From Octopus vulgaris (taxonomy: Eukaryota), in assembly GCA_951406725.2 (NCBI GenBank), contig OX597821.1, positions 102,486,001-102,550,000 of the forward strand: a DNA stretch of 64,000 nucleotides. Reading direction: 5' to 3'. This document shows, one piece after another, positions 1-64,000 of this stretch; within the stretch, counting starts at the first letter, position 1; every line of letters begins with the position of its first letter. The notes beneath the pieces were generated by a model. It was not told the DNA's origin. It was given only the letters and a program-made list of their open reading frames with translations, and made no database searches. Position numbers and translations under genes: made by a program.

Positions 1-594
1 TAGGAAGGGCATCCATCTGTAGAAACGTTGTCAGATCAGATTGGAGCCTGGTACAGCCTCCTGGCTTGCCAGTCTTCTGTCAAATTGTCCAACCCATGCC
101 AGCATGGAAAGTGGATGTTAAATGATGATGATGATGTTCTTGACTGGGATCCATATGACCCCAAGGGGTCCATATAGCATTTTTGGGGGTCCATGCTAGC
201 AAAATATTAAATTGAGGATCTGCAGTAGTATATTAAGCCTCCATAAAACAATTTTGCTTTAGATGTGTTTATTGGAAGAAACAGCTAAATTTCTTTCTCA
301 AACGTTTTACAAAGTTCAACCTACAGAAGTTGAATAACAAAATTGGAATCACAAAAGATGTATCTATAGAACTTGCTTTTAAATGTCAAATGGCTATGGG
401 GGTCCACTGGAATAGAATGGTAATTAATCAAAGAGGTCCATAGATAAAAAAAATGGTTGAGAATCACTGATTTGATCCTTTCATGACTATGTTTCTAACA
501 AATAGGTTGCTTAAGTGCATCATTAATTGGCAATATAAACTCAGTTGTTTTTTTTTTTTGGTGTCAATGGACTGAAATCTTTCTTATTGTCATA

Positions 595-1881
595 CGAGGG
601 GCGTTCAATAAGTAATGCCCCTGACCCACTTCCCATACCAGTAGAGCAACGGAACTTGGCACAGTTATTGGTCTTTTTCTACATAGGAACCACTCAGAGT
701 TACGCATTTCTCCCATCGTTTGATCCAGCTCTGGAGACCGTTTTTGTAAAAGACCCCAGCTTGGTCCTCCATCCACGACATGACTTTAGAAATCAAGGCT
801 GCATCATCTGGGAAATGCTTTCCTTTCAAAAACAACTTCATGGCTGGGAAGAGGTGAAAATCAGAGGGTGCAAGGTCAGGAGAGTAGGGGAGGGGAGTTC
901 ATAGCCGCACGCCTGTGCTTCTGATCTGGCGACACGCGAGTTGTGGACCGGAGCATTGTCCTGCAGGAGGAGGATGCCTTCGCTGATCTTGCCCAGCCTC
1001 TTGATTTTGATAGCTTCTCTTAATTTCCTCAAAAGTGAAGCCATAATAGGCTCCTGTAATTGTGGTACCCTTTGCCAGGAAATCTGTCATCACTACTCCG
1101 TCCTGGTCCCAGAAGACTGTGAGCATGACCTTGCCAGCAGAGGGCTGCACCCTTGCCTTCTTTGGAGGAGGTGAGTCACGGTGCTTCCACTGCATTGACT
1201 GGGCTTTGGTCTCTGGATCATAGTGATGGACCCAGGTTTCATCCTGTGTAATCAGTCTTTTGAAAAAGTTTGACTCATCTTCTTGGTACGTCTCCAAATT
1301 CATCCTCGAGCACTCGACGCGTTCTTGCTTCTGGAAAGGTGTGAGCAACCTGGGAATCCATCTGGCAGACACCTTTTGCATATGCAAATGGTCATGAATG
1401 ATAGTTTCCACTGACCCGGTACTAATCTTGACCTCATGGGCTATTTGGCGAATAGTTATGCGTCGATCTTCCAAAATGGCAGCCTCAACTTGACGGACAG
1501 ATGCCTCATCAATGGCAGAAGGGGGTCGACCAGATCTGGGAGCTGTTTCCACAGAGTTCCGACCATGTTTGAATTCACGATGCCAGCGTTTTACAAGATC
1601 ATATGGTGGGGCATCATCACCATAAGTTACTTTCATTTCATCAAAAGTCTCCCATGGTGTGCATCCTTTCAAATACAAAAACCGGATCACTGCTCGACAC
1701 TCAACAGGCTCCATTTCACACTTGACTCAGTTCAAACACCTGTAAATCAGAAACCATAATTAGTTCAGAGCTGTAATTTGCCACCTAATCTATAGAGATA
1801 TAAGTAATTGCACATGCAAAATTTCAACTAGATCAAACACCTGGAAGTGGGTCAGAGGCATTACTTATTGAACGTCCCTCG
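595..1881 (-). mobile_element. Full-length mariner (DD34D-type) transposon, transposase frameshifted
   Basis: 39-bp TIRs (cgagggg/acgttcaataagtaatgcc(c/t)ctgacccacttcc, 2 mismatches) and TA flanks; 1287 bp; transposase 1714->665 in three frames with WIPRLL, TQDETW, LLQDNAPVH and YSPDLAPSDF motifs. Confidence 0.95.
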
Positions 1882-4013
1882 TATAAAGACTTTAATACAG
1901 GCAGTCTTAGGCAGTGGCACCACCACTACCTTTATTTTCACTTTACCAACCTCAATTAACAAATGTGTGTATGTATATGTGCTTGAGTGTGTATATGTGT
2001 GCATGTGTGTTGGAATGAATGGTATTCACTAACCTACCTTCCGCAAAATTTCAGGCTTTGTGCTTCTAGGAAAAAAAAAAGTGTTACAGCTAGAATCCCT
2101 CTGATCATAGGGTCTGCTCGAATAAGGCTGGCCTGGGGCTAAACAACAACAACATTAAAAAGGATAAAGAAGTTATGTGAGCCATCCTTTAATGTTATTT
2201 GCAATTTGTTGTTTCTTGTATATTATGCCCCAATTCTGGATTGTGCATACATATAATTTCTGTTGGGAAGCTGTGAATTTACCAGAAATTTACCAGGAAA
2301 AGTGCCAATGAAAGATCATTGCCTTGCCTGCCTTAATTTCTCCACAAGTTGAGTAATTGTGTCATTCACCTAACATGCTGCCATAAACCTGTGCAATAAA
2401 ATTGAAAATTATAATTGGATGTATAAATTCTTGTAGTTTATTTGAAATGCTTTTCACATAAAATACATGGTCTGTAGATGTGTGTGAGTTGATGTATAAG
2501 TTTGCATTTGTGTGCAGTCGCATGTGTCTGTTATATGTATTTTAAATGTACATGTGTGTATAATTGAAAACCTTTGCTATTTATGTAGACTTTGTCATCA
2601 ATCATCATTATGTTACATCTGTTTATTTCTGTGCTGTCATGTGTTGGTTCGACAATCCTGTTCTCCATCATTTTGCACATACAACAACAACAGAGAAAAA
2701 CCTACTGACTTTGATGGTGTATATATATGTTAGTTCTGAAAGACATTCGGTATTAAAACATGTGTTTTAAACATTTCATATGTAAAAATTAACTAAATTT
2801 TCTGGCCAATTAAACTCAAGGAAATGGAGATGTACAGCAGGCAGGCATTTAACAAATAATGCAAGCTTATTTTAATTGGGGATATTCTTGTTAATTCTTC
2901 ATATAACTCTGTGTTTTATTTATATATATTTTTTTAATGTTTACTGTGGTTGCATTTGGTTTAGATTTCATATTAAAACGTAACCCTTTAATTATTCACA
3001 CACCCATAACTTCTGCATGTTAATGATGTGATTGTATACTTTCAAAGTGATATTGAAGGGTAGGTGTGAGAGGCCAGATCTGGATGTTTTAAACATAAAA
3101 TGGGCAGAATAGTTTGGCTAGATATGGTTGGTTTAAATGCTAAAGAGTTAGAGGATTGGAATCAATAATGACAATTTGACTACAAGACACTGCCTCAAAA
3201 AGTCTTGATCATCCCATACCAGCATGAGGTAGGAGATAAAACAATAAGGATGATGTTGATTAATATGTTATTTGGTGGGTAAGCTGTGAGTTATGTAGAA
3301 AAATGAAATCACTTATATTAAAAAAAAAAATTGATCTACAGTAAATAATGTATTTGCACACATTTATAGAGGATCAATTTCTTGTGCATATTGATGACTG
3401 TAATAGTGCAAAGTGCATGGACATGTTGTTTAGTTTCAGGTTAACCCTAACTAAGCAGGCAAATAATTAAAGATTTTCATTTGTGTGCAGTCACGTGTCT
3501 GTTGTTGTCGTCGTCGCCACCGCCGCAGCCTGTGAAGGTGGAGGTATTGTCTTCAGTTGTGTTTGTTAGTTTGTTTGTCTGCGGACAAGATATTTCAAGA
3601 ACCGCTGGATGGATTCGGATGAAACTTTGAGGGATGTTTGACCTTGTGACTGGCACAAACTGATTAGATTTTGTGATCGATCCAGTACCAGACAAAGATT
3701 CTGGATTATTTTTCCTGTTTTCTTTTTACTTAATTTGTTTTGAGAGCAGTCGGGTTCATCTTTAGTATTCTCAGTTGTGAGAATCATCGAGTTTATTTCG
3801 GATATTCTCATTTTAAAAATCATCTCCAGCTAATCGTTGAGAGGACATTGGTGTTGCCATGGCAGAGATTTGCACTTTTTGAGTGCTCTTGTTATTATTA
3901 TTAATATTATTTAAATTTTTTTCTTAATGTAATCCCTTTGTGGTTAATAAAGGAATCATCATTATTATCATTATTGTTAATATTTCTATTTTCTTTTCTC
4001 TTCCCTACAACAG

Positions 4014-4128
4014 GTGGTACTTCGCCATATTGTCCATGTCAGGAATATTTGCTGTCACCTTTAGTGTTGTCTTTGCTTATGTTGCTGATGTTACTTCTGA
4101 GGAAGAGCGAAGTGTTGCTTATGGACTG
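4014..4128 (+). CDS. MFSD14: MFSD14/HIAT1-family MFS transporter, internal coding exon (first visible; earlier exons are upstream of the window)
   Basis: Polypyrimidine tract + cAG acceptor (4011-4013) and GTGAGT donor at 4129; encodes WYFAILSMSGIFAVTFSVVFAYVADVTSEEERSVAYGL, recognisable as HIAT1/MFSD14. Confidence 0.93.
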
Positions 4129-7100
4129 GTGAGTACATTATTATTATTATTATTATTATAATAATTTTATTATTGAGTGAGAGAGTAGTGCATGCCATCA
4201 AACTGACACTAGGGTAAAATAAACGAAGCCCAGTATACCCATCATGACTACCCGTCTGATGAGGGTACACTAGGCACATGCATCACAAACATGTGCGCGA
4301 CATGGTGATCTCATATCAAGATAAACAGCACATGACCTTGCAGGTGGGGCCCAGTTAGAATTTTCTTCAGGTCAAGTAACCCATCCCGCTCAAAAGGTCC
4401 TTGAATAAGGGTTGTTTAAGGATGTTGAACGAACCACCCATGTTTCCAAAGGTGAATTATCCAAACTCCAAAGAGTTCCTTTCAACACATGGCTATGATG
4501 CTCCCCCACTACTTCTGCTTGTGATCAGAGATGCACATATCGTCAGCCACTACGTGACATGCTCAACTGGGTAAGGTCAAACAACTGACAAGCAAATCTG
4601 TGGTATTGTAGCCCATCTTTTATACCAAGACAAAACACTGTACATGATAATACTTCCAATCAGTTAAGATCAGAAGCCATGAGAGCCACTGCCTGGTACT
4701 GCATCAGAGCATTTATCATCATCATCATCATCATCTTCACCATCATCAAAGAAGGTGGTGAGCAGGCTGAATTGTTAATATGCTGGGTAAGATGCCTAGG
4801 GGTAGTTCGTCTGTCTTTGTGTTCTGAGCTCAAATGTTGCCTTTCATCCTTTCGGAGGTCGATTAAATAAGCACCAGTTGAGTACTGGAGATATAATCGA
4901 CTTATCCCTTCACCTGAATTTGCTGGTCTTGTGCCAAAATTTGAAGCCATTATCATTATTATCATTATCATTATTAATTTTAAGGCGGTGAGCTGGCAGG
5001 ATCATTAGCATGACAGATGAAATGCTTAGTAGTATTTCGCCTGTCACTACTTTCTGAGGTGGACTTTACCTTTCATCCTTTTGGTGGGGTTTGATTAAAT
5101 AAATACCAGTTATGCACTGGGGTTAGCACTCCGGGCAAAATGCTTAGTGGCATCCTATCTGTCTTTACATGGACTCTGATGTCGTTTGGCGACGAATGAG
5201 GGTTCAACACTTTCTTGCCGAACAACCACACAGATGATTTGTTTATAGTGGTCAAATGTTTATGTAGACATAAGCACACTCTCTCCATCAAATCAATGTT
5301 ACCTATACAGGTGCAACTGGGTGCCACATGTCAGATGTTGGAATGATTGTGGAGTAACCTGAAATGAAGTGCTTTGCTCAAGAACACAACGCAACCCCTG
5401 GTCTGGGAATCAAACCCATGATCTCGCAATCGTGAGTGCAACATCCTAACCACTAAGCCATGCGCCTGTATGTATGTATGTATGTATGTATATATGTATG
5501 TATATATCTATGTATGTATGTATGTATGTAGTACCTGTCTGTCTATATATATGTACATACATATATATCTGTCTGTATGTATGTATGTACAAATGTACAT
5601 AACTATGTATGTATATATATATTGAGTCAAGTAAAATCAAAAATCAAATCACAATCAAATGGAAACTTGTAGTTGTGACACACAATAAGCTACATTCATG
5701 TGTGAGTTGTTGCCAGCGCCGCCTGACTGACTCCCCATGCTGGTGGCATGTAAACAGCACTGTCCGAACATGGTCAATGCCAGTGCCGCCTGACTGGCTC
5801 CTATGCTGGTGGCACATGAAAAACACCCACTACATTCTTGAACTCGTTGGCGTTAAGAAGGGCATCCAGTTGTAGAAACACAGCCTGATCAGATTGGAGC
5901 CTGGTAGAGCCTCCTGGCTTGCCAGTCCCCAGTGAAACTATCCAACCCATGCCAGCAGGGAAAACGGATGTTAAACGATGATAATGATGATGAGGAGATA
6001 TATATATATATATATTATTTTTAATTGGCAGAATTTAACTAACTGAAGAGCTGAGAGATTTATCAAGTGGCATATATAAAATTCTTAGCCCCTGAGTCAT
6101 TTTGTAATTTCAAATTAAAAATAAAGGAAATATGTGTGTGTGTGTGTGTGTCTGTGTATAAAAAAATCTGCCAAAATGTATGAGATATAAATGTACGAAT
6201 CATCGTTTTGCTGCATACGGTGCAAGTAACAATTTTATGTCTGTCTATTCTATCTATCTCTGTGTCTGTCTATGTATGTTCATACATATATACCTGTCTG
6301 TCTGTATGTATAAACCTGTCTGCATGTACATACATACAGATATGACTATGTATTTGTGTACGAACATGTCTGTCTGTATGTATGTATGTATCTATCTATC
6401 AGTATTTATATATGTATTTTTCCATCTATCAGTATGTATATATCTATTTATATATCTATCAGTATGTATTAGTATGTATGTATCTTTCTGTCTATCTGTC
6501 TACATTTGTGTGTGCATGTATAAACACGCACACACACACAAATTGTCTACCAAGTTCGCTTATACGACATTGATTGGACAGGACCTACAAGGTGTATAGT
6601 GGGACTGAACCCCAAAACCGCTTGGTTGCAATGTGAACTTCTTAAATGCATGGTATATGTAGCTGGGTGGAAGTCTGAACGTATCGCATTTATGACATTC
6701 GTTAATGCTTTGCCATGTGAAGATCGGAAGCAAGGATGCAGTGGGTGTACTTTACGCAGTTGTGGAAACCAGTGTCTGTGTGAATCAGGGCAATTATGGG
6801 AAAATAGTGTGTATGGACAAGTGGGCAGGGGAGCAAGAGGTATAGAGGTATAGTGAGGGCACACGTGCATGCACACACGTACACACACACACAAAGTAAA
6901 GAGAAAGAGATTACATAAATATAAGGCAGGTAAATATAGACTAAACAGAGGCTGTGGGTGTGGGAACCGCAAATCACAGAAGGAGGGGCAGTGGGAGAGG
7001 AGGTGTTAACAGAAGGGTCTGAAGTGGTGTTGTTGGTGGTGGTGATTGGGTTAAGTAAGAAATATTTACTTGCAGAGGGAGAGGGTTAGCAATAAAAGCT

Positions 7101-7864
7101 ATAGGTATCTAAGTGAGAAAAAAGGAAATGAATTGAAGAGAAGATTTGTTTTTTTTTAAATAGGATTTTAACGGGTTGTATGTGTGTGTGTGTGTGCATA
7201 TGTATATGTATTTATGTTTGTTTCTTATTGTTATTTGTGAAAACAATTTAACGTTAAACTGAAAATTACTCAATACCTTTTAGTAAAGTACGTGTTTCTT
7301 AGACATTTATATAAGAAAAGAGAAGACAGTGACTTCGAAGTTTTGGCCTGCTAGTCTTCATTAGACTGTGTGTGTGTATGTATACACACACACACACACA
7401 GCTCAAAGAATAACCTTGCTGTTTGATGGCATATGGTAGCCAATATAGAAACTTTTAAATGCACCTTATGAGGTTATTATCCAGATAATATTGAATATAT
7501 GTATATATTGAGTGAGAGGGCAGCACATGCCATCAAAGTAATGATGGGGTACAAATATATATAGCCCAATATACCCATCATGACTACCCATCTGATAAGG
7601 ATATGTCCGGCACAAGCAAATCTGTGGTATCAAGCAGAATATTTGCTCTAGCCCATCTTTTACATGACGGCAAAAACATGTACATGATAGCAATTCCAAT
7701 CAGTTAAGATCAGAAGCTATGAGAGCCACTACCTGGCATTGCGTCAGGGTGGCGGCAGCCCCCCCCCCATGTTAGGTTCCTAGTTTAGCTCTTTGAATCT
7801 TGTTTAGTGTTAAATCGACCCAAGATCATTGGCATTCCAGCTGTGACCACTCTTTTATATTTAA

Positions 7865-8085
7865 CCCTTTAGTGTTCGCATTATTCTACCAAAATTAAGG
7901 CATTTTCATCCACATTGTTTTGAATTAATCATGCATTATCTTGTAGCTATGAGATTTTGATGAGGTAGCTGTTAATTTTTAAAACGATATTGTAGGGTTG
8001 GTGTGAGAGACCAGATATGGCCAGTTTGAACATAAAACAAGCAGAATACTTTTGGCCGGATATGGCCGGTTTAAATGCTAAAGGG
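7865..8085. mobile_element. piggyBac-type MITE; inverted copy at 12636-12856, diverged copies at ~2983-3150, 11115-11713 (SINE-interrupted), 12948-13172
   Basis: TTAA flanks with CCCTTTAG...CTAAAGGG termini. Confidence 0.85.
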
Positions 8086-8998
8086 TTAAGACATTAGAGG
8101 TATCATTTGATGGCTATATGGCTTCTACTTTTAGCAGATTGAAGAAACCACATAGAGGTATCCTTGTTGCAAAGTATTTTCTGGTATTAACTAACAGGTT
8201 TTCCCAGAGATCTTCATTTTTATTTTTGTTATACACATTTTCAATCACACCAGGTACTTAATCTCACTTTTGCTCTCTCACACCCACGCATTTACCAATC
8301 TGTATGTACATATTAATGTACTTTACATGGCCTTCTTAACAATGTGTGTGCTTCCTACTTGGTTAGCAGTCACTACTTTCTCCTGCTTTTCCTCTTCTTA
8401 TGTTCTCATCCACTTTGTCTTGTGAGTATGGATGTGTATATATACACGTATGTGATTATATACAAGTACATGTAAGGTGGCAAGCTGGCAGAAATGTTAG
8501 CATGCAGGGCGAAATGCTTAGTGGTATTTCATTTGTCTTTACGTTCTGAGTTCAAATTCCACTGAGGTCATCTTTGCTTTTCATCCTTCCGGGGTTGATA
8601 AACTAAGTACCAGTTGACTGGCCCTCTCCCCAAAAATGTTGGGCCTTGTGCCCAGAGTAGAAAAGTATATATGAATACATGTATATGTGTATGCATGCAT
8701 GTTGTGTATGTGTGTGTGTGTGTGGGTTTATGTATATGTGAATGTTTTTATGTTGTGTGTGTGTGTGCACACGTGATGTTTCTATGTGTGTACAGATTTG
8801 TGTATATACATGTATGTGAATGTGTTCATATGTATGCATGTGTGTGTTGTAGATCTGTGCATGTGTATGTGAGTTTGTGTATGTACACATATGTGAATGT
8901 TAGTGTGTTTCTGTGTTTATATGTATACATATATGTATTCATGCATGTGTATGTGTGCAAATTGTATTTCTATGTGTGTATATGCTGTGTGTGTGTGA

Positions 8999-9033
<35 letters not shown>

Positions 9034-11407
9034 CATATATATATAATCTGTTATAATAATCCGTAATAATTTTTATCTGTAACAGACAGATTGAGGAAGT
9101 ATTTTAACTTTTTAGTTTCATATCCTTGTCAGCCAATTTAATTATTTTAATCATAAGTGTGATATCCAGATTATCTTTACTTGATAATCATTAAGACATC
9201 TAATTCCTCAAAAGCCCTGTATTTGAGATGGAGTTTTGGTAGCACTGGGAATTTATCTAGAATATAACTCTATTTTATGTATAACCAGGCATTTCCCTTA
9301 AGCCTACTGATAATGTTTTGGATTCCAGCCACTCCTTCAGGATATAGTTCTTCATTTTTATGTAACAAGAGTCAATGAAATTGTCTCGTATTTGCTGGAG
9401 TAATTAGCAAATTAGGTGCAGGAGTGGCTGTGTGGTAAGAAGCTTACTTCCCAACTACATGGTTCCAGGTTCAGTTCCACTGCGTGGTAAGTGTTTTCTA
9501 CTATAGCCTTGGGCTGACCAAAGCCTTGTGAATGGATTTGGTAGACGGAAACTGAAAGAAGCCTGTCATATATATCTGTGTGTGTGTGTGTGTGTATATT
9601 TGTGTGTCTATATTTATCCCTCTCTACCAATGCTTGACACTGATGTTGGTGTGTTTATATCCCCGTAACTTAGCGGTTCAGCAGAAGACACCAATAGAAT
9701 ACGTACTAGGCTTACAAAGAATAAGTCCTGGGGTCGATTTCTTCGACTAAAGGCAGTGCTCCAGCATGGCCGCACTCAAATGACTGAAACCAGTAAAAGA
9801 AAAAAAAATAAAAGATTAAAGTTTACATGAGATTATAAACCCCCCCCCCCGCCCAAATCTCAAGATAGGAGCAGATGTGGCTATGTGGGAAAAAGCTTGC
9901 TTCTCAGCCACATGGTTCCAGGTTCAGTCTCACTGCATGGCACTTAGGGGCAAGTATCTTATATATGTGTACATGCAAACAGAAAGAAAGCAAAGGCTGA
10001 AGACTTTCATATGATGAATATTTAAGTATAAATATATCATCATCATCGTTTAGCGTCCGCTTTCCATGCTAGCATGGGTTGGACGGTTCAACTGGGGTCT
10101 GGGAAGCCAGAAGGCTGCACCAGGCCCAGTCTGATCTGGCAATGTTTCGACGGCTGGATGCCCTTCCTAACGCCAATCACTCCATGAGTGTAGTGGGTGC
10201 TTTTTACGTGCCACGATCAGATGGTGCTTTTTACGTGCAGATCAGACAGTACACTCAACAGAGAAATTGTCAGAATTTAGACAGCCCTGCCCAGTCATCT
10301 CCTTCTGCCAAAGGGGAAGATGTAAGGTGTTATAAATCCAACAACTGTTTCTGGGGGCTCAGCGATCCATCATAATCTTGGTGGATGTAGTTTTACCATT
10401 ATATGCAGGCTGTAATGGAAGCAAATAAACATTGGATAATTCAAGCCTCCGTCATCATGGTCGAAAGAAAATCTTACATTTCGGATTATGATGCGGAGAA
10501 GTTTAAAGGTGGATTCCACAGTTAAACTTTTCTGCATCATGATCTGAAATGTAAGAGTGACACTCAATTAGCAGGCATTCACCCACCAGTATTCTGGAGC
10601 CAGTAATACTCAGACATACATGCTGTCTTCTATCCTTATCTATGCGTTCTCCTTTCCTTCTCTCAGCATTCCACACTATGGGTATGAGACGTTTTGGCAC
10701 AGCTGTATTGGCACCATCTATTTGACATTACTGACTTGACAGTGATTTATTTGACATCAGGTGTTTTAAGGCTTCTCTTGTTCTCTCTCTGTGAATGTGT
10801 AGTTAGGTTTGTATGCATGTCTCATTTTCCTTCTCACTCTATACTTGTATATTTCTATGTGCATGTGCCTGTGTATATATATATATATATATGTACTTTC
10901 CTCCACTGCCAGCACAAACTGTCACCAAAACAGCTTAAATGTCAGAATCTAGACAGCCCTGCCCAGCCATCTCATTCTGCCATACTGTGTATCTCTCATT
11001 CCACTTCCCAGGGATTCTTGAGTGTTGCAACTTTAGAAACATCAAACTACAATTGATATCAAACTAAATATCATCCACATTGACACCTCACCAATACAAA
11101 AGCTATGGACTCTAACCCTTTAGCATTGAGATTATTCTATCAAATATAATTATTTATTCACATGGTTTTGAATTAATCCTGCATTATCTTGTAGCTTCAA
11201 GATTTCAATGATGTATTTACTCATTTTACTGGTTTCAGTCATTTGACTGTGGCCATGCTGGAGCACCAGCTTTAGTCAAGCAAATCGACCCCAGGATTAT
11301 TCTTTGTAAGCCTTAGTACTTATTCTGTCGGTCTCTTTTGCCGAACCGCTAAGTTACGGGGACGTAAACACACCAGCATCGGTTGTCAAGTGATGTTGGG
11401 GGGACAA

Positions 11408-11439
<32 letters not shown>

Positions 11440-14030
11440 GACGGGCTTCTTTTCAGTTTCTGTCTACCAAATCCACTCACAAGGCTTTGGTCGGCCCGAG
11501 GCTATAGTAGAAGACACTTGCCCAAGGTGCCACACAGTGGGACTGAACCCGGAACCATGTGGTTGGTAAGCAGGCTACTTACCACACAGCCACATATTTG
11601 TATATTTTTAGAATGACAGTGTAGGTAGGTATGAAAGGCTGGATCAGGCCTATCTGAATATAAAGTAGGTAAAATATTTGGCCCGGATATGGCCTGTTTA
11701 CATGCTAAAGAGTTAACTGGTTTCTGTCATTAGGACTGTGGTTATACTGGGGTATTGTATTTCAAATGTTTTAGTCCATCATACCGACGACACTATTTAT
11801 TTCAAGCTAGTACTTATCTCTGTCTCCCTATTTAATAACACAAAAGTGTTAAAATTCATCTTTAATATATTTTACGACAATTCATCATCATCATGATCAT
11901 CACCATCATCATTTAACGTCCACTTTCCGTGCTGGTGTAAGTTGGATGGTTTGACTGAGGATTGGCGAGCTGGGAGGCTGCACCAGGCTCCAATCCGATT
12001 TGGCAAAGTTTCTACAGCTGGGTACCTTTCCTAATGCCAACCACTCCGTAAGTGTAGTGAGTGCTTTTTATGTGCCACCAGCAGGCGGCACTTGCATCGT
12101 CCACATTCAAATGGTGCTTTTTACATGCCGCCGACACACAGGAGCCAGTCAGGTGGCACTGGCATTGGCTACACTCAAATGGCACTTTTTACGTGCCACC
12201 GGCACCTCATGAAATAATTAAAAAAAAGGTCGGTGTAGTAGCTTTATGTTATTAAACAGCTAGAATAACACTGTCATGCTGTAATTGCTTTAGTCTCAAC
12301 ATGTGGTCTCGCACCAAGTTCACTTATGGAACCAGTGCGATTCTGAAACTTAATTTTATTGATGTATATTTATTGATTGGCTAAGTTATGTTACTGATGT
12401 AACACCTGTTGAATTTTTTTTTGATGACTGTGTTTATGTCAACATGTACACACAAATATAAATACAAGCATTGCATGCATGTGTATGTGTGTGGGTGTGT
12501 ATGAATGAGTTTTCAGCTGCCATATTTCACTCTCAAAGTATTATTCAACCTGAGGCCATAATAGATTCTTACCTGAGGTGCCACACAGTGAGATCAGACC
12601 TGAAAAACCTGTATTGCCTTTTACTTTTTACTTAACCCTTTAGCATTTAAACCGGCCATATCTGGCCAAAAGTATTCTGCCTGTTTTCTGTCCAAACTGG
12701 CCAGATCTGGTCTCTCACACCAACCCTACAATATCATTTTAAAAATTAACAGCTAGCTCATCAAAATTTCATAGCTACAAGATAATGCATGATTAATTCA
12801 AAACAATGTGGATGAAGAAGCATTGATTTTGGCAGAATAATGCGAACACTAAAGGGTTAAGTTAATTGGATTGTGGCTATGCTGGAGCACTGCCTTGTAG
12901 ATTTTCTTTTTAATTTCGTCAAACAGATTGATCTCTTTGTTTGTTAACCCTGTAGCATTCAAATTACTCAGTCAAATGTAATGTTTATTTAATCACAAGG
13001 TGTTGAATTAATCATGCATTATCTCATAACTTTGAGATTTCACTGATGTGATTGTTTATTTTTTGGGGGGATGACATTATAGGGTAGGTGTGAGAGGCTG
13101 GATCTAATCATATTGAATATAAAACAAGTAGAATATTTGAACTTGGTGTGACCAGTTTAAATGCTAAATGGTTAAAGTATGGTGCTTATTCTATCGGTTT
13201 CTTTTGTTGAACTGCTAAGTTACAAAATCTAACCAAACTAACACCGGTTGTTAAATGGTAGGACAGAGGACAATCACAGACACGAAGACACAAATTCATA
13301 CACATCTGCTAGGCTTCCATACAGTTTCCATCAACCAGATTTACTAAGAAGGCATTGGTCAGTTCCAGGCTATTATAAAGGACACTTTGCCCCAGTGAAT
13401 GTCTTTACTGCACAGCGACTGCTGCACCACAGCAATGATAATAACAACTTGAAAATTCTATCACTGCTTCGACGATAATGATGATAATATCTGTTTCTTT
13501 GTTGCCCAAAGGGGGCTAAACATAGAGGGGACAAACAAGGACAGACAAAGGGATTAAGTCGATTACATCAACCCCAGTGCATAACTGGTACTTATTTAAT
13601 CCACCCTGAAAGAATGAAAGGCAAAGTTGAACAAAATGATGATAATATTAATAATGAGACTGAAACCTTTGGCATTATGTCGTGCTTGAGAAGATCCATT
13701 AAGCTGAACAAAATCGCAGTCGTGGCAGATATCGGTGTCATACAAATGCCACCTGTGTTGGTAGCATGTAAAAGCATCCATACTCTTCCTTCTCCTCTTC
13801 CTCTCCCTCTTCCTCCTTTTTCTCTGCATTCTTTCCGACTTCATTCTTTCCCTCCTCCGCCTTTTCCTCTTCTCTCTTTTCCTCGTCTTTCTTCCCCTTT
13901 CTATTTTCATTCTTTCCTGCTTCCTTCTTTCCTTCCTCCTCGTCTTCTAGTTTTTGATCTTGCTTCTTGTATGAGAAATTATTACTTGTTTTTAAAATGC
14001 ATATTCTCTTTCTTTCTTTCTCCTCTGCAG

Positions 14031-14249
14031 GTATCAGCTACTTTTGCTGCCAGTTTAGTCACAAGTCCGGCCATTGGGGCATATTTGGAGCGGCTGTACA
14101 GTGATACTCTAGTGATTTGGCTAGCGACGGCTGTAGCCGTGCTCGATATTTTGTTCATATTAGTTGCTGTCCCAGAATCCTTACCTGAAAAGTTACGCCC
14201 TGCCAGCTGGGGATCACAGATTTCATGGGACAAAGCCGATCCCTTTGGT
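14031..14249 (+). CDS. MFSD14: MFSD14/HIAT1 coding exon
   Basis: ctgcAG acceptor, GTAATT donor at 14250; 219 nt, phase 0/0; VSATFAASLVTSPAIGAYL...VAVPESLPEKLRPASWGSQISWDKADPFG. Confidence 0.95.
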
Positions 14250-15880
14250 GTAATTATTGAAATTATTTCTTTTTAATGATACTCAATTTATAATATCGAT
14301 TAATTGAGTTGCTTGATATCTCTGGCTCGCAACGATTTTTATTAATTTTTTTGTCTTGTTTTGTGATGTGGTTAAAAAAATAGTCTTCATCTTCTAAAGC
14401 AAAAATATAATTGGTAAAAAAAGAAAGAAAAAAGGCCTGGTAAAAAAAAAAAAAAAAAAAAAAAAAACCGGCAAAAAAAACAAGGGCCTGGTAAAAAATA
14501 AGGCCTGGTAAAAATAATAATAGAGAATTGAAATAATTTCATTACCAGGTATGTGATACCTGTGAATCAATATTCTAAACCAAATCTTTGCATGTTGTGG
14601 TTGGTTTAATGATGAAATAATCATAGTATTTTCTGGATGGCAGGCCTTCGATTGCATGAAATTTTATTTCTATATTCATTAAAATTTATTTCTTTAACTC
14701 CCTGTCCTCTTTCTCACACACGTGTGCACATGCATACACACACATACATGGGACTAATTTGGAGCAGGATTTTAAAGCCAGATGCTTTGAAAGGGAAGCG
14801 AGGCAAAGACCATCAACATCACCACACTGTTTTACTCTGGCAGTGACATGCACGGCCTTAGAACATCAACACACACACACACACACCTTTTATCTTTTGC
14901 TTGTTTCAATCATTAGACTGTGGTCATTCAGAGAAGCTTTAGTCAAATTAATCAACCTTAGTACTTTTCTCTTTAACCCTGATACTTATTCTGTAATTTC
15001 ACCCCATTCCAGCCAAACTGCTAAGTAACGGGGATGTAAACAAACTATCAAGCTGTGGTGGGGGACAAACACAGACACAAAAACATACATGCATATATAT
15101 ATATATATTGGTGCAGGCATGGCTGTGTGGTAAGAGGTTTGCTTCCCAACCACATGGTTCCAGGTTCAGTCCCACTGTGTGGCACGTTGGGCAAGTGAGT
15201 GGATTTGGTAGATGGAAACTGATAAAAGCCCATTATATATTCTTTTATTTGTTTCAGTCATTTGACTGCAGCCCTGCTGGGGCACCACCTTTAGTTGAAG
15301 AAATCAACCCCAAAAATTTTCTTTGTAAACTTACTACTTATTCTTTTGGTCTCTTTTGCCTAACCCCGAACCGCTAAGTTACGAGGATGTAAATGCACCA
15401 ACATCGGTTGTCAACTGATGGTGGGGGTGGGGGGGACAAACATAGACACACGAATACACACACACATATATATATATATACACGACAGGCTTCTTTCAGT
15501 TTTCGTCTACCAAATTCACTCAGAAGGCTTTGGTTGGCCCAAGGCTATAGTAAAAGATACTTGCCCGATGTGCCACGCAGTGGGACTGAACATGGAACCA
15601 TGTGGTTGGCAAGCAAGCTACTTGCCATACAGGCACCACTGTGCCTATATATATATATATATAAGTATATATATATATAAGTATATATTTTTGTGTCTGT
15701 GTTTGTTCCCCCACACCATCACTTGACAACCAATGTTGATGTGTTTACATCCCCGTAACATTAGCAGTTTGGCAAATGAGGTCGATAAAGTACTAGGGTT
15801 ACAAAGAATAAGTCCTGGGGTTAATTTGTCCGACTGAAGTTAGTGCTTCAGCATGGCCTCAGTAAAATGACTGAAACAAG

Positions 15881-15914
<34 letters not shown>

Positions 15915-15917
<3 letters not shown>

Positions 15918-17140
15918 AAAGTATTAGTAAGCAGCAAGAGGTACTCAACACACATCCCCTCGGGTAGGTGGCCCTGCTCAACCTGTAGGAAAGGTACAGG
16001 TAGAAACTCCATAAGATGCACCCAATGTAAGTTATGGACACATAAGAGGTGCAGCAACATTAAAGGGAAATTAACAGATAAGATAGCTTTCATGTGCGGC
16101 AGATGCACAGGGACAATAGACACAACAGACACTCAGAAAACAGATTCCATCACACTCCAGGGAGAGAAACTAGAAGTAGTTGATAGTTTCCGCTACCTGG
16201 GAGACCAAGTTAGTAGCGGAGGTGGATGCACAGAGAGTATCACCACTAGAATACGAATAGCCTGGGCAAAGTTCAGAAAGCTCCTACCCCTACTGGCAAC
16301 AAAAAGGCCTCTCCCTCAGAGCAAAAGGTAGATTGTATGATGCATGTGTGCGAACTGCCATGCTTCACGGTAATGAAACATGGGCTGTGACTGCAGAAGA
16401 CATGCGTAGACTTGAAAGAAATGAAGCTAGCATGATCCGCTGGATGTGTAGTGTCAGTGTGCACGCAAAACAGAGTGTAAGTATCCTGAGAGAAATGCTG
16501 GATATAAGAAGCATCAGATGTGGTGTGCAAGAGCGACGCTTGCGATGGTATGGTCATGTGCTGCGGATGGATGAAGAGAGATGTGTGAAGAAGTGCCACT
16601 CCCAAACAGTTGAAGGTATCAGGGGGAGAGGTAGACCCAGGAAGACATGGGATGAGGTGGTCAAGCATGACCTCAGAGCATTGGGCCTCACTGAGGCAAT
16701 GGCGAAGGACCGAGATCTCTGGAGATATGCTGTGACTACAAAGACCCGGGCTGCTTTCTGCAGCAATTCCACATACCCCCTACCCATTCTAAGTACCCCG
16801 GATCCCCAAAGTACCCCGGATCCCCAAAGTACCCTGGATCCCCAAAATACCCCGATCCCCAAAGTACCCCGGACCTCGTTGCCCCCGTGCCGCTGACACG
16901 TTAAAATGCTCGAACCGATCGTGACGATGCCGGACCCTCCGGCCCCTGTGCAGGTGGCACGTAAAAAGCACCCAATCCACTCACGGAGTGGTTGGCGTTA
17001 GGAAGGGCATCCAGCCGTAGAAACTCTGCCAGATTCAGACTGGAGCCTGGAGCGGCCCCTGGCTTCCCAGACCCGGTCAAACCGTCCAACCCGTGCTAGC
17101 GCGGAAAGCGGACGTTAAACGATGATGATGATGATGATGA
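15915..17140 (+). mobile_element. 5'-truncated RTE-clade LINE (3' end of ORF + 3' UTR with (GAT)n tail)
   Basis: TKVL...PHD-like Cys/His finger...EKLEVVDSFRYLGD...RIRIAWAKF...RRLRWYGHVLRM...RGRGRPRKTW; one frameshift near 16305; inserted in a (TA)n tract; ends gacgttaaac(gat)n. Confidence 0.9.
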
Positions 17141-18259
17141 TATATATATATATATAATGGGGGCACGATAGCCAATAGCAAAGGGAGATAATCTCCAATT
17201 GTTACCTTTGAATAGTTAGACATTTCCCCCACCATATTTTGAAGAGGTCATGGGCCAACAGGTTTTCGGGATCTGGTGATATACCATAAAGCTAAACCCT
17301 TTATGGATGGGAAACCTTAGGTAATCCCAATAAACCGGCCTTCCCTATTAATATATATATATATATATATGACAAGCTTCTTTTAGTTTCCATCTGCTAA
17401 TGCCTGAGGCTATTGCAATAGACACCGGCTGAAGGTGCCACACAGTGTGACTGGACCCCAAAACCATGTGGTGGGGAAGCAAACTGTGAAGCTATGACCT
17501 CATAGACCTCATACTGTCTACCAAATTCACTCAGAAGGCTTTGGTCGGCTCAAGGCTATAGTAAAAGACACTTGCCCGATGTGCCACGCAGTGGGACTGA
17601 ACATGGAACCATGTGGTTGGTAAGCAAGCTACTTGCCATACAGGCACTACTGTGCCTATATATCAGTATTTCATTGCATCAGTATTTCATTGCATAACAG
17701 TTGAGAAAATAAGCAATCAGAAAGATATTATGATTGAAGAAAAAAAAATATGGTAATATATATATATGTTCTACTGTTCAATCATGTATTATGATTGAAT
17801 CGTATAACTTGTGGTAATCTTGTGTGTCAAGTTGGTTTTACTCCACTGATGAAGTGACTCCATTCCACTAGCATTGCTTCTGCCCTTGAGAAGAGCAAAA
17901 ATATCACACAATCTCTCTTTTTTATTTTTGCTATGAATATGTGATGAAGTGATCAATCGATATTTTATGAATTTCTGATTAAGTGGTCAATCAATATTTT
18001 ATGATTAGACATATAAATTATATATTCCTTTCTCTTAATAAAACAAATTGGCTTCTTGCCCAAGAAAATGTATATTATTATATGAATCCTTTTTTAACTG
18101 TACACACGCTTACAAATGTGTAAGTGTGTGTATGTATGTGTTAGTATGTATGTGTGTGTATATTTGTGCACATGTATATATGTGTATATAAATTGTATAT
18201 ATGTTTTTATATTTGTGAAGGTAATTTTTATTTTCAATTCTTTCTCTCTTTTTCTCTAG

Positions 18260-18373
18260 TCATTGAAAAAACTTGGCAAAGACCGGCTTATATTAATGCT
18301 CTGTGTAGCAGTCTTTTTATCATACCTGCCTGAAGCTGGAGAGTACTCCTGTTTCTTTGTGTATTTAAGATTG
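18260..18373 (+). CDS. MFSD14: MFSD14/HIAT1 coding exon
   Basis: ctctAG acceptor, GTAAGA donor; 114 nt; SLKKLGKDRLILMLCVAVFLSYLPEAGEYSCFFVYLRL. Confidence 0.95.
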
Positions 18374-20203
18374 GTAAGATTTAAGATTTTGTTCAAATCT
18401 GTCTGTGATGTAAATCTGGCAGTCACTACTGTTAAAATTATAATCATTTCAATGTTTTTATGGTGCATGACTTCTGCCTATTAAATTGGGTTGGCATGCT
18501 AGAGTGATTTAAAATTTACTGAAATAAATACATATTGTGTGTGTGTGTGTGTATATGCATATGTGTATGTGTGTGTATATGCATATGTGTATGTGTGTGT
18601 ATATGTATTTATATATAAGTGTATGTGTGACATATATGTATGTGTTGCAAATGGTGTGTTGAATTTTGTTGCTCTTAAGAGTGTGGATCGAGAACATTTA
18701 GCTGCTATTTTTGGCATGTCAGTTGGCTCCATTAAAGCTTCCCTTGTTGGCATTAGACTGTATTTGTTCTGATTAAAAGCATTAGTTCTTAAAACTTTTT
18801 GTTTCCACCACTTATTCTAGTCACAACCCCAGTTACCTCTTCCTGCACACCACTCTGATCTTTTCGCATTGATAACAGAGATATTTTGATTTATTGATCA
18901 ATGTAAATATCAACAGAAGATCTTAATTTTTATTGAACATTTATAGATTACTTAAAAAGGACTTTGGCTATCACCTTAGTCTGACTTTTATTATTTCTAT
19001 TAGAATTTTAACTATTAGCTAATTATATTTCAATGCTGTTCAGCCCATGTCAGCATAAAAAGCAAACATTGACTAATAATAACTCTCCATATCCTCTTTT
19101 ATGCTCACATTCTTGTACCTTGAGGGTTTGCCCTACCTACCCCCCATCACTACCATTGTATCGTCTTCACAGCTACACCCAGACACCCTTGTAAAACGTT
19201 GGGTATCTATGTATGTTCTCTATAACAAGACTCATGAACTTTTCCCTCTATCATGTTTTTTATTTATTTATTTATTTTATTTTTATTTATGTGCCCTTTT
19301 CAAGCCTAGCCAGGCTCATGGGCCCGGTTTCTATGGCATATGTGTTCGCCCCAGCTGGATGGGACGCCAGTCCATCGCAGCATTACTCAAGAAACAGGAA
19401 GAAAGAGTGAGAGAAAGTTGGGGCGAAAGAGTACAACAGGGGTCGCCACCACTCCTTGCTGGAACCTCGTGGAGCTTTAGGTGTTTTCGCTCAATAAACA
19501 CACACATCTCCCGGTCTGGGAATCGAAACCACGATCCTTCGACCGCGAGTCCGCTGCCCTAACTACTGGGCCATTGCACCTCCACATGTTTTAGGCTCTC
19601 AAATTGTGGCATAAAGCCACCTCTCTCTCAAATACTTCCCTCCCACTTTGTTGAGATAATGGATGGGTTTTTCCTTTTTTTAATTTTTTCCTTTTTGTTC
19701 TTGTGCTCTTTTCATGTCTCACAAAATGCTTGGCAACTTCACCGGTGCTGGTGGTTCAAGAAAAGCACCTAATACTCACTGTAGAGTGGTTGGTGTTAAG
19801 GACATCCAGCTGTAGAAACCATGTCAAAGCTGATATTGGGACTTGTCACAGCGCTGCGGTTTGCCAGTTCCTGTCAAACTATCCAATCCATATGAGCTTG
19901 GAAAATGTATACTAAATGATGACAAACAAATACTCTATTGATGCTTGAAGTTATTGCTTCACTTCATGGTTACATGGAAACTCCATTACCAAGTTCCTTC
20001 AGTGTATCTTTATCCAGATTTTACTCTGAATGTTTCATTTCCACTGAGCTAAATAAATGCAGAATTTATAGAGCATTAAACAAGAAAAGTCTAGTATTTG
20101 ATTACCTCCCTTTGCGTTCTGGGTTTCAATCCCATCCACATTCACTTTGCTGAATATCAACAAAATAATACTCTAGGATGTAGTGTCACACATTGCTCTA
20201 GAC

Positions 20204-20703
20204 CAGTGTTTCCCGACCTATTTTCTCCCAGGCCCCACAATAGCTTTCCAGAAAAATGCATGCCCCACTAGTGGTTTGGAAAAAGGATTTTATTTTTAAC
20301 ACCCTATCACAGTTATTTGATACAAAAGAACCTACCAGTAACTCTTAAGTACTGAGTACCAAAAGAAAGTACGTTATTGACTAAGAAAAAAAAGTGAATC
20401 TCTTTAACGAGGACTTTATGCCTGGCAACTGTGGCAGATTTCCTTGATGTGAGGAGACAGTTTCGTTAGCTTCAGCTGTAGCATTAAAACAGTGCTATAC
20501 TGTAGTAAACAATCTTCACATGGTATGCTTGCCTGGAGGGATTGGTTTGGTTAGGCTGAGTATAGGTGTAGTGTGTTTGCTGTGAAAAAAGCTTTTCACA
20601 GTTCCATGTCCCACTTAAAAAAAAAAAATTTGGGGTCCCATGCTCTATTACAAATTTTCAAAGCCCCACCAGTGGGGTGTATGCCTCACGTTAGGAATCA
20701 CTA
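20204..20703. mobile_element. hAT (Charlie-like) MITE
   Basis: Perfect 8-bp TSD ctctagac (20196-20203, 20704-20711); imperfect TIRs cagtgtttcccgac / gttaggaatcacta. A similar right end lies at ~455-469. Confidence 0.85.
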
Positions 20704-20740
20704 CTCTAGACAAATTAACCGAAACCAAATAATAATAATG

Positions 20741-20776
<36 letters not shown>

Positions 20777-21325
20777 TGCCCTGATGCAGTACTGGACAGT
20801 GGCTCTCATGGCTGCTGATCTTAACTGATTGGAAGTGTTATCATGTACATTGTTTTGTCTTGGTATAAAAGATGGGCTACAGCAAATATTCTGCTCAGTA
20901 CCACAGATTTGCTTGTCAGTTGTCAGTTGTTTGACCATAACCAGTTGAGCATGTCTCTTAGTGGCTGACAATATAAGCATCTCTGATCACGAGCAGAAGT
21001 AGTGGGGGAGCATCATAGCCATGTGTTGAGAGGAGTTCTTTGGGATTCGAATAATTCACCTCTGGAAACATGGGTGTTTCGTTCAACATCCTTAACCCTT
21101 ATTCAGGGACCTTTTGAGCAGGATGGGTTACTCGACCAGAAGAAAATTCTAACTGGGCCCCCACCTGCAAGATCATGTGCTGTTTATCACCATGTCGCGC
21201 ACATATGGTTGTGATGCATGTGCCTAGTGTACCCTTATCAGACAGGTAGTCATGATGGGTATACTGGGCTTCGTATATTTTACCCCAGTGTCACTTTGAT
21301 GGCATGCACTGCTCTCTCACTCAAT
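20777..21325 (+). mobile_element. ~550-bp non-coding dispersed repeat sitting in trinucleotide tracts; inverted copy at 4165-4712 and internally deleted copy at 7505-7750
   Basis: Direct by-eye alignment of the three copies (atgccctgatgcagtac...gatggcatgcactgctctctcactcaat). Confidence 0.85.
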
Positions 21326-21357
21326 TATAATAGTAAGAATAATAATAATAATAATAA

Positions 21358-21765
21358 GTTTTCCCACTGATAAAAATATATTTGTCAAGGAATTTGACAA
21401 AGTAAGTAAATATAAGAACTTGGAAATTGAAATGCAAAAGATGTGGCATCTTAGAATGAGAACTGTTCCTGTTATTGTAGGTACCCTAGTTATGATGTCA
21501 GAAACATCTAGATATTATCCCTGGAGAACCATGCCTCGGAGAAATCCAAAAGATGGTACTGACAAGTACTGCCCACATCCTTAGAAAAAGCCTATCCATT
21601 TAAATGTCTGTGTTGTATTACATGAAGATATTTTGCTACTGCCCCTACCACTTCCCCTTCCTAAACTTTCAGTCATACTGTAATATCTCTTATCCTTCAC
21701 TTACCTCAGGACAATGGGTGTGTCTCAGCATGTGACTGTAACAAACATGCAAATTGAAAGTAAAG
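21358..21765 (+). mobile_element. RLE-type non-LTR retrotransposon (R4/Dong-like) 3' fragment in a (TAA)n tract
   Basis: PTDKNIFVKEFDKVSKYKNLEIEMQKMW...VPVIVGTL...EIQKMVLTSTAHILRKSL; TAA repeats on both sides. Confidence 0.8.
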
Positions 21766-22122
21766 AATAATAATAATAATGATAATAATAATAATAATCT
21801 TTTCTGCTATGGGCACAAGGCATGAAATTTAGAGGGAAAGGTTTAGTCGATTACATTGACCCCAGTGCTCAGCTGGTACTTATTTCATTGACCTCAACAG
21901 GAAGAAAGGTGACCTCAGTGATATTTCAACTCTGAACCTAAAGTTCGATGGAATGCTACTAAACATGCTAACAATTCCACTAGCTTGCCATCTTAGTAGT
22001 AGTAGTAATAATAATGTTAATAATAATAATAGTAATAATAAACAAGAGAATCTGTACTTTAATGATTTCATCCTCCTTGCTCAATGAGTTATCTTATTGT
22101 TCTCTCTTTCATTTCTTTCCAG

Positions 22123-22194
22123 GTCATGGGATTTTCTGCTGAAGAAGTCGCCTCTTTCATAGCTGTTGTTGGTGTTTTATCTGTAGTCGCACAA
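22123..22194 (+). CDS. MFSD14: MFSD14/HIAT1 coding exon
   Basis: ttccAG acceptor, GTAAGT donor; 72 nt; VMGFSAEEVASFIAVVGVLSVVAQ, in frame with neighbouring exons. Confidence 0.92.
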
Positions 22195-22576
22195 GTAAGT
22201 TGATTTTTGTTGGATTTTAAACTTTGCTGCTGTGGTACAATGAAAGTTTTCCACTGCTGACAGACTGTCTAATTTGATAATAATTTTATTACACACCTGA
22301 CCTTCCATAGTTATATATAAATTTAGTTCACCATACATCCCTTCTGAGACAAGAGGGAAATTCAATGCTATGCCCATTTCTCTTTGTTTCTCTTTTTCTT
22401 CTTTCAGTCATTTGACTGCGGCTATGCTGGAGCACCGCCTTTAGTCGAGCAAATTGACCCCATGACTTATTCTTTAGAAGCCTAGTACTTATTCTATCGG
22501 TCTCTTTTGCCGAACCGTTAAGTTACAGGGACGTAAACACACCAGTGTTGGTTGTCAAGCTATATTGGGGAGACAG

Positions 22577-22614
<38 letters not shown>

Positions 22615-22901
22615 TATACGACGGGCTTCTTTCAGTTTTTGTCTACCAAATCCTCTCACAAGGCTTTGGTCGGCCCGAGGCTATAGTAGAAGACACTTGC
22701 CGAAGGTGCCACACAGTGGGAATGAACCCGGAACCGTGTGGTTGGTGAGCGAGCTACTTACCACACAGCCACTCCTGCGCCTATATCCTGCTGAATATTT
22801 TCTTTCTTCTCGGTATGATTTGAATGAATTTGACATATTTACTGTATCAAGTCTTAGCTGAAGCAGATATGTTAGCAGTAGCATGACTAGTGTTAGCAGT
22901 G

Positions 22902-23293
22902 GATGGAAGCACTCTGTCGGTTGCGACGACGAGGGTTCCGGTTGATCCGAATCAACGGAACAGCCTGCTCGTGAAATTAACGTGTAAGTGGCTGAGCACT
23001 CCACAGACACGTGCACCCTTAACGTAGTTCCCGGGGATATTCAGCGTGACACAGAGAGTGACAAGGCTGGCCCTTTGAAATACAGGTACAACAGAAACAG
23101 GAAGTAAGAGAGTGAGTGAAAGTTGTGGTGAAAGAGTACAGCAGGGATCACCACCATCCCCTGCCGGAGCCCCGTGGAGCTTTAGGTGTTTTCGCTCAAT
23201 AAACACTCACAACGCCCGGTCTGGGAATCGAAACCGCGATCCTATGACCGCGAGTCCGCTGCCCTAACCACTGGGCCATTGCGCCTCCACTGT
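22902..23293 (-). mobile_element. tRNA-derived SINE family 1 (related copies ~5180-5465, 19295-19585, 30432-30713, 40760-41030, 45155-45420)
   Basis: Head with A box (tggcccagtggttagg) and B box (gtttcgattcc); 12-bp TSD gtgttagcagtg at 22890-22901 and 23294-23305. Confidence 0.85.
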
Positions 23294-23964
23294 GTGTTAG
23301 CAGTGCCATACATGTTAACATTGACTGCAATGTTAGTTGACGCAAATATGTTAACACCATGGCTTCTGTGTTTGTTGACACGGCCATGTTGATAATATGG
23401 CCACATGGATATGTTAACCTATGTGGTTAGTGGACACAGGTATGTTGACACTATAACGACAATGTTAGTTGACATATCTTTCACTTTTTTTTTTACTTGT
23501 TTCAGTTATTAGACTGCGGCCATGCTGGGGCACCACAATAAGAAACTTTCATCGACTGAATCAACCACCTAAACTACTTATTTTCCCCTTTTATGCTGGG
23601 TACTTATTCTATCAGTCTCTTTTGGTGCACTGTTAGGTTATGGGTATGTAAACTCACCAACACTGGTTGTCAAGTGGCGGTGTGGGCCAAACACACAAAC
23701 ACACACACATGATGGGCTACTTTTAGTTTCCATCTACTAAATTCACTTACAAGGCTTTGGTTGGCTTGAAGCTGTAGTAGAAAATACTTGCCCAAGGTGT
23801 CATGTAGAGGGGCTGAACCTGTAACCATGTGGTTGGGAAGCAAACTTCTTACTACGCAGCAATGCCTGCACCAGTTAAGACATACTCTCTCTTTCTCTCA
23901 TATATATGTGTGTGTGTGTGTGTGTGTGAAAAGCACCCAGTACATTCTGTAAAGTAGTTGGCTT

Positions 23965-24355
23965 AGGAATGACTGTGTAGTAAGTAGCTTGCTTACGAAC
24001 CACATGGTTCCGGGTTCAGTTCCACTGTGTAGCAGCTTGGGCAAGTGTCTTCTACTATAGCCTTGGGCCGACCAAACCCTTGTGAGTGGATTTGGTTGAC
24101 AGAAACTGAAAGAAGCCCATCGCATAATATATATGTATATGTGTGTATATGTTTGTGTGTCTGTGTTTGTCCCCCCTACATCGCTTGACAACCGATACTG
24201 GCGTGTTTACGTCCCCGTGACTAAGAAGTTCGGCAAAAGAGACCAATAGAATAAGTACTAGGCTTCCAAAGAATATGTCCTGGGGGGTCGATTTGCTCGA
24301 CTAAAGGCGGTGCTCCAGCATGGCCACAGTCAAATGACTGAAACAAGTAAAAGAG
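23965..24355 (+). mobile_element. tRNA-derived SINE family 2 with internal microsatellite (copies ~9413-9800, 11225-11592, 15240-15645, 22400-22782, 23490-23870, 26960-27340, 29905-30160, 45485-46280)
   Basis: gtggtaag...ggttccgggttcagtcccactg head, ccttgggcaagtg CORE-like segment, (TA/TG)n linker, tail gcggtgctccagcatggcc...tgactgaaacaagtaaaaga. Confidence 0.85.
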
Positions 24356-24975
24356 TATTATTGTTATCATAGCCTGAGGCTATAGCAGAAGACACTTGCC
24401 CAACGTTCCACTCAAGGGTACTGAACTTGGAACCATATGGTTAGGAAGCAAGCTTCTTGCCACACAGCCATGCCTGCACCTATTTATTACCTGTTCACTT
24501 CCTGTGCATATTCTATGTGCATATGTTCTATGTACTTTGGCATTATGCCGTGCTTGAGATGAAGACCCATCCAGCTGAGTAAAATCACAGTTGCGACAGA
24601 ACTGGTGTCACACAAATGGCACCTGTTCCGGTGGCACGTAAAAGCACCCATTATAGCCATAGAAAGCATGTCAAATCAGACTGGAGTCTGGTGCAGCCTT
24701 TTAGCTTACCAGCCCTGGTCAAACTGTCCAACCCATGCCAGCATGGACAACGGATGTTAAATGATGATGAAGATGTTCATGCAGTTTTGGCTCCTTTTTC
24801 TGACGAGTTCTAGCGTACCTGAGCATTGTATATTATAAGTTCATTATTATTATTATTTAATACATTTGCATCCTGTAATAGAGTGTTAAAAGGAAAATCA
24901 CAGTTTTATTAAAGGTATTGCAGTTTGTAAATGTTCCTTTTTTATTTTATATTTTCTCTTTCTCTTCCTCTCCAG

Positions 24976-25088
24976 ACATTGGTTCTCACTCTGCTAATGA
25001 GATATCTTGGATATAAACATGCTATTATGTTTGGTCTAGTCTTTGAAATGGTCCAACTTGCCTGTTATGGATTTGGATCTCAGACTTG
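24976..25088 (+). CDS. MFSD14: MFSD14/HIAT1 coding exon
   Basis: ctccAG acceptor, GTGAGT donor; 113 nt; TLVLTLLMRYLGYKHAIMFGLVFEMVQLACYGFGSQT(W). Confidence 0.92.
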
Positions 25089-25598
25089 GTGAGTAAATAA
25101 TGCATTTAGGAATAATAATAATAATAATAATACTTTCTATTATAGGCACAAGGCTTGAAATTTTGGGGGAGGCGGGGCCAGTCGATTAGATCGATCCCAG
25201 TACACAACTGGTACTTAATTTATCGACCCTGAAAGAATGAGAGGCAAAGCTGACCTCAGTGGAATTTGAACTCAGAATGTAGTGACGGGTGAAATATCAC
25301 TAAGCATTTCGTCTGGCGTGCTAACGATTCTGCCAGCTCACTGCCTTAATAATAATAATAATAATAATAATTCTATTATAGGCACAAAGTTTGAAATTTG
25401 GCAGGGGAGAAAGGCTATTCAATTACATTGACTCCATCATATAACTGGTACTTTATTTTATTGACCTTGAAAGTATGAAAGGCAAAATCAACCTCATTGG
25501 AACTTGAAATCAGAATGTAAAGATGGATGAAATGTTGCTAAGCATTTTGTCTGGCAAGCTAACGATTCTGCCAGATTGCCACCTTAATCATCACCACC

Positions 25599-25630
<32 letters not shown>

Positions 25631-26253
25631 TGTTTACCGTCTGCTTTCCATGCTGGCATAGGTTGGATGGTTTGACTGAGGACTGGCGAGCCAGATGGCT
25701 GCACAAGGCTCCAGTCTGATCTGGCGGTTTTTACAGCTGGATGCCCTTCCTAATGTCAACCACTCTGAGAGTGTAGTGGGTGCTTTTACGTGCCCCGGGC
25801 ACGAGAGCCAGTCAGCCCAAAACAGACTGGAACTTGGTGCAGCTCTCTGGTTTACCAGCTCTAGTCAGACCATCTAACCCATGCCAGCATGGAAAACGAT
25901 GACGACAAGGATGATGATGATGATGATTATTATTATTATTATTATTATGTTGTTGTATAGAAAGTGTTTAATCAGATTAAATATTATTTTATAGAAAAAT
26001 TAAAAATTGAATAGCATTTAGTTCTTATGTATAATGTAGACCAGGAATACTTAAGTTCAAGAAAATTCATTAAAACGGTGTGTATTATACATGAACAAAT
26101 ATAGTATGTCTCTTGTATGTATTTACCCTTTATATGGCCACTATTTAATATTTTTGTTTTGTTTACATTAACTTGTTTCATTTATACACTACGATGTTGC
26201 AAGTTATTTTCTCATCTCTGTTCATTCATTTTTATTCTTTGATCTTGTTTCAG

Positions 26254-26351
26254 GATTGTTTGGTGTTCAGGTGCTATTGCCGCCATGTCCAGCATCACCT
26301 ACCCTGCCATCAGCTCTTTTGTATCTGCTCATGTCTATGCTGACCAACAAG
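26254..26351 (+). CDS. MFSD14: MFSD14/HIAT1 coding exon
   Basis: tttcAG acceptor, GTAAAC donor; 98 nt; (W)IVWCSGAIAAMSSITYPAISSFVSAHVYADQQ(G). Confidence 0.93.
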
Positions 26352-27965
26352 GTAAACATTTTATGTTGTTTTGTATTGTGTATAAGTTCCACCCCTAATT
26401 TAGTATTAAATCTTGGTACAAAATTTTCTACCTTCTTAGTTTTAGTTTACTTGAGACGATCAGTGTCACAGTTTCCGCAACACTAACCATCATCACCCCT
26501 GCCTTGTAGCACTCGGCAGTAAAGCCATTCAGTGCGTGTGAGAAATTATCTAATGAGCCAAGTAGCACCATGTCATTTGCATATATCAGCCAACTGATGT
26601 TACACCCACTAATTGTGATACCACTTCCAGTTCATAAGAAAATTATGAAAGGGAGAGATGATGATTTGCACTTGGTCTTTATTTGTTATGACCAAATTGC
26701 ATAGGCTTGTCCTTGGCTCTATTGCCTTTGGAAATTCAGTGAATCACTGATTAGCTGTTTGGAATCATATATTAATTCTACATTGTTTACATTATTTACG
26801 TTTGATGGATATTTGTCCTCATTTTGTTTGGTGTTAACAACAAACAAGATGAGAACAAATATCCTTCAAATGTAAATAATGTAAATAATTCCTCATTTCT
26901 TAAATATAGAACTGTATATTAATTCTGTTGTTCATAAAATGCATGTTGTCGTTTTATCTTTTACTTGTGTCAGTCATTTGGCTGCAGCCATGCTGGGGCA
27001 CCACCTTGTGAAGGGTTTAAGTTAAACAAATTGTCCCCAGAATTGTTTTTTTAAGCTTAGTACTTATTGTGTCAGTCTCTTTTGCTAAACTGCTAAGTTA
27101 TGGGGCTGTAAACACACCAACACCTGTTGTCAAATAATGTTAGGGGACAGACAGACAAACACACACACACATATACGATGGGCTTGTTTCAGCTTCCATC
27201 TATCAAATCTACTCACAAGACTTTGGTTGGCCCACGGCTATGATAGAAGACACTTTTACAAGGTGTTATGCAGTGAGACTGAACCTAGAACCGTGTGGTT
27301 GGGAAGCAAGCTTTTTAACATACAGCCATGCTCGTGCCTATATAAATATAAAAGTTTTTTGAAAAATGTTGGTGCAGCGATGGCTGTAGTCTGCTTCGCA
27401 ATTGTGTGGTTCTAGGATTAGTTCTACACTGCACTGCACTTTGAGAAAGTGTCTTTGACTGTAGCTTTAGGTTAACAAAAATCTTATGCGTGGAATTGGT
27501 AGACAGAAACTATACAGAAGACCACCGTGTGTGTGTGTGTGTGTGTGTGCGTGCATGCATGCGTGCGCGTGTGTGTTTGAGAGTTTGAAAATGCCAGGTC
27601 AGTGTTATGTCAGAAAGGTGACTTAATCCAAGAGATTGATAAAATAAATACCAGGCTGAAGTAAGTACTGAGTCAATATGATTGACAAAACCTTTCAAAG
27701 TGGTACTCCAGCATGGTTTCACTCCAGTGACTGAAACCAATAAAAAATATATGAAAATAGGACTATATTATCTAATATCCTTTCCTTTATGTCATATGAT
27801 GGATTTTTTGTTACTATTTCTAGCAGGTAGAATGATCACATTGAAATGCCTTCAGTCTCATTATCATCATCATCATCATTGCTGTATGAAACCATTATGT
27901 TAATTAAAAGAGACCATCATACTCACTCACCATTCTTGTTTATTATTATTATTTCTCTCTTTTAG

Positions 27966-28144
27966 GGGTTGCTCAAGGCATGGTTACAGGCATTCGTGGT
28001 TTGTGTAATGGGCTTGGCCCGGCCCTGTACGGCTTCATTTTCTATTTATTCCATGTTGACCTGAATGACATGGCTGAATCCAACAAAAAGAAACCAATTC
28101 TTTTAAACAATTCATCTCATCCCACCACAACTAATACCCTATTG
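27966..28144 (+). CDS. MFSD14: MFSD14/HIAT1 coding exon
   Basis: tttAG acceptor, GTAAGT donor; 179 nt; (G)VAQGMVTGIRGLCNGLGPALYGFIFYLFHVDLND...TNTLL. Confidence 0.94.
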
Positions 28145-30055
28145 GTAAGTATATACAGTGCTTTCATGCCTTGATCCTTTTCATACAAACCCCTTTTCAG
28201 ATTAACTCTGAGTCTAAGGAACAAAACTGTGTGGTAAGAAGTTTGCTTCCCAACTACATGGTTTCTGGCTCAGCCCCACTGCATGGCACCTGGGCCGATC
28301 AAAGCCTTGTGAATGGATTTGGGAGATGGAAACTGAACAAAGTCTGTTGTGTGTGTGTGTGTGTGTTCTTTTCTTGACCTGCTTTAAGAGTCACTATCAT
28401 GCAAGTCAGAGTCCTTCATTTCCAGTCTTCTGTGAAAACATCTCCGGGCATGGAGAAATATTACCTTGCTTAGAAACAGGTGAATGTTGGTGTCAGGAAA
28501 GGCATCCAGCCATGGAAAAACCTACCTTAGCAAATTCTGTCTGATCCATGCAAGCATGAAAAAGGGCATGTCGAAATGATGAAGATGATGAGTACAATGA
28601 TGTTCATCATCATCATTATTGTATATCATTTTCCCTTAGTAGCTTGAGCTGGAATGGTCTCTCAATGTCCTGTCACTCATCTGCAGTCCTTGTCATCTGG
28701 TAAACACAGCAATGGAACAAAAACCAGCTGTTTTTGCTATTCTGCCCTTCAGCCTCTCCTTTATTTTTTTCAGCATGGTTTATACATGTGGGCTTTTCCT
28801 ATTACTAACCTGTTCATGTTTAGATTAAAATCTTTCAACACAAGACCTCCTTAAAAGCATCTCTGTCACCCTTTTGTTACTGTATGTCTGTTGAAATACC
28901 CTACCATCATCATCGTTTAACATCCGTTTTCCATGCTAGCATGGGTTGGATGGTTCGACCAGGGTCTGGGAAGCCAGGAGGCTACACCAGGCTCCAGTTT
29001 GATCTGGCAGTGTTTCTACAGCTGGATGCTCTTCCTAACGCCAACCACTCTGTTAGTGTAGTGGGTGCTTTTTACATGCCACTGGCACAGGTGCCAGAGG
29101 AGGCTGGCAACGGCCACGATCGGTTGGTGCTTTTTACGTGCCACCGGCATGGAAGCCAGTCATGGTTGCACTGGCATCGACCACGTTCGGATGGTGCTTT
29201 TTATGTGCCACCGGCACAGGTATCACAACTACAATTTCCACTTGATTTTTTGATGTTGATGTACTTGACTCAATAGGTCTCCTCAAGCACAGCAGGTCGC
29301 TCTACAATCCAAGGTAAGCACTGCAGGCCGTCTTGTGATGCACAGCGTTTGTTTAATTTTGAAAATAATGAAGGATTTATTAAAATAACTTTAAGGTGGT
29401 GTTTGGCACAAAGATTAACATGGAATTTTTGATTGAAGTTTTAATATAATTCAGTTTAAAACAAGGAACTTGTATCATAGCACCAAGGGGCAGTTTTGTG
29501 CAAATTGATATCAAAAAGGTTGAGTAATGTTCCAAGTGCTAACTTAATAAGGAACAAGTTAGTTATTTTACTAAATCCATTGAGATTCTTGGAGTATTTA
29601 TTTCAAAATTAATTAAATCACATAGGTGTGCATTTAATTAGAAATATGTTTAATTGGAAGGTGGCAAATTGGCAGAAACGTTAGCATGCCGGACGAAATG
29701 CTTGGCGGTATTTTGTCTGCCACTACGTTCTGAGTTCAAATTCCGCCGAGGTTGACTTTGCCTTTCATCCTTTTGGGGTCGATAAATTAAGTACCACTTA
29801 CGCACTGGGTCGATGTAATCGACTTAATCCTGTTTTCTTCCTTGTTTGTCCCCTCTACGTTGAGCCCTTTGTGGGCAATAAAGAAATAAGAAATATGTTT
29901 AAGTGGCTTTGTGGTAAGTAGCTTGCTTACGAACCACATGGTTCCGGGTTCAGTCCCACTGTGTTATCACCTTGGGCAAGTGTCTTCTACTATAGCCTCG
30001 GCCGACCAAAGCCTTGTGATTGGATTTGATAGACAGAAACTGAAAGAAGCCTGTC

Positions 30056-30113
<58 letters not shown>

Positions 30114-30164
30114 GCTGTGCCCCAGCGTAGCTGCAGTCCAAAGACTGAAACAAGTAAAAGATGA

Positions 30165-30330
30165 ACTCTGTACAATTTTATGTGAAAGGCAGATTGTATG
30201 ATGCTTGTGTATGAACAGCTGTGCTACATGGTAGTAAACATGTGAATACAGAGGATATGCAAAGGCTTGAAAAAATTGAAGCCAACACACTCTGCTGCAT
30301 GTGCAACGTCAGTGTGCATGTGCAACAAAG
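30165..30330 (+). mobile_element. Older RTE ORF fragment
   Basis: Diverged match to 16320-16470 (aaaggcagattgtatgatgcttgtgt...gtcagtgtgcatg). Confidence 0.7.
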
Positions 30331-31015
30331 ATTTTGAGTATTTGTTCAGTTCTGTGCATGTGTGTGTGAGATAGAGATATAAAGCGCAACCAGTTGTTTT
30401 CTTGCTTTTTATTTAAACTTATGAATATTTGCGTGGAGGCACATGGCCTAGTGGTTAGAGCAGCGGACTTGCAGTCGAGAGATCGCGGGTTCGAATCTCA
30501 GACCGGGTAATATGTGTGTTTATGAGCGAAAACACCTAAGCTCCATGTGGCTCTGGCAGAAGGTAATGGCGAACTTCTGCTAACTCTTTCCTCCAGCATC
30601 TTGCAGCTCACCTGTGACAGACCAGCGTCCCGTCCAGGTGGGGAACCTATACGCCAACGAAACTGGGAAACTGGCCCTTATGAGCCAGGCATGGCTTGAG
30701 AAGGAACAAACAGTGAATATTTGTAGCATGTATAGGAGCCATTTAAGAACACACTAAAAGCCGTTAGATTCACTTCCACAGGTTGCGGTTTCAAAGCGCC
30801 AAAAATATTTTGACACAAATTAAATTTAAATGTTGAAGTAAATCTAAAGGTTTTTGTGTGTTCTTAAATGGCTTAGAAATATCTTCCACACTGCAATTGT
30901 TTTTGTTTCAGCATACGATCTCAGATCAAGTTGCTTACTATGCAAGTATATCTCTGTAATTATGAATATTTGTTTGCTGTTTTCTAATTGTTTTTATTTT
31001 TGTTTTGCTTGACAG

Positions 31016-31169
31016 AATGTTGTACCAGGTCCACCATTTGCCTTTGGAGCAATTCTGGTCATTTTAGCATTGTTAGTCACAGTATTTATCCCTGATAATC
31101 CTCATCAAAAAGGGATGAGTTCACCAACCAAGAGAGTATTAACTCATGATTCATTCTCAAAGGATATAG
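31016..31169 (+). CDS. MFSD14: MFSD14/HIAT1 coding exon
   Basis: gacAG acceptor, GTAAGC donor at 31170; 154 nt; NVVPGPPFAFGAILVILALLVTVFIPDNPHQKG...FSKDI. Confidence 0.92.
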
Positions 31170-31504
31170 GTAAGCAAATCCGTTACATATAAACTATAAA
31201 CTATGCATGTTCACCCACCTCCTCCTTATCAACATCATCATCATCATTGCCATCATCGTCATTGTTGGGCATGGCAGTATGATGAGAAGTTTGCTTCCCA
31301 ACCACATGGTTCCGGGTTCAGTTCCACTGCATTGGCCCCTTGGGCAAGTGTCTTCCACTACAGTCTCGGACCAGCCAAACCCATGTGAGTGGATTTTGTA
31401 AACAGAAACTAAAAGAAACCTGTTGTATATATGTATATAAAAGCTGAGAACCTTTGACTGGTAACTGGTGAGGAATATTCGCAACCTTCTGTGTCTGTTT
31501 TCTG

Positions 31505-31915
31505 TTCACCATCCGTTCGTGTCCGTTGCCAGCCTTGCCTGGCCCCCGTGCCGGTGGCACGTAAAAGCACCATCCGCTCATGTCCGTTGCCAGCCTCGCC
31601 TGGCCCCTGTGCCGGTGGCACGTAAAAGCACCATCCGTTCGTGTCCGTTGCCAGCCTCGCCTGGCCCCCGTGCCGGTGGCACGTAAAAGCACCATCCGTT
31701 TGTGGCCGTTTGCCAGCTCCGTCTGGCACCTGTGTGGGTGGCACATAAAAAGCACCCACTACACTCACGGAGTGGTTGGCGTTAGGAAGGGCATCCAGCC
31801 GTAGAAACACTGCCAGATCTGACTGGGCTTGATGCAGCCTTCCGGCTTCACAGACCCCAGTTGAACCGTCCAACCCATGCTAGCATGGAAAACGGACGCT
31901 AAATGAGGATGATGA
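31505..31915 (+). mobile_element. Short RTE 3'-UTR-derived repeat (representative); other copies at ~1-135, 5710-5990, 10037-10215(-), 11890-12205(-), 19740-19920, 24600-24775, 25620-25800(-), 28460-28590, 28905-29225(-), 33265-33480(-)
   Basis: Share gttggcgttaggaagggcatccagc...aaccgtccaacccatgctagcatggaaa...(gat)n with the 3' end of the LINE at 16880-17140. Confidence 0.85.
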
Positions 31916-31991
31916 TATTATGCGTTTTTTTAATGTATTATTTAACAGAACGCTATGCATTGTCTCATATTTTGTTTACATTAAGTGAATT

Positions 31992-32241
31992 CTGTTGTGT
32001 CTGAGGAGAGTCATTTTCTTTTTGTGCCTTATAATTTAACACACTCACTGGTAAAATTTCCACTTATTTCTTATTTTTATTTTCCTAAAGTTTTCGTTGC
32101 GTCTTGCAACCTTTTCAATAATCTTGAGTGTATTAAATTATTAGGCACAAAAAGAAAATGACTCTCCCCAGACACAACAGAATATGCTTCAACACACGAA
32201 CTCACATAAAGAATCTTGCAAACCAAATCCAAAAACGAAAT
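31992..32241. mobile_element. Fold-back insertion with 12-bp target duplication
   Basis: ~58-bp inverted arms (tctgttgtgtctg...aatttaacacactca); attaagtgaatt duplicated at 31980-31991 and 32242-32253. Confidence 0.7.
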
Positions 32242-32272
32242 ATTAAGTGAATTTATTTATATATACATATAT

Positions 32273-32681
32273 CAGGGATGTGTCACCTGGGTAGGCAAGG
32301 TAGGCAGTGCCTACCCTGAATAAAATAGAGCGATAGTAACATTTTCCTCTTATGGCAAAAGATGCACCTTATTCAATAAAATTATGAAGGTTACTCTGAT
32401 TACTATGCATAAAATGCAAAATAGTTTATTTTTTTGTAGATTAGTTAGGCATAATTTGCCCCTGCTTTTCTATCTCAGCATTTAAGCTATGCATAATACT
32501 GCTGTAGTTCACATGCTGCGTACACTCCTACAACAACGTTTTACTTTATGCGCTATAAAGGCAGAAACAAATCTGTCTCCAACTCAGTTGCGTGTCTGTG
32601 CTTTGCTTATTTTTGTGTGTGTTTTACTACATTAAACGTCACCAGCTGCCTACCCTGAGTAATTACTCATGGCATGTACCC
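32273..32681. mobile_element. Possible hAT-type MITE in a (TA)n site
   Basis: CAGGG start, weak TIR, repeated subterminal tgcctaccctg motifs at both ends, TA-repeat flanks. Confidence 0.45.
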
Positions 32682-33781
32682 GATATATATATATCAAGGG
32701 TTGAACAGAAAGATTACAACAAGTTAGATGAAAGCAAACAGGAATCTAGACAGAAACTTAATAGATGGGAAATTAGACAAAGACACGATACATGGAATAT
32801 TTGCAGCTGAGTTTTCCCGCTTCAGTCAATGATGCAAAATATCAGCAGTTTCATGCCAATTATATTTGTATGTATGTACGTATGTCATTGTCTCTGTGTT
32901 TGTCCTCCATCACTGCTTGACAATTGATGTTGGTGTGTTTACATCCCCATAACTTAGCAATTTGGCATAAGACATGCATAGGATATCAGGCTTTAAAAAA
33001 ATATCTTCAAGACGGTGCTCCAGTATGGCCACAGTCTGATGATTGAAACAAGTAAAAGATAAATGATTACTATTGTCATTATTGCTCTTGTCATCTGTTT
33101 TGGTTTTATCATATTTGTATGGGTTAGGATGAAACGTGTTAAAGCAGTGTTCTGCTATTAGATGCTTTTTCTGTTAGCAATCCGTATCTGTTTCTCAAAT
33201 ACTGTAGCCCCTGGTCAACCAAAGCCTTGGAGAACACATCTATGCATCCATATACATATGTATATCATCATCATCGTTTAGCGTCCTCTTTCCATGCTAG
33301 CATGGGTTGGACGATTTTGACTGAGGGCTGGCGAACCAGATGGCTGCACCAGGCTCCAATCTTGATCTGGCAGAGTTTCTACAGCTGGATGCCCTTCCCA
33401 ACGCCAGCCACTCCGAGAGTGTAGTGGGTGCTTTTTACGTGCCACTGGCACGTGGGCCAGTTAGGCAGTACTGGCAATGACCATATATGTATGTAGAAAT
33501 GTATGCTTGTCTCTCCTTGTCATGACATCATGTGATAATTACAAGCAAGCATCACTGTCATACAATGCGGTGCTCCAGCATGGCTGCAGGCTAATAATCG
33601 AAACAAGTAAAAGATAATGTTATTAGTGATCTTGTTTTGACATAATTTCGTCCTGTCGAAACCTGTATCTTTTGTAACCCTCATGCTTTAACGGTTTATT
33701 GTATATTCCCCCTTCCTCACCTTATGATTAATGAAGATCTAATAACATTAATAATAATGTCTTTTCTGTTGTATTTTACAG

Positions 33782-33843
33782 GTAGTAAAAAGTACGAAAA
33801 AGAACCTTTGATGGTTGATAGTGATATAGAAATTCAGACGTAG
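33782..33843 (+). CDS. MFSD14: MFSD14/HIAT1 terminal coding exon
   Basis: tttacAG acceptor; phase matches the previous exon; (G)SKKYEKEPLMVDSDIEIQT then TAG at 33841-33843; EPLM resembles the EPLL tail of the family. Confidence 0.85.
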
Positions 33844-34732
33844 GAATGGAAGAACTTTTGTGGACACCAACCTTCAATGTTTTAGAAGTAAAAGAAAAAG
33901 GACGCTTGCAATAATAAATTGGCTGTTTGTTATCCGAGTAATTCGACCTGTTGATTGATCAATCAATCAATCACTTTATTATTACTCGGGTAAAAAATAA
34001 AATAAAAGGATGTTATTGTAATTGTATACAAAGTCCAAGGGAGATAACACTGAAAGCAATATTGGCTTTCTTTTTGTTATTATCCATAATTAATTCCCTT
34101 GACAAGTGAACAGCTTGGTTATTTTAAGACGCATTCAAAAAGATTGATTGTGATATGTGAAAAAAAAAAAATTTGAGATTAAAATTGGAAGGAAATGGGG
34201 GAGATAAAAGAAAGGACAGACGAAATAACATGGAATGGAAAAAGAAACTAACAGAAAACCCCCAAAAAACAAAAAAACAAAAAAATCCAAACAAACAAAA
34301 AAAAAAAACATCAGAGGTTAATTTCTGTGTTTTTATATTTTATATTTATACATATATATATTTTCCTTCTCCCCCCCATATCCCGCACAGAATCATGAAT
34401 ATTTGTGCTTTCTTTCTCATTGAAATCTAGAAAAAAAAAAAAAAGGAAAAGAAAAGAAAATGTATATGGACTTCTGGTTGATTTGTTTTATTTGAATTTG
34501 GCAGACAAACTTATTTGATTGAAGACTTTTGAGAGAAAACTGGAAAGGTTACTGGCTACGATTAGCATTTCAAGTTGTTCTGTTGAAAGTTTAAAATCCC
34601 TGAAGAATGTTAGTTATGTTTGTTGGTTAGTTATGTTACAGGCTTATTTTCCGGATGTCACAGTGTGTATAGAACTGAATGTTTCTGGGGTGTGTGTATA
34701 TACACACACACATTTACATATGGTTGTGTGTG

Positions 34733-34793
<61 letters not shown>

Positions 34794-34889
34794 GTATGTA
34801 TGTATATTTACATAATGTACTTTACATATATAAATGTGTGTGTGTGAATATATAGAGTGTGCATATGTTTGTGTGTATGTGTGTATATA

Positions 34890-34929
<40 letters not shown>

Positions 34930-35465
34930 TATACACACACATACATATATGTGTGTGTGTGTGTGTGTGTGTATACTTATGGTTGTTGTTAGTAATTAAT
35001 TATTTCCCCATTAATGCCTGAAGATGCAAACAAGTCTTTCCATGAAGAGGGATTTTCTTTTTTGTTATTTTCCTTTTTCTGTTATTTTTTTTCTCTTCTC
35101 CCCATTTGAAAATCCAAGTCTAACCCTCTTCGAATTGGATGGCCATGTTCTCCTTTGGACGTTATAGTGTAGTGTAATATTAAGTGTAGAACCAACTACG
35201 TCTGCTTAGTTTATTTATTTAATCATTATTCCTTTCCTGTTTTTTTTTGTTTATTTCTCTCATTTTTTATTGTTAGTTTGTCTGAGTATGGCATATTACA
35301 AATTTTTTTTTTAAATGACCAACTTTTCACATATTTTCAAACTGGCATACGGCTTCTGGCTTTTACTTTATCACTCATACTAAAACTTTTGTCACTGCTA
35401 CCACTCTTCCACTGTGGCTTGCATTTTTTTCCTCCCCTGTTTAGGATCTTCAGGTGGTGTGTGTG

Positions 35466-35499
<34 letters not shown>

Positions 35500-35742
35500 G
35501 GTGGTGGTGGTAGGATTATCCTCATGATTAACATAACAGATTTAAATTGATTTCCAACATTTTTCAGAAATCAGATTTTTATGTAGAGGTGGACCAAATG
35601 TTAAAAGAATAATGTGATTGACTGTTTCTCAATGATTGAACTTTGTTTATTTGTTCTTTGCTTTACACACACACACAGACACACAAAGATTTATAAGTAC
35701 ATATATGTATTATGCATATATATGTATACATACATACATACA

Positions 35743-35789
<47 letters not shown>

Positions 35790-35892
35790 TATAAAATGGA
35801 TAAGTTATCTTGGTAGATACTGTATTATCTCTCAAATTGGTTAACAATTCTATATATATGCACATATATATGTATGTGTGTGTGTATAGGTA

Positions 35893-35935
<43 letters not shown>

Positions 35936-36038
35936 GTGTATAGGTATATGTGTGTGTGTGTGTGTGTGTATATGTATATATGTATGTATATATATATTTA
36001 TATGTGTGTATAGGTATATATGTATGTATCTATCTATA

Positions 36039-36073
<35 letters not shown>

Positions 36074-36262
36074 GTTTGTTTGTGTATAGGTATATATATA
36101 TGTTCATGTATACATGTGTTTATACACACAGACACACACACACATACATTTTTTTTGCCCTCCTTCATCTTTGAATATTCTGAGATCTCTCTCCCTCCGT
36201 AAGACCTCATTGCATTCATATATGCTGACCCCCTTTTGCTGTTACCAATAACAGCAGAATGG

Positions 36263-36293
<31 letters not shown>

Positions 36294-36528
36294 TGCCAAC
36301 AGCAGCAGCGCCACCTCTACCATTGCAATGAATCTTACCTTGGGTTTGTTACAGTCCTTTCCCCACCCCACCCCACCCCATCTCCCTCACCTTCCTGCCA
36401 CCTCTTCTCCTCCTCTTCTTTCTCACCCCCCCTCCATCTATGTTGTTTTGCTGCTGTGCAAGTATTTTGGAATTACTTTTTTTCTAACTCTTTTTTTTTT
36501 TCTTGCTCTCTATTCATTGTTCTCTCTT

Positions 36529-36582
<54 letters not shown>

Positions 36583-36923
36583 ACTTCCAAAAATCTCCAT
36601 CTCTCATCCTCATATTCTGTTCTTTCGAAGATTTTTTTTTTTTCAAAAGACAATATTTTCAAAGCAAAGAAAACAACAGCAAAAGGTAAAAATAAAAACC
36701 CCCCAAAAAAACAAAGAACAAAAACAAAACACCCGAAAGTGACAAAACAAAGATTTATTGTTTGTCTTTTCTCTTAGACGATTTGTTCTGTTTACGCTGT
36801 TGTGTTCCATGCGTTTGTCCTCTAATTTATCTCTTTGCTGATTTCCCAAAGTATTAGACTCATCTTGTTGTCTCTGGTTCGAGGTTCCTACCAAAGGAAT
36901 TTCAAACTGACACACACCATGTT

Positions 36924-37008
<85 letters not shown>

Positions 37009-37541
37009 AATGTGACAAAAACAAAATAATAATGAAAAAACAAAAAAGAAAACAATGTAAAATGATTTAAATTTTTTTTCCTTTTCCTTTTTTTTTTTTT
37101 GCTTTAAATTCTTATATTTTATGTTTGCTTGTGAAGTCTACAAAAGACAGTTGCAAGAGAGGAAGATATTGTGCTGTGTGTGTGTGTGTGTGTGTGTTTG
37201 TGTGTAAGATCAAGGGACAAAGTGTGTGCATGCCTGACTTTGTAAACTTTGAATGCTTTGTCACTAGAAAGAAAGTTGTTAGAAGAGAGGACATATGTAT
37301 ATATATATATATATATATGCATGTATGGTGGGTGTCTTCTACTCGTGTGTATATATATATATATGTATGTATGTGTGGGTGAGTCTGTGTGAGTTGCTAC
37401 TCAAGAGTTTCACATTCCTGGCTCTCATGTGACTCATGATAAATAAAAATTATTCCACAGTATTTCACTGTATTGAGTACATTCATTCGCTTAACTTGCA
37501 TTCACACCAGTGTAATACTTGCATACATATATGTATGTATG

Positions 37542-37585
<44 letters not shown>

Positions 37586-38774
37586 TGGGCATGCATGTGT
37601 TTATAATTTGTGTAGGAGAGAAAGTGAGACTGAGAAATTAATATTGTAGACTAAGATCTCAAAAGGAATATAAGGACAGCACAGTATATTAAGACAAAGA
37701 AATATCAAAATTAGTCCAATCAATGATGGGGAAATTTATCAATTAAAAAAAGAAAAATTAAAATGATATAAACCATGAATCAACTGTAAACCTCCATTGA
37801 TATATATATATATATATATATATACCACATTGGTGGAAAATTGGAGACGAACACTATTTCTCTGTGTGATTGACTTGGAAAATTGTTAGGATAATTTTCT
37901 TAATATGAAACCATTGGTAACCTTAACACACAAATAAAGAAATTTTATCCACCAATGCGGTGTTGATCACTCATTATCGTCGTTTGCAATTTACATCTTT
38001 ATATACACATACATATATATATATATGTATATATTATATCGTTGCGGCATAATGATACTAATAACCTGGTCTTCAAACTCGATATGTTTCTTGCTTCAGA
38101 ATGAAGCCTCAGTTGAGTTCAGAACGGTCATAAGAAATGAAAATGATTGAAATAAGAAATTATATCATGTGTTTCATTACTTAACAGCTGTTTCTGTTAT
38201 AAGATACGATGCGCTCATAGTTGAATGCTTGTGTTTTAAGCTCCTGTGAAGATATAGGGTGACACACAAGCATTCAACTAGGAGTGCACTGCATCTAATA
38301 GCAGAAAGAACTGTAAGTTAATGATGTTCATGATAATTTCTTACTCCGTTGTCATTTGTTTAATTTCTTACATGTTAATAGTTTGTCAAGGAGCTGAAGC
38401 ATTCAGAAGTTGCTGTTTGTCATTCAATCTAAGTAATAATTAAAACAGTTAATTTGTTACATAATTGGGAAAAACATTTAAAGATGAGTAATTAATAGAT
38501 GCTACAGTGACATGATAAGAGAATCATTCCATGTTTTAGGTTTGTCACTGTGGCCGATGTGTATATATTAAATAACTGCTTTGTTTTATATGCTCTGTGT
38601 GTATGAATATATATACATACATGTATATGTGTGTGTGTGTGTATGTAATGTGAATTATACACAATATATATGCTATGTTTGCATACACACACATGCATTT
38701 CTGAATATGCATGCTTGTGTGTGTATGTATATAGTTTGCGTATATGTATTTGGATATGTTTCCGTGTGTGTGTA

Positions 38775-38824
<50 letters not shown>

Positions 38825-38976
38825 TGTACTCTACATATACACTCATACATCTCGTGTATATGCATTTTGTACGAGTTTGAAGGTATGTTATATATACTCA
38901 TGTATGTATATAATACACACGTGCACGTGAATGCATATATAAAACAAATATAAAACTGCAACTGAATGCGAGCTCC

Positions 38977-39018
<42 letters not shown>

Positions 39019-39290
39019 ATGTTTTTTTTTTTTATTTTCTGTTTACTTGACTTAAAGGAGGTGGAGGAGGAGGAGGGGCAGAGCCCATGTATCCTCCTCG
39101 TGTAGCATGTGTGGATATGTATGGGAGATGTGTGTGAGTGCGTATGTAACATTTATTTTATTTATGATGTTAAAACTTAACTGTTTAACCAATTTCTTTG
39201 TTCTGAATTATAATAATAATAATAAAAAAAAAAAGAAAAAAAAATTTGCAATCAACTCTTAGTCCAAAAAACTTCGTCTCTATTCTTCTG
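33844..39290 (+). other. Probable long 3' UTR of MFSD14
   Basis: Free of the SINE/LINE/MITE copies that fill the introns; AATAAA at 39221 with a T-rich tract downstream (~39297). The 3' end is inferred. Confidence 0.45.
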
Positions 39291-40262
39291 TCATAATATT
39301 TTGTTTTGTTTCATATTTCAAGTTGCTTTCTTTTCCAAGCAGTCTCTATCTACTTAGAAGAATTTCGCGACACCACACCCAGGTATCTTTCTCCAATATT
39401 AACTCAGTTTAAGGCGGTGAGCTGGCAGAGTCGTCAGCACGACGGGCAAAATGCTTAGCGGCATTTCACCCGTCTTTACGTTCTGAGTTCAAATTCCGCC
39501 GAGGTCGACTTTGTATTTCATCGTTTCGAGGTCGATAAAATAAGTATCAGTTTCGCACTGGGGTCATTGGAATCAACTTACCCCTCCCCCGAAGTTGTGG
39601 GCTTTGTACCAAAATTTGAATCCAATATTAGCTCAGTTCCATGTCGTGTGTTTCTACCAATAACATTTACGTGATTGAGAAGTTTTCTCATTCTTTCTTC
39701 ATCTTTCTCTACATTTCCTTGTCTGCTCGCCTGATTTCCTGTCTCGCCAGCGTTCCTGCTTACTGATCGTTGACAATTTCTCCCTTTCATTCTCTCTCCA
39801 TATTGCCAATCTTTCATCTACCTATTTATCTAACATTTCTTTAAAGCACTTATTGCTCTCTCTCTCTCTCTCTCTCTTCTCCCCCTCTCTATCTCATCCT
39901 ACAACTGGCACTCTACGTGACTTGGAATTTTGAATTCTGAGCCAGCACAAACTTTACAATAAATTTGTCTCTAGTTTCAATATTGAGTCACTCCATGTTC
40001 TGTCGTTATTCTTAAACTAACTTTAAAATATTTTCTAATTTCGGTACAAGACTAACCGGTAATTTTGAAGGTAGTCGATTAATCGATACCGCCGATTCCA
40101 ATTCTTCCCGAAAGTCCACTCAGCGGAGTTTAAACTCAGAACCTAAATAGTCGATAGAAATATCGCAAAGCATTTATCCCAACGATCCAACAGTTCTGTC
40201 TTCTCATCGCCTTAACTAGCTTTAAAATAATAACCTGAATTTAGCATTTACATTTAATTCTA

Positions 40263-40479
40263 CAATGGGGTGACGAAAATTTTCTGGCTTTAAGAGTGTT
40301 GTGAAAAGCCTGGCTGGAGACCCAACCTTCCGAGTTATTTTACAGGGCTTAGAAAAACTGAAGGACCGCTGCAATAAGTGTGTGAATCTGAAAGGGCAAT
40401 ATGCCGAGTAAAACCATGATTAACTGATCCACCTGTATTTTCTTTTAAGCAAAGCCAGGAACTTTTTAGCACCCTCTCG
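40263..40479 (+). mobile_element. Internally deleted mariner derivative
   Basis: TA flanks, imperfect TIRs, transposase C-terminus remnant GLEKLKDRCNKCVNLKGQYAE*. A similar small TIR remnant lies at ~41390-41490. Confidence 0.7.
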
Positions 40480-41726
40480 TATGTATCAACGGTCTCTCTT
40501 CGTTATGCTCTGTAGTCTCACTGCAAGTAGTGATCTTGAAAAAATAGGGGTCATGCAACGTTATGACACTTACATATTGAAGACATACTCTTTAGGTTTG
40601 TCACCCACCAGTTCGTTGCTCTTTCTGCATTATAAGTTGATGAAAACGATCACATGCTTTCACATATATTCTAATTAATTCGAACGCGGGGAGCCCACGC
40701 GGGAGCCTCTACATCATAGCTGGGGAGGGGCTCATCTGCATTTAGATTTTGTAAAGTTGCGTAGCCAAGTGGCTATGGTACTGCGCTCATAATCGTAAGA
40801 TCGTAGTTACGATTCCTGAACTGGGCGGTGCGTTATGTTCTTGAACAAAACACATCATTTCACGTTGCCCCAGTCCACTCAGCTGGAAAATACGTTCCGC
40901 AATAGCTGGGAAGATAACCATATAACGAACCGGTTTCCCGTCCAGGAAGGGGTAGGGTTATAATCTCGATCACTCAGACGACAAAGAAATCCGGTTAAAC
41001 CCTGGTACTATAAGTTCTGCGACTCATGACGGACCTAAACCTATGCTTTAGAATTTCAAAACTACCAAGTTGAAGATGTCTCTAAAAAAACCTCCACTAA
41101 AAACAAAAAACAAAAAAAAAACGGGTTAAGCATTAAGACCACCAAAACATTAACAGGCGTGGATGAGTGGTAAGAGGTTTGATTACTTGGGGCTGGCCAG
41201 ATTGGAGCAATCTCGAGTATAATCAGCCGAAGTTACGAAGATAATCTGGTACTCGACTGAAGAAAGAAAACTTCGAATGACCCGTCCTTGTTTTCTTTGT
41301 ATCGTCTGCCTGGATGTTTCGTTGTTCCTTTTTGTATTACCTAACTGTCCGGATGTTTTGCGTCCTTGTCCCATTTTGTATTATATATAGGAGAAGTGTA
41401 TGAAAAGTTTTGAGCCTTGAAGTCTTGTACCTTCATCAGAAGTCTTGTACCATGTTTTGCTTTTTTGAGGCTCAAGACTTTTCATATACATACACAAATA
41501 AGCACGCACACACGCACACACACACACACAGCTTGACAACCGGCGTTTACGTCCCCATAATTTAGTGTTCAGTCAAAGAACCAATAGAATAGGTACCAGG
41601 CTTAGGCTTAAAAAAAAAATACAGTTCCAGGGTCGATTCATATTTTCGACTAAAAAAATTCTTCAAGATGGTACTCCAGCATGGCCGCAATCTAGTGGCT
41701 GAAATCAGCAAAAGATAAGTTGCTTA

Positions 41727-42122
41727 TCTTTATATATAAAAGTAAGGTTGTGTGCTGTCTGTCTCCTACGATTTAGATTCCTAACTACTCCCACATTTTG
41801 CAGTGCAGTTTAACCAAAACCGGGTATCTTATAGTCGTGATTCATATCGAGCCCTTCTGGGTATTAGCGCGCGTCTACGATGAGTCTACGATTTAAAAAA
41901 AAATTTACCATCAATTTTTCCCATTTTTAATGCATTTTTGGCATATATAAGGGAAGTAACTCTCTAAAAATTTATTATTAAATCTCAGAACGTAAAAAGC
42001 TACAGTAACACCCCCACTTTGTGGTTAGCCATATTGAGATGGCTATTATACTTTACATCTCTAAAAATGCTTATATAATTATTTCCCTTACAAACCCGAG
42101 CAACGCCGGGCGATACTTCTAG
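41727..42122 (+). mobile_element. Non-autonomous Helitron-like element
   Basis: A|TC start (tctttatatataaaag), GC-rich 3' hairpin cccgagcaacgccggg (42095-42110), terminal CTAG|T, no TSD. Confidence 0.8.
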
Positions 42123-42319
42123 TCAATTTATAAAGCGAAAGACATTATTTTTCCTTCTGAGCACAGCTGCGCCCTCTTCAGGTTTTGAATTTTAATTTCT
42201 TCCTTGGTATTCATATATGGTCAGTCTTCCTGTACTGTATTGCTATAAATGTACACTTCTTTTGTTTTTCGGAAACCTGGTCAGTTTATTAGTAAGCTAG
42301 TGAGTTATTTTGTTTGTTT

Positions 42320-42570
42320 GTTAGTTCGTTTGTTCGTCCGTCGTTGTCGACGTTGACCAAGGACATCATATGGGAAAAGATGGGACACGGTGTGTCCGGC
42401 TTTGGCCAATCAGTCCAGTGCATTCTCGGAAGTCTCTGCTGCAGATCGGGCATTGGTGGTTCTGTTGGGACTGAATACAAAATGTTGGTTTTGAATTTGC
42501 GTAGTTCGCTCTGCAATCCTGTTCTTTTCGTTGGAAGTGGCACCTGCAATTCCATTCTGTTCGTGGTATC
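42320..42570 (-). mobile_element. RTE (BovB-like) LINE 3' end
   Basis: C-terminal C2H2-like remnant CPICSRDFRECTGLIGQSRTH followed by a gtcgacaacgacggacgaac tail. Confidence 0.65.
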
Positions 42571-42637
42571 ATAAACACGTAAATTAAACGACTTTTTCAT
42601 CGACAACATCCGGATAGATTGTGAAATAGTTTTCATT

Positions 42638-42797
42638 GGTACATTATTTACATTATTTAGATTCGACGGATATTTGTCCTCATCTTGTTTCTGGTTAACA
42701 TAACGTTTCGGCTGATATACCTTCCAGCCTTCTTCAGGTGTCTTGGGGAAATTTCGAACCTGGGTTCTCATTCCTAAGGTATTTTTCGATGTTATCC

Positions 42798-42829
<32 letters not shown>

Positions 42830-42852
42830 GTTCAGGTCTCAATAACAATAAC

Positions 42853-42883
<31 letters not shown>

Positions 42884-43115
42884 GTAATGATAATGATAAT
42901 AATAATAGTAATGATAATAATAATGATGATGATAATAATAACATCGAAAACTACCTTAGGAATGAGAACCCAGGTTTGAAATTCCCCCAAGACACCTGAT
43001 GAAGGCTGGAGGGTATATCAGCCGAAACGTTGTGTTAACAACAAAGAAGATGAGGACGAATATCCGTCAAATGTAAATAATGTACATGATTCCTCATCTC
43101 TTAAATATAGAACTG
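42638..43115. mobile_element. Penelope-like element end in inverted (fold-back) arrangement; collapsed copy at ~26775-26915
   Basis: ~160-bp arms (42640-42800 vs 42935-43090) are reverse complements around an ATT/AAT tract; each arm carries a hammerhead motif. Confidence 0.8.
42991..43036 (+). ncRNA. Minimal type I hammerhead ribozyme motif (Penelope-associated)
   Basis: gacac-CTGATGA-a-ggctg[gagggtatat]cagcc-GAAA-cGTT-gtgtt; palindromic AACGTT in place of stem III; mirror copy with CTGAAGA on the - strand at 42697-42742. Confidence 0.75.
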
Positions 43116-43586
43116 CATTTTTCATTGGATGTTTGTTTTTCGAATTTTCAGTCTGCTGCATCAGCAGCAGCAGCAGGAGCAACAACAACTACAACAACAG
43201 CAACAACAACAACAACAACTTCAGCATCAGCAAGAAATTAAAAGAAGAATCTATATAACAATCTCCCTTTTATTGTTCATTATGTTTTTTTTTTTCCAAA
43301 CAGATTCTTACACTTTGAAGTTTTTTAATTTATATTATTAAATTAAAATTCAAAAAAAAAAAAAGAAGAAAAGAAAAATACAGCGACCCGATTAAACGTT
43401 TAATTATTCCCAATCAATTAAAAAAAAAAAAGACCTCCCATTATCAATATTTTTTTCCGGAATGGGTGTGGAGTGGGTGGTGATTAATTTTTTACAACGC
43501 ACAAAAAAAAAAAACAATCAAAAAAAACAAAATGTACACAAAAATTCTTCATAAAAAATGTTCATCTAAAAGAAATTCTTTGAGAC

Positions 43587-43703
43587 AATTGGAATATTCG
43601 ATGAGTGTAATTAATAAAGATTCATAATTGGAATATTTGATCAGTGCAACTAATATGGTTTCCTAATTGGAATCTTCGATCTGTGTTACTAATATGGATT
43701 CTT
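43587..43703 (+). repeat. 39-bp diverged tandem repeat, 3 copies
   Basis: aattggaat(a/c)tt(c/t)gat...taata... units at 43587, 43626, 43665. Confidence 0.85.
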
Positions 43704-43852
43704 AATGAAAAATATACAAATAGTCCTGGTGCAGACAATATTTTTTTAATTCTAATACATACATACATACATACATACATATACACATATACACACACAC
43801 ATATATAATATTATATATGTATGCGTGTGTATGTATAGACATATATATGTGC

Positions 43853-43907
<55 letters not shown>

Positions 43908-43947
43908 TGTATATATATATATATGCAATATTGCATATTATACACAA

Positions 43948-43978
<31 letters not shown>

Positions 43979-44015
43979 AAATATTGTATATATATATATA
44001 TGCAATATTGCATAT

Positions 44016-44059
<44 letters not shown>

Positions 44060-45639
44060 AAATATTGTATATATATATATATGCAATATTGCATACTATA
44101 TATACACACATATATATATAATATTGTATATATATATATATATATATGATATTGTATATATATATATATATACGTATATATATATATATATATATATACT
44201 TAAGCATTTATGCTCTCACACACACAGACACACATACTCATACACGCACGCACACACACACACACACACGCACATACACGCACACACACACTTACATACT
44301 GTAATAAATACAAAATGAATGATGGACATAAACGAAGGACAAGTGTTCACAACATGGCGTCTATGAATATAAATTCATCGCTTTGTTGGTAAGAAAGGGT
44401 GAAAAATTTTGATTAAAAAACGTCTTTGAGCGTTGCTAAACAATTTTTTTTGTTCTAGCAAAACGTAGATTCCAGAATATGAATACATAATTTTTTTTTT
44501 ATATTGTAGAAAATATAAATTCCGATGGTATTCCTATAGTTTGCTGTGTGTGTGTGTGTGTGTGTGTGTTTGTGTGTTTATGTGTATTTGTGTGTTTGAA
44601 TATGTGCGTGTTTGTGTGTATGTGAGTGTGATTCTGTATTTGACTGTGTGTGTGTGTAAGTGTACACTTACACACATATGTGTATATGTATATGAAAACA
44701 GGTATGCATAAAATGGTTTATATTTCATTTCACAATTTGTTTAAAGGAAACATTAGTGTTTTCACAACATTTCTGAATGTCATCACGTTTTTGCATTTTT
44801 TTTTGGAAAAAAATTTTTATATAAAAAAAGAAAGAAACAAAAAACAACAACAACAATAACAAAACTAATAAATCCAATACATATATTTAAATGAAAGTGT
44901 ATGTTTGCAGATACATGCACATACGCATATGCATGTACAGCGTAAGTGTAAATAGAGACATGATATACAGACATATATGTATATCAGTGATATATGATTG
45001 TGCATGCACGACTCTTAGTCTGTTTGAAATCCGATATATACATATAGACACACAGTTTGTTAAATACCTTCCTCTCATTTCTGTTTTAACAAATTTGTGT
45101 TACTATTAGCTATGATATTTTATACTGAATTTATCATTTTCGAAAAGCGTAAAGGCGCGTGACCTAGAAGTTAGGGTATTGCACTCATGATCGTTAGATC
45201 GTGGTTTCGATTCTTAGACCAGGCAGTGCGTTGCATTCTTGAGCAAAAACAAATTCATTTCACGTTGCTCCAGTCAGTACAGTTGTGAGTCACAGCAATA
45301 TCTGGGAACTTAACCCTGCGATGGACTAGCGTCCTATTCGGGGGGAGTGATGTAATCTCAGTCATTTACGCTCGATGAAAATCAGGTTAAGCTCCAGTTT
45401 TTTGACCCAGGGGCTCATGACAGAGACCTAAATTCCTAAATTTCGCCCCACCAAAAAAAAAAAAAAAAAAAGGGAGTGTTGTCTTTGCTGTGTGGTAAAA
45501 AGTTTGCTTCTCGACCACAAGATTCTGGGTTCAGTCCTACTGCGTGGCACCTTGAGCAAGCGTCTTCTACTATAGCCTCGGGCTAGCCAAAGCCTTGTGA
45601 GTGGATTTGGTAGACGGAAACTGAAAGAATCCATCGTTG

Positions 45640-46090
<451 letters not shown>

Positions 46091-46847
46091 TACACACACA
46101 TATTTATTTATATGTGAGTGTATATGTGTGTGTGTCTTTGTGTTCGTCCCCGTAACTAGCGGTTCGGCAAAAGCGACTGATAGAATAACTAACAGACTTA
46201 AAAAAAAACCCTCAAAAAACAAATAGTTTCGTTCAACTAAAATTCTTCAAGGCGGTGCCCCAGCATGGCCGCGACTGAAACAACCCAAAGAAAAGAAAAG
46301 TAAAGAAAAGGGAGTAAACAAGAAATGCCCCAAAGTATAATTCCCGGTTAATGGCTCACTTCTGCTCGTTCTCTTGTCCGTGTGATTGGTGTATATAATA
46401 CTTGCTATTTATTTTTGTTCCTAACGTATTGGTTCAGATTTTGGCACGAGGCCATCAATATTTGGGGACGGGGGATGGGACAGTTGTAAGATCAATGCGG
46501 TTTAGGCTTATGCTTAGTTTAAGCATAAACTGTAAGTTAAGTTGATGTCTGCAGTTATAAACGATAATTTCAGTGCGTTGAGGTACAAAACGAGTAGTTA
46601 TAATAATAATAATCGTTATAATAATAATAATAATGGTTTCATATTTTTCCAAAAGGGCAGCAGTTTTGCGGGGTAGGGATGAGTCGATTACATCGACCTC
46701 AGTGTTCAGTTGGCATTTATTTTATCGACCTCGAAAGGATAAAAGGCAAATTCAACCTCGGCGGAATTTGAACTCAGAACACAGCGGCAGACGAAATACC
46801 GCTAAGCATTTCGTCCACTGTGCTAACGATTCTGCCAGCTCGCCACC

Positions 46848-46880
<33 letters not shown>

Positions 46881-47104
46881 GTAATAATAATAATCCTTTC
46901 TACTATAGGCACAAGGCCTGAAATTTGGGGGTAGGGGTAGTCGATCACATCGACCTCAGTACGCAACTGGTACTTAATTTATCGACCCCGAAAGGATGAA
47001 AGGCAAAGTCGACCTCGGCAGAATTTGAACTCAGAACGGAGCAACTGGTGAAATGCCGATAAATATTTCGCTCGGCGTACTCACGATTCTGCCAGCTCGC
47101 CGCC

Positions 47105-47138
<34 letters not shown>

Positions 47139-47219
47139 CAATAATAATAATAATAATAATGATGGTGATGAACCCCAAGATTCCGAGTTCAATGCCAAGC
47201 AGTGACCTGAACAATAATA

Positions 47220-47255
<36 letters not shown>

Positions 47256-48117
47256 TTGATGATGATAATCCATTCTACACAAGGCCTGATTTGGAGCTAG
47301 GAGGTAGTCCATTGCATAGACTCCAGTATTCATCTGGTACTAATCTCATTGGCCCTGAGGGATGAAATGCAATGTCGATCTCGGGGGAATTTGAATACAG
47401 AACGGGAAAAGACGGGGGCATTTTGTCCGGCACGGTACGATATAACAATCTACATACGTTAGTGACGTAATGGATAAGGGCGCCTCTATCGGATGAAATG
47501 CTTGCGTCATTTGTTGCAGTTTTTGCGTTCAGAGTTCAAATATCGCCGGGGTCAGCTTTGGCTTTTACCCATTCGTTGTCGATAAAATAAAATACCAGTC
47601 TAGAGCGGTGTGCCGGCAGAATCGGTAGGGAGCAGAACAAAATACCTTCCGGTATTTGCTGCAGTTCTTTACGTTCTGACTTCGTTTTGCGACGTTATTG
47701 GTGTCGAGTTGTATCAAAAACATTACCTTTCGCTCGGACATCATTGTTTAGCGAGGAGAGCCTCGCTGAACGAGCAGCTTTCTGGTTTTCCTTTATAAAC
47801 AAATAAATATATAAATATATAAAATAAATAAAAAAAAATTCTTAGGTGTAGAATGATGGTTAACTCTGACCAATGGAAACCATACAAATTATCCGTAGTT
47901 TAGAAATAAAGATCCCTAGCTCGAAGAACAAGAACCCTGATGAAGATGAGGGAAGTATTGTGTATTACATATACAAGGACACACACACACACACACATAT
48001 GCACACCCACCCACGCACGCACTCACGCACATACACGATATATGTAATATATTTCCATATGTACGTATATATATATGTGCGTGTATATATATATAATACA
48101 CACACATTCATATGTAC

Positions 48118-48149
<32 letters not shown>

Positions 48150-48152
48150 ATA

Positions 48153-48219
<67 letters not shown>

Positions 48220-48310
48220 ATATATATATATGTATATATATATGTATATATATAAATAAATGTATATATATATATATGTATATATGTATATATATAAATA
48301 AATGTATATA

Positions 48311-48344
<34 letters not shown>

Positions 48345-48372
48345 TATATTTATATATGTGTGTGTGTGTATG

Positions 48373-48404
<32 letters not shown>

Positions 48405-48409
48405 AATAA

Positions 48410-48463
<54 letters not shown>

Positions 48464-50052
48464 GTGTGTGCTTGCGTATGTGTGTGTATATATATAATGA
48501 TGAATTTAACAGTCCAAAATGTTCCAGTCTTATTACTAAACAGCTCATTACAAACATTTAGACATTCAATCATACTTTACATTTGAAATCATTACAATCA
48601 CTAGAAGCGCTGCAGTGCTAGACTACCTACAAGGTGAACAATGAGATGGAAGTTCGATTCCCAGTTGAACCATTTCACTTTATTCATTTGAGTTTCCTGG
48701 CCACCGTCAACAGCTTGGAGAGGGACGGATTCTTGCTCTGGTGACTGACCATTTATGGAAACGTTAGACAGTTAATAGTTAATAGCTTGAGTGTGGGTGG
48801 AGGAATGGGACGGACCCTGGGCATGGTGACGCCTTACCATGGCGCTGTTATATGGAAAATAGTCGACAATCTTCTGTGGAGAGGGACGGACTCTGAACAA
48901 GATGATATGCTCTTAGGGCATTAAATAAATACTTAAATTTCAGTAGTCACCCAATTACGAAATAATGGTTAAAAAAGTTTCATGCTTAGGAATCTACAGG
49001 TGGTGGAGTTGTTGTTCTTGACGGTGGTGGTGGTGGTGTGGTGGTAGTATTTAATTTCTTACCCCAGGTCAGGCCAGAATAACCAGATCTGTTATCAAAA
49101 GGCTATCTAGCCGTGACCATCCTGTCTTTTTGCTTTCTTTCTTTCTTCTTTGCTTTTGCTTTATCAGTGACTGTGTATCTAAGATCACATTATCAATGAG
49201 TCATTTCTTTACGACAGTGTCGTGTGATTGGAGGAAAATTTGGCTACTATTTCTAACAAGTCGTGCCACTTAATAGAAGCTACTCCACTGCCGAGTTCAT
49301 TGCATGTCTGACACCAAACTTAGGTGTCAGAGATTCGAAACCGGTTACAGTTGGTTTGCGGCGTATCTATGATTAAGACACTTTATATTCAATGCCACAA
49401 TTCACCAGGTGTTAGTAGGTGAAGATCAACTTCTTGAGACTAAAAGCAGTCGTGGAATTTTCGCCTACAAAAGTTTATATTCAATAGTATTACTTTATCG
49501 TTATAATAAATATGTTTATTAGTTTGAGAAAGAGGCCGAATTACTTGCTGTTTTGTAAGAGGGGTAATTATAAACCACCTGATTAACAATAATGAATTCA
49601 ATAATGAGATACACGAATCTACCAGGAGTATTTACGAAGTAAGTGAAACAGCTATGACTAGGAATCGAAATCCACTTCTCATACTCGGTTTGCTGGGAGT
49701 TTACCATCTGTATTGCAACTTTTGTCATTAAACTAAATACTGCAGTATTCAAATTAAAAAGTGGACTAAGAAAGTTAATAGTTATCACGTGACTATGCAG
49801 TCATCACAGCGTGAAAACCATCGAAAAATAAACAACAAAAGCGTTATAAAGAAGATGCTGAATATATAGAGGAGTGTCATAGTATTTAAGAACACATACA
49901 CACACTTATGCACGCACGCACACACGGACGCACGCACACACACATGTATATATATATATATATCTATATATAGATATGTATGTATATGTGTATATATATA
50001 CATATCTATATGTATGAGTATATATATATATATATATACATACATAGATACC

Positions 50053-50083
<31 letters not shown>

Positions 50084-50520
50084 GAAAAATATATGGTACA
50101 ATATAATATATATGTATATGCTTGTGTGTGTGTGTGTATTCTCATCCAAAATTAAGATAAGTACCAACGTTTCTATGTGGTACGCTTAAACAATTGTAAA
50201 GAATCTTTTTACGCGAAACTATTGGTAGCCTTGTTAACGCACAAATATAAAAACACAGACACACGCACACACACACAAATGCATAAGCAATATGTAAGCA
50301 ATATATAAGGTATATAGAAACAACAGACTTCGACTGTTAGAAACGTTAGAAATGTTGGAACATTCGAAACATTATATTTTGATCTGAAAACCAGCCACAA
50401 GTCTTATTCATTCTACGGTTGGTAAAATAAGCCAGGGACAAAGAACCGGAGTGTCGATATAATCGACTGAACGCATTAAGGTAACAGCCTCCAGCACCGC
50501 ACGGGCTAATGACTGAACTC

Positions 50521-50555
<35 letters not shown>

Positions 50556-50637
50556 TGATGATGATGATGATGATAATGATGATGATGATAATGATGATAA
50601 TGATGATAATGATGATGATGATGATGATGATGATGAA

Positions 50638-50688
<51 letters not shown>

Positions 50689-50932
50689 CTTTTCTAATAT
50701 GGGTACATGACCTGAAATTTTGGGGGGACTAGGCAAGTCGATTACATCGACCCCAGTTCTCAGCTGGTACTTATTTTATCGCCCTCGAAAGGATTAAAGG
50801 CAAAGTCGATCATGGTGGCATTTGAACTCTGAACGTAAAGACCGACAGAATGCCACTAAGCATTTTGCCCGGCGTGCTAACGATCCTTCTGCCAGCTCGC
50901 CGCATTTCGCTGCCTTAATAATAATTATTATC

Positions 50933-50988
<56 letters not shown>

Positions 50989-51777
50989 TAAAAATAAAAA
51001 TAAGCAATGTAAATTACAAGCGAAAGAGGCTACTCCTGCTATACTCTTATGAACCTGCTAGAAACGCTGATAATTATCATGCATTCCAAATCCTCGCCAA
51101 ACCGTTATTCTTATATGATGTCGGCAAGAGAGAAAGATATTGAATAACATTTAACATTTGAGTTCATAATTTAACATTTAAGTTCATTCCATCATTGTCT
51201 ATCATTCATTTACTCTTCCTTTTCTCCCTCTCTTCTTTTAATTGTCTTTTGTTTTTCGCCTCCTCAACTTTTTTGCTCATTTACCAAAATGGGATTCGGT
51301 CTAAGGTGATATTAATAGCAAGTTTCACACACGCGATACATTATACATTCACACATAGTCACATACATACATGCTTACATTTCTGTTTTCCTTTCACTGT
51401 ACATTTATAATCCATCTTACTTCTGACGAAGGACTGCTTACCAAAACGTCAAGACTGTTTCTCGTCTTTTTAAGCGTTAAACTAATACAACATTTGTTAA
51501 AACTTGTCCCCTCTGTGTTGTCTTCTTTTTGTATTCACTGTCTTAACACACACACACTCGCACACATACATGTAAATATATATAATACACTGAAGTACTC
51601 AGGAAATGTCATACAAACACACACACACGCACGCAAGCACACATACATACGCTCACACTCAAGCTTTTGCTTACAATCGTACAACAAATGTATATCGTTG
51701 TGGCCAACAAATCTTTGCCCACATATCGTTGTTATTTTGAAAACTCCATATGCTTTCATTGTCTGTAGCTAGTAATG

Positions 51778-51867
<90 letters not shown>

Positions 51868-51886
51868 GTGTGTGTGTATATATATA

Positions 51887-51951
<65 letters not shown>

Positions 51952-51969
51952 TATGTATATATATGTATG

Positions 51970-52003
<34 letters not shown>

Positions 52004-52170
52004 TATACATATATACATATACATACATACATACATACATATATGTCTGTATATATGTATACATATATATGTGTATGCATACACACACATATATATACAT
52101 ATGCATATATATATATATATACATATATATGCATACAGTTACAAATATGTACAATACAGATATATGCATG

Positions 52171-52282
<112 letters not shown>

Positions 52283-52373
52283 TGTCTTTGAAAGTGACTG
52301 AATCGCCCCTAACAGACAGACCGCCTGTGTAATTAAATATTAAACAAAATCGTTCAATAGTCGTCTCCCCTGG

Positions 52374-52776
52374 TTAATTTACATGGTTTATCATGCAAGT
52401 TCCGCTAGAGACGCTACTTTGACGTAATAATCTTTTGACAAGGTGTCGTGTCCGACAGTAGAACACCGCAAGAACAACCACTAAGATGGACAGTAGTATA
52501 CATGCAGTCATAAGTCCCCAAGCCGGGTCGGGTTCGATGCTGTCTCGCGGCAGGCGCCGCTCGTACGGATTTTTCTCGTAATTTGCAAAATGTAAATCAC
52601 GTCTTCGTAATTCTGGTACTATCTTGTTCCAGAATGCCATTTTCTTGGGTTTGAAACGGATATTCATTTCGATGTGAGGTTCACCACGCTGGTTTTTAGT
52701 TATCAGAGCGTAGATTGGTTTCTCTGTTGTGTATCGGTCAATGTAGAAGTTTTTTAACGACATCAAAGAGGGTAAA
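52374..52776 (-). CDS. Type-B carboxylesterase/neuroligin-like protein, terminal coding exon with transmembrane helix
   Basis: Minus-strand tttcAG acceptor; phase joins the 59874 donor (GG|T = Gly); LPSLMSLKNFYIDRY...KMAFWNKIVPEL...WGLMTACILLSILVVVLAVFYC (TM), short tail, TAA at 52374-52376. Confidence 0.85.
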
Positions 52777-53009
52777 CTGAAAAAGAGAGAAAATGAAACT
52801 ATACATAGTAAAATAAGAATGGGAAACGGTTTAGCTGGCTAAAACAGAAATATGCACAGTTAATAGATGAATATCTAAGGAACTCATAATTCAAACCATG
52901 ATAAGCGAAATTGAAAAATAGCATTCCATAGGTTTTATTTACATTGCTACGACGAGCTATCGCTAAAACTGGTGACCCCTTAGAAGAAACAAGCACTACA
53001 ACCTAGCTT

Positions 53010-53780
53010 TTCAACTTTCAATACACCGCGAATATGCTAACCAAATTGTCTGAGAATCTTTTCGCCCTCTCTGTCGTGGTAGCCTCTTTCGAACCGTCAC
53101 CACTTGTCGTCGATACGTTGGCGATCGCTTGAAGGCGGCGAGCTGGCAGAGACGTTAGCACGCCGGGCTAAGTGCTTCGCGGTATTTCGTCTGCCGCTAC
53201 GTTCTGAGTTCAAATTCCGCCGAGGTCGACGTTGACTTTCATCCTTTCAGGGTCGATTAAATAAGTACCAGTTACGCACTGGGTTCGATGAATTCGGCTT
53301 AATCTGTGTTTCTGTCCTTGTTTGTCCCCTCTGTGATAGCCCCTTGTGGGTAGTAAAGAAATAGGTATTTCCGTCTGCCGTTACGTTCTGAGTTCAAATT
53401 CCGCCGAGGTCGACTTTGCCTTTCATCCTTTCGGGGTCAATAAATTAAGTACCGGTTACGCACTGGGGTCGATGTAATCGACTTAATCCGTTTGTCTGTC
53501 CTTGTTTGTCCCCTCTGTGTTTAGCCCCTTGTGGTTAATAAAGAAACAGATACGTTGGTGATCGCATCTCAAGAGCACAATGCTGTTTCTCAACTCACCA
53601 AACGATTTCAACTTCGCCGAGATGCCAGTAGACAACTTGCAACATCGTAAATACTAATAAATACTAATAAGCTCTTTTTTGTCTTGTTTTCTTTGTTGTT
53701 CATCTTAAGAAAAAAAGAAAAAAAAAAGACCCGGTCAGCATCGGCTACGTAAAACCGGCTCCCCTTAAATCTCAAACAAC
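53010..53780 (+). mobile_element. Possible highly decayed Ty3/gypsy remnant, interrupted by a SINE dimer
   Basis: After removing the SINE (17-bp TSD gatacgttgg(c/t)gatcgc at 53112 and 53549) the flank reads VVASFEPSPLVVDTL...LTKRFQLRRDASRQL (gag-like); VSIGYVKPA at ~53734 resembles the integrase-end VSIDRLKPA. Weak evidence. Confidence 0.3.
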
Positions 53781-53944
53781 ATCAGCTTCAGCCCCTGAAC
53801 AAACGGACCCAAGAATATCAGCACGTTCTTCCACTGATGCTTCCAGGTTAAGTTAACGAGTGCTTTTTCCAGAACAATAGCAATAACAAAAAACAACAAA
53901 ACTACACAAACACCAGAACGAGGCGCCAAACAGGATCAAATATT

Positions 53945-54709
53945 CTTTTCTACTCTAGGCACAAGGCCCGAAATTTTGGGGGAGAGTGTCAGTCAATTAG
54001 ATCGACCCCAGAACGCAACTAGTACGTAATTCATCGCCCCCGAAAGGATAAAAGATAAAGTCGACCTCGGCGGAATTTGAACCCACAACGTAAAGACAGA
54101 TGAAATACCTATTTCTTTACTACCCACAAGGGGCTAAAACACAGAGAGGACAAACAAGGACAGACAAACGGATTAAGTCGATTATATCAACACAGTGCGT
54201 AACTGGTACTTATTTAATCGACCCCGAAAAGATGAAAGGCAAAGTCGACCTCGGCGCAATTTGAACTCAGAACGTAACGGCAGACGAAATACCTATTTCT
54301 TTACTACCCACAAGGGGCTAAACACAGAGGGGATAAACAAGGACAGACAAATGCATTAAGTCGATTATATCAACCCCAGTGCGCAACTGGTACTTATTTA
54401 ATCGACCCCGAAAGGATGAAAGGCAAAGTTGACCTCGGCGGAATTTGAACTCAGTACGTAACGGCAGACGAAATACCTATTTCTTTATTACCCACAAGGG
54501 GCTAAACACAGAGGGGACAAACAAGGACAGACATAGGTATTAAGTTGATTACATCGACCCCAGTGCGTAACTGGTACTTAATTTATCGACCCCGAAAGGA
54601 TGAAAGGCAAAGTCGACCTCGGCGGAATTTGAACTCACAACTCGGCAGACGAAATACCGCTACGCATTTCGCCCGGCGTGCTAACGTTTCCGCCAGCTCG
54701 CCACCTTGT
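53945..54709 (-). mobile_element. tRNA-derived SINE family 3, four-unit head-to-tail array (monomers/dimers at ~4741-5130, 8475-8665, 25135-25590, 29658-29890, 39411-39625, 46635-47107, 50695-50902, 53130-53548, 57740-58120)
   Basis: ggcgagctggcagaa...gagttcaaattcc head; conserved gaggtcgactttgcctttcatcctttcggggtcgataaattaagtacc body; array flanked by 15-bp TSD acagga(t/c)caaatatt. Confidence 0.88.
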
Positions 54710-55469
54710 ACAGGACCAAATATTGCAACAGCTTGGGTTTCAAGGACCCACAAATCTCCAATATCATTACAAAAAACCTTAGAGACCAACATGAGGCGGA
54801 TATAGGTATCTTAAAAAAAATCTCCCCCTGTCAAGAGTTCCAGAGGCTGGAAATGCAAATGAGGGTAGCAACACCAAACTCCATTCGCCAAATGCCACAT
54901 ATCAGAGGAAGTTTCAAGTAATGAAAGTGTAGCAAAACTAACAGCGGTGCTCCAGCATGGACACAGTTATTGAGCTAAAACTAGTAACTGAATAAAAGAA
55001 TGAACCAAAAACAAAAACCAAAGAAAAAAACTGCGATTTTTTTTCATCAAACTATCCTTTTTTACTAATTTCACTTTTCTGCTCACTCTTGCATAATGTG
55101 AACACATATACATTGCACACACACATCGACATGCATACATTCACATAAATTTAACATGATCATAGGCACACAGTACAGGCACCCGGATATCTAGCAGACA
55201 CGCAATCATTGCTAGTAGTGTACATAAAATTCATTGCGGATAGAAAATGCCAGACAACTTTTGGTTCAGAAGCTTGGTAATAGTTGAACTGGGTCGCTAT
55301 TTCAACCCACTGCTAAGCGTTGCACCGACTCATATGCGTAAAAGCACATGACTATGTACGAGTCTCTTACTCGCTCGCTCGTCCAAATGGAAATGGAGAT
55401 GGTGATTTGATATGAATAACATAACTGAGTCTCGCAGACACTTCCACTGCCACGCAATCAAAAACGTGA

Positions 55470-56700
55470 CACATGGCAGAACAACTGATGTGGCAGACTG
55501 GGACGAGCTGTGTAAAATACAGAGGTGGTTATTTCGTCGACAAGTAGTCAGCAAGCAACCACCAAACGGACAACATGGATTAAGGCGGGAAGAAAGCCTT
55601 CAACACAAACTTCTTCAACGATTCGAACAGCAAAGACAACTGACAAGCACATACAGCATACACATGGGTCTACAATTGGGCACAAGAAAACGAGTTTTCT
55701 GGGGCAGACGTTGTTAAAATAGATTTTAACGATGAGAAGCACCAGATGGTTTTTAAAATAGTACTCCTCTTCCATAATCAAATACCATGCAAAATGTCCC
55801 AGCCGAATTAAAAGATGCGACGATATAGACCACTTCCATATCATTTCGTGACACAAAACACATCCAACGTCGAGAAGTACATTCAGCAAACTTTAAAAAC
55901 TTTTACACGACCACGACAAATTACAAGGATACGAGATGAACATAGTAAAAATTGACTCACCAGCAGGCTTCGGTGAATACTTACAAAAATACCCGGTAAT
56001 AGCCTGTAATCATATACGCAGGAATTCGCAGAGACAACTCCTGATGCTCACAGACAAAGCAACATATTCGTTTAAACCGAAAGACGAACACATAAACAAA
56101 ATATGTATGCAAAAAACAACGATACCGTACGATGAAAGATAATTTTAGTTCATAAAAATATATTGATGAACAAATGCAATAACACAGACTTTGGAGATAT
56201 AATAAATTTCTCAGTACAGCAGGAAAGGGTAAATACAGAGCTGTATCGGACGCCATCTACATGAAGACACCTTAACTATTGTTTCTCACAACCGATATGG
56301 CCACAAATACGAACCCCACCCCACAAACTTCGTCAATTTCTACATCAAATAGGAAACCGTTACTGAGAGAAGGACGTCTATCTAGGCATCTACGAGAAAC
56401 GGTGTTCCTTCCAAAATATCATTCCACGGGATTTAGCTTAAGACTTGTTTAACGTACGTCATAAGATATAACCGAAAAAGAGTTCGCTATATATTATCGG
56501 TGTACCAAATAGTTACGTCCTCCATTCGATCAGAAATAGCCCCATGAATGGCAGCGGAATGATGTGCCAAGCGTCGTACAATTTCACTTCCGGCACCTGA
56601 GTCGACAAAATACCCATATTTCCCGGTGAAATGTGGTTTACGCCGAAGAATATCGAAGAGGCAGAGTGTGTCTTAAAAGAAATTGAAACATAAAACATAA
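55470..56700 (+). pseudogene. Endogenous parvovirus-like NS1/Rep remnant (HUH endonuclease + SF3 helicase)
   Basis: Read through stops and one frameshift: DDIDHFHII (HUH, 55828), GEYLQK (YxxK), NVRHKI*PKKSSLYIIGVPNS-YVLHSI (Walker A region lacking GKS, 56472-56530), NFTSGT*VDKIPIFPGEMWFTPKNIEEAECVLKE (Walker B/B'); motif order and spacing fit NS1. Confidence 0.75.
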
Positions 56701-56881
56701 TTCAGAGAGAATAATGCCAAAAAAAAAAAAAACACTGCAACATGGACCTTTGCCAAAAAACACTGTAACATGGACTTTTGTCAAAGAAAAGTGAGAAAAC
56801 CAAAAAAATGGGAAGCAGATTGAAACCGAAAGAAGATGGAAACAAAAGGTGTAGAAGAAATTTTACAGGGACACAAAAGCC

Positions 56882-56988
56882 GAAACCGATTCGGAGAAGA
56901 GGTGGCTATGGATGTGGAAACCGATTCGGAGAAGAGGTGGCTATGGATGTGGAAACCGATTCGGAGAAGAGGTGGCTATGGATGTGGA
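56882..56988 (+). repeat. 35-bp tandem repeat, 3 copies
   Basis: gaaaccgattcggagaagaggtggctatggatgtg x3. Confidence 0.95.
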
Positions 56989-57572
56989 AAAGTGATCTTC
57001 AACTAGAAACAGAATCTTTAATAATGCCAAAAAAACCTGTAACATGGACCCTTGGAATCGTGTGCCCCAAGTGGGGACAGAAAGAACTAATCTCATTGAT
57101 GTGGATCACCATATGGAGAGACAGCAGCGACGATTACGACCAAATTACATTCTCTACCAATAAATACGATATGCCGAAGCAACATAAGAGACGTCACATC
57201 ATCAAGAAAAAGGAAATTATAATCTATAAACAATTCCCAAGAAGAAATCCCAACCTGCAGGCGTAAACTCCAAAGACAAAATGGGAGGAGAAAGAGACAA
57301 TCGAAGAGGAAGGTACAAACAACCATAACTGCGGATGCGCGTTTCTTTGGAAGACAGCGACTGGGAATTAGATATCACACAACACGGACAATCATGTAAA
57401 AAGATGGCCTAGAAAATTAAACAGTGTGTAATTTCATATTGTTGTTATCGTCTTGTTTTCAATTATTTTCGACTTGCTTGTTTACGTATTTTCAACTTTT
57501 ACTAATATCATCGAACGGCGGTGTTATGAGGGATCATGTTCATACTATTTTTCTGATATTTTGAATTACAAA

Positions 57573-57729
<157 letters not shown>

Positions 57730-58339
57730 AGTATTTTAAGTTGGCGAGCTGGCAGAAGCGTTAGCACGCCGGGCGAAATGCTTAGCGGTATTTCGTCTGC
57801 GTTACGTTGTGAGTTCAAATTCCGCCGAGGTCGACTTTGCCTTTCATCCTTTCGGGGTCGATAAATTAAGTACCAGTTACGCACTGGGGTCGATGTAATC
57901 GACTTAATACCTATGTCTGTCCTTGTTTGTCCCCTCTGTGTTTAGCCCCTTGTGGGTAATAAAGAAATAGGTATTTCGTACGTCTCTATGTTCTAAGTTC
58001 AAATACCACTGAGGTTGACTTAACCTTTCTTTCTTTCAGAGTCGATAAAATAAGTAGTCAATGTAATCGACTTAACCACTTCTTTAAAATTGATGGCCTC
58101 GTGCCAAAATTTGAAACCATTGTCGTTCCACTTTGTTGATGATGTAACACAGGCGCCAGCTCTCCACAACGAGTGGACTGGGGTAGCACCTTCAATTGAA
58201 GGTGCTATCCCTGTCCACTTTTCTAAGTATTCTAAGTACTTTTTCTAAGTACTTTTCTAAGTATTCTAGCAGTACCAAGAAGTGTTGTTTTCTGTAAGTG
58301 CTCCACCCTGATATTGTTCCCGATTTTTAAAAAAATTGT

Positions 58340-58840
58340 TTTTTTAGTTGTGGTGCTCACATTACAAAGAACCACGACAAAAATTGGGTGGAATATCTCA
58401 GTGGAGACCTCAATAAAATGTAAGCGCAACAGACCTGATATAATGATTTGGGATAGAGAAGAGAAACTGTGCACAGTTGTGGAAATTAACTGCCCAGCGG
58501 ATGTTAACATAAAGCTGAACATCAGTGAAAAAGAGAACACCTATGCTGAACTATTGAAAAATCTGCAGGTAGTCTATCCAGATTACAAGCTCAGGTTTAT
58601 GCTTGTAATTTTTGGAGCGCTGGGATATGTAACACACTGCCTAAATACCAATATTGAGAAATTAGGCTTCTCAAAACCAGAAAGGAAAGAGCTAATTCGA
58701 AGACTACACATCCAATCCATCACTGGAACTGTAAAGATCTGTAAAACTTTCCAGAAGTTTATCATTTAAATATATATGAGCATGTCTAGATATGCAACTA
58801 TATGCATGAAAATACATACATAAAACAAACAAATCTGCAC
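58340..58840 (+). mobile_element. RLE-type non-LTR retrotransposon 3' fragment ending at a (CATA)n tract
   Basis: RPDIMIWDREEKLCTVVEINCP...EKENTYAEL...VIFGALG restriction-like endonuclease motifs; abuts an oppositely oriented RLE tail (58232-58315: EHLQKTTLLGTARILRK). Confidence 0.82.
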
Positions 58841-59319
58841 ATACATACATACATACATACATACATACATACATACATACATACATACATACATACATAC
58901 ATACATACATACATACATACATACATACTCTTTGCCTTCTCTTCTTGCTCACTTCACTGTGTCCCTGTCATTTTTTCTCGCTCCTCCTTAATTCTTCTGT
59001 CCCTCTGCTTCAACTTCTCTCTCTTCTCTTCCCACGTGACCGGCGTTCGGCCAAGCCTGCTCTTTCTTTTGGTCTGGCCGTTGTCCGTGCAACATCGATA
59101 TTCCTCCCTGTGTTTGTGAAATCTTCTATCCCTGCCGTAAGGCTTCATTTCCACACACGCCAGCTTAATTTAATTCGTCCTTAGTCGAAAGACACCTGTT
59201 GTTATGTCCTGTTATTATTTTTATTGTATTTGTGTAACATTGTCCGTTTTTTTCCGTCCTTGTTTTTGTATACATTCGCTGCTTTCTTCCAAGGAATCTA
59301 ATGCTCTTAGCTTAGTTTT

Positions 59320-59500
59320 TCTTTAGGGCTGGCCAGATTTGAGCAATCTCAAGTATAATCAGTCGAAATTGCCAAGATAATCTGGTATTTGACTGAGGAA
59401 AGAAAACTTCGAATGACCTGTCTTTGTTTTCTTTGTATCGTCACTCTGGATGTTTTGTTGTCCCATTTTTGTATCACCTAACTGTGTCCCATTTTGTATT
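59320..59500 (+). repeat. Unclassified dispersed repeat; second copy at ~41185-41385
   Basis: Shared gggctggccagatt(t/g)gagcaatctc...aagataatctggta...cgaatgacc...gtcccattttgtatt. Confidence 0.75.
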
Positions 59501-59763
59501 TTTTATATGCTTATATATTTATACATACATACATACATACATACATACATACATACATACATACATACATACATACATACATGCATAAAACAAACAAAAA
59601 TACCCTGTTGTTGATGTTGAAATTCCAATAAAGAGACTTGGATGTAGGTTAGAAACCGGTTCTTTCTCTATTGGCAAGAAATCTTGAAATAAACTGAATA
59701 ATGACATCCATCCATCCATCCATCCATCCATCCATCCATACATACATACATACATACATACAT

Positions 59764-59798
<35 letters not shown>

Positions 59799-59873
59799 TA
59801 AGTATGTACAGACACATATACACACATACACACGTACGTAGATGGTTTTGTAATAAGAACGTGTATTTGTTAC

Positions 59874-60009
59874 CCTTGTTTGATGAATGTTGCCCATAAA
59901 CGTATCAAATAGCGGGACATCATTCGGTCCCTGTTATCGTAACGGAAGTTAGCGTGTCCTCCTAATGGTGCGCCAATCAAGTAGAAAAGTTCGGAGCCGT
60001 GAAGGATTG
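59874..60009 (-). CDS. Type-B carboxylesterase/cholinesterase/neuroligin-like protein, penultimate coding exon
   Basis: Minus-strand tacAG acceptor and GTAAC donor; 136 nt; AILHGSELFYLIGAPLGGHANFRYDNRDRMMSRYLIRLWATFIKQG, matching the catalytic-His HGxEL.Y.xG motif and the W.xF.KxG motif of the family. Confidence 0.88.
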
Positions 60010-60116
60010 CTGTAATAATAGAGAAGAACAAGAATAATAAGGTATGTCTCATGTTAAACATTGTTGTAATTAGGTTAGTGTTGTTTATACATACATGCAT
60101 ACATACATACATACAT

Positions 60117-60168
<52 letters not shown>

Positions 60169-60394
60169 ACACACACATATATATATGTATATATATACAT
60201 ACATGTTTATATCTTATATGTATACATAATATATGTATACATAATATATGTATGTACGTATATATATATACGCAGATATATATACATATGCATACACACA
60301 CATACAAATAAAAATATACATATCCGACACGTGTATAACTACGTATGTATATTAATATACTCATATATATTAATATACGTATCTCTCGGTTTCT

Positions 60395-60899
<505 letters not shown>

Positions 60900-61162
60900 T
60901 ATACTAATATGCATATATATGTATATATAAGCGTACATTTATATATATGCATATATATACATGTATGTGCATATAGTATGCACACACGTATATATATGTA
61001 TATGTATATGTGATCTATTAATCTATCTGTGTGTCTATCTATATAATAGATGGACTCTGACGATCCGTCCATGGGGCTAAGCAAAACCATGGGGGTATGC
61101 AAAACCATTGGTCTCTCTATGACCGGACATAGACTTAACTTCATATATATATATATATATAG

Positions 61163-63511
61163 CACTGGTCAACTAGTATTTTTCATCAAGTATATTTCAA
61201 GGTGTACTTAGTGTAGTTTTTTACGCTGATTTCAAATATATAATTAGTTTTTTGACATCACGTACAGTTTTCAAGAATGAGAAAGTTGTTTTGGTTTTCG
61301 CCGATGCATTTTATAGAAATTCCAATTAATGACGTATATGCATGTATTTCATTTACATCATGGAAACATGCCTTTAAAATAAACTACATAATTCATTGCT
61401 GCATAGTTAACATGCAATATTTCATCATCTTAAATTAACATCTTAAATTAACCAATCAAGTTTTGTCTGATGAAATAGGTATATCAAGAAATTGTTCAGT
61501 CATTATTGGTCTGCAGAAATATTTCATTATCTCAAATTCAATATAAGTATAACCATTTGTATCTATTTCCTTACTTGTTTTACAGTGTTAACAATATCAA
61601 GACAGTGTAGAAATTGTCCTGATGTGTTTTGTTATGTCTGTGGACAATTTATTGTGAAGGCTCAAAAAACGTACAATAACACCAAAAATCAAGATTTATA
61701 AGCTATACTTTGACTGTCCTCTTGGAGATCAGGACATGTTATGGGCACCACATTTTATCTGCTCTCAGGTTTCTCAAATGGTTTACGTGACTGGTTCCAT
61801 AAGAAGAAGTCCATGCCTTTTGAAAACCATCCGGAGGGAACCAAAAGATCATTTTAATGACTGCTATTTTTGCAAAATAAATGTCAGAGGATTTTCTATG
61901 AAGATTAATCAAAACTGTATATACTAATTTGGATTCTGCAATGAAACCTGTGTCTCACAATGGAAGTCTGCCAATTCCAGTTCTACCAGATGGTGGTATT
62001 GAAACATCAGATGATGATGCTGACTCACGTTAGTGCTGCAGAAGAAGATTACGTGGCTGATGACGATGGCTTTGAGCCTCAGAAATTTTCCCAAGCTGAA
62101 CTGAATGAACTTGTCAGAGACCTATCCCTCTCAAAAGATAAAGCAGAACTGTTGGCACCAAGTCTGAAGGAGAAGTATCTGCTAGAGCACCGTGTTCATA
62201 TAACTTATTTTCGGCAGAGAAATGTGGTTCTACAAACGAGTTTTTCAGTTGAAGGCCCGCTTTGCTTTTGCAGTAACGTCGATGAACTTTTCGAATGTTT
62301 TTCACAAAATCATGATCTTGGAGTGTGGCGTTTGTTTATTGACTCTTCAAAACGAAATTTAAAAGCTGTACTTCTCCATAATGGTAATTTGAAGCCCTCC
62401 ATTCCTATTGCACATTCCGTTCTTCTTCATGAATCATATGAGAATATGGAATTTTAGTTCATGTCATTGCCTATGAAAGATACTCATGGAAAATATGTGG
62501 AGATTTAAAAGTCATTGGAATGTTGATGGGAATGCAGTCAGGTTTCACAAAATACTGTTGTTTCTTGTGTCTACGGGATAGTCGGGCAACTGACAGACGT
62601 TATTCGGAATCAAACTGGCAGACAAGAATATCATACCAGCCAGGACTATGTAGCTTCAAGAATACACCTCTTGAAGATCCATGTAATGTTCTATTGCCTC
62701 CTTTGCACATAAAACTTGAACTGATGAAACAGTTTGTACAGACATAAGGGAAGAGAAATACCAAAGGGTTTGGGTATATTGTAGAAAAGTTTCCCAAAAT
62801 CATCACAGGCGAAGTTGAAAAAAGGTATCTTTGTCGGACCCCAAATTAGAGAAGTATTCAAATATGTTAACTTCAAGACAACACTGGATGAACTGGAACT
62901 GCCTGCCTGCCTGGAATGATTTCAGCTGGATCTGTGGGAATTTCTTGGGCAACAAGAAGGCAATGGACTACAAGGGTGGCATCAAGAATCTTCTGAAATC
63001 TGACTCAGCAATGGGTTGTCGCATGTCATTGAAAGTTCACTTCTTGGACGCCCATCTGGATTTCTTCACAGATAACCTTGGAGCAGTGTCTGATGAACAT
63101 AGTGAAAGATTTCACCAGGACATTAGTGCTATGGAGAAACTGTACCAAGGCTTCTGGAATGACAACTGCTGGACACTTTACCGTGATCAACCAGATCAGG
63201 AACACCGCAGGAAATCCAAATCACAATGTTTCTAATTCTGTTGTTCTAACTTTGTTTTGTCTGACCCATTTTTTTGTGTATTCACTCTTTACTAGTCATG
63301 ATTTTTAACTCAAAAAACTCATTTACTTTCTAAAAATAATATGTCCTTATTTATTACGTTAATGATATCATATATACAAATATATAAATATTTGCTTGTA
63401 TCTACAGAAAAACTTATACTTGCTACATACAACTGGAGTAAAGTTTTGAAATTAGCCTAAAAAAGTTGGTTTGCATTCCTGAGTATAATATATTTAAAAT
63501 GTTGACCAGTG
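61163..63511 (+). mobile_element. CMC/Chapaev-3-like DNA transposon, decayed transposase
   Basis: Terminal CACTGGTCAAC...GTTGACCAGTG; subterminal inverted match (tttttacgctgatttcaaa / tttgaaattagcctaaaaa); near-3-bp TSD tag/taa; broken ORF ~61596-63235 with CRNCPDVFCYVCG, WAPH, REPKDHFNDCYFC, LFIDSSKRNLKAVLLHNGN, LLPPLHIKL, SDEHSERFHQDI. Superfamily name is from recollection of these motifs. Confidence 0.8.
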
Positions 63512-63816
63512 TAATTAACGATAAAATCAATTAATGATCTTATCAGTGGCCAGCATGTAATAAAAACCATATAGGTAAAAATTAATATAGATATATAATT
63601 CTATAGATATAATTATAATTAAGGGTACTGAGAAACAGCACCTAAATGACTCTAAAAACCACTTTCGGTGCGAATGGTCTTTTACACGGCGCCGAGTCTA
63701 CAATCCTGTGTTTTTATATAAGCTTCAGCTTATGGCGATCAACGTGCAACGACTAAGGAAAATAGTCTAATAAAAGGGCATATGAGCCGCTCGATAGAAA
63801 AAAAAAGAAGGCTTCC

Positions 63817-63888
63817 TATCCGTGTGGGAGTCGAACCCACATTTCTTTGTTAACGCGACTAAGTGTGTTACTTTTACACCAGCGAATC
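63817..63888 (-). pseudogene. tRNA-like sequence (degenerate)
   Basis: 72 nt; D arm gtgt-aaaagta-acac, perfect T arm gtggg-TTCGACT-cccac, imperfect acceptor and anticodon stems; T9 run 10 nt downstream on the - strand. Confidence 0.55.
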
Positions 63889-64000
63889 AGCCTCCCCATT
63901 TCTTTCAAATTTAAGAACTATAATAGTTCGTGTTTGTTTTTATGTTAACAAACTTTCTATATGCTTTCAGTGCGAATGTTTTTTTTTAAATACGGCGCCG

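Follow-up and report, generated by a model that had tools for sequence, protein, structure and literature searches.

The locus and its features

The window analysed here is a 64,000-nt stretch of a chromosome-scale contig in a 2.8-Gb Octopus vulgaris assembly (G000:C8:102486001-102550000). At about 55575-57250 on its + strand lies a decayed parvovirus NS1 gene, comprising an HUH nuclease and an SF3 helicase. The gene is preceded by the tail of another viral gene, is interrupted by a piece of a retrotransposon, and sits within an intron of a host carboxylesterase gene that runs in the opposite direction. We identified the following features.

52777..59873, - strand: final intron of the host carboxylesterase gene, with the element inside it; GT/AG ends and matching phase
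55039..55372, no strand assigned: dispersed host repeat in the left flank, non-viral; three other copies (L033-L035)
55406..55547, + strand: final ~45 codons of a probable capsid (VP) gene; one frame change, stop codon TAG at 55545-55547
55548..55574, + strand: 27-nt spacer from the VP stop to the NS1 ATG; candidate NS1 ATG at 55575
55575..56157, + strand: NS1 nuclease half; conserved AYTW at 55656, HUH at 55828 and YxxK at 55978; frame change near 55761
56160..56722, + strand: NS1 linker and SF3 helicase; Walker A, Walker B near 56610-56636, B' to 56722
56710..56780, + strand: tandem pair of a ~30-45 nt viral stretch in the motif C region (repeat families D5 and D10)
56782..57022, + strand: internal piece of a non-LTR retrotransposon (LINE), with a 35-nt unit in three copies
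57035..57250, + strand: NS1 motif C and C-terminal helicase part; tblastx matches to L016, L018 and L020; 17.7 bits, iE 1e-6 with the family profile
57416..57421, + strand: ATTAAA followed by T-rich sequence, a possible viral polyadenylation signal; similar sequence follows NS1 in L027 and L079

Several motifs can be read in the sequence: DHFHII at 55828, EYLQK at 55975 and PKKSSLYIIGVPNS from 56472, with the Walker B/B' stretch at 56601-56690. NS1 homology spans 55647 to about 57250. The nuclease half is 35-36% identical to the relatives P0010 and P0162, and the helicase shares 59 of 133 residues with P0010 and 55 of 110 with P0162. Its reading frame is broken by at least five frame changes (near 55761, 56159, 56210, 56273-56354 and 56686) and by in-frame stops, six to eight according to which reference is aligned. 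Three Walker A codons are absent after 56510, a gap seen against every relative aligned. The element makes no working protein. It spans what would be two transcription units and has no poly(A) tail.

The retrotransposon piece matches nine other loci of the genome at 71-91% identity, and the flanks of those loci translate to reverse transcriptase (RVT_1, E 2.4e-4), zinc-knuckle and endonuclease-type motifs. Behind it, at 57020-57054, stands a third copy of the ~30-45 nt viral stretch. A 103-aa frame at 55406-55717, which begins with the capsid tail, has no Pfam match. Inverted repeats (I1-I4) that surround the element were considered as viral ends and rejected, as by eye they are copies of a common host repeat. 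No NS1 was found within 10 kb of the other copies of the left-flank repeat.

A preliminary description of the locus, made from the sequence, had placed the fossil at 55470..56700, with a single frameshift at ~56160 and a deleted Walker A GKS. The deletion is borne out by the three-residue gap, and the count of frame changes and both boundaries required revision: sequence ahead of 55548 belongs to the end of a different viral gene, and NS1 continues behind the LINE piece to about 57250. Four things had been overlooked: the tail of the likely capsid gene, the swapped order of the two genes, the 3' portion of NS1 and the LINE insert.

Identification as parvovirus NS1

Direct searches were empty. 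With stops written as X, none of the nine translated window frames matched a Pfam family, the PDB gave no match below E 0.1, and none of 51 protein candidates was a match. The window could be linked to NS1 because other copies in the genome served as a bridge. A search of the genome with PF01057 found eight loci over the cut-off, the best of which (L016) matches the window helicase frame at E 5e-31 (38% identity over 211 aa) and the window DNA at 71% over 129 nt. With the L016 copy as query we found unbroken, unnamed NS1 relatives of 568 aa and 642 aa, the latter (P0010) encoded on a 5245-nt contig. P0010 aligns to the window at 55774-56124 and 56163-56690 (68.9 and 110 bits, sum E 3e-41); the maximum in 60 shuffles was 28.9 bits. 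A profile built from 18 relatives scored 61 and 134 bits on the window and at most 5.9 in 100 shuffled regions.

The NS1 relatives of the window pass the Pfam cut-off for PF01057, and the HUH and YxxK motifs are aligned across the family. AAV Rep is the top match of the family profile, and the N-terminal part of the profile matches the RepB HUH domain (E 1.4e-4). The predicted structure of P0010 has a mean pLDDT of 79. All named proteins among its best 50 viral fold matches are parvovirus NS proteins (five rows are nameless), and AAV Rep68 ranks first in the PDB.

Parvoviridae are defined by an NS1 with an SF3 helicase and an N-terminal HUH endonuclease, a T=1 jelly-roll capsid protein, and linear ssDNA of 4-6 kb with terminal hairpins. 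The window element is an endogenous parvovirus NS1, with host flanks, disabling mutations and an insertion common to four species labels. The preliminary description had called it a parvovirus-like NS1 fossil on the strength of its motifs, and the two alignments and the profile agree with that call. It had also proposed a frameshift-tolerant PF01057 search; the frames themselves gave nothing, but the window aligns to relatives that pass this model.

Host intron and age of the insertion

The intron is bounded by exons at 59874-60009 and 52374-52776. Three exons match COesterase (E 1e-5, 1e-26 and 1.3e-12), and the product has a GHSAG serine motif and a hydrophobic C-terminal stretch. Neuroligins are not known to carry this serine. 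Because the motif is present, the host gene is not a neuroligin in the strict sense. An earlier assignment of NS1 as antisense within an intron of a carboxylesterase/neuroligin-like gene thus stands for its position (intron on the - strand, element on the +) and for the carboxylesterase, and is withdrawn for the neuroligin.

Part of the stretch is contained in 16 of 24 listed sequencing runs, from nine studies and under four organism labels. Four runs that cover the four labels (X2, X5, X7 and X9) were compared with the window, and contigs joining flank and element are present in all of them, as is the LINE piece. Another run of label A differs by 17 substitutions in 1988 nt and label B by 72 in 2027 nt. 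For label C (run X7) we counted 22/580 in a mostly flanking contig and 22/668, 22/667 and 21/610 in the element, and for label D 29/711 and similar values. The insertion and its flank thus occur under three other species labels at about 3.5% divergence, so the insertion is old; its presence at the orthologous intron of other species had been suggested as a check. Contigs over Walker A carry gap totals of 18 for label B (13 of them listed), 5 for C and 6 for D, which leave no space for the missing codons, so the Walker A break predates the split.

Other remnants in the window were recognised by eye. The same intron holds the endonuclease-type end of a non-LTR retrotransposon at 58236-58769 (+), with no Pfam match. 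Elsewhere lie a mariner-like transposase remnant (899-1726, -), a LINE reverse transcriptase end (15825-16896, +), a broken frame of another transposon type (61658-63235, +), and exon-like pieces of a membrane transporter gene (14150-14276 and 27950-28174, +).

Related copies in the genome

P0010 has 31 matches in the genome; grouped and assigned by position and identity, they form 14 loci of the window lineage and four of a second lineage. A 15th locus of the window lineage, at C18:6.79M, retains only the start of NS1. We built a quick IQ-TREE phylogeny from 147 helicase stretches, excluding L074 and all rows with fewer than 120 aligned residues except three of our own copies. It places the window in a clade of 23 rows (SH-aLRT 99), which has a stem of 0.77 and no supported sister; the second NS1 lineage is placed far from this clade. 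Proteins from outside the clade share 24-26% identity with P0010 in long alignments and 30-37% when the helicase alone is compared.

At C14:64.33M (L025:4544-9277) an NS1 of the window lineage is followed 1.1 kb and 3.5 kb on by pieces of second-lineage NS1, a possible cluster of viral inserts. Contacts with retrotransposons recur: viral pieces adjoin or nest in LINE pieces at L024:4338-5616, L031, L027 and window 56782-57022, the NS1 at C19:23.96M has LINE ORF1-like sequence on both sides, and a viral piece on C12 directly follows a LINE reverse transcriptase. Judged from these arrangements, the contacts may reflect template switching during retrotransposition.

A likely capsid gene precedes NS1

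A genome search with the parvovirus PLA2 model (PF08398) gave four matches, three in an array on C4 and one in a frame on C18. The C18 frame, of 601 codons with two stops, lies upstream of an NS1 start. Used as a query, this gene, here called VP, gave 16 matches in nine loci of the genome. At five of the nine, an NS1 of the same lineage lies just downstream on the same strand (C14:54.54M, C18:6.79M, C20:32.07M and the pair C20:34.47M/34.49M); the other four have no NS1 within 10 kb, and none of the nine has NS1 upstream. The pair on C20 (L070/L071) is one capsid-NS1 insertion, duplicated about 18 kb apart. Counting it once and adding the window gives five independent VP-to-NS1 junctions and none in reverse (p 0.03 against an even-odds null). 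In place of the NS-left/VP-right layout of Parvoviridae, VP therefore lies upstream of NS1 at five independent insertions. Part of NS1 is lost to an internal deletion at two of the five junctions.

The VP tail of the window matches the VP ends at C18:6.79M and C20:32.07M. It scores 139, against at most 130 in 1000 shuffles and at most 114 in 456 other tiles of the window; at the DNA level, alignment of the window VP-NS1 junction did not rise above shuffles. The spacer from VP stop to NS1 ATG measures 27 nt in the window, 93 nt, with a TATA box, at C20:32.07M and about 127 nt on C14; that on C18 is 622 nt and contains other inserted sequence. VP of C18 and C20 are 40% identical, and because copies differ this widely the VP-to-NS1 order was common to several viruses.

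By eye, a TATA-like box stands some 40 nt ahead of the VP start in four copies; one precedes the NS1 start in two of four copies. In three copies that extend past NS1, an AATAAA or ATTAAA signal follows; no further frame lies behind it, and the sequence there is non-coding or host. On C18, a ~300-nt direct repeat of 89% identity (L102:4451-4773 and 7592-7885) brackets the viral piece. In the second lineage, one locus (C12:68.54M, L031:4377-5420) joins the end of a capsid gene to NS1, both on the same strand and with a deletion, and a capsid piece lies inside NS1 at C29:19.15M (L029:4451-5443).

Interpretation and alternatives

The reading that we favour, with a probability of roughly 0.6, is that the window holds a dead piece, a VP tail plus NS1, of a viral lineage whose genome is linear and carries the capsid first and NS1 second on one strand, with the usual cassettes swapped. 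Such a virus would have made two tandem transcripts, the capsid unit first, as suggested by a TATA box before VP, another in the spacer and polyadenylation signals after each gene. A fragment of viral DNA spanning the VP-NS1 junction could have been patched into a chromosome break in a germ cell; this route is one that we infer, because the window element has no target-site duplication of 7 nt or more. The LINE piece may have entered later or during the same repair event. The element would then have become fixed in the host germline and have decayed ever since, and host pre-mRNA would carry it antisense before splicing it out. Scans of viral and metagenome contigs revealed no free virus genome or relative.

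Taken singly, the window locus is an ordinary dead fossil. Taken with its relatives, it quite probably belongs to an unnamed cephalopod parvovirus lineage of genus or subfamily rank, with a capsid-then-NS1 or circular genome, an extant virus of ~5.2 kb, at least 15 NS1 and nine capsid loci in one genome, and a four-species insertion able to calibrate its age.

The VP end could also meet the NS1 start with no swap of cassettes if the virus genome was circular, or if integration proceeded from circular or head-to-tail forms. A circle opened at an origin between the NS1 end and the VP start would yield the same 5:0 pattern, and signs of terminal hairpins are weak. The C18 and C23 insertions start at the same small stem about 170 nt ahead of the VP start, in a left sequence that is 88% identical over 96 nt and occurs at only these two places genome-wide; the stems fold at z -3.1 and -1.6, and the right-end hairpin tested (z 0.0) is unsupported. 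However, a head-to-tail join of a linear genome should leave both termini in the spacer, and the three spacers free of other insertions are only 27, 93 and about 127 nt long. No NS1-to-VP junction was seen, and what follows the NS1 ends has nothing in common with what precedes the VP starts. We consider a circular origin unlikely, though it is the strongest of the rival readings.

The linear, capsid-first reading depends on the upstream gene encoding the capsid, which we consider likely. Its PLA2 match (PF08398) has E 1.6e-6 and 28.7 bits, over a cut-off of 23.9. The gene profile has only four matches in the PDB, all to AAV capsids, the best at E 0.012; a second, weak segment falls within the body of the capsid. 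An hhalign comparison with a second VP family of this genome gave E 4e-4 at 36% probability; on the body of the C4 VP the profile did not rise above shuffles. For this second family, scores against VP1 clusters of parvoviruses are 0.93-0.94, and two capsids of shrimp parvoviruses match at E 9e-5 and 0.01. A genome search with PF00740 gave no match, nor did any control match, which makes the result uninformative.

Alternatively, the PLA2-bearing gene could be an accessory gene, as in the SwaBA-MePV-1 group, with the true capsid lost from all copies. A PLA2 frame 5' of NS1 is a published layout (PMC13426907), and the predicted structure of the C18 protein is of low confidence (pLDDT 32). Yet the gene is one 601-codon frame directly beside NS1 with capsid-like segments beyond PLA2, its relatives in the second family resemble known capsids, and the three copies that run past the NS1 end reach a polyadenylation-like signal and then non-coding or host sequence. 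An accessory gene thus seems improbable.

Capsid-like genes of other kinds are also present. On C4 (G000:C4:168.362-168.377M, L107-L109) a near-identical (98-100%) array of the second-lineage capsid gene lies in both orientations between tandem ~125-nt repeats. Two copies retain an open 542-codon frame. A long perfect palindrome is found ~450 nt ahead of the start, followed by a TATA box, and no NS1 occurs within 30 kb. It looks like a recent capsid-only insertion flanked by hairpins. A third, distant capsid-like frame lies at C22:0.544M (L111:4732-5694), 24% identical to the C4 gene.

A different proposal, compatible with a capsid-first origin, is that the host retains the element for defence against the virus, as a template for antisense or small RNA. 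Its antisense position in an intron and its occurrence under four species labels speak for this, but the element diverges as fast as its flank, carries indels between species and shows no positive sign of constraint. Substitutions in the aligned NS1 fall 4/6/7 on codon positions 1/2/3 (p 0.33; 17 listed of about 90). Because element and flank diverge alike and substitutions are spread in this way over codon positions, decay is neutral, and since its insertion the element only decays. No RNA run was listed with the stretch, which is uninformative on expression. We give retention by the host little credence.

The preliminary description had likened the helicase to Hamaparvovirinae-type NS1, which would make this a fossil of that group with an ordinary layout. 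The best named fold matches of P0010 include NS1 of ichthama- and chaphamaparvoviruses, and turkey parvovirus TP1-2012/HUN is a chaphamaparvovirus. In 2016 that virus was the best BLAST match of Sepia and Euprymna sequences (PMC5013282). However, the named hamaparvoviruses (fold ranks 7, 10, 11 and 12) share only 15-16% identity with P0010 and follow six unclassified Parvoviridae with 15-19%. The clade has its long stem and no supported sister, and neither of the two named rows in the tree is a classified hamaparvovirus. Gene order also argues against this affiliation, as does the linked gene: capsids of the chapha-, penstyl-, hepan- and brevi-types lack PLA2 (PMC6631224), and the linked gene, provided that it is the capsid, departs by its PLA2 from Hamaparvovirinae in the wide 2020 sense. 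Membership of the subfamily is not supported, and a hamaparvovirus fossil of ordinary layout is very improbable.

Finally, a host ATPase or transposon remnant that resembles NS1 by chance would account for the lack of direct Pfam, PDB and protein-database matches, but it is refuted by the E 3e-41 match to the PF01057 protein P0010, and the E 5e-31, profile, fold and tree evidence is all contrary to it.

Comparison with known parvoviruses

Parvovirus-related sequences from Octopus, Sepia and Euprymna appear in the supplement of Francois et al. 2016 (PMC5013282). The entries are DW277466, DW283133 and GBHH01003248 from Euprymna scolopes, FO193416 from Sepia officinalis, KOF81493 and KOF62817 from Octopus bimaculoides, and JR446908 (VP) from Octopus vulgaris; NS of Octopus bimaculoides is genomic, and NS of Sepia and Euprymna and VP of Octopus vulgaris are transcripts. 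By eye, the Euprymna and Sepia helicase motifs are those of the window lineage, and KOF81493 is a near letter-for-letter match to the second NS1 lineage of this genome. Because these cephalopod sequences are listed there, the claim of a cephalopod host is not new: the preliminary description saw the window as the record of a cephalopod-infecting lineage, and the association with cephalopods stands while its novelty does not. In that work the mollusc sequences branch outside known genera, and its authors could not exclude contamination. That doubt is now settled because the insertion is flanked and shared: the lineage did infect germ cells of cephalopods and does not stem from contamination.

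The 2016 sequences are helicase fragments, with transcripts only for the window lineage; the nuclease half, a flanked insertion, orthology and gene order are absent from the parts of PMC5013282 compared. The fossil lineage was therefore already in print as fragments, and the VP-to-NS1 order is the part not found in print. The full-text literature searched, mostly outside subscription journals and supplements, mentioned neither these insertions nor a monosense parvovirus with the capsid gene first, and a prior report is possible. The portions consulted of PMC12031171, PMC6950620 and bioRxiv 2026.03.16.711951 had nothing to add.

The best named neighbours in sequence and fold are Turdus hortulorum parvoviridae sp. 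(QTE03882.1, 32% over 265 aa) and pot worm parvo-like virus 2 (WPR17604.1, 27% over 388 aa); neither is a supported sister in the tree. A published counterpart in layout is the SwaBA-MePV-1-like group of 'megaparvoviruses', in which a PLA2 frame stands on the 5' side of NS1 and the capsid on its 3' side (PMC13426907). Like the window lineage, they carry PLA2 ahead of NS1 and are partly known from endogenous copies. In contrast, they have a frame of no known function between PLA2 and NS1 and a PLA2-less VP1 after NS1, whereas in the window lineage the PLA2 gene lies directly beside NS1, behind which no frame was seen.

The monosense Parvoviridae (Parvovirinae, Hamaparvovirinae and itera-type densoviruses) likewise have an HUH and SF3 NS1 and a PLA2-bearing VP on one strand. 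In them NS lies left and VP right (PMC11357303; PMC6631224), as also in 170 genomes from bird swabs (PMC9896142), whereas VP lies upstream in the window lineage. If the swapped cassettes, each with its own promoter, are real, the NS-left/VP-right order would not be forced by rolling-hairpin replication, and the capsid-first layout would bear on the definition of Parvoviridae and on recombination of NS and VP modules.
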